A stretch of 62,198 nt of DNA, counting the filler, from Rhabdomonas costata (lineage: Eukaryota), in the NCBI GenBank assembly GCA_019059605.1. It is 26 parts of 26 records of this genome, joined end to end, with 100 filler letters (N's around TTAATTAATTAA, not from the genome) between each part and the next. Parts side by side here need not be neighbours in the genome. Positions count along the whole stretch, not along the records: positions 16,777 to 19,099 come from JAHMHO010004208.1; 25 more parts are not named here. One strand, 5' to 3'. The position numbers were made by a program, and so were the translations under genes. Numbering within the stretch: position 1 is the stretch's first letter; each line of letters begins with the position of its first letter. The notes below the pieces were generated by a model. The model did not search any database and was not told the DNA's origin. It worked only from the letters and a program-made list of their open reading frames with translations. Below are positions 1-62,198 of this stretch, one piece after another.

Positions 1-470
1 GGGGTGTTGGTGGTCACACCCTCCCACCCGCCACAGACCATCGCTGTCCCACTCATTCCCCCTCACAACAGCCACTTTTCTGTTACCTTCGGGTTTCCCT
101 TCCGTTTCCCGTGGAGGTGTTTTCTGTGCTTTTTACTTGAGCTAGCGGGGAGAAACCTTCCGAAGAAAACTGAATTTTCCATCACAATGACAAAAACGTG
201 TGAGAGTAACAGGAATTGGTTTGAGTGGGCTTTCATGAGCATCACCTTTTGGGGATCTGTCTTAGACGCCTCGGGGTTAGGAGGTTGTAGGCACACTTAC
301 AAGTAGCACGGGGAGTCTGCAACGATGGAGAGTGGCCCCTAAGGCTTTGTGTCATTCCACACACTACAGTCTATTTCCTGAATTCCAGGAAGGGTGGCAG
401 GGAGCTCGGGTAAACCTCCAGAAACCAACGCAGAGCAAACAAGAGGTTTTCAGACGGTCAGAGGATGCAC

Positions 471-2145
471 CTTGGGCGCCGAGACGTGCTCGAACTTGCC
501 CAGGTCACCATGAAAGGCCCAGTCGTAGTCGGGGTCTGGCGAGTCAAAGAAGGAGGCACTCTGGCCGCTGCCCTTGTTCACCTGGTGCGGCTTGCCGTCC
601 AGCAGGAAGTCCATCTTCCCCTCGCCGTTCCAGCCCCCGGGCCGCGTAGTGCTACCCGTCCAGCGGTACCACTGCCCACTCTCAAGCTTTGTCACCCGCT
701 TGGGAGCATCCTCCTGCAAATGAGAGGCGACGCACTCGCTTGTGTGTGTCCGTGGGTGGGTGTGCGTGTGCGTTTGCGCCCAAGTATGGACAGGAAAACA
801 GTTCGTTTGCACTCACCATACTCCCTAATTGCCTTTTCTCGCACATTAGCATTAGCACATTAGGCTGTGCGAAGCGCAAATTACAACCGTTACTTCACCT
901 CGCGCAAACACAGTGACGTTAAACCTTCGCCGCCGATTCTGGTGCAGAAGCTTGGACAAACTTGTCCATCACATGACCGAAGTACCATTTCGAGTCCGGC
1001 TTCGGGGAGTCGAAGAAGGACGCGTTCTGGCCACTGCTCTCCTTCACCTGGTGGGGCTTGCCGTCCAGCACAAAGTCCATCCCTTCATTGTTCCAGTTCC
1101 CGGGCCGTTCTGGGCCTCCCGTCCAGCGGTACCACTGCCCACTCTCAAGCTTTGTCACCGGCTTGGGAGCATCCTCCTGCAAACCAGAGGCAAGCCACGT
1201 CCTCTCAAAGATATACACTTCTTTTGACAACACCCTTGACCGAGATAAACTGAGCAGGGGTTCCCAAGCCCTATCCCCCATCCACAGGCACAGATAGCCT
1301 GTTGGAATCGTTGTAACGTTTTTTTTCTTTTCGAATTCCTATAATTGGCGCAGCGGCAGTTGGGAGGCCGGCGAGTGGAGAGGTCTAGTATTTATGTTAA
1401 TCACCACCATTCCCCCACTCCCAAGTGTCATAGCACCCTGCAAAGCACAGACTAGGCACCTCCAAACACCAGCCATTCTCTTGTTACTCCACCGCCATCT
1501 TCTGGGGTATCTCTTAGAGTAGAGCGCTCAGGGGTGCAATCTTACGTTGGAATGGGGAGAAATGGTCAAGGCATGGCAAGGTATGGTTGGACTTGCTTAA
1601 CGTCACACCTTTGGTCTCACAAGCCCTGCCGCAATCGCCATTCTTAAAGTGATGCGTGGAACACATCGCAGCATGAAAAGGGAAACAAAGCTCAACACAA
1701 ACTCTCCGACGGAAATGGAGGCATCCTGGCTCAGCATTAGATGTGGAAGCCTTTGGTCAACAAAAAGTCTTACGTAGGCGACACGCAGTGGTGTAGTGGC
1801 GTAGCGGAGCAGTGGTATCTTAAACCAAAAACCTGAAACAAGGCTTTCCGGTAAGCGCACTGTCCGAAAAAAGTGAAAACCCTAGACAACAACAACAACC
1901 TGAACGGGAGTGCCATCGTCCAGCTCAACGTCCCTCCAGTGCACCCAATACGCCTTCCCGAGCTTTTCCCACTGCACGTGGCATGGCGGCTGAAAGCTGT
2001 TTGTCCCGAGGTAGGTCCCGCGGTCCCCCTTGCGGTCGCCAGACACCGCTACAAGCTTCGTGCCGGTCTTCAGTACAGCCTTGAGGTAGGCCTCGTACTC
2101 TTTCTCCGAGGGGAAATCCTTCAGCGTCTTACGGGACACCGAAGC
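471..2145 (-). CDS. Partial multi-exon gene: CPH (Cul7/PARC/HERC2) domain followed by two ~80-aa repeats
   Basis: Three phase-0 exons with canonical AG/GT ends: 2145-1900, 1176-925 and 713-471. Exon 1 (KDFPSEKEYEAYLKAVLKTGTKLVAV..GDRGTYLGTNSFQPPCHVQWEKLGKAYWVHWRDVEL) matches the CPH pattern seen in CUL7 (..PPVQVFW...YWVHW..E). Exons 2 and 3 are paralogous (EDAPKxVTKLESGQWYRWTG..RPGxWN.EG.MDF.LDGKPHQV). Confidence 0.8.
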
Positions 2146-2296
2146 CTGTGGCCATCATTCCAAACTTGTGATTGAGAGATCTTGCCACTCATCTAGCCAC
2201 TGAAAGCCGCGGAAAGGGAATGATCCTGAATGACTTGAGCTCTCGGATGCAGTTGAACCCTGACAACATATGCCGTATTACAGACTCCCCCCACCC

Positions 2297-2396
2297 NNNN
2301 NNNNNNNNNNNNNNNNNNNNNNNNNNNNNNNNNNNNNNNNTTAATTAATTAANNNNNNNNNNNNNNNNNNNNNNNNNNNNNNNNNNNNNNNNNNNN
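2297..2396. other. Artificial contig spacer N44-TTAATTAATTAA-N44 (first of 25)
   Basis: Identical 100-nt spacer with stops in all six frames. TTAATTAATTAA starts at 2341, 4738, 7135, 9528, 11925, 14325, 16721, 19144, 21541, 23937, 26332, 28727, 31122, 33518, 35913, 38308, 40702, 43095, 45488, 47882, 50276, 52672, 55063, 57457 and 59850. Contigs are all about 2.29-2.32 kb, so neighbouring contigs are not biologically adjacent. Confidence 0.98.
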
Positions 2397-3655
2397 GTTG
2401 GGTGGGAGACCTGGGCCGGTGCTCCCTCGCAGAGACAGCGTGCGGATATTCCAGAGAAGCTTCCTCCAGACCCCCCGCGGGTTGCCAAACCGGCCCAGGT
2501 CTCCCCCTCAACCTCTCTCTCTTCCTTTGCACCCGTCTATGTTGTCACTGTATGATTTTTCTATTGCGAGCGGGAGCAGAGACAACCTTGGCGGGATCCT
2601 CAACTTTTTTGTTCTTCCGGGTGCCGTTCGTTCTGAACAATCTCGCAGACTAAGGGCCAGAGTGCGACGCCGCAAAACGAGTTTTCAAAAAAGAAGCCCT
2701 CCGATTTTCTTTCGAGAGTTGAAATCAACCTTCAACCCCATCATTGTCCTTCTCGATTCTCGGTTGGAATTTAACCATTCCCCTTTTCCAACTCTCTTGT
2801 TTGGGTCCCATCCTCTATCCTCGCCCATTTTTGCTGGGATTGCACTTTCTTTCTTCGCCGGAATGATGCGAACATTTCAACCCGTGTGAACCACTGATGA
2901 ACGAAAACTTACCACCTGATGTCGCTGTGGATGCCTTCTTCATTTTTTTCAGCCCTTTTCTATGGGCCCTTTTCTTTTGTTTCATGCGTGGGTGAGTTTG
3001 CGCTTCGCGCTGCGCTTAAAAGTCTTTAGTCTTCAAGTAATTGTCATTTTTATATGTCAGGAGAGCTAAACCCGCTGTCCTTTCTATTTTTTTCCGGTGA
3101 TTTGGCAATTGCCAGTGCCCCCAACAGTTCCTGTCTTCACCTATTTTCCGGAGCTGTGCTCGTTCTTCTTTTGCAGCCCCCAACCCCGAACCTGCTCAAC
3201 ACAAGGGTTGTCCCGGCTCCCAAGGACCAGCCCCTGGGCTTGGAAGTGGACAAGTTCGTCCCCAAGGCCCCAGGTCGCATGTGCGTCGGGATAGGAGTGG
3301 GGGGCGGTGTTTTGAAGATGTGGGATCAGGATGTGGGTCCCTCGATTTGCAGATGATTCCAAGCTTATCGAGGAAGTTCTGGCCGACCATGACGGGATGT
3401 GTCAGATGCTCTCACAGCGGGTGACCAACCTGAAGGTTGTGAAGTCTCTCTGGCAGAACGACCGCCGGGTGTGCGTGTGCCCCCACCCCCCATCACTCCC
3501 GGGACGAAGGGTGAGGGGGCCTGCCATTGGAAAGTGGAGGGTGCCGGAGAAGTGTGCACACTGCAAGCCAGACGAGTTTCCTTTCTCTTCAGGGTGCCAT
3601 TGCCCACGTCCAAAATCTCAGAGATACTGCTGTCTCCGTGGATTTCCTGAAGCAA
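2397..3655 (+). CDS. KATNB1: Katanin p80 subunit, C-terminal region (partial, spliced)
   Basis: In-phase GT-AG exons 3177-3273 (VVPAPKDQPLGLEVDKFVPKAP), 3353-3468 (DDSKLIEEVLADHDGMCQMLSQRVTNLKVVKSLWQ) and 3593-~3655 (GAIAHVQNLRDTAVSVDFL) match the conserved katanin p80 C-terminal domain. A probable upstream exon lies at ~2397-2498. Confidence 0.85.
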
Positions 3656-4283
3656 GTCGTGGTAATTGCGCACTTTGTCCATGTGTATGCCCTTATCCAT
3701 GTGCTTTTGTTTCCTTTTTTTTCTTTCTTCAGTTCGTAAAACACCCCTTAACATATGCCACGCCCTCGAACAAATCACCTTTAACGCCCCTTTGGTTTTT
3801 CGCCTTTACCCGTTCTACCACCTTTTTCATCCATTTGGCAGTGCGACCTGATGAGTGCCAGTCCTCCTTCTGATCACAATTAGGCAGATCGCCCACTGAC
3901 TTTCTTTTCTCGCTTTTGCCTGTCCTCGGCTTTTTGCCTTCTATCATTCCTTGGAGAACCCCATGGTCTCAAAAGAAAATAGCTTTCGGGGTGTGGCCTT
4001 CGAAGATCGATCCCGTGGTGGAGATGGGTGGCGCACGTCTTTCTTTTTTGTTTTGCTTAAGTCAGCAAATGGATTGCTTTCTGATTACCCTCCTCCTTCA
4101 ACCGTTTCCGAGCAATGCGAAAAAGCATGATGAGCTCATCTCCAGTCCTCCTTCTGAAACGATGAAGAGCGCGGCGATTCTGGTTATCCGCCATTAAAGG
4201 ACTTGCGTTGATGCCCATGCCGGCGACGATAATTCGTTCAAGTCTATCTCGGAATGGCCGACCTGTAGGATGGAATAATGTAA

Positions 4284-4693
4284 GGCGTTACTTTACTATT
4301 GTGCCCAAGATTGTATCTCTTTTCTTTCTTTGTTTTCTTTTTGACATGTTGACGCTGGGAATGATTCTAAGCGACGAAAATGGATGCAGAAGTATGGGAT
4401 TCATCCTGGCTGTGATGGGTGCCCCTCTTGTGGAGCTGTTTTGAAGGCTGACAACTCTAGGGGCAAGGCTGGTTTTCGGTGCTCTGGCAATAACTGTCGA
4501 AGGAGGGTGTCTGCGGTTTCTGGTGGTCTCCTGGAGGGCTCAAATCTTTCGGAGAAAGATTTCCTGATCTTGGCTTACTTCTGGGCGCACGATTGCGGTG
4601 TTTACGTGCTCAAGAGATGCTGGGTCACTCCTCTGCAACTGTGGCTTCTTGGTCCTCCAGGTTCAGGCAGTGTGTCCTTAACCAACAGGATGC
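4284..4693 (+). mobile_element. Merlin/IS1595-like DNA transposon, 5' part, frameshifted transposase
   Basis: MLTLGMILSDENGCR is followed, after a frameshift, by CPSCG..FRCSGNNCRRRVSAVSGGLLEGSNLSEKDFLILAYFWAH. This is the zinc-ribbon and helical N-terminus typical of ISXO2/Merlin transposases. The contig ends before the DDE core. A GG-starting candidate TIR lies at ~4284 and is unverified. Confidence 0.6.
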
Positions 4694-4861
4694 NNNNNNN
4701 NNNNNNNNNNNNNNNNNNNNNNNNNNNNNNNNNNNNNTTAATTAATTAANNNNNNNNNNNNNNNNNNNNNNNNNNNNNNNNNNNNNNNNNNNNTGTTGGT
4801 GTTATTAGCACAGATAACGGCTGCCACTCACCCACGCAACTAACCCCCCACACACACACAC

Positions 4862-7090
4862 CTGACACCAGGAAGTGGACAGGTAACCCGAGCACAGCAA
4901 CAGGGGATCGTGAACTTGGCATAGAAGCTTGTTCGTCAGCTTGGAAGAGGTGAACTCGGACTCGTGCAAGGGGTAGAAGTTGATCGGAGTGTACCCCGCG
5001 AAGTGCCCCCCTTCGTTCTCCTCGTGCACCGCCTGAGATAGACAGTGAATGAGTGAATGGAGCTAAGACTCACCGATCCTTCATGCCAACATTTTACACC
5101 ACAAACGAGCATTTGCCCCCCACCCCCAAAGAAACGCCATCTGTCGTTGGTCGTTGGCCACTCAGGCATGGAAAAGCCGCGAAGCTAGAAAGGCCCCACA
5201 CAGAGCCAAAACGGCCGCTTCATATGCCAGACCAAAGCGTATGTATTCAGCCAGAGGCTGGAATGCCGACAGTAAACTCAACTGGGGTACTACCATCCCG
5301 CCAGGTATGGGCCCCAATCGGGCTGCATAGCTCATGTTATGCTATCTCTACCGGGTTCTCCCGTCCGGTTCAACTGGATCGAACTGAGCAACTGGGTCAG
5401 GTCCTTCATTGCGCTTAAAGCTCAAATAATGGGCTGGTGCGGATGAACCAAAAAAACCTTGAGCGACCTAAATTGGCGTTTGACCGAACAAGCCGAGCGC
5501 ATGCAAAGGGTTTACACCTGCAAGAAGTCCAACAGGGCGGCGTAGTTGCAGTTCACGCTGTGGAGGGTGCGCAGGAGATTCAGCAGGGCCTTGGTGCCGG
5601 GGTTCAGGAAGGAGCACTTCCCGAGCTCCTTGAAGGCTCCCACCGAGGTGTCGTCCATAGCTGCCTCAATAGCGACCACTCCCTCCGTGAGCAACCCACA
5701 GTAGAGCTCCTGGGAGACCCACCCGGACACCCATCAATGCCTGTCTTCACTTCTCGGCAACAGCTGTCCATGGAACACGGAAGAAAAAACCTATCAAAGG
5801 AAACGCGGCTGACCCACCCATGGACGGGAAAATAGGTTGCTCCCAACCTTGGAGAGGATTGCAGGATTGGAGAGGCAGCAAGAGTGAACCTCAGTCATCA
5901 TCAGAATCGTGAAGACTGGAGGGCGGGAAAAATCCAGAAGAAGCCATTCATTTTCACTCACTCTTCGCCTTCCAAAACTCGCTCTTCTCCTGGATGCTCT
6001 TGCTTCTGTCAATATATTTTACTTGATCAAAGAAAGAGAGATTTGGGGAAGAGGGCAGCGCCTTGGATTCCTCAACGGCCTCTTTGCTGGATAAGTTGCT
6101 CGGGTTGGAGGAGAGCCCTGGAGCATCTGGAGTGGTCGCAGACACTGTGGTTCCAGAGCTGGAGGGATCGACGGCCGGGGGGCTCGTTGTAGTGTCGCCG
6201 CACGGGGTCGCCGCGGAGTGGTAGGTCAGGGTATGCGCCATCTCCCACATACGGCGAGAGGTGAGGTGGGCGGGCCACTCCGCCGAGTGTTCTGAGACAG
6301 GTCTCCAGCTGCCGTACTTGTGGATGCACTGAGAAGGAAACAGGCACAATCGCGATCCTAACCCAGCACACGCCTGAAACCCTCCTGGCTTGGAGGGACG
6401 CAGCACGCATGCGCATATCATTCCTCCAAACCTCCCAGATAAGCACACTGTCACACGTAGAATAGAGACGCAGGCAGGAGAGCAGTGCTACCATTTTGGC
6501 AAATCACTTCAGTCATCCCACACAACCACGGACCCATTGAGGTGCGGGCGAGTGCGCGCCTCACCATGCCTAAGCAAAGGATGTTTTGCGGGAAGAGGAA
6601 AGAGGGAACAGAGGACGCAAAACGACGGCGGTGGCGGGGGACCTGAAAGATGGTCATGGAAGGCTGCAGCAGGTGAGTCCCCAAGCAGAGCTCCTGCGGA
6701 GACGAGAAAGGACCTGTAGCATGTAGGCCCGACAAGGTCATCCGCCTCCATTGCCTCCATTGCCATAGGATGCAAAGCAACCTATCACCGCTTTTGGGGC
6801 ACAAAACATCGAAAGCGCTTAGCCAATCTCTGAATTGCCGCATTATGTGGCCTTCTGCTTCCCCAAATCCGACCCTTAATCTTTTGTGCGTACCAGTCTG
6901 GTCTGTTCCACTGGCTTCCCATCCTTGGTCGCTGCCTTTCCCTTCGGGTCCTTCTCCTTGCCCTTCTCCTTGTCCCTGTCCTTGCTCCGATCTTTGTCCT
7001 TGTCCTTGTCCTTCTCGCCCTCCCGGTCCCTGTCCTCCCGCTCTCTCTCCAGAGGGCTGCGGCCCATCCCGACCAACCACACCCACCACA
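4862..7090 (-). CDS. TRIP12: HECT E3 ubiquitin ligase, TRIP12/UFD4/UPL3 type (partial, spliced)
   Basis: Phase-consistent GT-AG exons give TRL|ELCLGTHLLQPSMTIFQ|CIHKYG..RRMWEMAHTLTY..|..|ELYCGLL..ALLNLLRTLH..|..EFTSSKLTNKLLCQVHDPLLLCSGYLSTSWCQ. These match the TRIP12/UPL3 motifs upstream of the HECT domain (HLLPYNMTVYQ; EFxNSKLTxK..QxQDPL). Confidence 0.85.
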
Positions 7091-7558
7091 NNNNNNNNNN
7101 NNNNNNNNNNNNNNNNNNNNNNNNNNNNNNNNNNTTAATTAATTAANNNNNNNNNNNNNNNNNNNNNNNNNNNNNNNNNNNNNNNNNNNNGTGGGTGGTG
7201 CGCTGGTCCCGGTCAAATAAACGCAGTGGTGGTGGTGCCGGAATCTTGTGGTGGCAAGGGGTTTGCGCGTTGAGCACCCTGTGGCAATCATCGATGCATA
7301 CCTTGTGCCTGGTATCAGGCACATATACCAGGAAGTTCACCAGCCCTCCTCAGCCAGCGGCGATGTGCTCAACACAACCGCAGACGCAAAGAAGAGAATC
7401 TGTTCAATGCACCGCTGGAAGGTGAATAGAAGATTATGTGCTTTTGCAACTTGCCCTCCATGGTGGTGGCGGGGTATCCGAACCGTGACTCGATGTGTGG
7501 GGGTCTGTTTCGATACCATTGCTGGTGATCAAACCGCGGTTGTCCTGTACTTTTGCAG

Positions 7559-8439
7559 GAAGTTAAGTTCAATCAGGCGCACCGAGCAGAGATTCGCCGC
7601 TTCTGCTTCGACAAGGACTACGTCTGCCTGCTCACAGCTTCGATGGATCAATCAGGTGCACCCTTGGAAATAGCACCCCAACCTCCGCAGATGGGGTTCC
7701 CCGTCAGTCGCTTTGAAAATGACTTTGCCCATCTGCTGTGGAGGACCCACAATGTATTTACACACCTACCCGAACGGGGGCGCCTAACTTTTCGTTCGAT
7801 GGTTGCGTTCTGAGGAGTTCCTTCACTCCCACTTTGTGTGTGGTTCTTGTGCCTGCCAAGTTGGGTTCCCCTTGGAAAGGCGGGAATCATTCACTCATGC
7901 ACGCATTTTTGCCCTGTCGCTAGGGAAGCTGCTGGACGCCCGGGACCTGCGGATTCTGAAAACCTATGAGACGGACAAGCCGTGTAACGACTGCGCCATC
8001 TCACCGCTGACGAACCAAATCATCCTTGGTGCCTCCTCGTCCCCTTCCCCGCCCCCACCCACTTCCGTGCACCGAAGAGAAAGGGTGCTAACCAAAGATC
8101 CTGAAAAGTGGCTAGAAGTCGTGGAGTCGCTTTTTTCCTGCTGTGACCTTTTTCTGCACGTTTTTCCAAGTACCCATGTTGTTTCTGCACTTGTGCAGGG
8201 GGGAGGGGGGGGCTCACGCCCCAGAATTCGTGTCCCGTAAGGCCTGTGCGACCTTGCGGCCCGAGGGGAATTATTCCGCACTTCCGTTGTGCCGTATTTC
8301 CGTGGTTGGTTTATGAGGTTCTGGGTTTGCACAGGTGGTGGGCAGGAGGCCCAGATGGTGACAGTCTCAACCACCAGGAACAAGTTTGAGACGAGGTTCT
8401 TCCACAAGGTCTACGGGGAGGAGCTCGGAAGCGTCTCAG
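7559..8439 (+). CDS. EIF3I: Translation initiation factor eIF3 subunit I (WD40), partial
   Basis: Exons 7559-7655, 7924-8027 and ~8335-8439 give HRAEIRRFCFDKDYVCLLTASMDQS|GKLLD..LKTYETDKPCNDCAISP..IILG|GGQEAQMVTVSTTRNKFETRFFHKVYGEELGSVSG. The GGGQEA..VT...KFE.RFFH...EE.G motif is diagnostic. Confidence 0.93.
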
Positions 8440-8968
8440 GTCTCCTTTGGATGGCCACCATGTTTTTGAATAACTCTCGGTACTTTGGTGCATGGGTCCC
8501 AATCCCGCGGTTTTCCGGGCCCAGTGTTATTAGTAGTGTTTCATTTTACTGTCGGACCTTTCACGGGAAGAAATGCTGTGACATTTCATGCCGCTGCTTT
8601 GATTATCATCAAACAGGGAGACGCTGTGGCTTCTTCCATTCATCAAAGTTAGGGGTTAAAGTCCTTCAAGCCTGCGTAAAGGTATTAATAATGGGTCAGA
8701 TTAATCATCGATCAATTCCAGATTTTTTTTCGTGAAAAATAATGGATCATAAAAACGGATCAAGGGTGACCACCTGCTGACCAGAAGAAGAAGAAGAATA
8801 AAATCCCCTTCGTCTCTAAGGGAGATGCGAAATGATGGATCATCAAAATGGATCTTTTGTTTTTGCACTGGCTTTACATCGGGCTTGGGCTGTGACAAGA
8901 GAAAGAACTGTAGGCTGGCACCCCGTTGGACCACGCGCACACGGGTGTGCCAGCAACGATATTTATCC

Positions 8969-9176
8969 GGCATACCTTCAGCAGTGTACCCTTTTTTAGG
9001 GGACACGTGCATCGCCTCCTAACCCCATGCGAGATGAAATATCCTGATCTGGGGATATAACCCCTTAACCACTCTCGGAGCTTTGCTTCGTCACTGCAGA
9101 GCTCCAGGACATCATAAAGTGTCAACATGAGCAATGAAAGGAGCCTTAAAAAAAGGTACACTGCTGAAGGAGTGCC
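8969..9176. mobile_element. MITE-like element with ~32-bp terminal inverted repeats
   Basis: Left end GGCATACCTTCAGCAGTGTACCCTTTTTTAGG (8969-9000) versus the reverse complement of 9144-9176, GGCACTCCTTCAGCAGTGTACCTTTTTTTAAGG. The internal minus-strand remnant MLTLYDVLELCSDEAKLREWL resembles a transposase N-terminus. Confidence 0.7.
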
Positions 9177-9661
9177 ATATGTCATTGTCTTGGAGAAATG
9201 ACACTTGGGGGGGGGTGCCCGTATATTGGGGTATTATAGCCAAAATACTATCTTGAAATTATACTATAATACCATTATATAGTATGATGATATTATAGTA
9301 TCACGGCTATAATGGGTATTATAGGCATTTTGCACGGCGAACAAAAAAGCGTAGGTAAATCCCGTGAATACCTAGGATCCCAAGACATCCTGGAAAAGCC
9401 TCAGAAAACTTGTGCATCGCCTCCTTACCCCCTGCAAAAGCTTCCATTAGAATCCCATGGGGCACGTGCATCGCCACCCACCCNNNNNNNNNNNNNNNNN
9501 NNNNNNNNNNNNNNNNNNNNNNNNNNNTTAATTAATTAANNNNNNNNNNNNNNNNNNNNNNNNNNNNNNNNNNNNNNNNNNNNTGTTGGTGTGTTTGGGG
9601 TGGGTGGTAATTCTTTGAGGTTGAAGTTGAGGTGAGGGGGGTACAATAGGCTGTGGTTCAG

Positions 9662-11831
9662 ACTCTCCCTGTGGTGCTGCCGTGTGTGACGTACGGCCAT
9701 CTGTACCCCGCCGTGGTTGGCGTGTTTGTGCATTTGCTGATGGACAAGCACCCCTCCGTGGTGAAGGTCGCCCTGCAGTACTTCTTCCCCAAGCTGCTCG
9801 CCTGGGCCGAGTCTCAAGTGTGTGCACAATTGCCACAAGGTTTCCAAAACAATGCGGAGCAATGAAAAGGAAGGGCGCCAAGGACACGATGCTTTCTTGC
9901 GCTTGAGTGCCAGCGGAGAGAGCGATTTTTGTTTGGGGGGTGAAAGCTAAACGATTTAAACTTAAAGCGGTGGCGCTGGGAAGGTTCTCTCTGACGTTTT
10001 ACCCGTCCCCAAGGCGTTTCGGGTGTCTCTCACAGCCGTTTTTTATCTTCACATTCTTAAGCAATACACACGCACCCCTCCCGCCCTCCACACGTAATGT
10101 GCCTGATCGAAACCCTGTGAGCACTGCCCCCCTCGGCCGTGCGCCGCACATCCGTGCCCGTTCTTGGTTGCCCATTCTTTGAACTCGGGCAAAACGGAAG
10201 TTTTCGGAGAAATTTGTGAGTTATTTCGGCAGGAGGAGAAGCTGTGCATTGGAGACTTTTCCGTTCGCCGCTGCTCACCGCGCCAGAATTATGGAGAAGA
10301 TGATCTCCATCAAGAGCCGCTGTTTCTGTGGGTCTGGTATTTTTCCTTGACGGGATAAGCTAGGATATTGGGCCCCTTTCCTCCAGGGCATTCTGTACAC
10401 GCAAGTTTTGCACAGCCTGTTTACGGTGCTGCTGGAGCTTTTGGACAGCACCCCCTTTGAGAGCCTTCGACTGCAACTTCTTCTGGAGTGCCTAAGGTAC
10501 ACCACACACGCCACACACACTCGAGCATCCATCAGCACTTGCCGTGTTCGGAGACGCAGGGGGAAAGCTTTGTAGTCTCGTCAAGACGTCGGTTTGGTCT
10601 TCTGTGGAACATCTTCGACTTCTACTACTACTACTTCTGCTTCTTCGCGGAAGTGACTTTTTTCTACGGGATGCTGCCAGACTCTTTCTTCCTGGTGGTA
10701 GGTGGTTAACTTAACCTTGATCTGGTTGTATTCCGTTGCAGCCATCTTCCATATTTGCGAGAGATTCTGTCTGTCTCCCTCGGTCTCGGTGTCGTCAGCA
10801 TGGCGATGCCTGTGGTGTTCCGCAACGCCACGGCGCACGTCCCTGCAGCAGTTCTGGCGCGGTTCCCAGTGCCTCCTGCCCCTCTGCCAGGGCCGCGCTC
10901 AGGACAGTCCCGACCGGCGGTGCAGGCTTCCCAAGGGTACAGTTAGTGCCGCCCTCCTGCTGCCATCGCTCGGCACCCTCACGTCGCAGCGACCATCCAG
11001 TTGAAGGAACATGCCTCTCTTTTGCCGTTATAATTTGATAAATAAAGAAAACATCTGTTAACAACCAAACCATGCACTTCCAAGTTGTTTTAGAAGATGG
11101 AAACTTGTAGAAAGACAATGGGACCAATGCGGTCCGTTTTCCCCTGCTGTTTCGGCTGTAAACGGTCCGTCCTTAGGGGTGCGGGTCCTGGGGTTGCGAT
11201 CCTGGACGCCTTCCTGGAGCAGATCACAAGCTTGTCTCGCTCCGGCACCTCCTCATCCTCGTCCTCGTCAGCTTCCTCCCTCGATCCCTCTCTCCAATGG
11301 CCTGCAGTGCAGTGGTGCACGACTGAGCTGATTGACAGGTGCCCTTTGCCCTCTTTTGCAGCCTGATTGTGCCCCTTGAGCACTGGATAACTCACTAAGG
11401 CCATAATCGGCTCAGAAGGCAATCGATAATCTCTGACCTGATCGAATGCATGGATTTAGCTTCGCTGTCCATATTCAACGGGGTTTTCTGTTATTTAGGT
11501 AGATAGGGTAGATAGGGCGACAGATGCAGATCTCTCTTTCCTCACACAAATATACGTGTGAAAGTGCAGTTAAAACCGTGTGCTGCTCTTGGGGAAAGTT
11601 ATATATGAAAGGGAAATGTCCACGAGAACAGTGTTTTTTGTTTGCATGTGCATGACGCATGATGCATGATACATGATGACGGTATGATGACGGTGAATCG
11701 CATGCGTCCGTTGATGTTGCAGCTTGGTTCGAGCAGCCCTTGCCTTGCCCCCGTCGGACACGGCGCTTCAGGAGAAGATGGCCACCTTGCTGGCGCTTGT
11801 AATGCAGACCTTCGGTCCACTTTTCACCCAG
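9662..11831 (+). CDS. HEAT/ARM-repeat protein, possibly RELCH/KIAA1468-like (partial, spliced)
   Basis: Five phase-consistent GT-AG exons: 9662-9817, 10387-10496, 10799-10936, 11177-11338 and 11723-11831. The peptide is helical and HEAT-like (LLMDKHPSVVKVALQYFFPKLLAWA; WPAVQWCTTELID; LALVMQTFGPLFTQ). The family assignment is tentative. Confidence 0.6.
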
Positions 11832-11980
11832 GTGCCGCTCCCTTCCTTCTCGCGACACTTTTTCCACCCACCCCCCACCCNNNNNNNNNNNNNNNNNNNN
11901 NNNNNNNNNNNNNNNNNNNNNNNNTTAATTAATTAANNNNNNNNNNNNNNNNNNNNNNNNNNNNNNNNNNNNNNNNNNNN

Positions 11981-13440
11981 GGGTTGGTGGTTAGCAGACA
12001 TCTTTACAGAGAAAGTTCCAGACGGTTTGCCGACAGCGAGGAAGACGTATCACAGGATTGATCTGAATACTGACAGCAAAATCCCAGCGCAAAGGTTGTA
12101 TAGGATGCCTCCAGCGGAAGATGTGGAGCTAAAGAAGCAGCTTAAAAGTTTGCAAGAGTTATGGTTCATTGAGCCAGCCACGTCTACTAGTGTTGTTTGT
12201 ACCGAAGGAAAATGGGAATTTGAGGTTGTGTGTTTAGTTTAGTCAGTTGAATGAATGAATCAATCACAATTCGTTCCAAATTATGCCACAGTTGCAGCTC
12301 CATTGACAGAACTGATGAAGAGGAAATGGGAATGGCATTGGGTAGAAGATCAGAAGAGAGCGTTTCAAGAGCTGAAGCTGATGTTGTTGAAGCACCCGGT
12401 TCTAGTGCCACAATAATTTCGCAAGCTTATGGTGTTGTATACGGATGCGTCGGACGTTGGCATTGGAGCGACATTTTATCAGATTATCAAGATTATCAAG
12501 ATTATCAAGATTATTAAGATTATCAAGACGGTAAGATGCATCTAGTAGCTTGCAGATCGAAGAAGTTGACAGGTTCAGAAATGAATCACCGTGTGTACGA
12601 GAAGGAGATGTTGGTGTTGATCTACACTTTGGAGGAGTGGAGACATTATCTTCTTGGAGCTGAGGTGAGAGTAAACAGTTGGTCTACATGCAGAGAATCC
12701 AATGCAGGTAAGGTGTGTGCAGGTAAAGTTACAGCGCTACACATTGCAGATTGTGCCAGGAAGACAAAATGTAGCAGCGGATGCGTTGTCGCGTTATCCA
12801 TCAGAGGATTCAGAGTTTTTGGCTATAGTAATTGCAAGGTGTAGTGGAGATTTGTCGCAGCCAGTGAATTTGTTCTTCGATGGATATCTTTGTGCGCCGA
12901 GAACTGTTAGCGCAGAAGATCGCGAGGATGATTGGTGGCCAGACTATTGGAAGTATCCAGCGATCAGGAGAAAATATTTCAATGCGACTACGGCAGAGTT
13001 GTTAGACCACACAAAGTGGCATCATGGTAGGTTTTGGGACCTTGGAAAGATTGTTGTACATCATCGGAGAGAGCAGGAGGTGATTGCAATGTATCACGAC
13101 TCTCCAGCAGCTGGAAATTGGGGAGTGTTAATAACTGCGGCGATGCTGAAGATGGCTTACGTATTTCGCAACATGAAGAGGAAGGTCAAGGAGTACATTC
13201 CCACAAACAAGATTCTGAATGTCACGGACAGAGCAACTAAGATGGTAGTGCTGGTTCCATGTCATAACGAGATGTCAGCGTTTGATATTGCGGAGTTGTT
13301 TTGGTGGGATGTTGTTCGTTACCATGAACTTCCAAGAAGCATCGTAAGTGAAACAGATCAAGTGTTCATGTTGTTGTTTTGGAAGGAGTTAATGACATTA
13401 TTAGACACTTAGCAGAGGATATCTTTGCCGTATCATCCAC
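11981..13440 (+). mobile_element. Degenerate Ty3/Gypsy LTR-retrotransposon pol (RT start, RNase H, integrase)
   Basis: RT N-terminus HRIDLNTDSKIPAQRLYRMPPAEDVELKKQL; most of the RT core is deleted. RNase H: YTDASDVGIGA..VACRSKKLTGSEMNHRVYEKEML..LEEWRHYLLG, then IVPGRQNVAADALSR. Integrase: YHDSPAAGNWGV and DRATKMVVLVP..LPRSIVSE..FWKELM..PYHP. Many stops and frameshifts, no introns. Confidence 0.92.
12482..12527 (+). repeat. 9-bp tandem repeat (GATTATCAA) x5 inside the Gypsy RNase H region
   Basis: gattatcaa gattatcaa gattatcaa gattattaa gattatcaa g. Confidence 0.9.
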
Positions 13441-13568
13441 ACTATTCTTCGAGGCATTGTTTTTTGACATCTAACAGACGTGCTTGCCCCAATGTGTCAC
13501 ACTGTAGAGGATGAATTGCCTTGTTACCGCCCTGAACTTCTACCCGCACCATTTGTCCGGCTTTTGCG

Positions 13569-13990
13569 ATGACCAAAGATGTGATGTTATGCCATTCCTT
13601 TTTCAAAGCCATATGCCAGAATTTTAATGTACATTCCATTGTAGACCTTTTCATAGACCTTTTGGAAGAACACCACCAATTACCTTTTTACATCACCACC
13701 GAAGTGAGTGACTCAGATGGGCTGGCATGTAATAATTTTAATTTTTATTGGGATTCAGAATATCAGCTGTATTCTAACCCATTATGGTACCTCCTTGACC
13801 ATGTAGTCACACACATTTTCCACGATAGATCCAGAGTATTGTTGGTAAAACCAAACTGGCCCGAAGAACTGGAGCCCTATCCTAGACCGCATCACCACTC
13901 AACGTCAATAATGGACAAAACCCCTATAAATTTCAACTAATAAACGCTTACACCACGCACCTAAATGGAGTAATTTGTTCTCTCTAGTTG
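13569..13990 (+). pseudogene. Degenerate retroelement-type DNA N6-adenine methyltransferase (Dam-like) domain
   Basis: VDLF..HHQLPFY..NNFNFYWD..LYSNPLWYLLDHVVTHI..VLLVKPNWP, then PKW in another frame. This follows the motif order of the DIRS-type MT domain (IDLFA..N.ql..y; DAF..W; Y.NPPW/F.L...V..K; l.v.P.WP). The catalytic NPPW motif reads NPLW. Confidence 0.7.
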
Positions 13991-14207
13991 ACGTGTCTTT
14001 GTGCGACCTTTCCTTTTCTTAATTTCTTTCATTTTCAGACGTCCTCTGAGAAACTCTCCACGACTACAAGGAGTCTGTGAATACCAAAACACATTGTCCT
14101 ATGACCTTGGGATTGTCTTCTTTTTATTTTTACACTACTGAACGTTCCTGATAACCTACCGCATCATCACGTCCATTACAGTTCATTCACCCAGTTGCAA
14201 ACACAAA

Positions 14208-14280
14208 CCACACCACACCACACCACACCACACCACACCACACCACACCACACCACACCACACCACACCACACCACACCA
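14208..14280 (+). repeat. (CACCA)n microsatellite
   Basis: Perfect pentamer run extending to the contig end. Confidence 0.95.
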
Positions 14281-15354
14281 NNNNNNNNNNNNNNNNNNNN
14301 NNNNNNNNNNNNNNNNNNNNNNNNTTAATTAATTAANNNNNNNNNNNNNNNNNNNNNNNNNNNNNNNNNNNNNNNNNNNNCCCAAAATAGCCCCCCCCCT
14401 TCTTCGTTGTCCCTGTCACCTGTCACCTATTTTGACCCTGGCGTGTCCCCCTCTCGTAAAAAAAACATAAGTAACGTTAAACAAAAACCACCGCAAAATC
14501 CAGGCAGCGAAAATCGTTAAAAAAAACTTGGAAAAAGATGTTATAAGTTCCCGGATATGACCCCCGGGGAGCTGAAGTGGGGGGGAAACCATTTCGCACG
14601 TTTTTGTTCCCGCATTCCTTGCTCATGTTTTATGCATTCATCGACAATCTAAGCGAGCTTTCCGTGCAGTGTTAATCACTTTTACAATGCGTTTGCATTG
14701 AAAAATGGGAAAATTTACCCAAAATTTTCGTGTAAAACGCAACATTTTTTGTCCCAAGGAACGTATATTCTGATTTAACCTGCCCTTTACACCTTCAATG
14801 TTGCCTTCCAATGCTTTCAAAAATGGAGAAATGGGGGGGGGGGGCACGAACGAGAATTCCCAACACCCCATCGAATTAGCTCCCCTCTCTACCCCGCTTT
14901 TGGTTTCTTTTGAGAATTGATGACCTTGGGGACCTCGGCTCCACTTGCGATAATGCCGTCCCACTCGTCCGTGCAAGCACAGCAACAGACTACTCCCTTG
15001 TCAGCGTATTCTTGAGTGCTATTCTCACACAAACTCCACAATCAAACAACTTCGCCCCCCCCCCCGAAAAGACATATTTTGGATTCACTGACACAGTTTT
15101 CCTTATCTCAGGCAAAAAGAACAGGCATACCGTGGTGGAGTATTTCGTAAGAGATCACCGCACAAGCAGGACCCACAGCAAACACACACACACACAAAGC
15201 AGACACGAGCACACCGGCAGTTCAGGAAAATTGAAATCGCCTGGAGGGCCCTGACCTAGCCATCGATCCACTGCTTGTCAGAATAACATAATCGCTTACA
15301 AACAGTTTCACTGATAAAATTTCCCCCTTCCGGTCCAGCCATTGGCGAAAGTCT

Positions 15355-16643
15355 TCAATGCGTCCACCTCTCTGTCTCATTGAGACGCACGACAGCACCG
15401 CTGCTTGGCAGAGCTGCCGCACCGCCCGGAGGTGGTTGTAGGAGATCGTGCGTGCGCCACCTACGGCGACCTGAGCCAGCCTGTGCGAGGGCGGGCACAG
15501 CGCAGCAAGGATGCCCACGATCGCATGGGTCTTTGTGGCCAGGGCCAGCCCCCCAAGCACCAGGGTTTCCAGCTGGTGCAGCGAGCATAGCCCCGAGTGC
15601 AGCCGCGACAGGTCCACCTCTTGGTACCCAACCGCCCCACTCTCCACTATCCCCAAGGACCACCACCAACCAGAGGCATTCCAAAGTCTAAGCAGTGTGG
15701 GTTGTACTCTTGCACTGTTCAATTCGAAGACCCAGAATGAGACACAGAGATGGTCCCGTGGTTGGAAAAAAAAGCGGCAACTCACACAGGACCACCTTGG
15801 AGAACCAGACAGTTGGCTATGGGCCCGATTGACCTTGGGGTGGGGGGCGGTTACCAGTGGTAACAGAAAACAAACTACTCTTTTTTGTAACTTGCAAAAG
15901 ATTTGACTTAACTTTAGAGAAAGGGGGTTAGGTGAACTTTGCCAGTTTTCCCCAATGAGAATTTGGTTTACAGGTCAAATGTGGTGCTGGTTCAGGACCA
16001 GCGAATAGCTGCGATGTGAGCAGGACGGCATTTGTTTAGGGGCGAAAGCCAGCGACGCGGATGAAGCGGCCGAGGAGGCGGGAACATGACCTGGGGGGTC
16101 TTGACTCACTTTTACATGGCCCGCGTCATCTCCCAAGGAAGAGGTAAGGGTGGACACAAAGAAAAGGCCGAAAAGAAACAAAGCACTTTCTTAAACCAGC
16201 TTTTTTCACTACCCCATTTTAGTTTCCGAGTATGTCTGGTTTAGATTGCACTTTTTTCAGGGCTGCAATTTTTGAGGCGCGGACAATAGTATTGTGTCTC
16301 ATAAAAATGTGTTGCCACTCCTATCCCTCCCTCCACCTTCATTTGTAGCTTCCAACAATTTCCGGAAAGGTCTGCTGCTACAGACAGTGGCAGTACCGGT
16401 ATTCTCAAGGCAGGCAATCTCTCGGGCCTAATTTCCCACAACGCAGCGGCTAAACTCGAACTCGACGCAATTGCTTCCGGAAGACGAGACCTGCGCAGGT
16501 AGTGCATCGGGCTAACAAGCACGTGAGCGGCAATGTCCACAGCAAAGATCCCTGCGCTGCACAAGTTGTATGTGGTGATCCCGCTGTCTATGCCTTCCGC
16601 GTAGTCGTCCACCGCGTAGGTGTCGGCAATGTACGTACCCACT
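15355..16643 (-). CDS. Unknown spliced protein with an LRR-like C-terminal part (partial)
   Basis: Exon 16643-16491 (VGTYIADTYAVDDYAEG..PMHYLR) has AG/GT ends. Short exon(s) lie near 15972-16090. A GC-rich exon at ~15647-15360 gives VDLSRLHSGLCSLHQLETLVLGGL..LAQVAVGG. Boundaries are uncertain. Confidence 0.4.
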
Positions 16644-16776
16644 CTAACAAAAGTGTGGATGCTCCAACCCCCCCCCNNNNNNNNNNNNNNNNNNNNNNNN
16701 NNNNNNNNNNNNNNNNNNNNTTAATTAATTAANNNNNNNNNNNNNNNNNNNNNNNNNNNNNNNNNNNNNNNNNNNN

Positions 16777-19009
16777 TGTGGTGGGTGGACACTGTCCGGC
16801 GTGTTGTGGAGGGTGTTTTCGAGGTTCAAAAGGCCTACCTGACGTTTGTGCTCAAAGAAACTTGGGACGAAGCAAAGGTCCTGCCCCTAAGTGGATATTT
16901 ACTAAATTTCGTTGAACAGGACAAGTAATGCAGAGCACTGCCATTTTTCCTCAGGCGCAGCTCAGGGCCCAAGAGATGTTCACTCGCATGTTTCAAATGA
17001 AGTTTCTTCCTCCTGGTCGAGGCTTGTGGGCAATGGGCACCGCAATCGTGCGCAACCGGGGACTCGGCGCCGCTCTGAACAACTGTGCGTTCTGTTCCAC
17101 TGAACACTTGGACATTAACCCTGCTGCTCCTTTCTGCTTTCTGATGGACGCCTGCATGTTGGGTGTTGGAGTGGGCTTCGACACTTCCGGTGCCGGTAAA
17201 ATCGTTGTGGGAGAGCCAAGCCTACCTTCAGAAAAGTATGCAATTCTTGCAACAACGCGCCAAATTTTGACCCCCCGGAACCATTGAATTGTCCCTTTAC
17301 GGTACAGGTACGTTGTCGCCGACAGTCGCGAGGGCTGGGTGGAGTCGTTGGAAAAACTCCTCCTGTCGCACTTTCGTCGTTCACCGAAATTGGAGTTCGA
17401 CTACTCCACCATTCGGCCCGCAGGGACACCACTCAAAACATTTGGTGGGGTTTCCTCTGGCTGTGAGCCTCTCAAGCAGATGCACGAATCTGTCGTCGCA
17501 GTGCTCGAACGGAACAAGAACGCGGTGCGTTTGACACGTGTGCTTCCTGATGCACTTTTGCAAAAGCACTGCAAACGCGCTGCAAAAAAGGACGTTGTGC
17601 TTCGTATTTTTGTTTGGAAGAAGTGGTTTGAACCATGCGAATTTTCACTTTTCCTTCTTGGTCTTTTGTGTTCGCTCCCGCCCACAACGTGATGTGTGGA
17701 CAACTTGCTCTGAATGAATGATCGAAGCCGTTGTTTGCTGAAGATTCGTCTTGGCGGGGGCTTTGGTTTTTGCAAAGAAAGAAAGAAAGAAAGAAAGAAA
17801 GAAACTCACCCTTTTTTGGGCCCTTTTGGGGCCTTTTTTTTTTTCACCTTTTCAGGCATTGTTTCGGGTTTTATAACAGCATATTGTGCCTCAGCTTTGG
17901 GCCGGGGCTGCACAACATACCAAAGGGAGAATGGTTGTCCAAAAGGAGATATGCTTGCCGGTCTGTACTCACAGCGAAATTCTGCAAACACACACCGAAA
18001 CTAGTTTTCTGCTGGCTCTCGCTCGAACGTCGGCCAGCTCACCCAAGTGATGGTTGGACAACTTGCTCTGAAGTCAAATGAGCGAAGACGACGTTCCTGA
18101 ATTTTTGTTTCGAAACTGAACAGGTAAAAGGCAACCCAAGATTGCGTACCAAGAATCTGAATTGAGTTTCGAGTTTCACATGAACTTTCGACACTGAGTT
18201 CTGCAGACGGCTGAAAACTCATGTGCCGTCCCGTTTCTCTGGTTTCTGCCTTCTGCTCCCGTTCTGCGCAGCCCATCTCTGTGACAACGATTGTGGATTT
18301 GATGAATCTCATTGGCAAATGCGTGGTGGCTGGCAACATTCGCCGCTCCGCAGAAATAGCGTTTGGGGACGCTTCCAGCGACGAGTTCCTTAACCTGAAA
18401 AACTACGAGGCGAATCCCCACAGAGCGGTAGTCTCGTCTTTTTGGTCTTGTTTGTTAGAAAGAGAAAATGAAATGGCGTTTCCATGTGTGTTACTATCTT
18501 TCAGGACTATGGCTGGACTTCCAACAACAGCGTGTTTGTAAAGGTGGGCTCCGACTACACCTTGGCCGCAGACCGAATTCAAAAGAACGGAGAGCCTGGC
18601 TTCGCGTGGCTGGAGAACATGCAGGTTGTCCCCGTTTCGGTTAAATTTTTCTACTTGAGACCAAGAGAAATTCTTTGCCGGAGTTGTTTCCCGTGGTGTG
18701 CCTTCTTCTTAGGCGTTCTCCCGAATGAATGGCAAGGCAGACCACCGGGACGCCTCCGTCAGAGGCGGCAATCCTTGTCTAGAGCAAAGTCTTGAGCACA
18801 TGGAACTCTGTTGCCTTGTGGAGACTTTTCCAACCCGACACGAAACTCTTGAGGCTTGTTTCCTTCTTTGTGGTCCAATGATCTTTGTTTGGAATAGAGA
18901 AAATCCTCTTCCTTTTCCTTCACAGGACTTCAAAGAAACGCTTCGCTGTGCACTTCTGTACGCCAAAACGGTCACCCTCATCCCCGTTCATTGGGAGGAA
19001 ACCCGCAGG
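16777..19009 (+). CDS. nrdJ: Class II adenosylcobalamin-dependent ribonucleoside-triphosphate reductase (monomeric RTPR type), partial, 7 exons
   Basis: Exons 16777-16877, 16955-17235, 17308-17524, 18272-18427, 18505-18624, 18713-18853 and 18926-19009 splice in frame. Motifs: [86 protein letters not shown], catalytic [17 protein letters not shown], and LYAKTVTL. Confidence 0.95.
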
Positions 19010-19010
19010 G

Positions 19011-19046
<36 letters not shown>

Positions 19047-19304
19047 GTGTGGAGAGAAACAGCAGACAAGCTCGACTTCATCACAATGACCCAACCACCN
19101 NNNNNNNNNNNNNNNNNNNNNNNNNNNNNNNNNNNNNNNNNNNTTAATTAATTAANNNNNNNNNNNNNNNNNNNNNNNNNNNNNNNNNNNNNNNNNNNNG
19201 GTTGGGGGGTCACAAGAGAAGCTCATGAGGCATACGTGAAGGGATACCGACACGTAGACGTATCCACCCACGCCCACGCCCACGCCCACGCCCGTACATC
19301 CCGC

Positions 19305-19883
19305 TCACTGGACAACTCGCACAGAACTGCCTGCTTTATTCATAGTAATTACCACGTAGGCGTCCTCGGTGAAGCCCAGCGGCACGGGGGCGGGGGGGTC
19401 TCCCCCGCCCACCACAGCGGTGCCATTGACGGCAATCACGACGGTGCCGCCCGCGGGGTCCTCGAAGTTGCTGCGGTCCACGCGAAGCTCTACCCTGTCC
19501 CCGACCTTCATGGCGATCCCAGAAAACACTTCCCGAGAACCATTGTGAAAGTGACCGCCGTTATCGAGTATGCACAGCCCTGTGGACCACTTTCCGTTTC
19601 CAGGCCACGAACCCAGCGGCTGCTCCAGGTCGGTGCAGAAGCTCACCGGGGACAGCCCAAAGAAGATACGGCCCTCAGGATGGGCGGTAATTTTGAAGCT
19701 GACTGTGGTTAGGCCTTCCTGTCCTACACACAGCAAAGCCTCCAAGCGGGCATTGTCGAAGCTGTCGCCTGCTGTGTGGCGAAGCTCCCGGCGGGCAGTG
19801 CCCGGGAGGGCCTCGAACCACTGCGGGGGGCACGCCGTGGCGGCCTCAGCGAAGGCCGAGGGCTGTGCCCACTTCCGCGGAAC
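19305..19883 (-). CDS. Terminal exon encoding a SPRY/B30.2-like (ConA-fold) domain
   Basis: 579-nt GC-rich exon after an AG acceptor, ending in a stop. VSFKIT..IFFGL..PLG..W..HNG..MKVGDRVELRVD..GTVVIAVNG..AYVVITM..GSSVRVV fits the SPRY pattern. Confidence 0.7.
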   Translation of the reverse strand, partial: VPRKWAQPSAFAEAATACPPQWFEALPGTARRELRHTAGDSFDNARLEALLCVGQEGLTTVSFKITAHPEGRIFFGLSPVSFCTDLEQPLGSWPGNGKWSTGLCILDNGGHFHNGSREVFSGIAMKVGDRVELRVDRSNFEDPAGGTVVIAVNGTAVVGGGDPPAPVPLGFTEDAYVVITMNKAGSSVRVVQ

Positions 19884-21175
19884 CTTTTTCGAAAGAAAAA
19901 AACACAAATTGGAAGGGTGAACAAAGCGAATTTCAGAGGAGCACCAACAGAAACAGGGACCAAAACTGGCAGCACCGATAGTCTTGAGAGACGTCAGGGT
20001 CAGTGCATGAGAGAATCTCACGCTGGCCCCAACACTCTGGTTGAAATAATTTCTGCATGAGTGCTGAACAAGGAAGTTGGATGGGTTCCTATTGATATGA
20101 GGCGAAGCAGCGACGAAGGAAATAGAAACCCAGAGGGATTAAAACTAATGATGACAGTTCAGAGCTGGTCCTAAACCATGGGGAACCATTAACATCAACG
20201 ATGGGGAACAGCAATAGAGCTGATATATATTTCCGGCGTGCCGTTTTCGTTGTTGGTTGTGCAACTGCTAATGATGCTTTCTTTATAGTAAGGCAAGCCA
20301 ACATTAAAACCTTAATCAGGTTTGCCCACAAGTAAAAGGAAGGAGCGGACCCACAAAAGGGTGTGGCTCGGCAAAAGCAGCCTTCGCTCGTTGTCGGCGC
20401 TACTGGTAGATCCATCCCGAAAAGACCTTCGCGGGGGAGCATCCCGCTGCCGTAATTAGTAAATAGCATACAGCATTTTTAATATCCTACTTTGATGCAG
20501 GCAGGCCGCAGGGTGGGGGAGGAGGAGGAAGACTGTGTGCTGCTTACGTGGTGACCGAGCGTTAGATATCCTGGAGAGAGAGAAAGTTTTCATACTTATC
20601 TATTCGCTATTGCTAGCAAGACTGCATAGCATGCAGGGCCTTTGGAGGCAAAAAGGAGGATCAAGACCAGGATTGAGTACGCAATGTAAAATAATTGCTA
20701 ACCAGCATCAATATGCTAAACCTGCCACAGATGAAATCAAAGGTAAGCAGCAGCTTTCATCATCGAAGACGCCACGTTCTCTGCTCAAGTCCAGATCCCA
20801 CACGCTTCCATTTGGTTGTGGCAGTTTGAGAGCGGTAGGATTCAGTTCACTTGCTGGGAAAGTGGACAAATTCGAAGTTGAGATACGGGTGCTTGGTTCA
20901 TTGTGGCAGTCGGTGAGGGAGCTGCGGCACAGGCTGGTGGAGCAAACTTTCAGGGAAATCGCTAGGTTCGCGCAGCAGCAGCCTGTGTGGCGAGTAGGAG
21001 CCATGCGAATGAGTTAGGATTGTGCAACGGGAGGATAAAGAAGTTTTCATCGCCAATAAACACTGCCGAGTGGAACCACTTTTTCTCGATGGCGTTCCTA
21101 ATTCTCTCAGCATCAAAACTCAAGTTTCGAAAACCCCTTATTCGCTTTATTCGTCCGTGTGAAGTTCCAGCAACT

Positions 21176-21490
21176 ACTACCGCAAGCGCATCGCCGGCCG
21201 ACCCATTCATGTCCTTTGTCACAATCATTCCTATTACCCATCACATTCATTGTATGTGCTATTTCTTCAGCGAGCTTTACTGGTTACTTCCTTTCTTTTC
21301 GCTCTGCTTCTTTCGCGCATACAGGCAGAGTGAGGTCGGCCCCGGCTGCGCCCAGTGCAGCCCGAGTGCGGGGCATGCCCAAGGAAGCCGCCAGCTGGGC
21401 TGCCGTGCGGCCTGTCTGTGGGTCGACTACCGCAAGCGCATCGCCGGCCGACCCATTCATGTCCTTTGTCACAATCATTCCTATTACCCA
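21176..21490 (+). repeat. 65-bp exact direct repeat, period 250 bp
   Basis: 21176-21240 is identical to 21426-21490. The second copy abuts the contig end. Confidence 0.9.
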
Positions 21491-23992
21491 CCACAANNNN
21501 NNNNNNNNNNNNNNNNNNNNNNNNNNNNNNNNNNNNNNNNTTAATTAATTAANNNNNNNNNNNNNNNNNNNNNNNNNNNNNNNNNNNNNNNNNNNNTTTT
21601 GTGGGGAAGGGCAAACACGCACGGTATGCTTTTTCCATTTTTGTGCTGTTACAGTGACTGTGGCTGTAGTTCTGGTCGTGTATCCGATGCCGGCTGTATT
21701 CATGTGCATCTTTTTGGGTGCTGTGTTCTGCTGTGTTTATGGCTCATAAACACGTGTGGATTTCATTGAAAAATACCTTTGCTTGTCCTCGGGGAATTTT
21801 ATCAAGCTATTCCGTTGATCTGTTCAAGGTGTTTCCCAATGATGAACTTTTTGAACCTAAAGCATCTGAAACATAAGAATCCTAAACCCTCTCTCCATGC
21901 TTTCACCGTGCGCAGACGTTGATCACACGGATTAAGGCCAGGATTCTGCGGACTATGGTGATGCCCCACATGGACGACTGGCCTTTGCTAAGGAGGGAGC
22001 AGTGGCTCCACGAAGGTTTCCTCTGGATGCTTTGCATTCTTTGCTGTGACAAAGAATGCAACTTTTTCCACTGCAAACCAGCATTATAAGCTCTAACTTA
22101 TCTGCTCACTTGAACTTCAATCCTTTTTCTGCCAGTGTGTTCAAATGTGTCCGGTCAATCAGGCAAGAATGTTTACAACCCACATTTTCCTTTGCTTTGC
22201 ATTTCGCGTTTCCTCATATCGCATGGAAACGTTTACCCACAGGAAATGGTCAAGCAACAGCTGTGGCTGCACAGAGAAGGAACTCCAAGAGAAAAAGTCC
22301 AGTTGAAATGCCTGATTTTACCCCTTGCTGCACTTCAACCGTGGCTTTTCAATCATTCATACTATTCATACAGTCCACACGTGGCCCTTGGAGTCAACAA
22401 AGCACTTATATCTCTGGAACCACTTCGTAAACGCAGCTAACCAGACTTGTGATTACATCAGGAGGATTCCCAAAAACACTTATTAAGGAAGAGTTCGCGT
22501 TTTGTCACAAAATGCACCCATTAGTGGGCAAAATCTGGTGTCCACATAATATAAACCGTCTTATCATTTGGTGGTTCAGTACGGCTGAAATGTTTTTTGT
22601 TAGGTTCAGATTGCCATGAGGATTCCAAGGAGTCAGGGTCGACCTCGAATTCCAGTGAAAAGAAGGAGCTGTGATTTGCTGTGTTTCCTTTTACATCCTC
22701 AGTTGTCACCCCTAACTGTGTATCTGCGATGAACTTTACAGTGGTATTCTTTGCCGAATTCCTTGCTTGTGTTTTGCATCTATCATCTGCGTTGCGAAGC
22801 TTTGCCGCATCCGTAAAGAAGCGCTGCGCTCTTCGGAATCATGACACGTTGTTCTGGTGGTATGGTGTTGCGAGGCAAATGGCTGAAGATTTAAGCTAAA
22901 CGGATTCTATTTGCCCCTCGTTTTGGAGTTGCGGAATCTTGTGCAGTACGAGCTGGAGGATCAAGACGCTGTGTTCCCATCACGTTAGTACACCACCCGC
23001 TTACCAAAGCGTGGGCTGAAAGCTGCAAAACAATTCCAAGGAAGTAGGCCCTCGAATGAAAAACTGAACAGCATACTCTGACCCCAGCCCTCTTCAGAGA
23101 TTCTCCGTGCCATCCCCAGCGCGCATGCCTTCTGTTTGTTTATGGACTTTCTCTCCTTTCGGACGTATTTGTAAAAAAGGAGAGTAAAAATGTGTTGCCA
23201 TTACTTTTCCTCCTCCTGGTGGGCCTTTATTTTTGCTTAATTTGCTCGGCCCAAGCCTACCGGGCCATGTACCCACCCAGTTTCTGACTTGAAAAGTTGC
23301 CCAGCAACGGGAAGGCGTCCTTTGAAAGATGTCACGGCCGTTCCGCCCCAAACGCCCCTGGTGATTCCTGGTCATGGCTTTCACCACGGCCGCACAAACG
23401 TCCAAATGCAACCGGCCAACCGCCGCCCAACGTGTCACCACTACGATCCGTGCCTTTTTGCTCGTTTCCACCGCTAATTGTTACGGATCGGGGCGACTCT
23501 TTCCGAACCCGCCCCGCCCTTCTTCCCGGGCCCCGCGGGTCGAATATGTGCCCTTCCCCGGGTCGGTGGTCGTCTCCGGTTCGGTGCCCGAGAAATACAC
23601 AATCGAAGAGACTCCACAACGTGGGAGTGCTTGATTGAGGAATTCATCAATTGAATTCTCCAAAATTTCCATGTCCTTTCCCATCCATTATCATAATTAT
23701 TTCCCGATTCACGAATCCTGCGCTCTCGCATAAAAAGCTCTATGATACCCTTCCCTTTTTCCGGCGGTTAGGCTCTCAGAATAAGCCCGTATCATACCTA
23801 GATCTATTCCCTTCTCTCTCCAACTCTTTGCTCCCATTGCGGAATGTCGGTGTTGCTTTCGAATGTCGGGTGTCAATTGGGCAAAACAAAAANNNNNNNN
23901 NNNNNNNNNNNNNNNNNNNNNNNNNNNNNNNNNNNNTTAATTAATTAANNNNNNNNNNNNNNNNNNNNNNNNNNNNNNNNNNNNNNNNNNNN

Positions 23993-25011
23993 TGTTGTTT
24001 GGAGAGCAGGGGCTGCGCACGGCTGGCGGGCTGGTCGTACACGGTGAGGTCCTTGATGTCGCTGCCACGGAAGATGATAAACTCATACTGGCCATCGCCT
24101 GCGGGGATCTGGTTGCCTGCTCCCCGCCCCACCACCATCACCTCACCAACACATTGGATATGGTGTGGGTTCATTTTGAACAGAGCGCGGGGCAATTGGG
24201 CACATAACTGCGACAATGGGAAAGGGTTGGCATAGCATGAGATGAAATGCAATGCAACGTGGCACGATGTGCACTTAAGCAAGAGAAGAGAAGGGTGCGG
24301 GGTCAGAAGGAGTGGAGAATAGCGCCGACGTCGAATCATATACACAACCCATGGAAGGTGGTTGTGTGTGTGGGGGGGGCTTTTGCAATAGAAAGAAAAG
24401 GGCAGTCAGAGTCAGGATTTGCAAGACTACCATCGACAGCTGGATGCAACAGTTGAATCCGCGGGGTGAAGAACGGAAGAGTGCCAACCTCGCACACGGC
24501 CCTCCGTACCCATCACTCTCACGTTGTGCAGGGCAATCGTATTCTCCTCGGGGTTGATGGTGTACAACGTCCCTGCAGCACAAACAGATGTACACGAAAA
24601 TTGGGTCCACCAAAGATTTTTTTCATAAATGTCCACTGATATCACAGCTTCAATTTCACAGCGTCACAATCCGAGAAAAAAACTACAGGCATCTCGAGAG
24701 ACTGGCGAAACTGAGAACAATGCGGGCAACTGAAGAGCACTCCTTAAAGTTGTGCACACCGACGCTTCCGTTTCCCACGCCAAGGCAGAAAGAAATACGC
24801 GAATGACGGTAGACGGCAGCACTTGCCCACACATTGGACACGTGCCGGCATATGGCACACTCAAACGCTAAGGCACCCTCCCCTCTGGTTCACCTTCATA
24901 GCGGATTTCGCTCTTGCTGATGAGACTGATGAGGCTGCCCTGCAGGTTAGGGGTACCCTCTGCGGCCGGGACAGGGGGCATCACCGGGCCACCCGTCGAC
25001 GTGGGAAACAT
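23993..25011 (-). CDS. LSM14: LSm14/RAP55/Scd6 N-terminal Lsm domain (5' part)
   Basis: Exon 25011-24894 (MFPT..NLQGSLISLISKSEIRYE), exon 24572-~24496 (GTLYTINPEENTIALHNVRVMGTEGR) and exon ~24130-23993 (..NQIPAGDGQYEFIIFRGSDIKDLTV) carry diagnostic LSm14 motifs. Confidence 0.95.
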
Positions 25012-25422
25012 TTCGAGACTCCGCTAAAAAAAGCCCCACAAATATCCTTCCACTTCGCAGAAGCAGTCACCACCCCAAAGCACCACTTCACTGGCCGCAA
25101 GAAAACCAAAGAAGGAGAATGCTAAGCTGAGGGAAAGGGGAAGCATACACGCAACCCAACTGGCAAATGGCAATCAGGCCAAACGCAGTCAGAAGAAGGC
25201 GCCCCACATCATTACATTGTGGCGGTTGCGTTTGAATCCTTTCCACATAACCTTCCAAGCCATTCCACAAGCACATGTTCCAGATCGCTTTTTACATTGC
25301 TCTGCCGAGTCTACTCCCTCTCATCTCTTACCCCAAGCAGCAGGGGTGAAAAAGTTGTGGCCTAACGATTCACTCTGTAGCAGTGGCTGTAGCTCGGCTG
25401 GAAAACCCTAAGTGCTTGCCCT

Positions 25423-25736
25423 GTAGGTCTCGCACCGCGACATCCATCACGGAGTGCGCCGCCACGATCCCGAACAGAAGCTCCACCACATGCTCTGCCG
25501 TAATCAAGCCCTTAGTGTGCGGGGGCAGCACCTCAGGGACGAGCTCCATCACAAGGAAGGCCCCGTGGGACATAGGCAGAGCCTGAGCCGCAGCCGAGAC
25601 TGAGAAGTTAGGGGAGGCCAATGCAGCGGGCATGGGGGAGGAAGGGGCCTCCCCGCTGGCTGCAGGCGTGCTCTTGCGGTCGTCACACCAGCAGTAGTCC
25701 AGGACATCCACGAAGAGGTCGGTGATGTAAAAGTCC
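25423..25736 (-). CDS. Isolated exon with atypical protein-kinase-like motifs
   Basis: AG-flanked GC-rich exon DFYITDLF..GAFLVMELVP..VVELLFGIVAAHSVMDVAVRDLQ resembles the kinase hinge, alpha-E helix and catalytic loop (HRDL reads VRDL). Confidence 0.4.
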
Positions 25737-26560
25737 TTCAGCAGGCTGGGGAAAGAGCACATCACAGGCGGGGGAAAAGGGCATAATCCATTCATGGCCG
25801 CTGTGCAAGCCACTGCAGTGCCCAAGACTGTCCCAGAGGGCAGCGCGCATCGCACTTCAAACCGCTAAGAACCCCTGGAAACCATGATTCCGCCGGTAGT
25901 CATTGGTAATCGTGGTTACCCCTACCCCTCCCACCAAAAAACTGGGACAAAAATGGGCTCCAAAGTGGGACACAAAAATACGTTGCCGCGACGATGAGAT
26001 GAAATATGCAGATTTTCTGGCTCATCTCCGGCTTAAGGGCACACCACGTGAATTCCCTGTCGCAACCCCCGAGGAATACCGGGTAACCGCGCCCCCGCCC
26101 CCATCCGAAAAAATCGCCTTTGATGCTGCAATCAAGAAGCTCGATCGTTCTGCATATTTCGAGCATTTTTCATATCCCTAGGTCAGCATTTTCTTTTTAC
26201 CACAGACCTGCACAAAAATCTCTCTCCATTTTCCATGTGACCTGCTAAACTTTGATTCAGGGAGATGTATCGATGGGCCCACCACACNNNNNNNNNNNNN
26301 NNNNNNNNNNNNNNNNNNNNNNNNNNNNNNNTTAATTAATTAANNNNNNNNNNNNNNNNNNNNNNNNNNNNNNNNNNNNNNNNNNNNCCCAGTGCCCCGA
26401 CACACACAAACAAACATACAAAGACAGATGATGGTTACAGCTGCGCTGTTTTCTCGCTGTCTGTAGAGAGCAGCGGCACGGAAGGAAAGCAGTGTAACAT
26501 CGGCCATCATCTTTTTCCGTCCCATCTGACCTTCTACGCAGTCTTTCTCTCTTTCTTCAG

Positions 26561-28682
26561 CATGGGTGGCACCCCTCCTACAAAAGCGCGGACTCCGGCG
26601 ATGAGAACCCGCTCTCTCCTTCGGGGAAGAAGAAGCCCTCGGTCAGCGCCACGGAGAAGCCCTCCTCACTGCAGCCCTGCGTACCCCCTCGGGTAATTCC
26701 CAAATATGTGTGTCTCCATGCTCTCCTTGAAGGAATGATGATCCCACGGATTCCAGATTGGACCCCTTATGCCGACAGTGCCACGGGTGGTGTCACGGGG
26801 ACCACGGTGCCTGGTCGACCATTGCACCTCTGTCGTACCGCGCTTTTCAGCACCACTCGACGTTGGTTCGTCTGGACTACAACATGAGCCGGGGACACAG
26901 CTTTAGTTTGCAATGGTGGAGACGTGGGCTCCTCGGTGCTGCAGGGGCAGTTGGTAAGTTTGGCATTGCTATTGTTGGTAACGCATGGCACTGCCTTCTG
27001 TGTTAGTGGAGGGATTATGCAGAATAGAATGGGTGAGGAACCGAGGTGGCCGCATCGAAGAAGCCACACCGGGGCCGTTTCTTGCCATTTCATAGTTGAA
27101 GTGTGCAAGAGAACGGGTGGGTGGATCAAAATTCCTGAACCACAATGCAGAAGAAGCGGAAGAAGAAGGGGGTCTCCATCTCCGACTTTGAGATCCTCTC
27201 CGCGATCAGCCGCGGGGCCTACGGCCGCGTCTTTCTTGCCCGAAAGTGCAAAACCCAGGACTTGTACGCCATCAAGGTTCTGCGAAAGGTGTGATGTGTG
27301 AGGGCATCGATCACCAGTTCCGCCGGCTAAGTTCACTACCAGTCAGTGCTTAAGAACATCCGCCGTCCTTGCCCTTCGATTGGAACTTTCTTGCCTCTGG
27401 GAGACTTCGCTTCCGTTCCCATCCGGCCGGAACGAATGCGAAAGGAAGGTATAAAATCATTGTGGGGTAGTTCCGGCCGCGCAAAAAGGACGTATCGGTC
27501 CACTCTCTTGTGAGCGTGGACGTCGGGTCAGTTTTCCCGCATACGCACGTACGGGGATGCAGTGCACACGCAGGTCCTCTCCTCTCCCTGGCCAACAGCT
27601 GCTCCACAAAGAGAAACAGTATTGTGTATGGACCTGTGTGGCTGGCAGGCTGAGATCAACAGCAAGAAGATGGCGCAGAAGGTGCTGAACGAGCGGAACA
27701 TTCTGGCGGCGTGTGCCAATCCCCACGTCGTGAAGTTCTTCTTCTCTTTCATGAGCAAGAAGAATCTGTATGCCCCCCCCACACACACACAGAATCGTTG
27801 ACCTGCAAGGTGATTTCAGCTGTCGTGGTTTGAGGCATTTGTTGACTGAAGCATCACTGCAGTGTACTCCCACCGTGACGGTGAGTGTGCGATGCTCAGA
27901 AAACCCTTTGCCCCTTCAGATGCTCTCATGTACATGTGTTGCGTCAGTCGGTGCACCAGACCAAGACTCAGCAATGAATGCCATTCAGTGAACTTCGATG
28001 TTTTCCCTTGCGGAAGCTTTCTCACCTCCAACTGTTTTGGAGACTTTTCGCGTCGATACCGGGTTTTTGTTAACCCATCGAACTCCGCATTTCCTTTTTG
28101 CACATCCGGATGCGTTTTGCGCCGTTTAGAAGCATGGCAGACTGCTGATGTTTGGCTTGCCGTGTGCCCGTGGTGAAGGAAGGTGCCTGATGCTGTGTGG
28201 GGATTTGTTTCACAGGTTTATCGTCACCGAGTACCTTCCCGGCGGGGACTGCTTTTCCCTGCTGCAGGTCAAGGGCGAGTTCGAGGAGCCCGTGGCGCGG
28301 AGGTTTGTCGCGGAGACCGTGCTGGCGCTGGAGTTCTTGCACGAGGTATGCATCCACGTCTGTACCTTTCCGAAACCATGATCCTGTGACAGTGGACGAG
28401 GATGCATGCCGCTTTCGATGAAGTAAATCGCCTTCAGGCAGGGGCGTTTTGGACTTGCTTGTCTGCTATGTTCGCTTGACGATTGACATTGAGTGGGGGA
28501 GGGGTCTCTGCCTTCGATTCCAGACCTTCCTACACAACGTAATGGGAGACTGCCTTTGCAGGTGATGTTCCTCTCATATTATTTGAACCCCTCCATCAGA
28601 GCCCAGAGCCGCATATGCATCTCCTCTGTGTCTTTTGGTGTAAGCCCCTTCCCTCTCTTTGTCAGATGGGCATTGTTCACCA
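26561..28682 (+). CDS. AGC Ser/Thr kinase, MAST/Greatwall/Rim15/IRE type (partial)
   Basis: Exons 26561-26692, 27151-27288, 27649-~27767, ~28216-28345 and ~28666-28682 give [34 protein letters not shown]|..[50 protein letters not shown]. ISRGAxG and GGDC are typical of the MAST-like subfamily. Confidence 0.9.
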
Positions 28683-29069
28683 NNNNNNNNNNNNNNNNNN
28701 NNNNNNNNNNNNNNNNNNNNNNNNNNTTAATTAATTAANNNNNNNNNNNNNNNNNNNNNNNNNNNNNNNNNNNNNNNNNNNNGTTGTTGCCCGACCAACT
28801 TTAGTTAGTTAGGTTGGTAGGTAGGTAGGTAGGTAAGTAGGAAGGTAGGTAGTTGTCATTTTTATACGCTGCTAAGGTGCCGTGATCACATTTGGCAAAA
28901 GCCATCCCTTTTTTGTCCGCGATACACGATTGCATTCACTTGCGCCATAAGTGAAGCCACTGTACAAGGGAGTTGGTGGATGCATTTGTTAGTTTTCTCT
29001 TGGGAAGTTTGCAGTAGCAAAGAAACAACATAAGAGTAACGGCACCGCACTACTTCATGGGAAACACAC

Positions 29070-30400
29070 GTGAGCAGCAGTCCAGCGCCGTGCACATCGT
29101 CGGGTCGTTGCAGATGGCGGGGGGCGGGAGGATGTAGTCCATGCCGTAGTCCTCGCACAGGATGCCTGCTATCGCGCAGCTCTGATCTTGCCCTGCCCAC
29201 CCCGCACAAGCCGCACATCGCATGCAATTAAGAACCCCCACCCACATTTGTAACTCTGGATATTCTGACGTCCCTCGACGTGAAATAGTTGATTTCCAAA
29301 GTATGCCTAGCGTGAAGGTTCTTCTGATGCTTTGGGCGCTTTCTGGGGATGCCAAAAACTCCTACATTCATCGGACGTGAAATTTAATGTCCGACGTTCA
29401 ACACCGACGCAAAAAAAAATGGTGTAGAACTACTGCCACTACCACCACCATTACCGACCCAGCACAGCCATGCATCTCTGAGGGTAGCTCTTAAACCTTC
29501 AGTTCCAGAAGCCTTTTCTCAGCCTTATTTGGTTCAAGCAGCCATCCTACCTGGCGCTTACACCCAGAAACTTTTTCCCTGACAATCGTGTCGAAAAAAA
29601 CTTGTTCGCGCGTTGTCCCAAAACGCTTGGGTGAAATCCGGTGTCCACAGCGATGTCTCCGTGCGAAAGCAATCCTGATCAAGAGCCCCGTAGGATTCCG
29701 CTCACACTTCACTTGCAAAGTCTGGGGCCGCGGTGACAGTGTACGGTAACAAGAGGGGGCTGCATACCGCCCCCCACGTCGATTTCCTCGCAGCAGGCGT
29801 AGTCAAAGTCTGCACAGCCGCCCAGGGGGTTACAGCACTGGCAGGGCGATCCCGGGCTTGCGGCGAACACCAGCCAAGGGGAGCAGGTCTGCCCCATCGC
29901 TAGCCCCGAGGAGCAAGTCGCTGAGGGCAAATTTGTGAGTGTGAGTGTCCAAAACATAAACAGACATATACAAACTTATACCGTGGGCATACGAAGGGGC
30001 CAGCTGCATCTCTTGTGTGCGGCCAGCTCACAGCGCACTCTCTCCTGTTTTTGCACGGGCCCGGGAGCCGAACGCACGCTGCAGTTCTCGCGGCTTTTCA
30101 CTGCCTCAGATTTCCCGGCGGACGGACACATAAACAAAGGCATCATGCATGTTGTCAGCCACACTGCATTCACAGAACAGGAAAATGGCTTGAGGGAAAA
30201 GACGGCTTCAGCACCACCCCCCCCCGCCCCCAACAGATGGTGGCCCACATACGGCAGGCCACGCGAAGCTGACACGAGGTGCCCGTCCAGAAGCACTGTT
30301 GCTTGGGCACTCCACTGGTGCAGGAGGGCTCGTTGGGGCAGTCCCCGCAGTTGTTGCCGCACCCGTGGCCCCCTCGGTTGTCCGGAATGCTGCACGCTGC
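29070..30400 (-). CDS. Cysteine-rich, probably extracellular protein (partial, spliced)
   Basis: Cys-dense GC-rich exons: ~30397-30253 (CSIPDNRGGHGCGNNCGDCPNEPSC..CFWTGTSC), ~30100-29993, ~29920-29750 (TCSSG..CQCCNPLGGCADFDYACC) and ~29200-29070 (SCAIAGILCEDYG..CNDPTMCTALDCCS). Confidence 0.6.
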
Positions 30401-31183
30401 AAAAGAAAAAGAAAAAAGAAAAAGAAATTGATTCACGGGACATCTTTCGTTTTCTTTCGCTTCCCACCACGAGAAAGTCACACAAACACTCACCAAAGAT
30501 GCACGCTGTCCATGCACAACAATGCAGAGGTCCAACCCGATTTTCGTCGTGCCCCAGGCTGGAGGGCAAATAAAGAGGCGCTTTGACCACTATTACTCTC
30601 GCAATTGTTTGCTGACCCGCGCTGAAGACACCCCCAACTTCCTACACCACTTCATTTCAAAATTCCGACTTTCTTTTCCCAAAGCGAGACTGAGCGAGGC
30701 AGCGCTCCAAGGTTAAGTGATGCTAAAGAATCCATAGCATAACCGTCAGGAGGCCGATCACGACATTCAGCAGGACTTTTAAAACCGTTCAAGTGGGGTT
30801 TGCACAATGTATTCTGCGACATTTGCTACCTTCAGCTTGCCTTCAGGTGCTTTGTGGCCGCCCCGGTTATTTTTATTTTCAAGGGCTTCAAGATATGTGC
30901 TTGCGCACCCTGGAATAACATTCTTCCGGGTCTGGGGAATATGAAAGAGTCTAGCCCTCCAAAAATGCTGCTGCCTGAAGGCTGGAAACGGGGCTCAAAT
31001 CTTCACTCCGTTCGCTGATTGACTACTTCTCCGAGCACCAGAAAAGGGAACATGTCGTGTTGGGAAGCCAAAAAACANNNNNNNNNNNNNNNNNNNNNNN
31101 NNNNNNNNNNNNNNNNNNNNNTTAATTAATTAANNNNNNNNNNNNNNNNNNNNNNNNNNNNNNNNNNNNNNNNNNNNGGGTGT

Positions 31184-31337
31184 GTGGTCCGAACGAGCTA
31201 TTTCAGGTACGCCTGGCAACACGGGAACATACGCTTGAGTGGGAGATACCAACGATCACGTATGACCTTAGTGTTGGTGGCCTCATCCGTATGTTCCCGT
31301 ATTGCCAGGCGTACCTGAAATAGCTCGTTCGGACCAC
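31184..31337. repeat. 154-nt inverted repeat / hairpin (50-bp arms)
   Basis: 31184-31233 is the reverse complement of 31288-31337 with one mismatch. The 54-nt spacer is also partly self-complementary (TGAG/CTCA, ACCAAC/GTTGGT). Confidence 0.92.
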
Positions 31338-31690
31338 TGCTTGCTCAAGACAGCTCTCAACGGCTTCTGCGGACGGATGGAACTAGAGAGCGGCATCTGG
31401 CGGTTTCACACCTCTCGTGGAGGAAAGGAGACAACGTAAGGATAGCAGCTCCAGAGGATCACACCCGGGTACAGTTCTTGTGTGTGGACAGGGGACAGAA
31501 ATCAACTGTTCATGACATACTTTGCTGCTGTTGTCGTGTGAAGGTTTCTTGCGATTGACGACGTCCCCTTTTGCTCTCTTGTTTTCGCATGCGCGTGCGT
31601 TTGAGTGGAAACTCGAGAGTAACCACCACTCTAAAAAGGCATTGGTTTGAATGTTTGTATTTCAAAGTTCATCGGACCCGCAAGAGTGCA

Positions 31691-31729
31691 CTATTACTAC
31701 TATTACTATTACTATTATTACTATTACTA
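31691..31729 (+). repeat. (TAY)n trinucleotide microsatellite
   Basis: ctattactactattactattactattattactattactac. Confidence 0.85.
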
Positions 31730-31961
31730 CAGCAGTACTCGCTTTTGCATTGTAAGGAACCGAATCACAACCAACACCCAAGAGACGCAACATTCTGCCT
31801 GAAAGTTGATTCGGATGATCGATTACTGGGGTGCCCAATGCCCAGTCCACCCCTCCCCCACACCCACATAGTATCTCAGTTGCCGTTTCCACTTCCAGTG
31901 CTACTGCCGCCAACCACAGATTGAATGAAGCTCAGCCGAGAAAACAGCTGAGGCAGCAGAC

Positions 31962-32139
31962 CGGCATCTGGGCCGTGGCAGCTGAAGTAAGGCTTGCCCG
32001 TGTGCAGCCGTTGGAAAATCCGCACTGTCCCAGAGTCAGCCGCAGGAAGAGCACGGAAAAACCTCACAAAAGCTGCCTGGGCCGATGAGTCCAGCACGGC
32101 CTCCAGCCGTGGGGTCTGCATGGCGCCAGCATTGGCCAT
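31962..32139 (-). CDS. MSH2: DNA mismatch repair protein MSH2, first exon
   Basis: MANAGAMQTPRLEAVLDSSAQAAFVRFFRALPAADSGTVRIFQR..YFSCHGPDA, followed by a GT donor. This matches the MSH2 N-terminus (GFVRFF..MP....TVRLFDR..FYTAHG.DA). Confidence 0.88.
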
Positions 32140-33118
32140 GGATAGTGTGGGAGTGTGACAAAAATGACTGCTGCTGAATTTGAAGACTTGGGAATTGACA
32201 GCCAATCAAAGCAAGGGAGCCTACTCAGCGGTACACTTTAGAAGTTTCGAAAACCGAAAAGCATATACTCAGAGCAAATTAAGGTTCCGGATGGGGCCCC
32301 TTAGTTGAGGATGCGGAGATACTGTATCTGTCTGTGTCTTTCGAGGAGTGAAGGAAAGCAATAGCTGCAAGAAGACGCCGCAACAAACGACTCGCATTTG
32401 TTCTGTCCTCCAGGCATAATTGCTGAGAACTGGGCATTATAGCGCCAACTTTCCGAAGCCAACGAACAGAGCTTCACAGGTGCAACTAGGCAGCTTCAAG
32501 GGCAACCCAAGCAGCGAACGTTAAAGGACCACTCTGCATCCGATTGCTTTTGCCCTGTCTCAACCTCAATCTCAGAACAACTAGGCAAATGAATCGTGGT
32601 TCGGTGAAGGCACCAGCTTCACTACTATCAACTCAAACCAAGCTTTGCCGTACCATATCCCACACCACAACTGGCCATCCAGAAGCGCGACGGATTTTGC
32701 CGCTGCTATGCCATTCATTAAAACCGCACTCCCAGTGAATGCAAAAATCGATGTGCAAAGGTCTCACCTGTGATAAGATCAGCTCCAAGCGCAGAAAACG
32801 AAACGTGACCCTGAACACTCCTTCATTATGAGCTCAGTCAGGCTCGAGATGCCTCTTGTGCCGCTCGGAAGACAACGGTGCAAAGCCAACGGCATCAAGA
32901 ATTGCAAATTGGTATCTTGCATCTCGGTCAAAGATTGCGACACCAGCTACACAGGCACATAAATTGATGCGCAAAAGCAAATCAGTGAAAACTTAAGAAT
33001 GATCAACCCAAGCACCAGAAGTCTTCCCTTCCCTTTGTCAAGGCTCCGAGTTACCAAATATTAGGGGCACTCCGACACTCCGTCCTAGCTTCACGGAGGG
33101 TACTCCTTCCCTTCATCT

Positions 33119-33473
33119 TCACTTTTTTACCCAAAGCACAGCCAACGGGTGAAGGGCATCAGAGTTCTCGCTGACCAGCTCGAGGTACTCCATCTCCTCC
33201 AAAGGGGCGGCCTGATACCTGTACGCGCTTGACACCCCGGCCACGTGGGTGTCTACCGCCCCGTTGAACATCGGCCGGCCATAAAACCTCGAAAAGCTTT
33301 CCTTATCCTCTGGCATGGTATATCCCTTAGCTCGGGTCACGGGGTAGGCCAGCCCCACCGCCGCCGCGAAAAGAATCACTGGCCAGCACCCCTCTGCGTT
33401 AGTCGGCCTCAGCCCTCCGCGGGTGAGTTCACCACTTGCGTACTGGGCAGCGTACTCCAGATTGAGGGTGGTG
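33119..33473 (-). CDS. 3' end of an unidentified protein
   Basis: Coding-like ORF GLAYPVTRAKGY..FSRFYGRPMFNGAVDTHV..MEYLELV..LAVLWVKK* ending at 33119. No family recognised. Confidence 0.45.
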
Positions 33474-33573
33474 NNNNNNNNNNNNNNNNNNNNNNNNNNN
33501 NNNNNNNNNNNNNNNNNTTAATTAATTAANNNNNNNNNNNNNNNNNNNNNNNNNNNNNNNNNNNNNNNNNNNN

Positions 33574-35256
33574 ACAAGCAAAGCTCGTCGGTGGTTTGAG
33601 CGAAGAGGCCCTGGCACAGCTCGTGCAGCACGGCCGCGGAGTCCGAAGCGCTGGTGCGGCGAATAAGAAGGCGGCAGGCCTCCTCATCAAAGATGATCTC
33701 CCGAGGGACTCGCTCCGTGCGGTGCTCCTGTTCCACCGCAAGGGAGACAGCGTATCAAAGAAGGACCTCCACGTCACCATAAATGATGGCTTTATTCGAA
33801 TGCCCTCCTCCGGTGAGCCAAGCATTCTGCGCATCCCACGTATTTCTTAAAGCGGGATTTCACAGCGGGCACCACAAAAGCCTTCAAACGTGAGGTGGGT
33901 GCTGCCCGGAAAAAGAAACAAGAAACAAGGGTTCGGGGTTCTTTTATCACGACTACCCCCACATACAAGTGCGGCAGAGGTCAACAAGACAGGGAATAAG
34001 AACGGGCACCTGCCCCCTCCCCAACATCCAAGACAGGAACGGACAGGACAGGATCGGACAGACATGCATGCTGAGAAAACTGATGCCATGCTTAGCTGGC
34101 AGGGTCCGGCGCGTCTCGTGGCCTGAAAACTTGCCAACAAAAACAAACAGCACACCGCATCCGCGAGTTTGAGTGTATGCTGGTCGGGCTTGAATAAAGG
34201 GAGATCAACAATCTGGACCGGTGAGTCATGTCGACATACAGGCCATGGTGGCGCTGTGCGGGCGAGCGATAAGACCTGTATCTCTTAATCCCCATCCCCA
34301 AACACGCACACAAACAACCTTCAGCCTGTACACGACAAACAGCTCCTCTGCCAGACAAGCGTGGAGCTTGGCCAGCCTTTGCTCAAGCTGGGTCACCAGC
34401 AGCCCTGCGTAGGACGGCCGCAGGAGGCTTGCCAAGTACCTCTGCGCGAAAGGCAGCAGCATCCCCAGCACGTAGTCCCACTCCTGGGCAGGCTCCGCCT
34501 GTTCTGCAACAATCTGAAGAGCCATCACACCCACACACAGGAGAGACGTAGAACAGCACAGGAGCGCCAGAAGGGCATCAAACGTACAAAAAAGTAAAAA
34601 GGAAGGAAACGGTGCGTGTCCATCGTACACAACTGACAAAAAGTGCCATTAACGCAAAAGAAACATTTCCAATCCTAGTATGCTGGGGTTGGTGTCCAAC
34701 ATTTACACAACTCCCACCCTCCTCCGCTCCATTCCCTTTCCCTTCGCCTTTTCCAATTGTGAAAAAAATCCTCAGAAACACAGATCGCAGCGAAAAAAAA
34801 AACAGCTGCGCGTCATCACAGTTTTTTCTTTCCATCACAGAAGAAGAAACCAATCAGGAGAAGGATCAAGGATAGTCATGGGGCCTTATCTGCGCACACG
34901 AATATAGTCAAGTCAGAATCCGTGAGCCATCTCTCTGAGAAGCTTACCTCTTTCTGTAGTACTGCAGAGGCCAGGGGCATCCCGCTAGCCTTCCACAGCG
35001 CAGCCAGCGAGCTGACAGACACCACAGAAGAGGAGGACGAGGAGGAGCCTAGGAGGGCCCTAAGGTCCATCAAGGGGACCTCGGGATTCTGCCCAAAGTG
35101 TACCGTCAGCTCCGGGCAGTCATCCACTACACAGCCCTCCGAGACGCTGCTCCAGGTTCGCGCCTTGGTGGGCCAAATTCGCGAGGTCGGGTTGAGAGTC
35201 ACCGCAGCTCGTGCCTCCCCAAGTAGGCCCGCGAGAGTTCTCAGAATGGCGTAGGC
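33574..35256 (-). CDS. NO VEIN/sacsin-related large protein, C-terminal region (partial)
   Basis: Phase-0 GT-AG exons 35256-34948, 34513-34319 and 33727-33574 give RIWPT..TWSSVSEGCVVDDCPELTVHF..|LLPFAQRYL..PSY..L..L..EELFVVYRLK|EHR..IIFDEE..DSAAVLHELCQGLF. The motif series resembles NO VEIN-like proteins. Confidence 0.6.
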
Positions 35257-37974
35257 CTGCCCACAGGAAGAGAAACGCGGTAGAACTATTCTTAACAAGC
35301 CCGGTCATCTCCCAAATCCAACAGGTCCGCAGAGAAACACCAAAGCTCCTTAAATGGATGCGAGTGTAATATTCACCTGAGGCGAAAGGGAGCAGTGGGT
35401 GTTTTCCTGGGTAATGGGGCTCAGCAGAGCATCGTAATGATGGTAAAGTATCCAGAAAAATAAAGAGGCTTATATACCGTGCGTCATGTCAACGCAGCTG
35501 CAAAATACCGCATACTACCCTGCATCCCTATGTCAAAGAAGAAAACCTGAAAACCTCATACTACCGTACAACGGGGCAAGGGGCTCCGCTCGTCAACAGT
35601 ATTCGGCACAAATATCGTCAGACCCCCCCCCTACTCCCAAATAGAGGGTTACGGACGTGTCCCCTGGCAGTTCCCATCGTCCGGTTCCGGTCCGGTTCCG
35701 CTCCGAGGGGGCCCATATCGGAAGTAACCCAGTGAATAGGGTGAAGATTTGAGCCGATGATACACCCCCTTACGGGATCACCCTAAACCCTAACTGTTGC
35801 AGCAGGTACGGGCCCGCAGAGGAGAATAGATGGGTATTGCTGGAAGATACCACATAACCCCCCACACCNNNNNNNNNNNNNNNNNNNNNNNNNNNNNNNN
35901 NNNNNNNNNNNNTTAATTAATTAANNNNNNNNNNNNNNNNNNNNNNNNNNNNNNNNNNNNNNNNNNNNACTTAAAATAGAATTTCTTGCTTCGTAGTTCA
36001 GCCTAAAGTTCTGGCCTTGTTGTCTCTCTCTCCGTCGCCTTGTGCTTCTTTCGCATCTTTTGACAGCGAGCGAGGGGTGGGCGAGGGAGTGAGTAGGGAC
36101 TGGTGAGGTGAGAAGGGTGTGAGTTCAACCCTGCAGGGACCCGACTTGCTCACTGTGCAACTGACTTTTTGTGATTCTGCTTGTTGCTCTTCGGCACCTT
36201 CGCCGGTGCTGATGATGTTAGTCCTTTGGTTTGGTGTGGTTGTGTGGTTGTGGCGTTTCCGTGTTTTGGAATAAGGACCATGTCATCCGCATGGGGTTAT
36301 GGGGTTACCATGGCCGAGAGAAAAGGCTTAGTGTGGTGGCAGAAAGGTGGGGTGGGGTCTGAGGGTGTTCGGGATTTGCTTCCGCTGCTGCCACAGTTGA
36401 TAGTCCTTCCACCTGCCTCTCTGCAGCAAGCAGGACATCCCTCGGCTCCCCACGTCCTTCCCGCTATCCTTGGGGTCTTGCAGTTGCGCCCGAATGTTGT
36501 GGATGGGTGGATCCCTCTTCGCATGTTGTGGATGGGTGGAGGAACACCCATATCAATTCTTGGTCCATGGAACATGAGCGATGTGGTCAGGGCAAAGGGA
36601 GAGTTTTGGGATGGCCTGGCATCAAAAGGAAGGTTTTCATGCCCGTCGCCCTTCTGGAGCCATCTTCCTTTGCACTGAAGGGCGGTGTCCAACCCGCCGC
36701 CTCTTGTGATGCGAGTGCGACCCAAATCATCGTGCATTGATGTGTGAAAAGCCGCTGCCCCATTCTTCGGATGCGGAACAAAATTTTTGGTGATATAATC
36801 ACCCCGTATCCCCTCCCAAGCAAGGCCAAGGCATTTTCCGTCTGACCGCTTCAGTGCTAGCTGTGGGCTCGACGTTGATGAAAAAAAGGATGAAAAAAGT
36901 TCTGTCACGCGAAGTAGTCTTATGCGAATGCGGAAGACCTGGCGCACTGGTATTGTGTGTTGCCCTCTGAACCTCTACAAACTCTTCTTTTTCAGTCCCA
37001 CGGCAATTGAGCATAGCCCTCGATTCCCATGCAAATCGTCTGCTTTGAGCTCGGGGAGCTCAGCGCGCATCGTGTATCGATGAAACACAAAGTGATGCAG
37101 CACCAACGAGTGCTACACTTACCCATCAGTACTTAGCAATCAATTGTGGTGATAAGTTCTAAATTTGATTGTTGGCGTTGCTCAGGGTAGTGTGGACATT
37201 CTCATTCCCCCACACCCGCCTGCTCGCAACCATCTAAATAAAAATGAGTCTCATTGCAAATAAGCAATAACCGCCCGTATTTCCGGCCAAGCCAACAACA
37301 ATTCGGCAGGAGCGAAGTGGGCCACGTATACACAGATACACAGATACATACATACAGACACATAGATGCACACATAGATGCGATGCGATACACAGATGTA
37401 TATGGATCATATTCACATATGTGTATACACATGGGCACATACGTACAAGATGTATAGATGCGTGTTCTTGTATTACCCGTATTACTCGAAAAAGGACGGA
37501 CTGGGGTCAGAATCAGGGCAGTGGCAAACCCCTGTGTCCCCTGTGGGTCCCCTGTACGCTCCCTTGCTCGCGGAGGCCCGGACCCCAGCGGCACAACACT
37601 GCCCGCCCCTGTACTCGCCCCGAGGCTTCGGTAAGGCGTAACTTCAAACCAAAGTGAGAAGGAACGTAGAAAGTTTTCAATCAGACAAATTCAGTCCGAC
37701 CCCAACTCGCAACCTTTCTCAGTACGAAGTTGAACGAAGTTGTATCATTCGTTTCTTTGTGCTGCAAGTACACACTTGAGGAGTTACCCGAAACCTGAGG
37801 ACCTGTGGCACTTCGTTTTCAGCCCTTAGAGAGATTGAGGGGTTACAAAAATTAATTGCCATGATACTATGAGGATTGTTTTCGAACCGCTTTGTACTCA
37901 GACTTTGTTTGTTGTCTTCCGCGCAGGCTGATATTTCTCTTTGTATCCATCTTCACTTCATCGAAGGTTGCAAA

Positions 37975-38263
37975 TGAACCGGTAATCTCCCAGCTCACCT
38001 TTTGTGCAAGTTCTTTTCTTCACCACTCGTCTCTCTCCCTGCTCCTTTCTTCCTTTTTTCTTGCCATCGTTGATTGTTACCACTGCCACCACTCACCTTC
38101 TTGTCAATTCCTCTGAAGCGGTTGCGGTGCATCACGCCCGAAAACTAAGCTCTCTGCACCAGGCAGGTCACAGTGATTCCACAGAATTGGTCCCCCGTCC
38201 AACCTGAACCGGTAATCTCCCAGCTCACCTTTTGTGCAAGTTCTTTTCTTCACCACTCGTCTC
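37975..38263 (+). repeat. 59-bp exact direct repeat, period 230 bp
   Basis: 37975-38033 is identical to 38205-38263, which is the contig end. Confidence 0.88.
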
Positions 38264-38863
38264 NNNNNNNNNNNNNNNNNNNNNNNNNNNNNNNNNNNNN
38301 NNNNNNNTTAATTAATTAANNNNNNNNNNNNNNNNNNNNNNNNNNNNNNNNNNNNNNNNNNNNGTTTGTGGTGGTGATTCTCCAGAGATGTGAGTTTGAA
38401 TTCTGTGAATTTGTACCAAAAAGCGATTTTTTTTGGATTTCTACGAGGCTTCGGGATCGTAAACAATGTCTTCTGTTATAAACCATATCAGCGTAATTGC
38501 TTCGTTTGGATTCGAAAGAACAACACTCAGCTCACCTTTGTGGAATTAACCGGCGCTTTCCAGATGTCTGGGTGACCATAGCATATGTTTTTTTCACCTC
38601 ACTTTTGATATGGCACGGGCCATATTCACCACGACAATGTCCACAAAGAAACTATTGGAATCAAGGCTCAGGGCATTCCTTCTTCTTATCCCCTATTGGC
38701 TACTTCCTCCACCGCGAAACGAATGTGACCCGCACTCGTTGTCAGAGGGACCTCGTAGCCTCTGTGGAAAAAACCATCCCAAAAGCATGCAATTTAACGG
38801 TGGCCCTCGCTCGCCGAGGACCGCCCACTCCCTGTGATCGCCGACCTCGCGCGCTTCTCTCAG

Positions 38864-40657
38864 GTTAAGTGCAACCCCAGCTTCGCAGTGGAGCTCAGTC
38901 CCTTCGTGTACCGCTGTGCCGTGGTGGTCGTGTCTGGCACCCCCAGCTCCGGACCCTCGGCGGCCTCCTCCGCAGTGCTGCTGAAGTTCAAGGGGCAGCC
39001 CGGGTTCTGCCCCACCCCGGTGCGAGTGCGGCAGGAGTGGACCGTGGTGAAGGAGCTCGAGGGCCCCGCCGCCGCCGATGGCACGGACCAGCTGGCGGTG
39101 CAGTGGCAGGCCAACCCGGGGATCCCGATGGAGTCGATGACCATTGTGGTGGATGCCAACACGGCGGGCGCGGTGGCAGTGAACCAGCAGGCGAAGCCCC
39201 CGGGGATGTGGAACGCCAAACAGGTCTGTGCGCGGGGGGCGTGGTGAGGACGTATGACGCGTTTGAAACGTGTTCATGTTACTTAGGCTCAAAAGAGTGG
39301 GTTTTGAGTGTACGGTGTGACGTGCTGCAGAAGGAACCGAAATTCAGGTGCGTTTTCTATGTACCATTTTTTATTAGGCTTGCTGTGAAGTCGGAAATCG
39401 CTTTTTGGAGAAAAAATCCTCAGTTCTCAGTTTGAAAACCGAGGTGGAGAAAAGAGGGCGACATCTTGGAGTCAAGGATCTCCCCCACTCTATCCTATAT
39501 ACCAACAAGGCAAGGAAGGTAAAGCGACAGAAAAGCAGGTGACATCGCAGTTGGTCCGACGCTGGCAGTGGTAATCATAATTGGCAGTGACAGCCACTGA
39601 GCCATGGGAGATGTGTGTTCAGACGTGGGATACCTTCCGAGTCCCGCGGGCTGTTGGACGTTTCTTCGCCCACCAGAAAGAAGACCAGAAGCACTCAATG
39701 CACCTATCTAATACTTGTCTAGTACTTGCGCAACACACTGGGATTGCGTACAGCACTGTTGCCGTGGCAGTTCGAGACTGCAGGGTCAGACCGTGAGAAA
39801 ATATAGAGAGAATGGTATAAATCGAAAGATGGCAAGTTAAGAATTGATGGGTCGAAGAGCTGAGGAAAGAAAACGGGGAAGACTAGCTGGTAAAAAGGAG
39901 CGTTGACACAGCAGAAAATTTTTTTCGAATTCGAGTTTTCCGCCTCCCAGAGTAACGGTTACCACCAACCGCCGAAACAAGTCGCATGATCCTACGCGAC
40001 TTGTTTCGGTTATTTGAACGCGGCATCTCGTTCGTTTGCAGTAGCGTTTACCCCACACCTCACTCCGGCATCATATGCGCCCAGCCTTAGGTTGCGGTCG
40101 GATTATTGGGTGGGGGTGGGGGCGTTAAACGTTGTATCGCTTTTCTATGGTATAACGCTGTTATACGATATAACCGTGTTAAGACGAAAGACAACCGGTC
40201 CATCTAGGCGCAGGTGTACATGCTTCGTTTTGAGGTGTATTGCCACTTAGTATAGAAATTAGTCCCCAGGCAAAGTCCTCAGCCGCCCGGGCAGCGCCGC
40301 GGGCTGGCTTCCGCCCCTAACGTAATCATGTCTTTTTTGTGGGGTTAAGCCCAGCAAGGAATGAGTTCCCACTACCAATACTGACCAATGTGAAGGACAA
40401 CAATATGGCAAAAAAATCGTTTTTCATATGCCGCCCCATTACCGTATGACACCGTTAAACCGTAGATCACCGTTGTGCCGTATCAGGCCGTTGTCTCGAT
40501 TCCCTCGCAGGGCAAGCTGGCCTGGGTCTGCCTCACTCCCGGCCAGCCCTCTGCTGCCCTTCCCCCTCGCCTGATGGCCCGCTTCCAGATGCGCCCCCGT
40601 GAGGGCGACGCCGCCCCTACCTCCTCCTCAGACTCCCTCCACCTCCGCACACAACCC
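38864..40657 (+). CDS. Muniscin-type mu-homology domain protein (FCHo/Syp1/TSET-related), partial
   Basis: Exons 38864-39223 and 40511-end give LLKFK..PTPVRVRQEW..LAVQWQANP..MESMTIVVD..AKPPGMWNAKQ|GKLAW..RLMARF, matching the muniscin C-terminal domain pattern. Confidence 0.7.
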
Positions 40658-41328
40658 NNNNNNNNNNNNNNNNNNNNNNNNNNNNNNNNNNNNNNNNNNN
40701 NTTAATTAATTAANNNNNNNNNNNNNNNNNNNNNNNNNNNNNNNNNNNNNNNNNNNNTGGTTTGGTTAGCATTTTCCACACCTCAATCCCTCAGCACCTG
40801 CGTTTCTCCTGGGTGTGAAAAATGCTAACCAAAAGTCATCAGGAAAAAATGACAGCACAATTGAAGCGATAAAATACTGCGTTACGGGCCCCCTGAAAAA
40901 CAGTACTTCCCTCACACAGATGCCCTACAGAAGGGGCTCGCACGGAAGACTGCTGCAGCTGCCCTGGCGTGTGTTGCGGAGGCGGGCCACATTCGGGTGC
41001 ACGAGTGGCGAGGGCGAGGCAGGTGAGTCCTCCTGGCCGCTCAGCACGGCGCCCGGGGGAAGGGACTGCAGCCCGACGACCTCCACGGAGAGTGCGAAGG
41101 CCTGGCGAGGCGGAGCAGGGGCAGAGGTGCTGGTAGCGGTGATGGTAGTGGCCGTGTGGGCAGAAGGGGTGTTAGGTTGCCTTCGAAGGGATTGCACTCG
41201 CGTCAGAGTGGGCTGGGAAGGGGTTCCGCCATTCGCCGGGGTCGAGGGGAACACATGCACGACGGAGCTCCCCAGGGTCTCCGAGAGAGCTGCCGACGTG
41301 CTCACCCTGTGTGCGTCACTGCGAGCCG

Positions 41329-43050
41329 TCATCGCTCCTCCTCCAGCGGCCTGCGCTGGGCTTGGGCTTGGGTTTGGGCATCGGCCTCCTTCAGCTTCTG
41401 GACCCCCTCGAAGATGAAGATGTCCGTGCGCAGCTCGATCCCAAGTTCCTCCAGGATCTTCTTCGGGGGGTAGCTCGTGGTGGCCCGGAAGTTGTACGCG
41501 GTGATGTTGCCAAAACCCTTGGCATATGTGGTGTGGGGCTTGTCGAAGATCACGGGGCAGTTGGGGTCACCTGCCACGGCCTGGTACACCCCCTCGGAGC
41601 ACTGCACGTTGCCTGGGACGCCAGAGCTCTGGTTTGGAAAAGAAATGCAAAAATGGAGCTGTTTTGGGGCTGGAGAGAGAGTCGCGCAAATACCCCTATA
41701 GAATACCTGACCTACACACCATAAACGACACATCTTTGGGTGTCGTAGTTTTAACTCGGCTAAACGGTTTAAATTTATTATTAACCCGTTCACCCTATTC
41801 GCTGGGTCATTTCCGTTATGGACCCCTTGGAGCTTTGACCGGAGCCCGACCAGAGGATTTGGCACAGGTATCATAACTTGAGCTACCTGTTGGTATAATC
41901 CTGAGCTGCGTTCACTGGATGCTTCCCATTTTTCAGCCATTTTCGACTTCGCCACATTTCCAAGGCTAGGGGAGCACTTTTTGGACCTATGGAGACCTGC
42001 AAACTGTGCCTAAGCTTTCTACCGGCTGCTTATTGCCTAAGGGTAGAGGTTTCATGCTGGCTCCGGTGGGCCGGAATGCTTGTGTTTACAGCCGCCGGAC
42101 TGCTTTGGTTTGTAGCTGCTTTAGAGGCCTTTTCTCGAAACTCTTACGCGTTGCTGGCCTGACAAGAAGAGGAATTCAAGTTAGTTGACACACCAGGAGC
42201 GCCCCAAGTGTGTCAACACCGGACTGTGTTTGTGTTTGTGTTTGCGTGTCTTTTTTACTAATCGGATGTGTTTGAGGGTGTGGGGTACTGGTACTGGGGC
42301 TCTTACCACAATTCTCGCGGGGACAAAAACTGTCAAGCTTTCAACCGAAATCTTCACGCTTCGCATCCCACCAATAGCAGGTCACACACACACAATGTCA
42401 CACGCCATCTCACTAAGGCACCAAATGGTTTCAAATGGATTGAATCTTCGCAACTGCCAAAGAAATCATTATCCCTTTTGTGAAAGCTTTTACCTCTGCT
42501 TCCGAGTCAAAAATGCTACAACCCCACCCCCTTTCCGAGATGCGTTGTCCTTCATTGTCAGAAATAGAAATCCATTAAGTCCATTAAGTCCATTAAAACA
42601 GAGCATGTCGTACCATGCAAAATGTCGATGTTTTCACCTTTCATGTCCAAAAGTAGCTTTTAGTGTGAAGCTTGGGGTTCAATGCATTCTTGGGAGGGAG
42701 GGGTTGCTAAGAGTTGAGCCCAAGTGAGTGGTCCGTGAGTGGTACTTTCCCTCCCCCCTTTGCGACTCATGAAGGTCTGGAGGCCCGCAGTGGAAGATAG
42801 ATGGGTGCTGCTGGAAGACCCCCGCCCAGGAACGACAAAAAAGGAATCCATGTAAACGGCGGCTTACTTCTATCATGCCCAAATGGTGATATTCTTGCTG
42901 AAACTCTATAGCTGAGCCCCAAACCGTTCCATACAAGACACAGCGCGCCAGACACACCTCCATCCGGCTCGCAAGGTTCACCGTCTTGCCCCAGATGTCA
43001 AAAGCGGGGCACGTGCCCTGCAGCACCCCTGCCGTAATCGGGCCCAGCGC
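41329..43050 (-). CDS. Class III adenylyl cyclase, C-terminal part
   Basis: Exons 43050-42958 (GPITAGVLQGTCPAFDIWGKTVNLASRME) and 41628-41329 (SSGVPGNVQCSE..YAKGFG..*). The Asp in FDIWG points to ATP specificity, and the N-x-A-S-R catalytic motif is intact. Confidence 0.9.
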
Positions 43051-43953
43051 NNNNNNNNNNNNNNNNNNNNNNNNNNNNNNNNNNNNNNNNNNNNTTAATT
43101 AATTAANNNNNNNNNNNNNNNNNNNNNNNNNNNNNNNNNNNNNNNNNNNNACCTGCAGGGTACGGTAGGGTGGGGTGCCCTCCACACACACACAAATGAA
43201 GAAAAATCACATGCAGTAGATGTTGGCGGCTGAAATGGAAAGAGATCACTAGGAGGGAGGGCATAGTAAGGCATGTGTTGTGACTCAGCAGTTGGTTTGA
43301 ATGCATGTGTCCCTTGGGGTTCCGACAGAAAATATGCAGTGACGATGTGTTCCTTGGTTTACAGTAAATAATATCCCGGGGGCGATGCCGGGTCTTCATC
43401 GAATGAATTAGCAGGTGCTAGCAGGCAATAGACGTCTTCTAAGTAGAATGCGCATAACGACAGAAAGTGTCCTCCCGTTTTTGTGTGGTTTGTATATGCT
43501 GACATTGGGAGGGAAGGGGGTGATGCATCAGGTTTGAGGATGCAAGGGGAGCTCTCGGGTAGTTTCGAATTAAGAAAGACATCATTTGGAATGGTTAATG
43601 GCACGAAGAGCGAGTAAGAACGATGTTGTGTCACTTTAATGTGATGTAAACTCCCTTCTTAGTCCGATTGCAAATATTCTGACTTTCTTTTACAGTTTTT
43701 CTGACTTCTATAAACGCGATCCAAAGTTGTTGCTTTGCAATGAGTAGGGAAAGACAGATGACCTCGACTCCTGTTGGCAGCTCCAGTGGAAGGTGTAACA
43801 AAGAAGGCTCGTCCGCATCCCCTGCTCCAGTGGTTCTCTTGCCACTGTCGTCCTATGATGGTATTTGGTATCGCTGGTAGCCTCCGAAACAACCGGGAAG
43901 TGGTTTGAATCCACTTGCTGATCCACGGTGGACGGAACCCCTCTTCATCGAAA

Positions 43954-45054
43954 ATGCCGCCGAAGGTGGCCCTTCTACGGGCTCTGCTTGTGCGGATGGC
44001 GCGGCTGGCGTGGCCCACGTCGTGCTACTATTTGGTCTCCCATGGGGCACAGACCATCGCCTTCCTGGCGGTGTCCCGCCTTGGCCCGTTGTACATGAGC
44101 AGCTTCCTGCTGGGCATGATGACGGTGAATCTCACCGGTGTGGCGGTGGTGATTGGGCTGCTGAACGGGATGGACACGCTGTGCGCTCAGGTGGTTCTTC
44201 ACTTGCGCGTGCACCCACGCGGCCAAGGGGCTTACAGTCCCCTTATCACTCTATCACTATCCCTAACCCTATGGTCACCTTATCACCGGGTAAAGGGCCG
44301 ACCGGGAGACTGTAGGTACGTCCAAGTGTATTTTGACCCAGTGCCCCAAGTAGTAGTGTGCTCTAAACTTCTTTCGGCGTCTAAACTTTGGCGTTTGTGT
44401 TGCTCACCCCATCCCCTTTCCGCTGCGTTGACTCGTGTTGGCGGCAAAGGCCGATTTCAAGGCTGAAATTCAGGCAAACCTGGTGCCCACGCGACGTGCT
44501 GCCCTTTTGGGACTTCTGTTGCACCCCCACACACCGTCGTATTTTTCTGCCTTTATGTCCTTGCTGCACAACGCCCCATAAACTGAGGAGCAATGGGCTC
44601 GAGTACTACGGATTTTTTAGGGGGCTTCTTTTTAGCTTTGAAACACCGGCTTGCTTTGGGTCTTCGCTCCCGCTCCCCTTTAATCACTGCGAGTGAGCAA
44701 GTGAACAAGTTTAATCACTGCCAGTGAACAAGAAAGGCACTTGCAGCAGCAGCAGCAGCGGCTGCAAACAAATATAAGGGGGAAGGGAGAATGAGAGAGC
44801 GTGAGTGAGTGAAAAATCAAACCATGTCTGGCCCTTTATGCGGACCTCTGAAATAACCCGAACCCTAACTCTTTAACCCTTGTCTTGTGTTGGATGCGGG
44901 GGAGGGTCGTGTCACGTGTCAGGCCTACGGGGCGGGCAACTTTGGCCGGATCGGCGTTCTGCTTCAGCACGGGATTCTAGTGGGCGCGGCTTGGTACGTC
45001 ATCGCTGCAGCGCTGTGGGTGAACTCAGAGAAGCTGCTAATACTATGCCGGCAG
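43954..45054 (+). CDS. MATE family transporter, 5' part
   Basis: Exons 43954-44190 and 44923-45054 give RLAWP..VSRLG..NLTG..GLLNGMDTLCAQ|AYGAGNFGRIGVLLQHG..LWVNSEKLL. The DTLCxQAYGA motif is diagnostic. Confidence 0.93.
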
Positions 45055-45757
45055 GCATGCTTTGCATACCCACATGATTGATTTATATGGATTCATGTGG
45101 CGAAGCCAGCCTTTCCTGACAGGGGGACAGCAGTACCCATGTACAGCATTTGCCGTACGGTCATGGTTGGGCGCGTTTTGCTTCGCTTGCATTTCCTCGC
45201 AGACAAAGAAGTCCTGTTATTTTCACAACGTTTGTCCATGTCGTGCTCGGTGTGGTTGAAGATGTCGTGGGTCAGTTCTTCAGCAATCTTTCAGGACGGG
45301 CCTGGTAAGGCATTCAGTTATCCATTTAGACGATGCAAACTCCGACATAGAATAATCATAGAGTCATCATAGAGTCATCCACTTTGGATTTGGGTGGGCT
45401 TACTTGTGTGGGCCTTCCCACCTCTGTCCGTCACCCCCAACACNNNNNNNNNNNNNNNNNNNNNNNNNNNNNNNNNNNNNNNNNNNNTTAATTAATTAAN
45501 NNNNNNNNNNNNNNNNNNNNNNNNNNNNNNNNNNNNNNNNNNNTGGGGGAATATGCCCAAATTACTCGCTCGATGCGTTTGTGCTCCACTTTTCTTGCCT
45601 TCAAGGACACGAATATTCCCATTCAAAGTGCAATCGCATCACGAGCGATGGCCTTTTCATGAGCCTCAAAAATGCCTATTTTACACAATTTAAGGCCGTA
45701 AGAACGTGCGTCTGGGGAGGGTCCCCATACGATGGCGCACAATTGCGGCGCACACAC

Positions 45758-45874
45758 CACAGTGCGGGCAACAGTGCCTGGGGGATTCTGGGGATTGGCC
45801 CCACCATCATAGGTCCCCAGTCCCACCAGAGGCATCGAGTGGCCCGAGTTCAGCCTCACCAGAGGGGCAGCCAT
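45758..45874 (-). CDS. Aldo-keto reductase, first exon
   Basis: MAAPLVRLNSGHSMPLVGLGTY.. followed by a GT donor; this is the classic AKR N-terminus LNxGxxMPxxGLGT. Confidence 0.85.
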
Positions 45875-46367
45875 TCCGCAAATCGAAAAAGGGGAAAACC
45901 TCAAAGCGTAGTGCCTATACGCTTTTTTCTTGGGCCGCGAAAAAGGTTAAACCAGGAAGAGTAGAACCGAAGGTTCAAAAAACAGAATTCGGTGGGGGGG
46001 GGGGCTAAAGATGCAGAGGGAAGAAGAACTGACGTAGAACCAAAAGAAATCACGGATGACACTCGGTCATCATGCGGTTATTATGTGCAGGTCTGTGTTT
46101 CGCAATAAACCGAAAATCAAGTTGTTGTTGCTTCTGACCCATGAAGCCCAAATCTGCTCCCATGTGTGCGGAGTACACTTCAGTACAACCCGCCAATAGT
46201 CATCAACCGTTGCCTCAGAAAGCCCCTTCCTCCTTCAAGCTGGAGAAGGCACCAGGCGATGATATCTTGCGGGTGTTCCTTGGGGCACCCGCAGTTCGGA
46301 CATGGTACACGACTCGTAGAAGAGCCAAGGGATAGAGCATGGCGCACAGATACTGAGGAAAAGCTGT

Positions 46368-47608
46368 TCACTGCCGCTTGTTGGGAATCACAACAATCCT
46401 CTCAATGTCCGAAGTTGGGCTCTGATCGACCAGAACCCGGACCGCCTCCGCGACGTCGGAGGGCCGGAGGTGAGGCCGCACTGGCCTCGAAGCCCACCCC
46501 CCTCGCAAGGGGTCGTCATACCAAGGAGTATCCTGCCCCACGAACACGCAAATCCTACTCATACAAACCAAACAACACACACACACACACACGCGCGCCA
46601 AATCAACACCTCATTCAGGGAGGGAACCGCATATCGTTCCAGATTGTTCTGGTTTTCAGCCACGAGCCACGCATTGCGAAAAGGCAAAGAAAAAACACAA
46701 TCACAATTGTCAGCAACCCCTGCACAATCTACTTCTAGCGGCTGAGTATGTTGCCTCTAGGCGATTCAAAAAATACACATTTGCACAAGGTAATCGAAAG
46801 GGCATCCCTCATGCAAAGGCAAGAAGAGCAGGTAAGATGTTTTAGTTACAGGACAGGTGAAAACGGGTGCGGGTTGCAGGGTTAGCGCACCGTTGAGCCG
46901 GGGTTGACCGTGGCTGCCTTGACTCCAGACCTGTGTGAGGAGTGAGGACGGAATGAAGTTAATGCCTGCAAACAACACATGCGGGCTCTCGCGGTGCACA
47001 TACGCATTTGCCAAGTGGTGTGATCCCCAAAAACAAAGCACCGGATTTGCTACAACACAAACAGCCAGCTACACCAAGTCCGCGCGTGATGTACTGCTAC
47101 CGTGGCGCCCGAGGCAGCACCTTCCCTCTGCAGCACTGCACCACAACGGGTGTCGCTATATCTCAATGCAAGTGAAGGGGTCTTTCAAGGCTCTTTTTTG
47201 GAATTTCGACCGTCTCTTGGACTTGATGTTATATGATTTGTGTATTCGTGGAGGCTGAAAAGGGTGCGTGCGTGTGAGGTGTGAGCGGGGATGGGTTGTG
47301 ACACACCCTTCCAACTCGCATCGCAGCGATCCGATCATGCCCTGCACGGCGAACTTGGTGCCGCAGTACATTGTGGACTCCGCCACGCACTGCAGGCCCA
47401 GAGTGGAGCTGATCACCACGATCTGCCCCGCCGCGCGAGCCTTCATCGCGGGCAGCACGGCGCGGATCCACCCGAAGACTCCGCGGACATTCGTGTTGAA
47501 GGCGTCGTCGAAGTCTTGGTCCGTGACCTGCTCCAGCACACACCCCGGCCGACCAATCCCCGCGCATGCGACCAGAACCTCCACAGGTCCACCCAAGTCC
47601 TCCACGGC
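46368..47608 (-). CDS. Short-chain dehydrogenase/reductase (SDR), 3' part
   Basis: Exons ~47608-47307 (VLVACAG..FNTNVRG..GQIVVISS..YCGTKFAV, containing YxxxK), ~46930-46891 (SGVKAATVNPGST) and ~46532-46368 (DTPWY..LRPSDVAEAV..*) are phase-consistent. Confidence 0.9.
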
Positions 47609-47937
47609 CTGATACATCAAGAAAACACAAAAAACCACTGCAACCCTCCACACATTCTCTCTTCGAAGTTAGGAAATGGAAATTGAAGACGGTCCCCAAC
47701 GGTTTAAACGAGAAAACCACCCTACAATCACTGTTGGAGGTTTCTGAGGCCCTTGCACTCTCCAACTACCGCTGCATCCCACCACCGTCCACACGTCCCG
47801 TACCCTACACCGAAGTTTCCGCAGTGCATGGCATTGGNNNNNNNNNNNNNNNNNNNNNNNNNNNNNNNNNNNNNNNNNNNNTTAATTAATTAANNNNNNN
47901 NNNNNNNNNNNNNNNNNNNNNNNNNNNNNNNNNNNNN

Positions 47938-47982
47938 GTGGTTTTGGAAGAGATTCCCTTACGGAATCTCTTTCAAAACCAC
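47938..47982. repeat. 20-bp-arm hairpin at contig start
   Basis: GTGGTTTTGGAAGAGATTCC-CTTAC-GGAATCTCTTTCAAAACCAC, with one G:T mismatch. Confidence 0.85.
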
Positions 47983-50865
47983 TTAGCTGTTACAAAACAA
48001 CTTCTCTTGCAAACGTGATACCTATATTTCATGAGACGTTACACAGGTGTCAGGTTAATGGTGAGGGTGGGGGTTCTTGTGTTGGAGTCATAGGGTGAAG
48101 TTTGAGGGTGTCATGGTGGGTCGTGGGCATTTGCTTTCGTTTCTGTCTTCGTGGCTTGGGTTCTGTCTTCAGTGTCGGGGTTCCCTCTTCGGAGGTCGGG
48201 TTCAGAGTTCATGGTTTGATTTCGAATTGCCGATGTCCCGCGGGATATCACAGGAGAAAAATAACAGCCAGTGCCTGTGAAGACCGGAACACACTGGTGT
48301 AGGATCAGGCACTGAGTGGTGGTGTAGCAGACAAGCTTGACATTGATGAGAGCAGGTGCACCTGGCTGCTATCAAGTGACGTTGCACATTACTCACACCC
48401 GAATACAACAAGGACGTTGCTCACGAAGCTAGTAACCCTTGGAATAATGTGGTGAATTTGGGCTGAGGCGCACGATCTACGTTGTCATCAGGTTTGCCTG
48501 GAAGCACGCGTTATGTTGAACCTACAGTCACAGTGAGATACCCTGCGTAGTTGGGCGTAGGCTTAAGACCTTGTAATGGATGCGAGGCGTAAACCCACAG
48601 ACGGTCACGCCAAGGCACAGAGGGACCGGTAGCACACACTATTCAACCTTTCACGCGAGCGGATTGATCCTGATGGATGTGAGCTGTCCAGGTTAACCAC
48701 ACGTTGTGGCTCTGACTGACAGCCTCCAGTGGTTGGGTTCCAGCATGTTTCGTGGTGAAGGATACGGCCATGTGTTAGGTGACATCATGGTGACAGGAAC
48801 GCTACGGTGATGCTATGCACTCCACCTCCAGAAGTTACACACACTCCTTCTTGGTAGAGTTGGATGGTAAGACATACGTAGAAGAACCACCACTATCATG
48901 ATATGATGCACCGGTGGAGGGTGAGCATGCCACACACCTCTACAGGGTTACCCTCATCGTTACCCTTAGAAGGAGTGCATGACTCCCACCTATGCCGACC
49001 GTACCCAGAGATGCCAAACCCACCCAAGGCAAACATTCGTAGTGGAGGTTGCAGATACAGACATGCAAGGGTTGATGCTGTTGTTGGGAGGAGTGGAAGC
49101 GCATTAGGGTGGTGGAACGACGACATGCTTAGGGAGCTTAACCATCCTTACGGGCTGTTGGTACGTGACACCTTCTCTGGGTACAGTGGTTGACATGATG
49201 GCTCCAAACCACCACAACCATCGTCACAGAAGGGCTGGTGTTCCGCCCGCGACTGATGGATGTCAGGAATACCCTCTGTAGAAGGATGTTGCAGGATGGA
49301 TGCGGCATGAACACCACAGAAAAAGGGGTAAAAGGTGACAGCGTGGAAGCTGAGACCCACCAATGACAACGGCAGAATGGTGACAGAACCGCTACCTTGA
49401 CGCATGGTGTCACCTTAGGCCTACATCCATAGAGAAGGGTAGGGGGTTTTGATGTTAGGGATACAGTCGTCACATTCACACTCACTGCGTTCGTGCCTCC
49501 TGTTTATCTTCATGTTCCTCTTTGTTTGTGTTGTCGCTACAGTCGTCACACTCGCTCATGTCACTGCGTTTGATGTCGCTCCTTTTCCACGGCTTCAGAA
49601 TCTTCACAATCACTGCCTACGGTCGTTCATGTTCCTCATGTTCTCGGATTTCACACCCGGTCACATTCGCTACGCTCATGTTCTCTCCTGTTCCTTTTGC
49701 CTGCGAGAATACCCGGTTCACGTCATGTTTACGTTAAGGATACCCGGTTCCATTCGCTCTCACTGCGTTCGTGCTCATGTTCACTAGGTCGCCACTTTTG
49801 CATTCACTGCGTTCATGTGGTTTCCTGGGTACCCCGTACAATCCCAGATCGCGCGCATGGACAAAACGAAAGTTTTTTTTTGTTAGGAGTGGCTATTTGG
49901 AACACTCGGTTTTGGGGACCTTCAAACGGCGAGCTTGCTCGTTCCCACCGCGCCTGGCGTGGTTTTTTCTTTCCCCCCGCTCCGGAAAGGATATCGACCC
50001 AAGGACTGTGCCGCGGATGCTATCGGCGCTGGTAAAAAAGTATGGGAAACCGTTCAAGGGAAGAACGAGGTCGGACGGCAACATTGCCGCCGCTCAGTGC
50101 ACCGGCGGGCGCGTGGAAGGTGTGGATACGCAGCGTGGATCAGGAAATGCAAAATAACGCTTGAGAAAACCCCGTGTTAGAAATGCTTCCTCTGCCCGAA
50201 ACAGGTTTACCCGGCCCACTCCACAACAAAANNNNNNNNNNNNNNNNNNNNNNNNNNNNNNNNNNNNNNNNNNNNTTAATTAATTAANNNNNNNNNNNNN
50301 NNNNNNNNNNNNNNNNNNNNNNNNNNNNNNNGGGTTTTTGGTCACCTTCTGCCTGTTTCGAGCCGGGCTGCATAGTCCCAGTAAGGGCTTTTGCGCAGGT
50401 CGGGAAGGAGGTGGGCGGAGCGAGTGCACCAGCACTGTAGCATCGGATCCGACGCCCAAGGCTGAGCGTGAGCTCGGCCGGCAGGGTTCTCTGCAATGGA
50501 TGCACGGATGGATTTGGGCGTTCGGTAGCGGTGTACCCAGCTTGCATTCTGGATAGGAGAGGTTTATACAAACTAGGGCTGCAGGTAAATTGAAACCAAA
50601 CCTCTGAACGGAAGCCCATGCCCCTCCCCCTTTGACACCGTTGAACCAGGAAGTTATTTGCCCCCTGAGAATGTCGGCTTCGAAAGCACCGCCACTACAG
50701 TTAGATGCCGTCCGTGGCCGTGGCCTTGGCAGCCGTTGCGCCAGCAGTACGTTTAGTTGGAAGTTTTGTGAAGGGTGGTGCTGAGAAGGTTCTCTAAAAT
50801 GCCTGTTGGATGTGCGCACCTGTGCAACGTGGGTGTGCGTTCTTTGTTTGCCCCCCGTACAAAAG

Positions 50866-52375
50866 GTACCTGCGAAGCATTGACGGTGACTTCGTGAGCT
50901 GCCGCTTCCACGGCGAGGCACCTCCGGAGCCCATTCACCACGAAGTCCTGGCCAAGCGGTGTGTGGCATATGTCGGGGGTGGCAATCCCCCCACCGACTC
51001 CTCATATAGTGTGTGTGTGTGTGTGCTCGCCCACACTTGTGCTCAAGGATGTGCACCAAGTTGTATCATTATGTCAGCATGCACTGAACCAGGGATGTGT
51101 CACGATGTGCCAGCCGTCGTAATGTAAAGGTCTGTTAGGTGGGGTGTGGATGATGGAGCAAACGGAAGCCGTTTGAAAGCATAGACAGCAGTTTCTCTGG
51201 TTTGATTTTTCTGAAAAGAAAAGAAAAAAGAAAAGAAAAGAAAAGAAAAGAAAAGAAAGGAAAGGAAAGGAAAGGAAAGGAAAGGAACAAGTCGGCCGCG
51301 CCGCGCGCAGCGCTAAGGAAGGAGTTTATTGTGTTAAATTTCGATTGTTTTCTTGGAGGTTAAGCGGTTTCTGTTTGTGTCTTGCTCCCCCCATCTACTC
51401 AGAAATGAACCGCAAGCTACAAGTGTTAACCCTGACGCTCACCACGGGGCGCGGCCGGTCGTCTTATGAACCTCTGCTATAGTCGATACCTGGATTCATC
51501 TGTGGAAATGATATCCGCGTGTTGTGGTTGCATTTGGTTGCTGACCGCATCACAATCAGTTGAGAAAAACTCTGTGAGTAGCCGGTTCACATTGATGGTT
51601 TCAGTCTTTTTTGTATCATTTATGGTATGATACCCAATACACTGGTGTAATGTTTTCCAAATTTTTTCACCTGTACGCCACGCAGTGTAACACGATTTCC
51701 CCCCTTCTCCTCTCACCTTGTATTTTCCTTGCTTCCTTGCTGTTCTGAGCTCGTGTGTACCGCTGCATTTACGCAAACCTCTTTCACGAGGCACGGGCAC
51801 ATGCGTCTCGTCTGCTGACCCTTTTGCTTCCGAGTAATTAATTTGGCGCTTAATTGTCTGTATAGCGTCGAATAGCTTCAGTTGTGGTGACTTGGCTTGG
51901 CTCCTCTCGTTTCCTCTGTTGCTTTCGTTCTACCTCTCTCTCTGTGTGTCTTGCTCACATCAGGGACACCGGGATGCACATCTTTTTCTCATGTCGGGAA
52001 GCGGGACGGAACTTTTACCGTCGAGGGCCGTTTAAGCCCATAACCTGACAGTCATGCTCGAGTCAACAAAGTCTTGGACTCGGATATGGTGAAGAACTGC
52101 TACAGGACCAGGCACTAAGCCGATAATTATCAATCGCGAGGAATTCTACACACCCTCACTCGCTCGCTCACTGTCCGACGGCAGGCGCCCGGTGATCCGC
52201 CTCCGTAGCACCGGGCGGGTTCTAGCGCTGCCCCCGCACACCACCCTGCTGACTAAGGTGACGGGCTTTGGGCTGCTGACGGTGGAGCTGGGCCACCAGG
52301 CCTTCACCTTCTTCATGAACTTCTACGTCGATGACGTTAGTATGGCCCCCTACCCCAACCCGCTGACCGCACAGG
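50866..52375 (+). CDS. Unidentified spliced protein (partial)
   Basis: Coding-like exons ~50866-51008 (YLRSIDGDFVSCRFHG..CVAYVGGG) and ~52185-52375 (APVIRLRSTG..FTFFMNFYVDD) with AG acceptors. Confidence 0.45.
51214..51286 (+). repeat. (AAAAG)n(AAAGG)n compound microsatellite
   Basis: Read directly from the sequence. Confidence 0.95.
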
Positions 52376-54277
52376 GGCTGCTTAGTCCTCGGTCTTCTGT
52401 TGCTTGCTGCCTGCACAAACTATTCCTTAAACTAACTTCCCAACTTAACTATCCGAACCGCTGAGCTCTCACGCACACTCCACTCTACACCACCGCCGTT
52501 TTCTTTGGAGGCAACATCAGACAACATCGTGTGGACACAAACTCCTCAGTAGTAAATAGTAAAAACATCGAATGTTGTACATAACGCAAAGGATTAGCGA
52601 AGGAAAAAGAGATAGTGACCAACACAANNNNNNNNNNNNNNNNNNNNNNNNNNNNNNNNNNNNNNNNNNNNTTAATTAATTAANNNNNNNNNNNNNNNNN
52701 NNNNNNNNNNNNNNNNNNNNNNNNNNNGGCTGAGTAGCGATCGCCACGCAAAAGTGCAATCCTATCCCTCCACCTCTCGAACCTAGATGCATTTGTCCTT
52801 TGTTCGCGACGGTCGTGTGCGCAAGTGCGAGCTTGGAGTGATTTTTTTCATTTTCGCGCTTTCCGTGGAAGGCGACATGATGAGAACTTGCCTGCTGATC
52901 CTCTGAAGAATTTTCCAAGGCATCCGCCTGAGCTTTCCCGGTGGGAAGTCGCCTCTGCCTTTTGAGAAAGCTGGCTTCCTTCTACGCGTTTTGCACTCCG
53001 TGCGCTCTGAAACACCTTCTAATAACGGGGGGGTGTCTGTTGCATTACATCCCTTGCAACAAAAAAGTTTGCGTGGAAGGATAGTTTTCGGGTCTCAAAT
53101 TAAAGAGTGCACAGTCAGAAAAAAGAAGGCAAGGCATAGAATGTGTGCTTTTGTCTTCCATGAGATCCAGAAGGACAATCACAAGAGGGACGAAGCGGAA
53201 TGAAAATCATCTGGATAGTGCGGAAATATTGTCTGTGCCAACTTGAGAGTGAGTGGCGAAAAAAAAAAAAGGGTTTCCGAATGGCACCTGTGGACTTAGG
53301 GGGGGGGGTCACGGTTCACATTGTGAAATCCACCCACCTACGCAGCACGGTCGCTTTGTGTGCGCTGGAAGCTTCTCAGTTCAAGTTATTTTTTCTGAGA
53401 TGTGTGGATATTTCCAGATGCGGGGGTGACTTTAGTGTAGTTCTTTACCTCTCACTTGATATAGTACGGGACGTGTTAGGTCAAGTTATAGAGAAAGAAA
53501 AAGGCTAGTACGGGATATGTTTGGTCAAGTCATGGAGAATGAAAACCAAACATACACTCACTCACACTCACACTCACACCGTACACACCGCACACACACG
53601 ACTCATATCTGGAGAGGGTGTTGGGCAGAAACACTTCCGCACTCACTGTGCGTAGGAACCTACGTAATCCTATTAGCGGCGCATTCCCCGCATTTTCCAG
53701 CTTCACTGCACGGGCCATTCCCTGTATGTCCTCAGGCATAACACACAAGCACACACTCAGAAGACTTTTTAAACTTCATCAAACCCGGGTGCACAAACAA
53801 CTGTAAAACACGGTGTGCGGCTCCGCATGGATTTCACGCCTACGGGAAAAAGAGAAAAAGAAAAAGAAAACTCCCGTCCCCGGAATCAAGCGTGGCCTGA
53901 GCGAGCCGACCACGGGTCTGCCGCACACATACACGAGACTAGTGTGGTGTGGCGAAGAACGGGGCAAACATGCATGTGCAGTGGTTGATATCATGCATAG
54001 ATAGTGTGGTTGATATCATGCATGATGCGTGTGTACGTCGGGACTCTCCAGGCACGTAAAAAGCTGCGAGAAGTGCCCCGTGCGTTCGGCCCCGAACGGA
54101 TTTCACGCCGGCGGTGATGTTCCAGATCCTGTGCTGACTTGCAGCCGGCCTTGGGATCTCGCAGAGAAAGGAGAGGTTGAGCTGATGCTCTGATCTGAGC
54201 GAGCCGCACTTAGGACATACAGCTGGTTCAGGGGGGACTGATGTTTACACACAAACACACGACTGATGTACACACAG

Positions 54278-54419
54278 CCTCCGAACCGCGAGTTTGTGGT
54301 GTGCTCCCTGGACATGCTCAGCGGGCTGGCCGACGGGATGGGAGGTGCGCTGGAGGGTCTTGTGGCGAACTCCAACCTGTGTGAGCTGATCCTGGAGTGC
54401 CTCAAGGACGAGGCCGCGG
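54278..54419 (+). CDS. TNPO1: Transportin-1 (karyopherin beta-2), internal exon
   Basis: [44 protein letters not shown] with AG/GT ends matches TNPO1 (PDKDF.iv.LDLLSGLAEGLG..IE.LV..SN). Confidence 0.9.
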
Positions 54420-55150
54420 GTGAGCCTCACTTTGTGCGAGGGTGGAGGGATGGAGGTGGCGATAGGACCAAAGACAGGTGAAAAACCTAACGGGAAAATG
54501 AATCTGCCAGAATGAGAACATGGATGTGCCACCTCAGGTCTCAGGTGGGGTGGGCATATTACACCATCATTTCCCCTCGTCTACATTCGGGGTTGTCCGA
54601 ATTTTTTGCTTGGGTGCCCGTATATTGGGTATTGTGGCCATTATACAGTAATGTTGTCCGCGCCACCTCAAATATCAGGCGTTTTCGGACTTAGCTTAAA
54701 TGGTGGTGCAAAAACTGGGTTCCACTGCATATCATTTCATCTTCCACCGTCACCTATTTTTGAGGCGACGCGGGCCATATCATCATACTGCAATGATACT
54801 TATTTATTATTTACTTGGCTAAACTCAATTTCAAAAGGTCCTTCTGTATAGTACAAACTGGCAAATAATTCCGAAACTCTCTGGCACTCCTTGCGCGAAG
54901 GCTTTGACCCTAAGGCGTAGTTCTCCCCCTGAAATTCCTCTTGCACATGACCTTCCCTTGCTCGCTTGTGAAGTCCCCAGGAGACCCCCAAAAAGAGTCG
55001 AATTTCACCCAAAACAACNNNNNNNNNNNNNNNNNNNNNNNNNNNNNNNNNNNNNNNNNNNNTTAATTAATTAANNNNNNNNNNNNNNNNNNNNNNNNNN
55101 NNNNNNNNNNNNNNNNNNGTTTGTGTGTCCATTGCCCCCACAGCGTGTGC

Positions 55151-57380
55151 CTTCCATGTGCGGTTGCAGGTCTCATTTCGGAACACTCCGCAGCGAAGTC
55201 GTCTGCAATGAAGAGTTGGAAGTCAGCGGGGAGTCAGGCTGCGGCGTTGCGGCGGCAGAGAGATTCTCAGAGAAGGAAAGTGTCATGTTCCACGGGGACA
55301 GCACCGCACAGGTTGTCGTGCGGGGGTGGGGGGGATTGCTCGGGAAGGGACCCACACTAGAAAGCTGAAAAAACCACAAAGGAACGGAACGGGTCACGAT
55401 TATGCTTTTACTGCTTTTAAGTTGTCGTTGATTATTTCCTTAGCACACTTCCTTTGACTACAGGCTAATGCTGCACACAGTTGCACACAATAGTAAAAGA
55501 AAAAAATAGTTAAGTATGGAAAAAAAATTTTGGGCCAAGGAATGTGCTGTTAAAAAAGAAGAAGCAATTCCCGCAGGTAATGTCTCCACGTTCTCTTCCG
55601 ATTCGTTTGGTTGGTGCGTTTATTTTTCATAATTTTTGTTCTTCAAAAACGCTCTACGCGCTCGTAACGCTCGCACGCCAACACTCCCCATCAGGAGGAT
55701 TACATCTGGTTCATCGGCCGCGTGCTGGTCCCCAAGCGGCACCTCTCCAAGCAGCTATCTAACCTGGCCAACATCGGCACGGCACCCCTCCTCCCAAATT
55801 TCACATCTCGCGTTTCTATGTACACTACTGTGTGCCTTCTGAATTTTCTAGGTACGTGGAATCAAACAAGAGAGATGCTGCGCCGGTTAAGGGAAAGTTC
55901 TGACACTTGAGGAATGCATGACAACCACACAACCACTGAGTTCGTGTGCCCTGTCCTTGTATGCTCATGCACGGACAGAAGCTGGTCGGAGAAACCCCTG
56001 CTCCCATATTATCACTCTTTATTAGACCTGGAAAATTTAAGACCCCACCAGCGCATGTCACAACCAAGGATGACCCAAGATGACCTGTGTCCAGGCAGTG
56101 TGCGCGAGAACACTCGTCCTCCTGAGGCAGGTCCTCCTATTTTTCAATTTATCGGGGTGGCCGAAGACACAACGGACTGCAGCTCCAACTCATGTGGTTC
56201 GTCCTCATGCGTATGGTGAGTTCCGTTTCAGATTAAAAAAGACAAAAAGCCTTCGGAGCCTCCGGAAAAATCACAGGGCTTAATCGAAGCACAGGAAACG
56301 GCTGCGCGGTCCTGGCACCCAAGGCCAGTCACTTCCATTTTTGGTACAACTTTATGCCGCTTCTTGCCCGCTGCAGCCGGAGGCTAGCAAGGGACCCACA
56401 ACCCAGGGAAAGCAAAAAAAAAATGCAAAATAAAAAGGGAAAGCCCTATTATACCAATTAAACCAAAATAGGCGAGTTGGAAATACTGTATGGGAAGGGG
56501 TGCTGTGCACCTGCTTCTCAGCATTCTTTTGATACTTCCATTCCACAGTGCCCTTTTGTTATCTCGAAGGCATAGTGTCACACACACTTTCAATTATCTG
56601 GCTTTTGACCCTCCAATAAGCAATCCAATAGTGATGCACCACGTATTAAGGCTTAGAAGAAGAGAGCAAAGGATTTGCATTTGGTTTCATGCAATCCCTC
56701 AACGCCCAAACACCCCATCACCCACACCCCATCTCAGTGCTGTCCTTGTGCTGCTTTAGGGTACTCGGGTCGATCGTTCGATGGCATCGTGTGCGCCGAC
56801 GGGTCTGTGCACACCATAGCCAACTTGTCGCAGCCCTGGTTGAGTGTGTGAGTGCTCCCCCTGCCTGTTGCTTCCCCTCATGCTTCCCCCTATATACATA
56901 CAACTGCTATTGCAGAAAATTTTGGGAATAAACTCCAGAATACTGTTCTTGGTCCTATCATTTTTTTATGCTGAATTCGGCAGCTGGATGACAGCAACCG
57001 CAGCCGCGGGAGTAATACGAAGGTATATGAAGGGAAGTGGTAAACGATTCAACGATATGCCGTTGTTGTGCAGTCATGGGCTAAAAAATATACTTGAAAT
57101 AGGTTTCGTTCCAATTCGCATCCTTTTGGCACTTAGTTCGCAACTGCAGCGTTGCCGTTCCGTCACTCAACCTCCCTTCCTGAAAAGGACAATGCCAACC
57201 CTCAGCCTCAGCTCATCGGCACTGAGTGTTAACGTGGGACGAAACCTAGCAGCAGTTTTCAGCTTCAATTGCTTGCCGGCTCCTCCCTTGGTCGCACACC
57301 ACCAGGCGGCAATTCTTGCCCTCACATCCATTGCGGTGCACCCGAGTGACGATGCTTTGGAACGCTTTCCACAACCAGTA
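55151..57380 (+). CDS. Unidentified helical/ARM-like protein (partial, spliced)
   Basis: Several AG/GT-flanked coding-like blocks at ~55151-55311, ~55694-55852, ~56095-56215, ~56760-56845 and ~57100-57380. No family recognised. Confidence 0.4.
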
Positions 57381-57512
57381 CATACGCCGTCACACGGGGC
57401 TACAAACCCACANNNNNNNNNNNNNNNNNNNNNNNNNNNNNNNNNNNNNNNNNNNNTTAATTAATTAANNNNNNNNNNNNNNNNNNNNNNNNNNNNNNNN
57501 NNNNNNNNNNNN

Positions 57513-57684
57513 GGACAAGGCCTGGGCCCCCGTGGAGCTGGCGCTGCTGCAGTTGCGGGCACACACCGTTCTAGGGCCCCTGCTGGGCGGGTCTGGGCCC
57601 GCGGTGCGGGTGTTGGGCTACCGCGTGGAGGACTGGGTCCTGGGCGTTCTGCTGGGCCTGCTGCTGCTGTTGTTATTCATCAAG
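57513..57684 (+). CDS. Exon with a transmembrane helix, unknown protein
   Basis: GC-rich coding stretch ..RVEDWVLGVLLGLLLLLLFIK followed by a GT donor. Confidence 0.5.
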
Positions 57685-59408
57685 TGTGTGCCTATGTGCT
57701 CGTGTAAGCGTGGGTATGCGTTTTTGGGTAAATCGGCGCAAAATCTGTGCGAAGCCGAACACACGCCGCGTTTTGCCAACGCACCGCACCCATGCCACTC
57801 CCGCCCTGTATGGCGTTGCCTTCGCCTTAGCCGGGGACGCCAGTCTCATGTGTTTTTAGCAGATAGGAGCGTCCTTAAAAATCGCGGTTTCATGCGCTGT
57901 TTTCTTTTTAGGACTTTTTTTTTCAAGAACAGAGTCACGACAGCAGCGCACAGAGTGTTTCAGGATCCGGGAAAAAGGCAATGCAACTACATGGGCAAGG
58001 AAAAGGACTTCATGGAGAACGCGTGGAGGTCCCAGTTCAATCCCGCTGCACTTTTCTTGTGGAGCAAGACGATGATTCTTGGGGAGCAAGCCGGTTTTGA
58101 GACTGGGGTTTTCCAATATGAAATATGAAACACTGTTCGGCGCACAGGTGCAATGGCGGAGCCCGCTCTGCGAATGCTGCGTTAGGCTGCCACTTCAAGC
58201 AAGGCCACGTTAGGCCGCCACTGGTTAACTGTCAAGTGATTATGGAGGGAAATGTGAAGAAAAAAAAAGCGGAGAACACGTGCCGTGGATGTGGTAGGAT
58301 TCAAAGGGGGCCAAGGCAACAAATGTACCCGGGAAGATAGGGGGAGTTACGCGGACATGGTAAGGGTAGAAGGGTTCGAAAGGGGGTGGAGGCGGGCCTT
58401 TGTGCTGAGTGCGGCGTGGATTTTGATGGCAAAGACGATGGACAAAGAAAGAAGAGAGGAGCACAGTGCTGTTGACAAGACGGAGTATTTTGCACCTCCC
58501 AGAAGTTGAGAAGTGATCCATACTGTGAACAGCGGCCAGGAAGTGGAGGCAAATGAAAAGGTGACTAGAGGCGGAAAGCCTCGTGCATGCGACACCCTGC
58601 TGTCCTCCTCTGCACACCACACTTTCTGTTCACATCACCCCAGGACCGCTGCAGCTCCGGTGGCTGCCCACACCCACCAGGAGTGATCAGTCCGGTGCAG
58701 AGCCAAAGGCCCGGTTCCCGAGCCCGCACCTGCATGGAGTTTCTTCACACACGCACCACGAGAAAGTCGTGCCATTTTCAGTTGTGTAAATCTGAAATCG
58801 CTGCCCTTCGCTCTGTGGAGGGTTCGTGGAACTCAATGGACCCCTCTCCATTCCCCTTGCGGATTTTCTGTTGGGGTGCGGCACCTTTTTGGAGAGGTGT
58901 ACTTTTGCGGCTCTTTGCCAAGGGATAGTAAGAAGGAGTCTTCCTTGCCGTGGCCGTGGTGCCGCGCTATGGTGTGGGAGCGAGTTGTCTTGATGACTCT
59001 GTAACACCAACATTAGTCCTTAAAGTCCTTTCATCGCAATTTGCTGCGGTTCGTGTTATGGTGTTCTGCCGGTTGTTCTGGCCTTTATGGAGGGATACCG
59101 TGAAGCTCTGGCTTTTCCGAGCCCTGGGTCAGAAGGATTGAACTGAGGTGACATGCGTGTGTAATTACGAATTGAAAAAAAACGTGAACTGGCATGGGGT
59201 GTAATTCTGGAGCAGCAAGTGCGGGTAGCGAGTGTGATCTCCTCACAGCGGAACGTTTTTTTCCCAGCGCCATTGCAATTTTCTCATCTGTTCTTTTCCT
59301 CCCTCTCCTTTACTTTTGGTAAAAAAACCCAACCTCGTTCACTCCCTCCCTGCGCCCGTCTCCTTCCCACGGACTCACGCCCATCCACGTCGACCACCCA
59401 CTGAAGAG

Positions 59409-59670
59409 ATGAGCAGCTCGAGCAGCACCAGCAGCGCATCTGACGCCGTGGCGCAATGCGCGAGCGAGGCTGCCTCGTCCTCCTCCTTCCTCCTCGTCCT
59501 CCTCGTTTTCTTCCCCCCCTTCCCCCTCCGCTGTGCCCTCGTCCGAGGGCACTGCGGGGGGGCCCACAATGGTGCAGAGAGTAGCGCACGGCATCGACCT
59601 GGCCAAGGGTGCCCTGGACGATGCCCGCAGTAAGGCCGCGGAGTACGACGCCCAGTTCAGGGCAAAGCAG
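59409..59670 (+). CDS. First exon of an unknown protein (start ambiguous)
   Basis: Ser-rich stretch, then MVQRVAHGIDLAKGALDDARSKAAEYDAQFRAKQ and a GT donor. The ATG at 59409 is out of frame with the downstream part by one base. Confidence 0.45.
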
Positions 59671-60389
59671 GTCTGTTATGGCTGTAAGCGACAGTGCCGG
59701 TCAGAAAAGGACAAGCTCTGCCACCCCCAACATCAATTTCTTTCAGAAACTATGTTTTCTCATTGAACAGGGAACACTTTTCACGGCAATGTTAAACCAC
59801 AAACCNNNNNNNNNNNNNNNNNNNNNNNNNNNNNNNNNNNNNNNNNNNNTTAATTAATTAANNNNNNNNNNNNNNNNNNNNNNNNNNNNNNNNNNNNNNN
59901 NNNNNGGTGTTGGACACCCGTGGGAAGTTCGCCTGCACCGCGCCGGCTGAGATGAAGCCCTGCGTGTGGGTGTGGCTATGCGTGATTTCGACAGAAAACC
60001 ACTCACACGATCACTCCGACCGTCACCCATTGTAGCGCGATGGAGAAGACTGTGCAGTTGAACAATGGCTGGCTGAGCATGGGGTGAGCAACGAGGCACC
60101 TCAGCAGTCCGCTGCCGCTGCAGGAGCAGCAGCGGGCACAACCTGGATAGGCCTCCCAACATATTACACTCGCTTGATCGTCTGATCGGTTGATATGATA
60201 CTTGTCCACTCCCTTTGTATCCGCAAAAGAGGCCTGCAACACAAGCGAACCAGCAAACCACAACAAAAGGACCAGAACTGCAAACTGGCGCTGGGCTTTT
60301 CTGTGCGTTTTCGAACCGATAGAGGCAAGGAGGTGCTCAGCGGTTGAGACACAACGCATGACGCACACAACAAGTGCGCAGGCGCGCAC

Positions 60390-61175
60390 CGGCTGAGGGT
60401 CCCCTAGGAGGGTGATGTCCTGGATGGCCTGACCGTCCGAGGATCCCAACTGCTCGCAGGTCACCGACGAGATCCCCGGAGGGGCCACAGAGGGGGTCAG
60501 GATCTTCACCCGGTCCAGCCTTTTGCACCGAACAAAGAACATTGTCCGCCAGAGCGCAAAAACGGCAACGCAGAGAGGGGGGAGGGCGAGAGATAACAGA
60601 TATTGTGAGTGTTTCATGACACAAACACGCACACCTCGGCGCAGGCACAAAATGAACCGAGAGATATACCTGTGCTGCTGCGTTGTACACACCACGCTGG
60701 CGGACGCGGGGTTGCCGTCTGGGTGATACGTCACCAGATTAGCGGGGGTCATTGAATTTTGGATGGTGCAGGGTAATACGAATACGAATACGAATCCCTC
60801 TGCAATCGAGTGCGCGGGGGGAAGGCACCCCACCACGTGTGACGTCCTCAGGTTCTGCAGGCTGCCCAACGGGGTGGCACCCTTCTCATAGATGGGATGG
60901 CCCGTTGCGGAGCTGGCTTGCTACTGCTATGACTCCTGCCCTCCTCACGCAACCGCTGACACCGCCACATCGCCATACCGACTTGCGGCGCGCTGCTTCG
61001 GCTGCAATTCGCTTCTGAGTCTTGGGCGTGGGGAGGTGTGTGCACCTGTACAGCGAAACTCCGTAGACAACAAGGCGGACTTCTTGGCCCGCCACGGGCT
61101 GGCTGGGCAGGGAGCTCAGCACGTAGGGCCCGGAGTCGGAGATGGTGTAGGTGGTGCCCACCATAGACCACACCG
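60390..61175 (-). CDS. Unidentified beta-rich, probably extracellular protein (partial, spliced)
   Basis: Coding-like exons ~61175-61060 (YTISDSGPYVLSSLPSQPVAGQEVRLVVYG), ~60755-60669 and ~60520-60390 (LDRVKILTP..VTCEQ). Confidence 0.45.
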
Positions 61176-62198
61176 CGGCAATCCCATTGGCGAGCCCTGA
61201 AACCCCCTCCCCCGGTGAGGGTGAAGGCAGTGATAAGTGTTGCGTTTGTTTGCGATCTTTGCGATTGGGGACTGTTGCATTTTGGTGGAGGGGGTTGGGT
61301 TAAAGTTGAGCACCGGCGAATCATCGAAGTTTCGTACCCCCCCCCCCGCAATTAATACCATGTGCCATTTTTGTAGGAGCGGTAGGGCAGCATTCCTGAC
61401 CACTGTAAGTAAGTCCGCTCCAAAGTGCTCTAAAAATCACACTGTCAAAACAGCCACCAGTTATCGCTTTCGATGATGCTCAGGCACAAGCAACACTTAG
61501 GCACAAAATCAGTGCATTTTTCGCAGACAATATGATATGAGCAGACATCACATCTCACAGTGTTGGAAATGCATACCCTAGCTTCCGCATGGTCTGGCTG
61601 CTCGAGGGCACCCTCAAAAATTGATTCCAGTTTGTTGAACAGCGACTTAATGGAAACTACCTTGACTGGTTGCTGCAGCATCCGCCACCCCATTTATCAC
61701 TGATCTGGTTTGGCCATTTGCGGGGCCAAATGCTTTATCGGCCCTCTCCCTCTTCCAAATACTGCACCGCTTCCTGCAAAACAGCAGTGGAGGGTATATA
61801 GACGGCGCCCACGACAAAATCAGACCCCACCCTCCGACTAAGTTTCCTCCATTTTCCGCGTCTGAGATGTTGGAAGTACCAGAGGTGGGAAGATAGCAGA
61901 AGGCAGCAGGGCCAGAGAGCAAGGGGGCAGGCAGGGTGACGTTGGCACTGTGCAGCGAGGACAGGGAACGGCCCAGCTGGCCCACCGTAGAGTTGCCCGC
62001 CCAAGTAATCTGCGGAGACAAAAAAAAGTTGGGAAGCTCTGTAATTGGAATCCCGCAGTAACGGGCTAGTTCTGCAAAAACTTGGAGTCTAAGAGACAGT
62101 GGTGAGAGTGGTTTTCCCAACATCTTTTGGGGGGAAAAGTGTGCTAGATGTGAGGAGGCAGTGTCGTTGAGCGGGATAGGTATTGCCCCCACCCCCCA

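Follow-up and report, generated by a model that had tools for sequence, protein, structure and literature searches.

The window, by which we mean the whole 62,198-nucleotide stretch of Rhabdomonas costata DNA analyzed here, is parted by 25 spacers of 100 nt each (N plus a fixed linker) into 26 contigs of about 2.3 kb. As the contigs strung together in the window are unrelated, the DNA flanking the gene described below is uninformative about it, and adjoining window DNA was ruled out as its genomic context. One contig, JAHMHO010004208.1 (C4208), carries about half (365 of 757 aa) of a gene for a predicted monomeric, adenosylcobalamin (AdoCbl)-dependent class II ribonucleotide reductase (RNR). 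Its features are listed below, with residues numbered as in the database protein P0001.

16777..19099, no strand: whole contig, 2323 bp between two artificial spacers.
16782..16877, plus strand: exon 1 of the contig, residues 123-154, in the RNR_Alpha domain; the contig lacks its 5′ part and the exons before it.
16878..16954, plus strand: intron 1, 77 nt, GT-AG, phase 0; site also in paralog 2, read through in P0003.
16955..17235, plus strand: exon 2, residues 155-248; ALNNC holds the redox Cys198 (L. leichmannii C119).
17236..17307, plus strand: intron 2, 72 nt, GT-AG, phase 2; common to paralog 2.
17308..17524, plus strand: exon 3, residues 248-320; PF21995 insertion domain, a typical feature of monomeric class II RNR.
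17525..18271, plus strand: intron 3, 747 nt, GT-AG, phase 0.
18272..18427, plus strand: exon 4, residues 321-372; GNIRRSAE motif.
18428..18504, plus strand: intron 4, 77 nt, GT-AG, phase 0; common to paralog 2.
18505..18624, plus strand: exon 5, residues 373-412; SNNS and GEPG motifs.
18625..18712, plus strand: intron 5, 88 nt, GT-AG, phase 0; common to paralog 2.
18713..18853, plus strand: exon 6, residues 413-459; finger loop N432-P-C434-L-E436, then C445 (L. leichmannii N406, C408, E410, and C419).
18854..18925, plus strand: intron 6, 72 nt, GC-AG, phase 0; in paralog 2 the donor at this site is GT.
18926..19009, plus strand: exon 7, residues 460-487.
19010..19099, plus strand: start of intron 7, GC donor followed by a GT microsatellite; the gene resumes on contig C469.

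The seven exons splice without a stop codon. The six complete introns comprise five GT-AG and one GC-AG, and three of them would shift the frame if retained. GC content is 0.53-0.56 in the exons and 0.36-0.47 in the introns, with window contigs at 43-56%. A protein search with exon 2 returned P0001 (eukprot:RCo028955, 757 aa) at 100% identity; RCo0 identifiers denote R. costata proteins (PMC8219788, excerpt). The product spliced from 16782 equals residues 123-487 of P0001 at 365 of 365 positions and spans all six junctions, the support for which is this one database protein, of transcript origin according to its source label and PMC8219788 (excerpt). Such a match cannot be due to chance. The initial annotation, made from the DNA alone, had proposed seven in-frame exons, at least six spliceosomal introns, and intact NPCxE, ALNNC, and ELCCL motifs; every junction is borne out, and NPCLE, ALNNC, and ELCCL are all present in the spliced product. 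This is confirmed as a genuine spliced nuclear gene whose GT/GC-AG introns are removed in a junction-spanning product, and GT(GC)/AG introns are described for R. costata, a heterotrophic euglenid with a facultatively anaerobic mitochondrion (PMC8219788, excerpt).

The assembly (97.2 Mb, 104,289 contigs) was searched for the remainder of the gene. Contig C469 carries five exons on its minus strand, from 3536 to 1889, with four further GT-AG introns and the terminal stop; these exons agree with P0001 at 269 of 270 residues across four junctions. At residue 679 the genome has N and the database protein D, an allele or a sequencing error. C4208 and C469 both end in or near the GT repeat of intron 7, do not overlap, and are joined via P0001 only. 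A search of the assembly failed to find the 5′ exons (residues 1-122), matching only paralog 2 and the AT-rich copies described below. In total, the gene comprises no fewer than 12 exons and 11 introns. A tryptophan codon readable at 16779-16781 is absent from P0001, and the coding sequence on the contig therefore begins at 16782. Most window contigs carry a short G/T-rich tail at the start and a short C/A-rich tail at the end; because these resemble amplification or library artifacts, contig-end bases are untrustworthy.

Several smaller features were seen at and beside the locus. GC donors occur at 2 of the 11 introns, which are consecutive (18854-18855 and 19010-19011); the first of these donors is GT in paralog 2. 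By eye, intron 3 (17525-18271) contains an AAAG repeat and seemingly two diverged copies of a short stretch, at about 17690-17720 and 18045-18075. P0003, a 191-aa protein from an 889-bp contig of another fragmented genome, reads through the intron 1 site and ends at the intron 2 site; these intron positions are thus conserved beyond R. costata. On the next contig of the window, a 277-codon open frame (19305-20138, minus strand) has by eye the look of a SPRY-type beta domain; it matched nothing in Pfam at E 0.01.

Sequence alone assigns the family unambiguously: the product is a monomeric class II RNR (NrdJm/RTPR), as initially annotated. Full-length P0001 scores 354.8 bits against the RTPR model TIGR02505 (cut-off 340.05) and stays far under the cut-offs of the dimeric NrdJ models (56 against 399.95 for TIGR02504), with no match to TIGR02506 (NrdA) or PF00317. 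Both PF17975 and PF21995 pass their cut-offs, in exons 2 and 3 of the window as well as in P0001. The sole solved-structure match of P0001 is L. leichmannii RTPR (PDB 1L1L, E 6.5e-93), with which C198, N432, C434, E436, and C445 align in register at C119, N406, C408, E410, and C419. A further C739-x4-C744 pair near the C terminus is encoded on C469. We take C434 to be the thiyl-radical cysteine, C198 and C445 the redox pair, and C739 and C744 the re-reduction pair.

By homology to L. leichmannii RTPR, homolysis of AdoCbl would generate a thiyl radical on Cys434, which would take the 3′-H of the substrate with the assistance of Glu436 and Asn432. The Cys198/Cys445 pair would be oxidized as the 2′-OH is lost, and the Cys739-x4-Cys744 pair would hand reducing equivalents back from thioredoxin. 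The specificity site would lie within the single chain, formed from the insertion domain. Enzyme activity and an NTP substrate are thus predictions; the class II reaction requires B12 and does not require oxygen (PMC3605638, excerpt). The L. leichmannii enzyme has the alpha domain, insertion domain, barrel, and five catalytic residues in common with the R. costata enzyme, but it is bacterial and intronless, lacks the 80-residue N-terminal extension, and is far more remote than the nearest uncultured homologs.

Five further contigs (C44944, C13134, C27663, C32215, and C27228; 49-53% GC) carry non-overlapping exons of a second gene, on the assumption that they form one gene, here called paralog 2. 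Where compared, it is 73% identical to the window enzyme. Read by eye, eight of the nine comparable intron sites, those after residues 154, 247, 372, 412, 459, 575, 643, and 698, coincide between the two genes in both position and phase; site 604 is absent from paralog 2, which has sites of its own at about 595 and 526. The common introns place the duplication after intron gain and so support the view that the gene is old and domesticated. The proposal of an old, domesticated acquisition rather than contamination accordingly stands, upheld by the splicing and by this paralog, and the gene is presumed to have come ultimately from bacteria or phages.

Foreign class II RNR DNA is nonetheless present in the assembly. 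Four contigs of 22-28% GC (C74232, C17610, C27839, and C17414) carry intronless pieces from two or more genes; these are 77% identical to each other where they overlap and 44-50% identical to the host enzyme. The C17610 copy is truncated beside a broken Methylase_S (restriction-specificity) gene, the C17414 copy adjoins a group 1 glycosyltransferase, and two GVMAG contigs are among the eight loci related to these copies, which are probably giant-virus DNA. On account of their low identity and distant branch, they were ruled out as the donor of the host gene. They do show that the assembly contains foreign sequence, and one might suspect that the window gene too is a bacterial, phage, or giant-virus contaminant, or a pseudogene. 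Against this stand its eleven spliceosomal-type introns and host-like GC content, the open full-length product, the paralog with common introns, and the placement of the AT-rich pieces elsewhere in the tree; the junction-spanning protein match refutes both ideas, and we consider their probability negligible.

Searches of the assembly for class I RNR returned no match to the small subunit PF00268 or to PF00317, in contigs so fragmented that residues 1-122 of the RNR gene itself are missing. Both matches to PF02867 were class II. The positive control, thymidylate synthase, was recovered as four exon hits spanning the family. An exon of cobalamin adenosyltransferase (PF01923), a follow-up search target of the initial annotation along with the class I subunits, was found on a contig of 54% GC, and methylmalonyl-CoA mutase gave seven hits. 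Because part of the RNR gene is itself missing, the absence of class I is unproven; class II is probably the only RNR class of the cell. With the control and both B12-related families found and class I not, the suggested B12-dependent dNTP synthesis is likely, and the organism is expected to require B12. E. gracilis is reported to have class II RNR only (PMC3605638, excerpt).

To place the enzyme, 32 rows picked from 193 were aligned over 375 C-terminal columns and analyzed under LG+G4, with two long phage outgroups and P0003 left out; the bootstrap was not fully settled. For a 255-row FastTree tree, 168 viral and metagenome loci contributed a further 58 non-redundant rows. In the 32-row tree, the window enzyme forms one branch with P0002 and P0138 (support 100/99), paralog 2 forms a second with P0004, P0005, and P0377 (92/87), and the two branches are united (98/97). 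P0467 is a 407-aa fragment with a GGOE01 identifier, a prefix that marks Euglena longa transcripts (bioRxiv 10.1101/573709, excerpt). It is 62% identical to the window enzyme and joins the window group with support of 93/97 in the 32-row tree, just under the starred level, and of 0.986 in the 255-row tree; orthology to Euglena rests on this one fragment. No row named Euglena gracilis was among the 120 matches listed per protein search, and the E. gracilis enzyme may sit inside the clusters of P0004 or P0005. Although the initial annotation implied that the gene was a surprise, it had also held that close grouping with the Euglena enzyme would make it expected; the enzyme does group with that of E. 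longa, and the finding is largely expected.

Two AT-biased sequences fall within the euglenid group. P0231 (FYMINK 0.38), which has an intein-like insert, pairs with the E. longa enzyme as its sister (100/99). P0006 (FYMINK 0.31) is placed as sister to the window clade (95/86). Their position means that more than one entry of the gene into euglenids is possible. Scans for the loci of four proteins recovered only relatives: at 64% identity or less for P0005, at 50% for P0006, at 60% or less for P0231, and at 70% or less, in partial segments, for P0467. The cluster of P0005 (705 aa, paralog 2 branch) is recorded on a 123,548-bp contig with metagenome sources; an intronless P0005 on that contig would point to viral capture of a euglenid gene.

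The E. gracilis class II RNR is Q2PDF6 (Torrents et al. 2006, as cited in PMC3605638 and PMC3019208, excerpts). Like the R. costata enzyme, Q2PDF6 and P0467 are monomeric, AdoCbl-dependent class II enzymes of a euglenid seemingly without class I, and P0467 has diagnostic positions in common with the window enzyme. On the R. costata side are two paralogs and a D-box-like N-terminal tail, and P0467 lacks a C-terminal insert found in the R. costata enzyme. Nor is Euglena the lone exception among eukaryotes, most of which use class Ia enzymes: there are reports of monomeric class II RNR in dictyostelids, Phytophthora, Naegleria, Capsaspora, choanoflagellates, green algae, early-diverging fungi, haptophytes, and chlorarachniophytes (PMC3019208, PMC3605638, PMC8085122, and bioRxiv 10.1101/2023.06.07.544158, excerpts). 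Dictyostelium and most early-diverging fungi with NrdJm also keep class I (PMC3605638, excerpt; PMC8085122). The four other eukaryote-sourced NrdJm rows here, of which Balamuthia mandrillaris P0034 is the named representative, are of the same subclass and 59-63% identical to the window enzyme over the core, but they branch apart from the euglenid group. Nearly all database neighbors are uncultured viral or metagenomic NrdJm of about 58-65% identity, intronless and often intein-bearing, and no such homolog whose genomic context is known lies within the euglenid group. For cultured phages, identity peaks at 43% among the 30 best of 1222 records. We found no literature on the class II RNR of Rhabdomonas in a search that left most subscription papers outside its reach, and none on cobalamin-dependent class II RNR in giant viruses; the main text of PMC8219788 contains neither B12, cobalamin, nor RCo028955.

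These trees raise the possibility that euglenids acquired their enzyme apart from other eukaryotic NrdJm, possibly via giant viruses and perhaps repeatedly within euglenids. Constraining the euglenid group (P0231 and P0006 included) to join the four other eukaryote-sourced rows was rejected (p-AU 0.0075), and the supported positions of P0231 and P0006 point the same way, as do, for the viral route, the two GVMAG contigs related to the AT-rich copies. A euglenid group without P0006, however, was not rejected (p-AU 0.305), a species name is attached to just one of the four other rows from eukaryotes, and the test used LG+G4 on 375 columns under a backbone of mostly low resolution. Published trees place E. 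gracilis, Dictyostelium, and oomycetes in a single clan of eukaryotic monomeric NrdJ (Lundin 2010 and Crona 2013; PMC3019208 and PMC3605638, excerpts). None of the 58 added viral and metagenome rows entered the euglenid group, and viruses may equally have captured the gene from euglenids. Because the published taxa are outside our set, the model is simple, and the groups were named after the tree was seen, we treat separate eukaryotic origins as a lead only, and the acquisition scenario as a whole as tentative and rather doubtful.

The N-terminal extension of P0001 admits two readings of how the enzyme is deployed. Residues 3-11 of P0001 and its ortholog P0002 read RxxLxxxxN, and a KRRK patch comes next. 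Mammalian class I RNR is divided between R2 and p53R2, a cell-cycle-regulated and a constitutive copy. The window paralog might likewise be regulated by the cell cycle and nuclear, through an APC/C D-box and a patch resembling a nuclear localization signal, with the other paralog constitutive. The motif occurs in the first 25 aa of only those two among 340 full-length homologs, arises in 0.2-0.3% of shuffled extensions, and is absent from P0004 and P0005, which are of the other paralog type; exons of APC10 are present in the assembly. It also fits the published consensus RXXLXXXXN/D/E, and mouse R2 is destroyed by APC/C-Cdh1 (PMC3356048, excerpt). Yet the motif was spotted post hoc, short degron motifs are often false, and the extension lies outside the window and among the residues missing from the assembly. 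The two carriers, 86% identical over the core, are not independent. The basic-residue pattern was discarded as evidence for a nuclear signal, being found in 153 of the 340 homologs, and no literature on a D-box in class II RNR was found, most subscription papers being outside the search. Taken together, a class II analogue of R2/p53R2 is a conceivable reading that we would not favor on present evidence.

Alternatively, the extension could be a mitochondrial presequence and the enzyme could supply mitochondrial dNTPs. The extension starts M-L-R, and by eye the eukaryote-sourced P0031, P0034, and P0051 have Arg/Ser-rich, presequence-like tails, in contrast to the D-box-like tail of the R. costata enzyme. 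In that enzyme, however, residue 8 of the extension is acidic, as is a run at 26-29. Acidic residues are atypical of mitochondrial presequences. Moreover, RNR II is described as cytosolic in algae (bioRxiv 10.1101/2023.06.07.544158, excerpt), and we regard mitochondrial targeting as improbable.

The locus is thus confirmed as a real gene of the right family in an expected lineage. With high confidence, we read it as a vertically inherited, expressed euglenid nuclear gene for NrdJm/RTPR, one of two old paralogs, in a cell where class II is probably the only RNR class. New in detail are the paralog pair, the D-box-like tail, and the two AT-biased, virus-like sequences within the euglenid branch. 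A bolder history, in which euglenids separately acquired a B12-dependent RNR, lost class I, duplicated the gene after intron gain, placed one copy under an APC/C D-box and a nuclear signal, and exchanged the gene with giant viruses, is unlikely to hold in full; if true, a single-chain, prokaryote-type enzyme converged on the regulation known for the class I small subunit.

With this gene, the class II-only RNR state known from Euglena probably reaches a primarily heterotrophic euglenid as well. This suggests that reliance on B12 for DNA synthesis is old in euglenids and not tied to the plastid. An oxygen-independent RNR also fits a facultatively anaerobic cell (PMC8219788, excerpt). If functional, the D-box-like tail would reveal how cell-cycle control came to be imposed on a foreign single-chain reductase once class I had been lost. 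It would also allow a direct test of the division arrest of B12-starved Euglena, in which nuclear and cell division halt (PMC2107772, excerpt).
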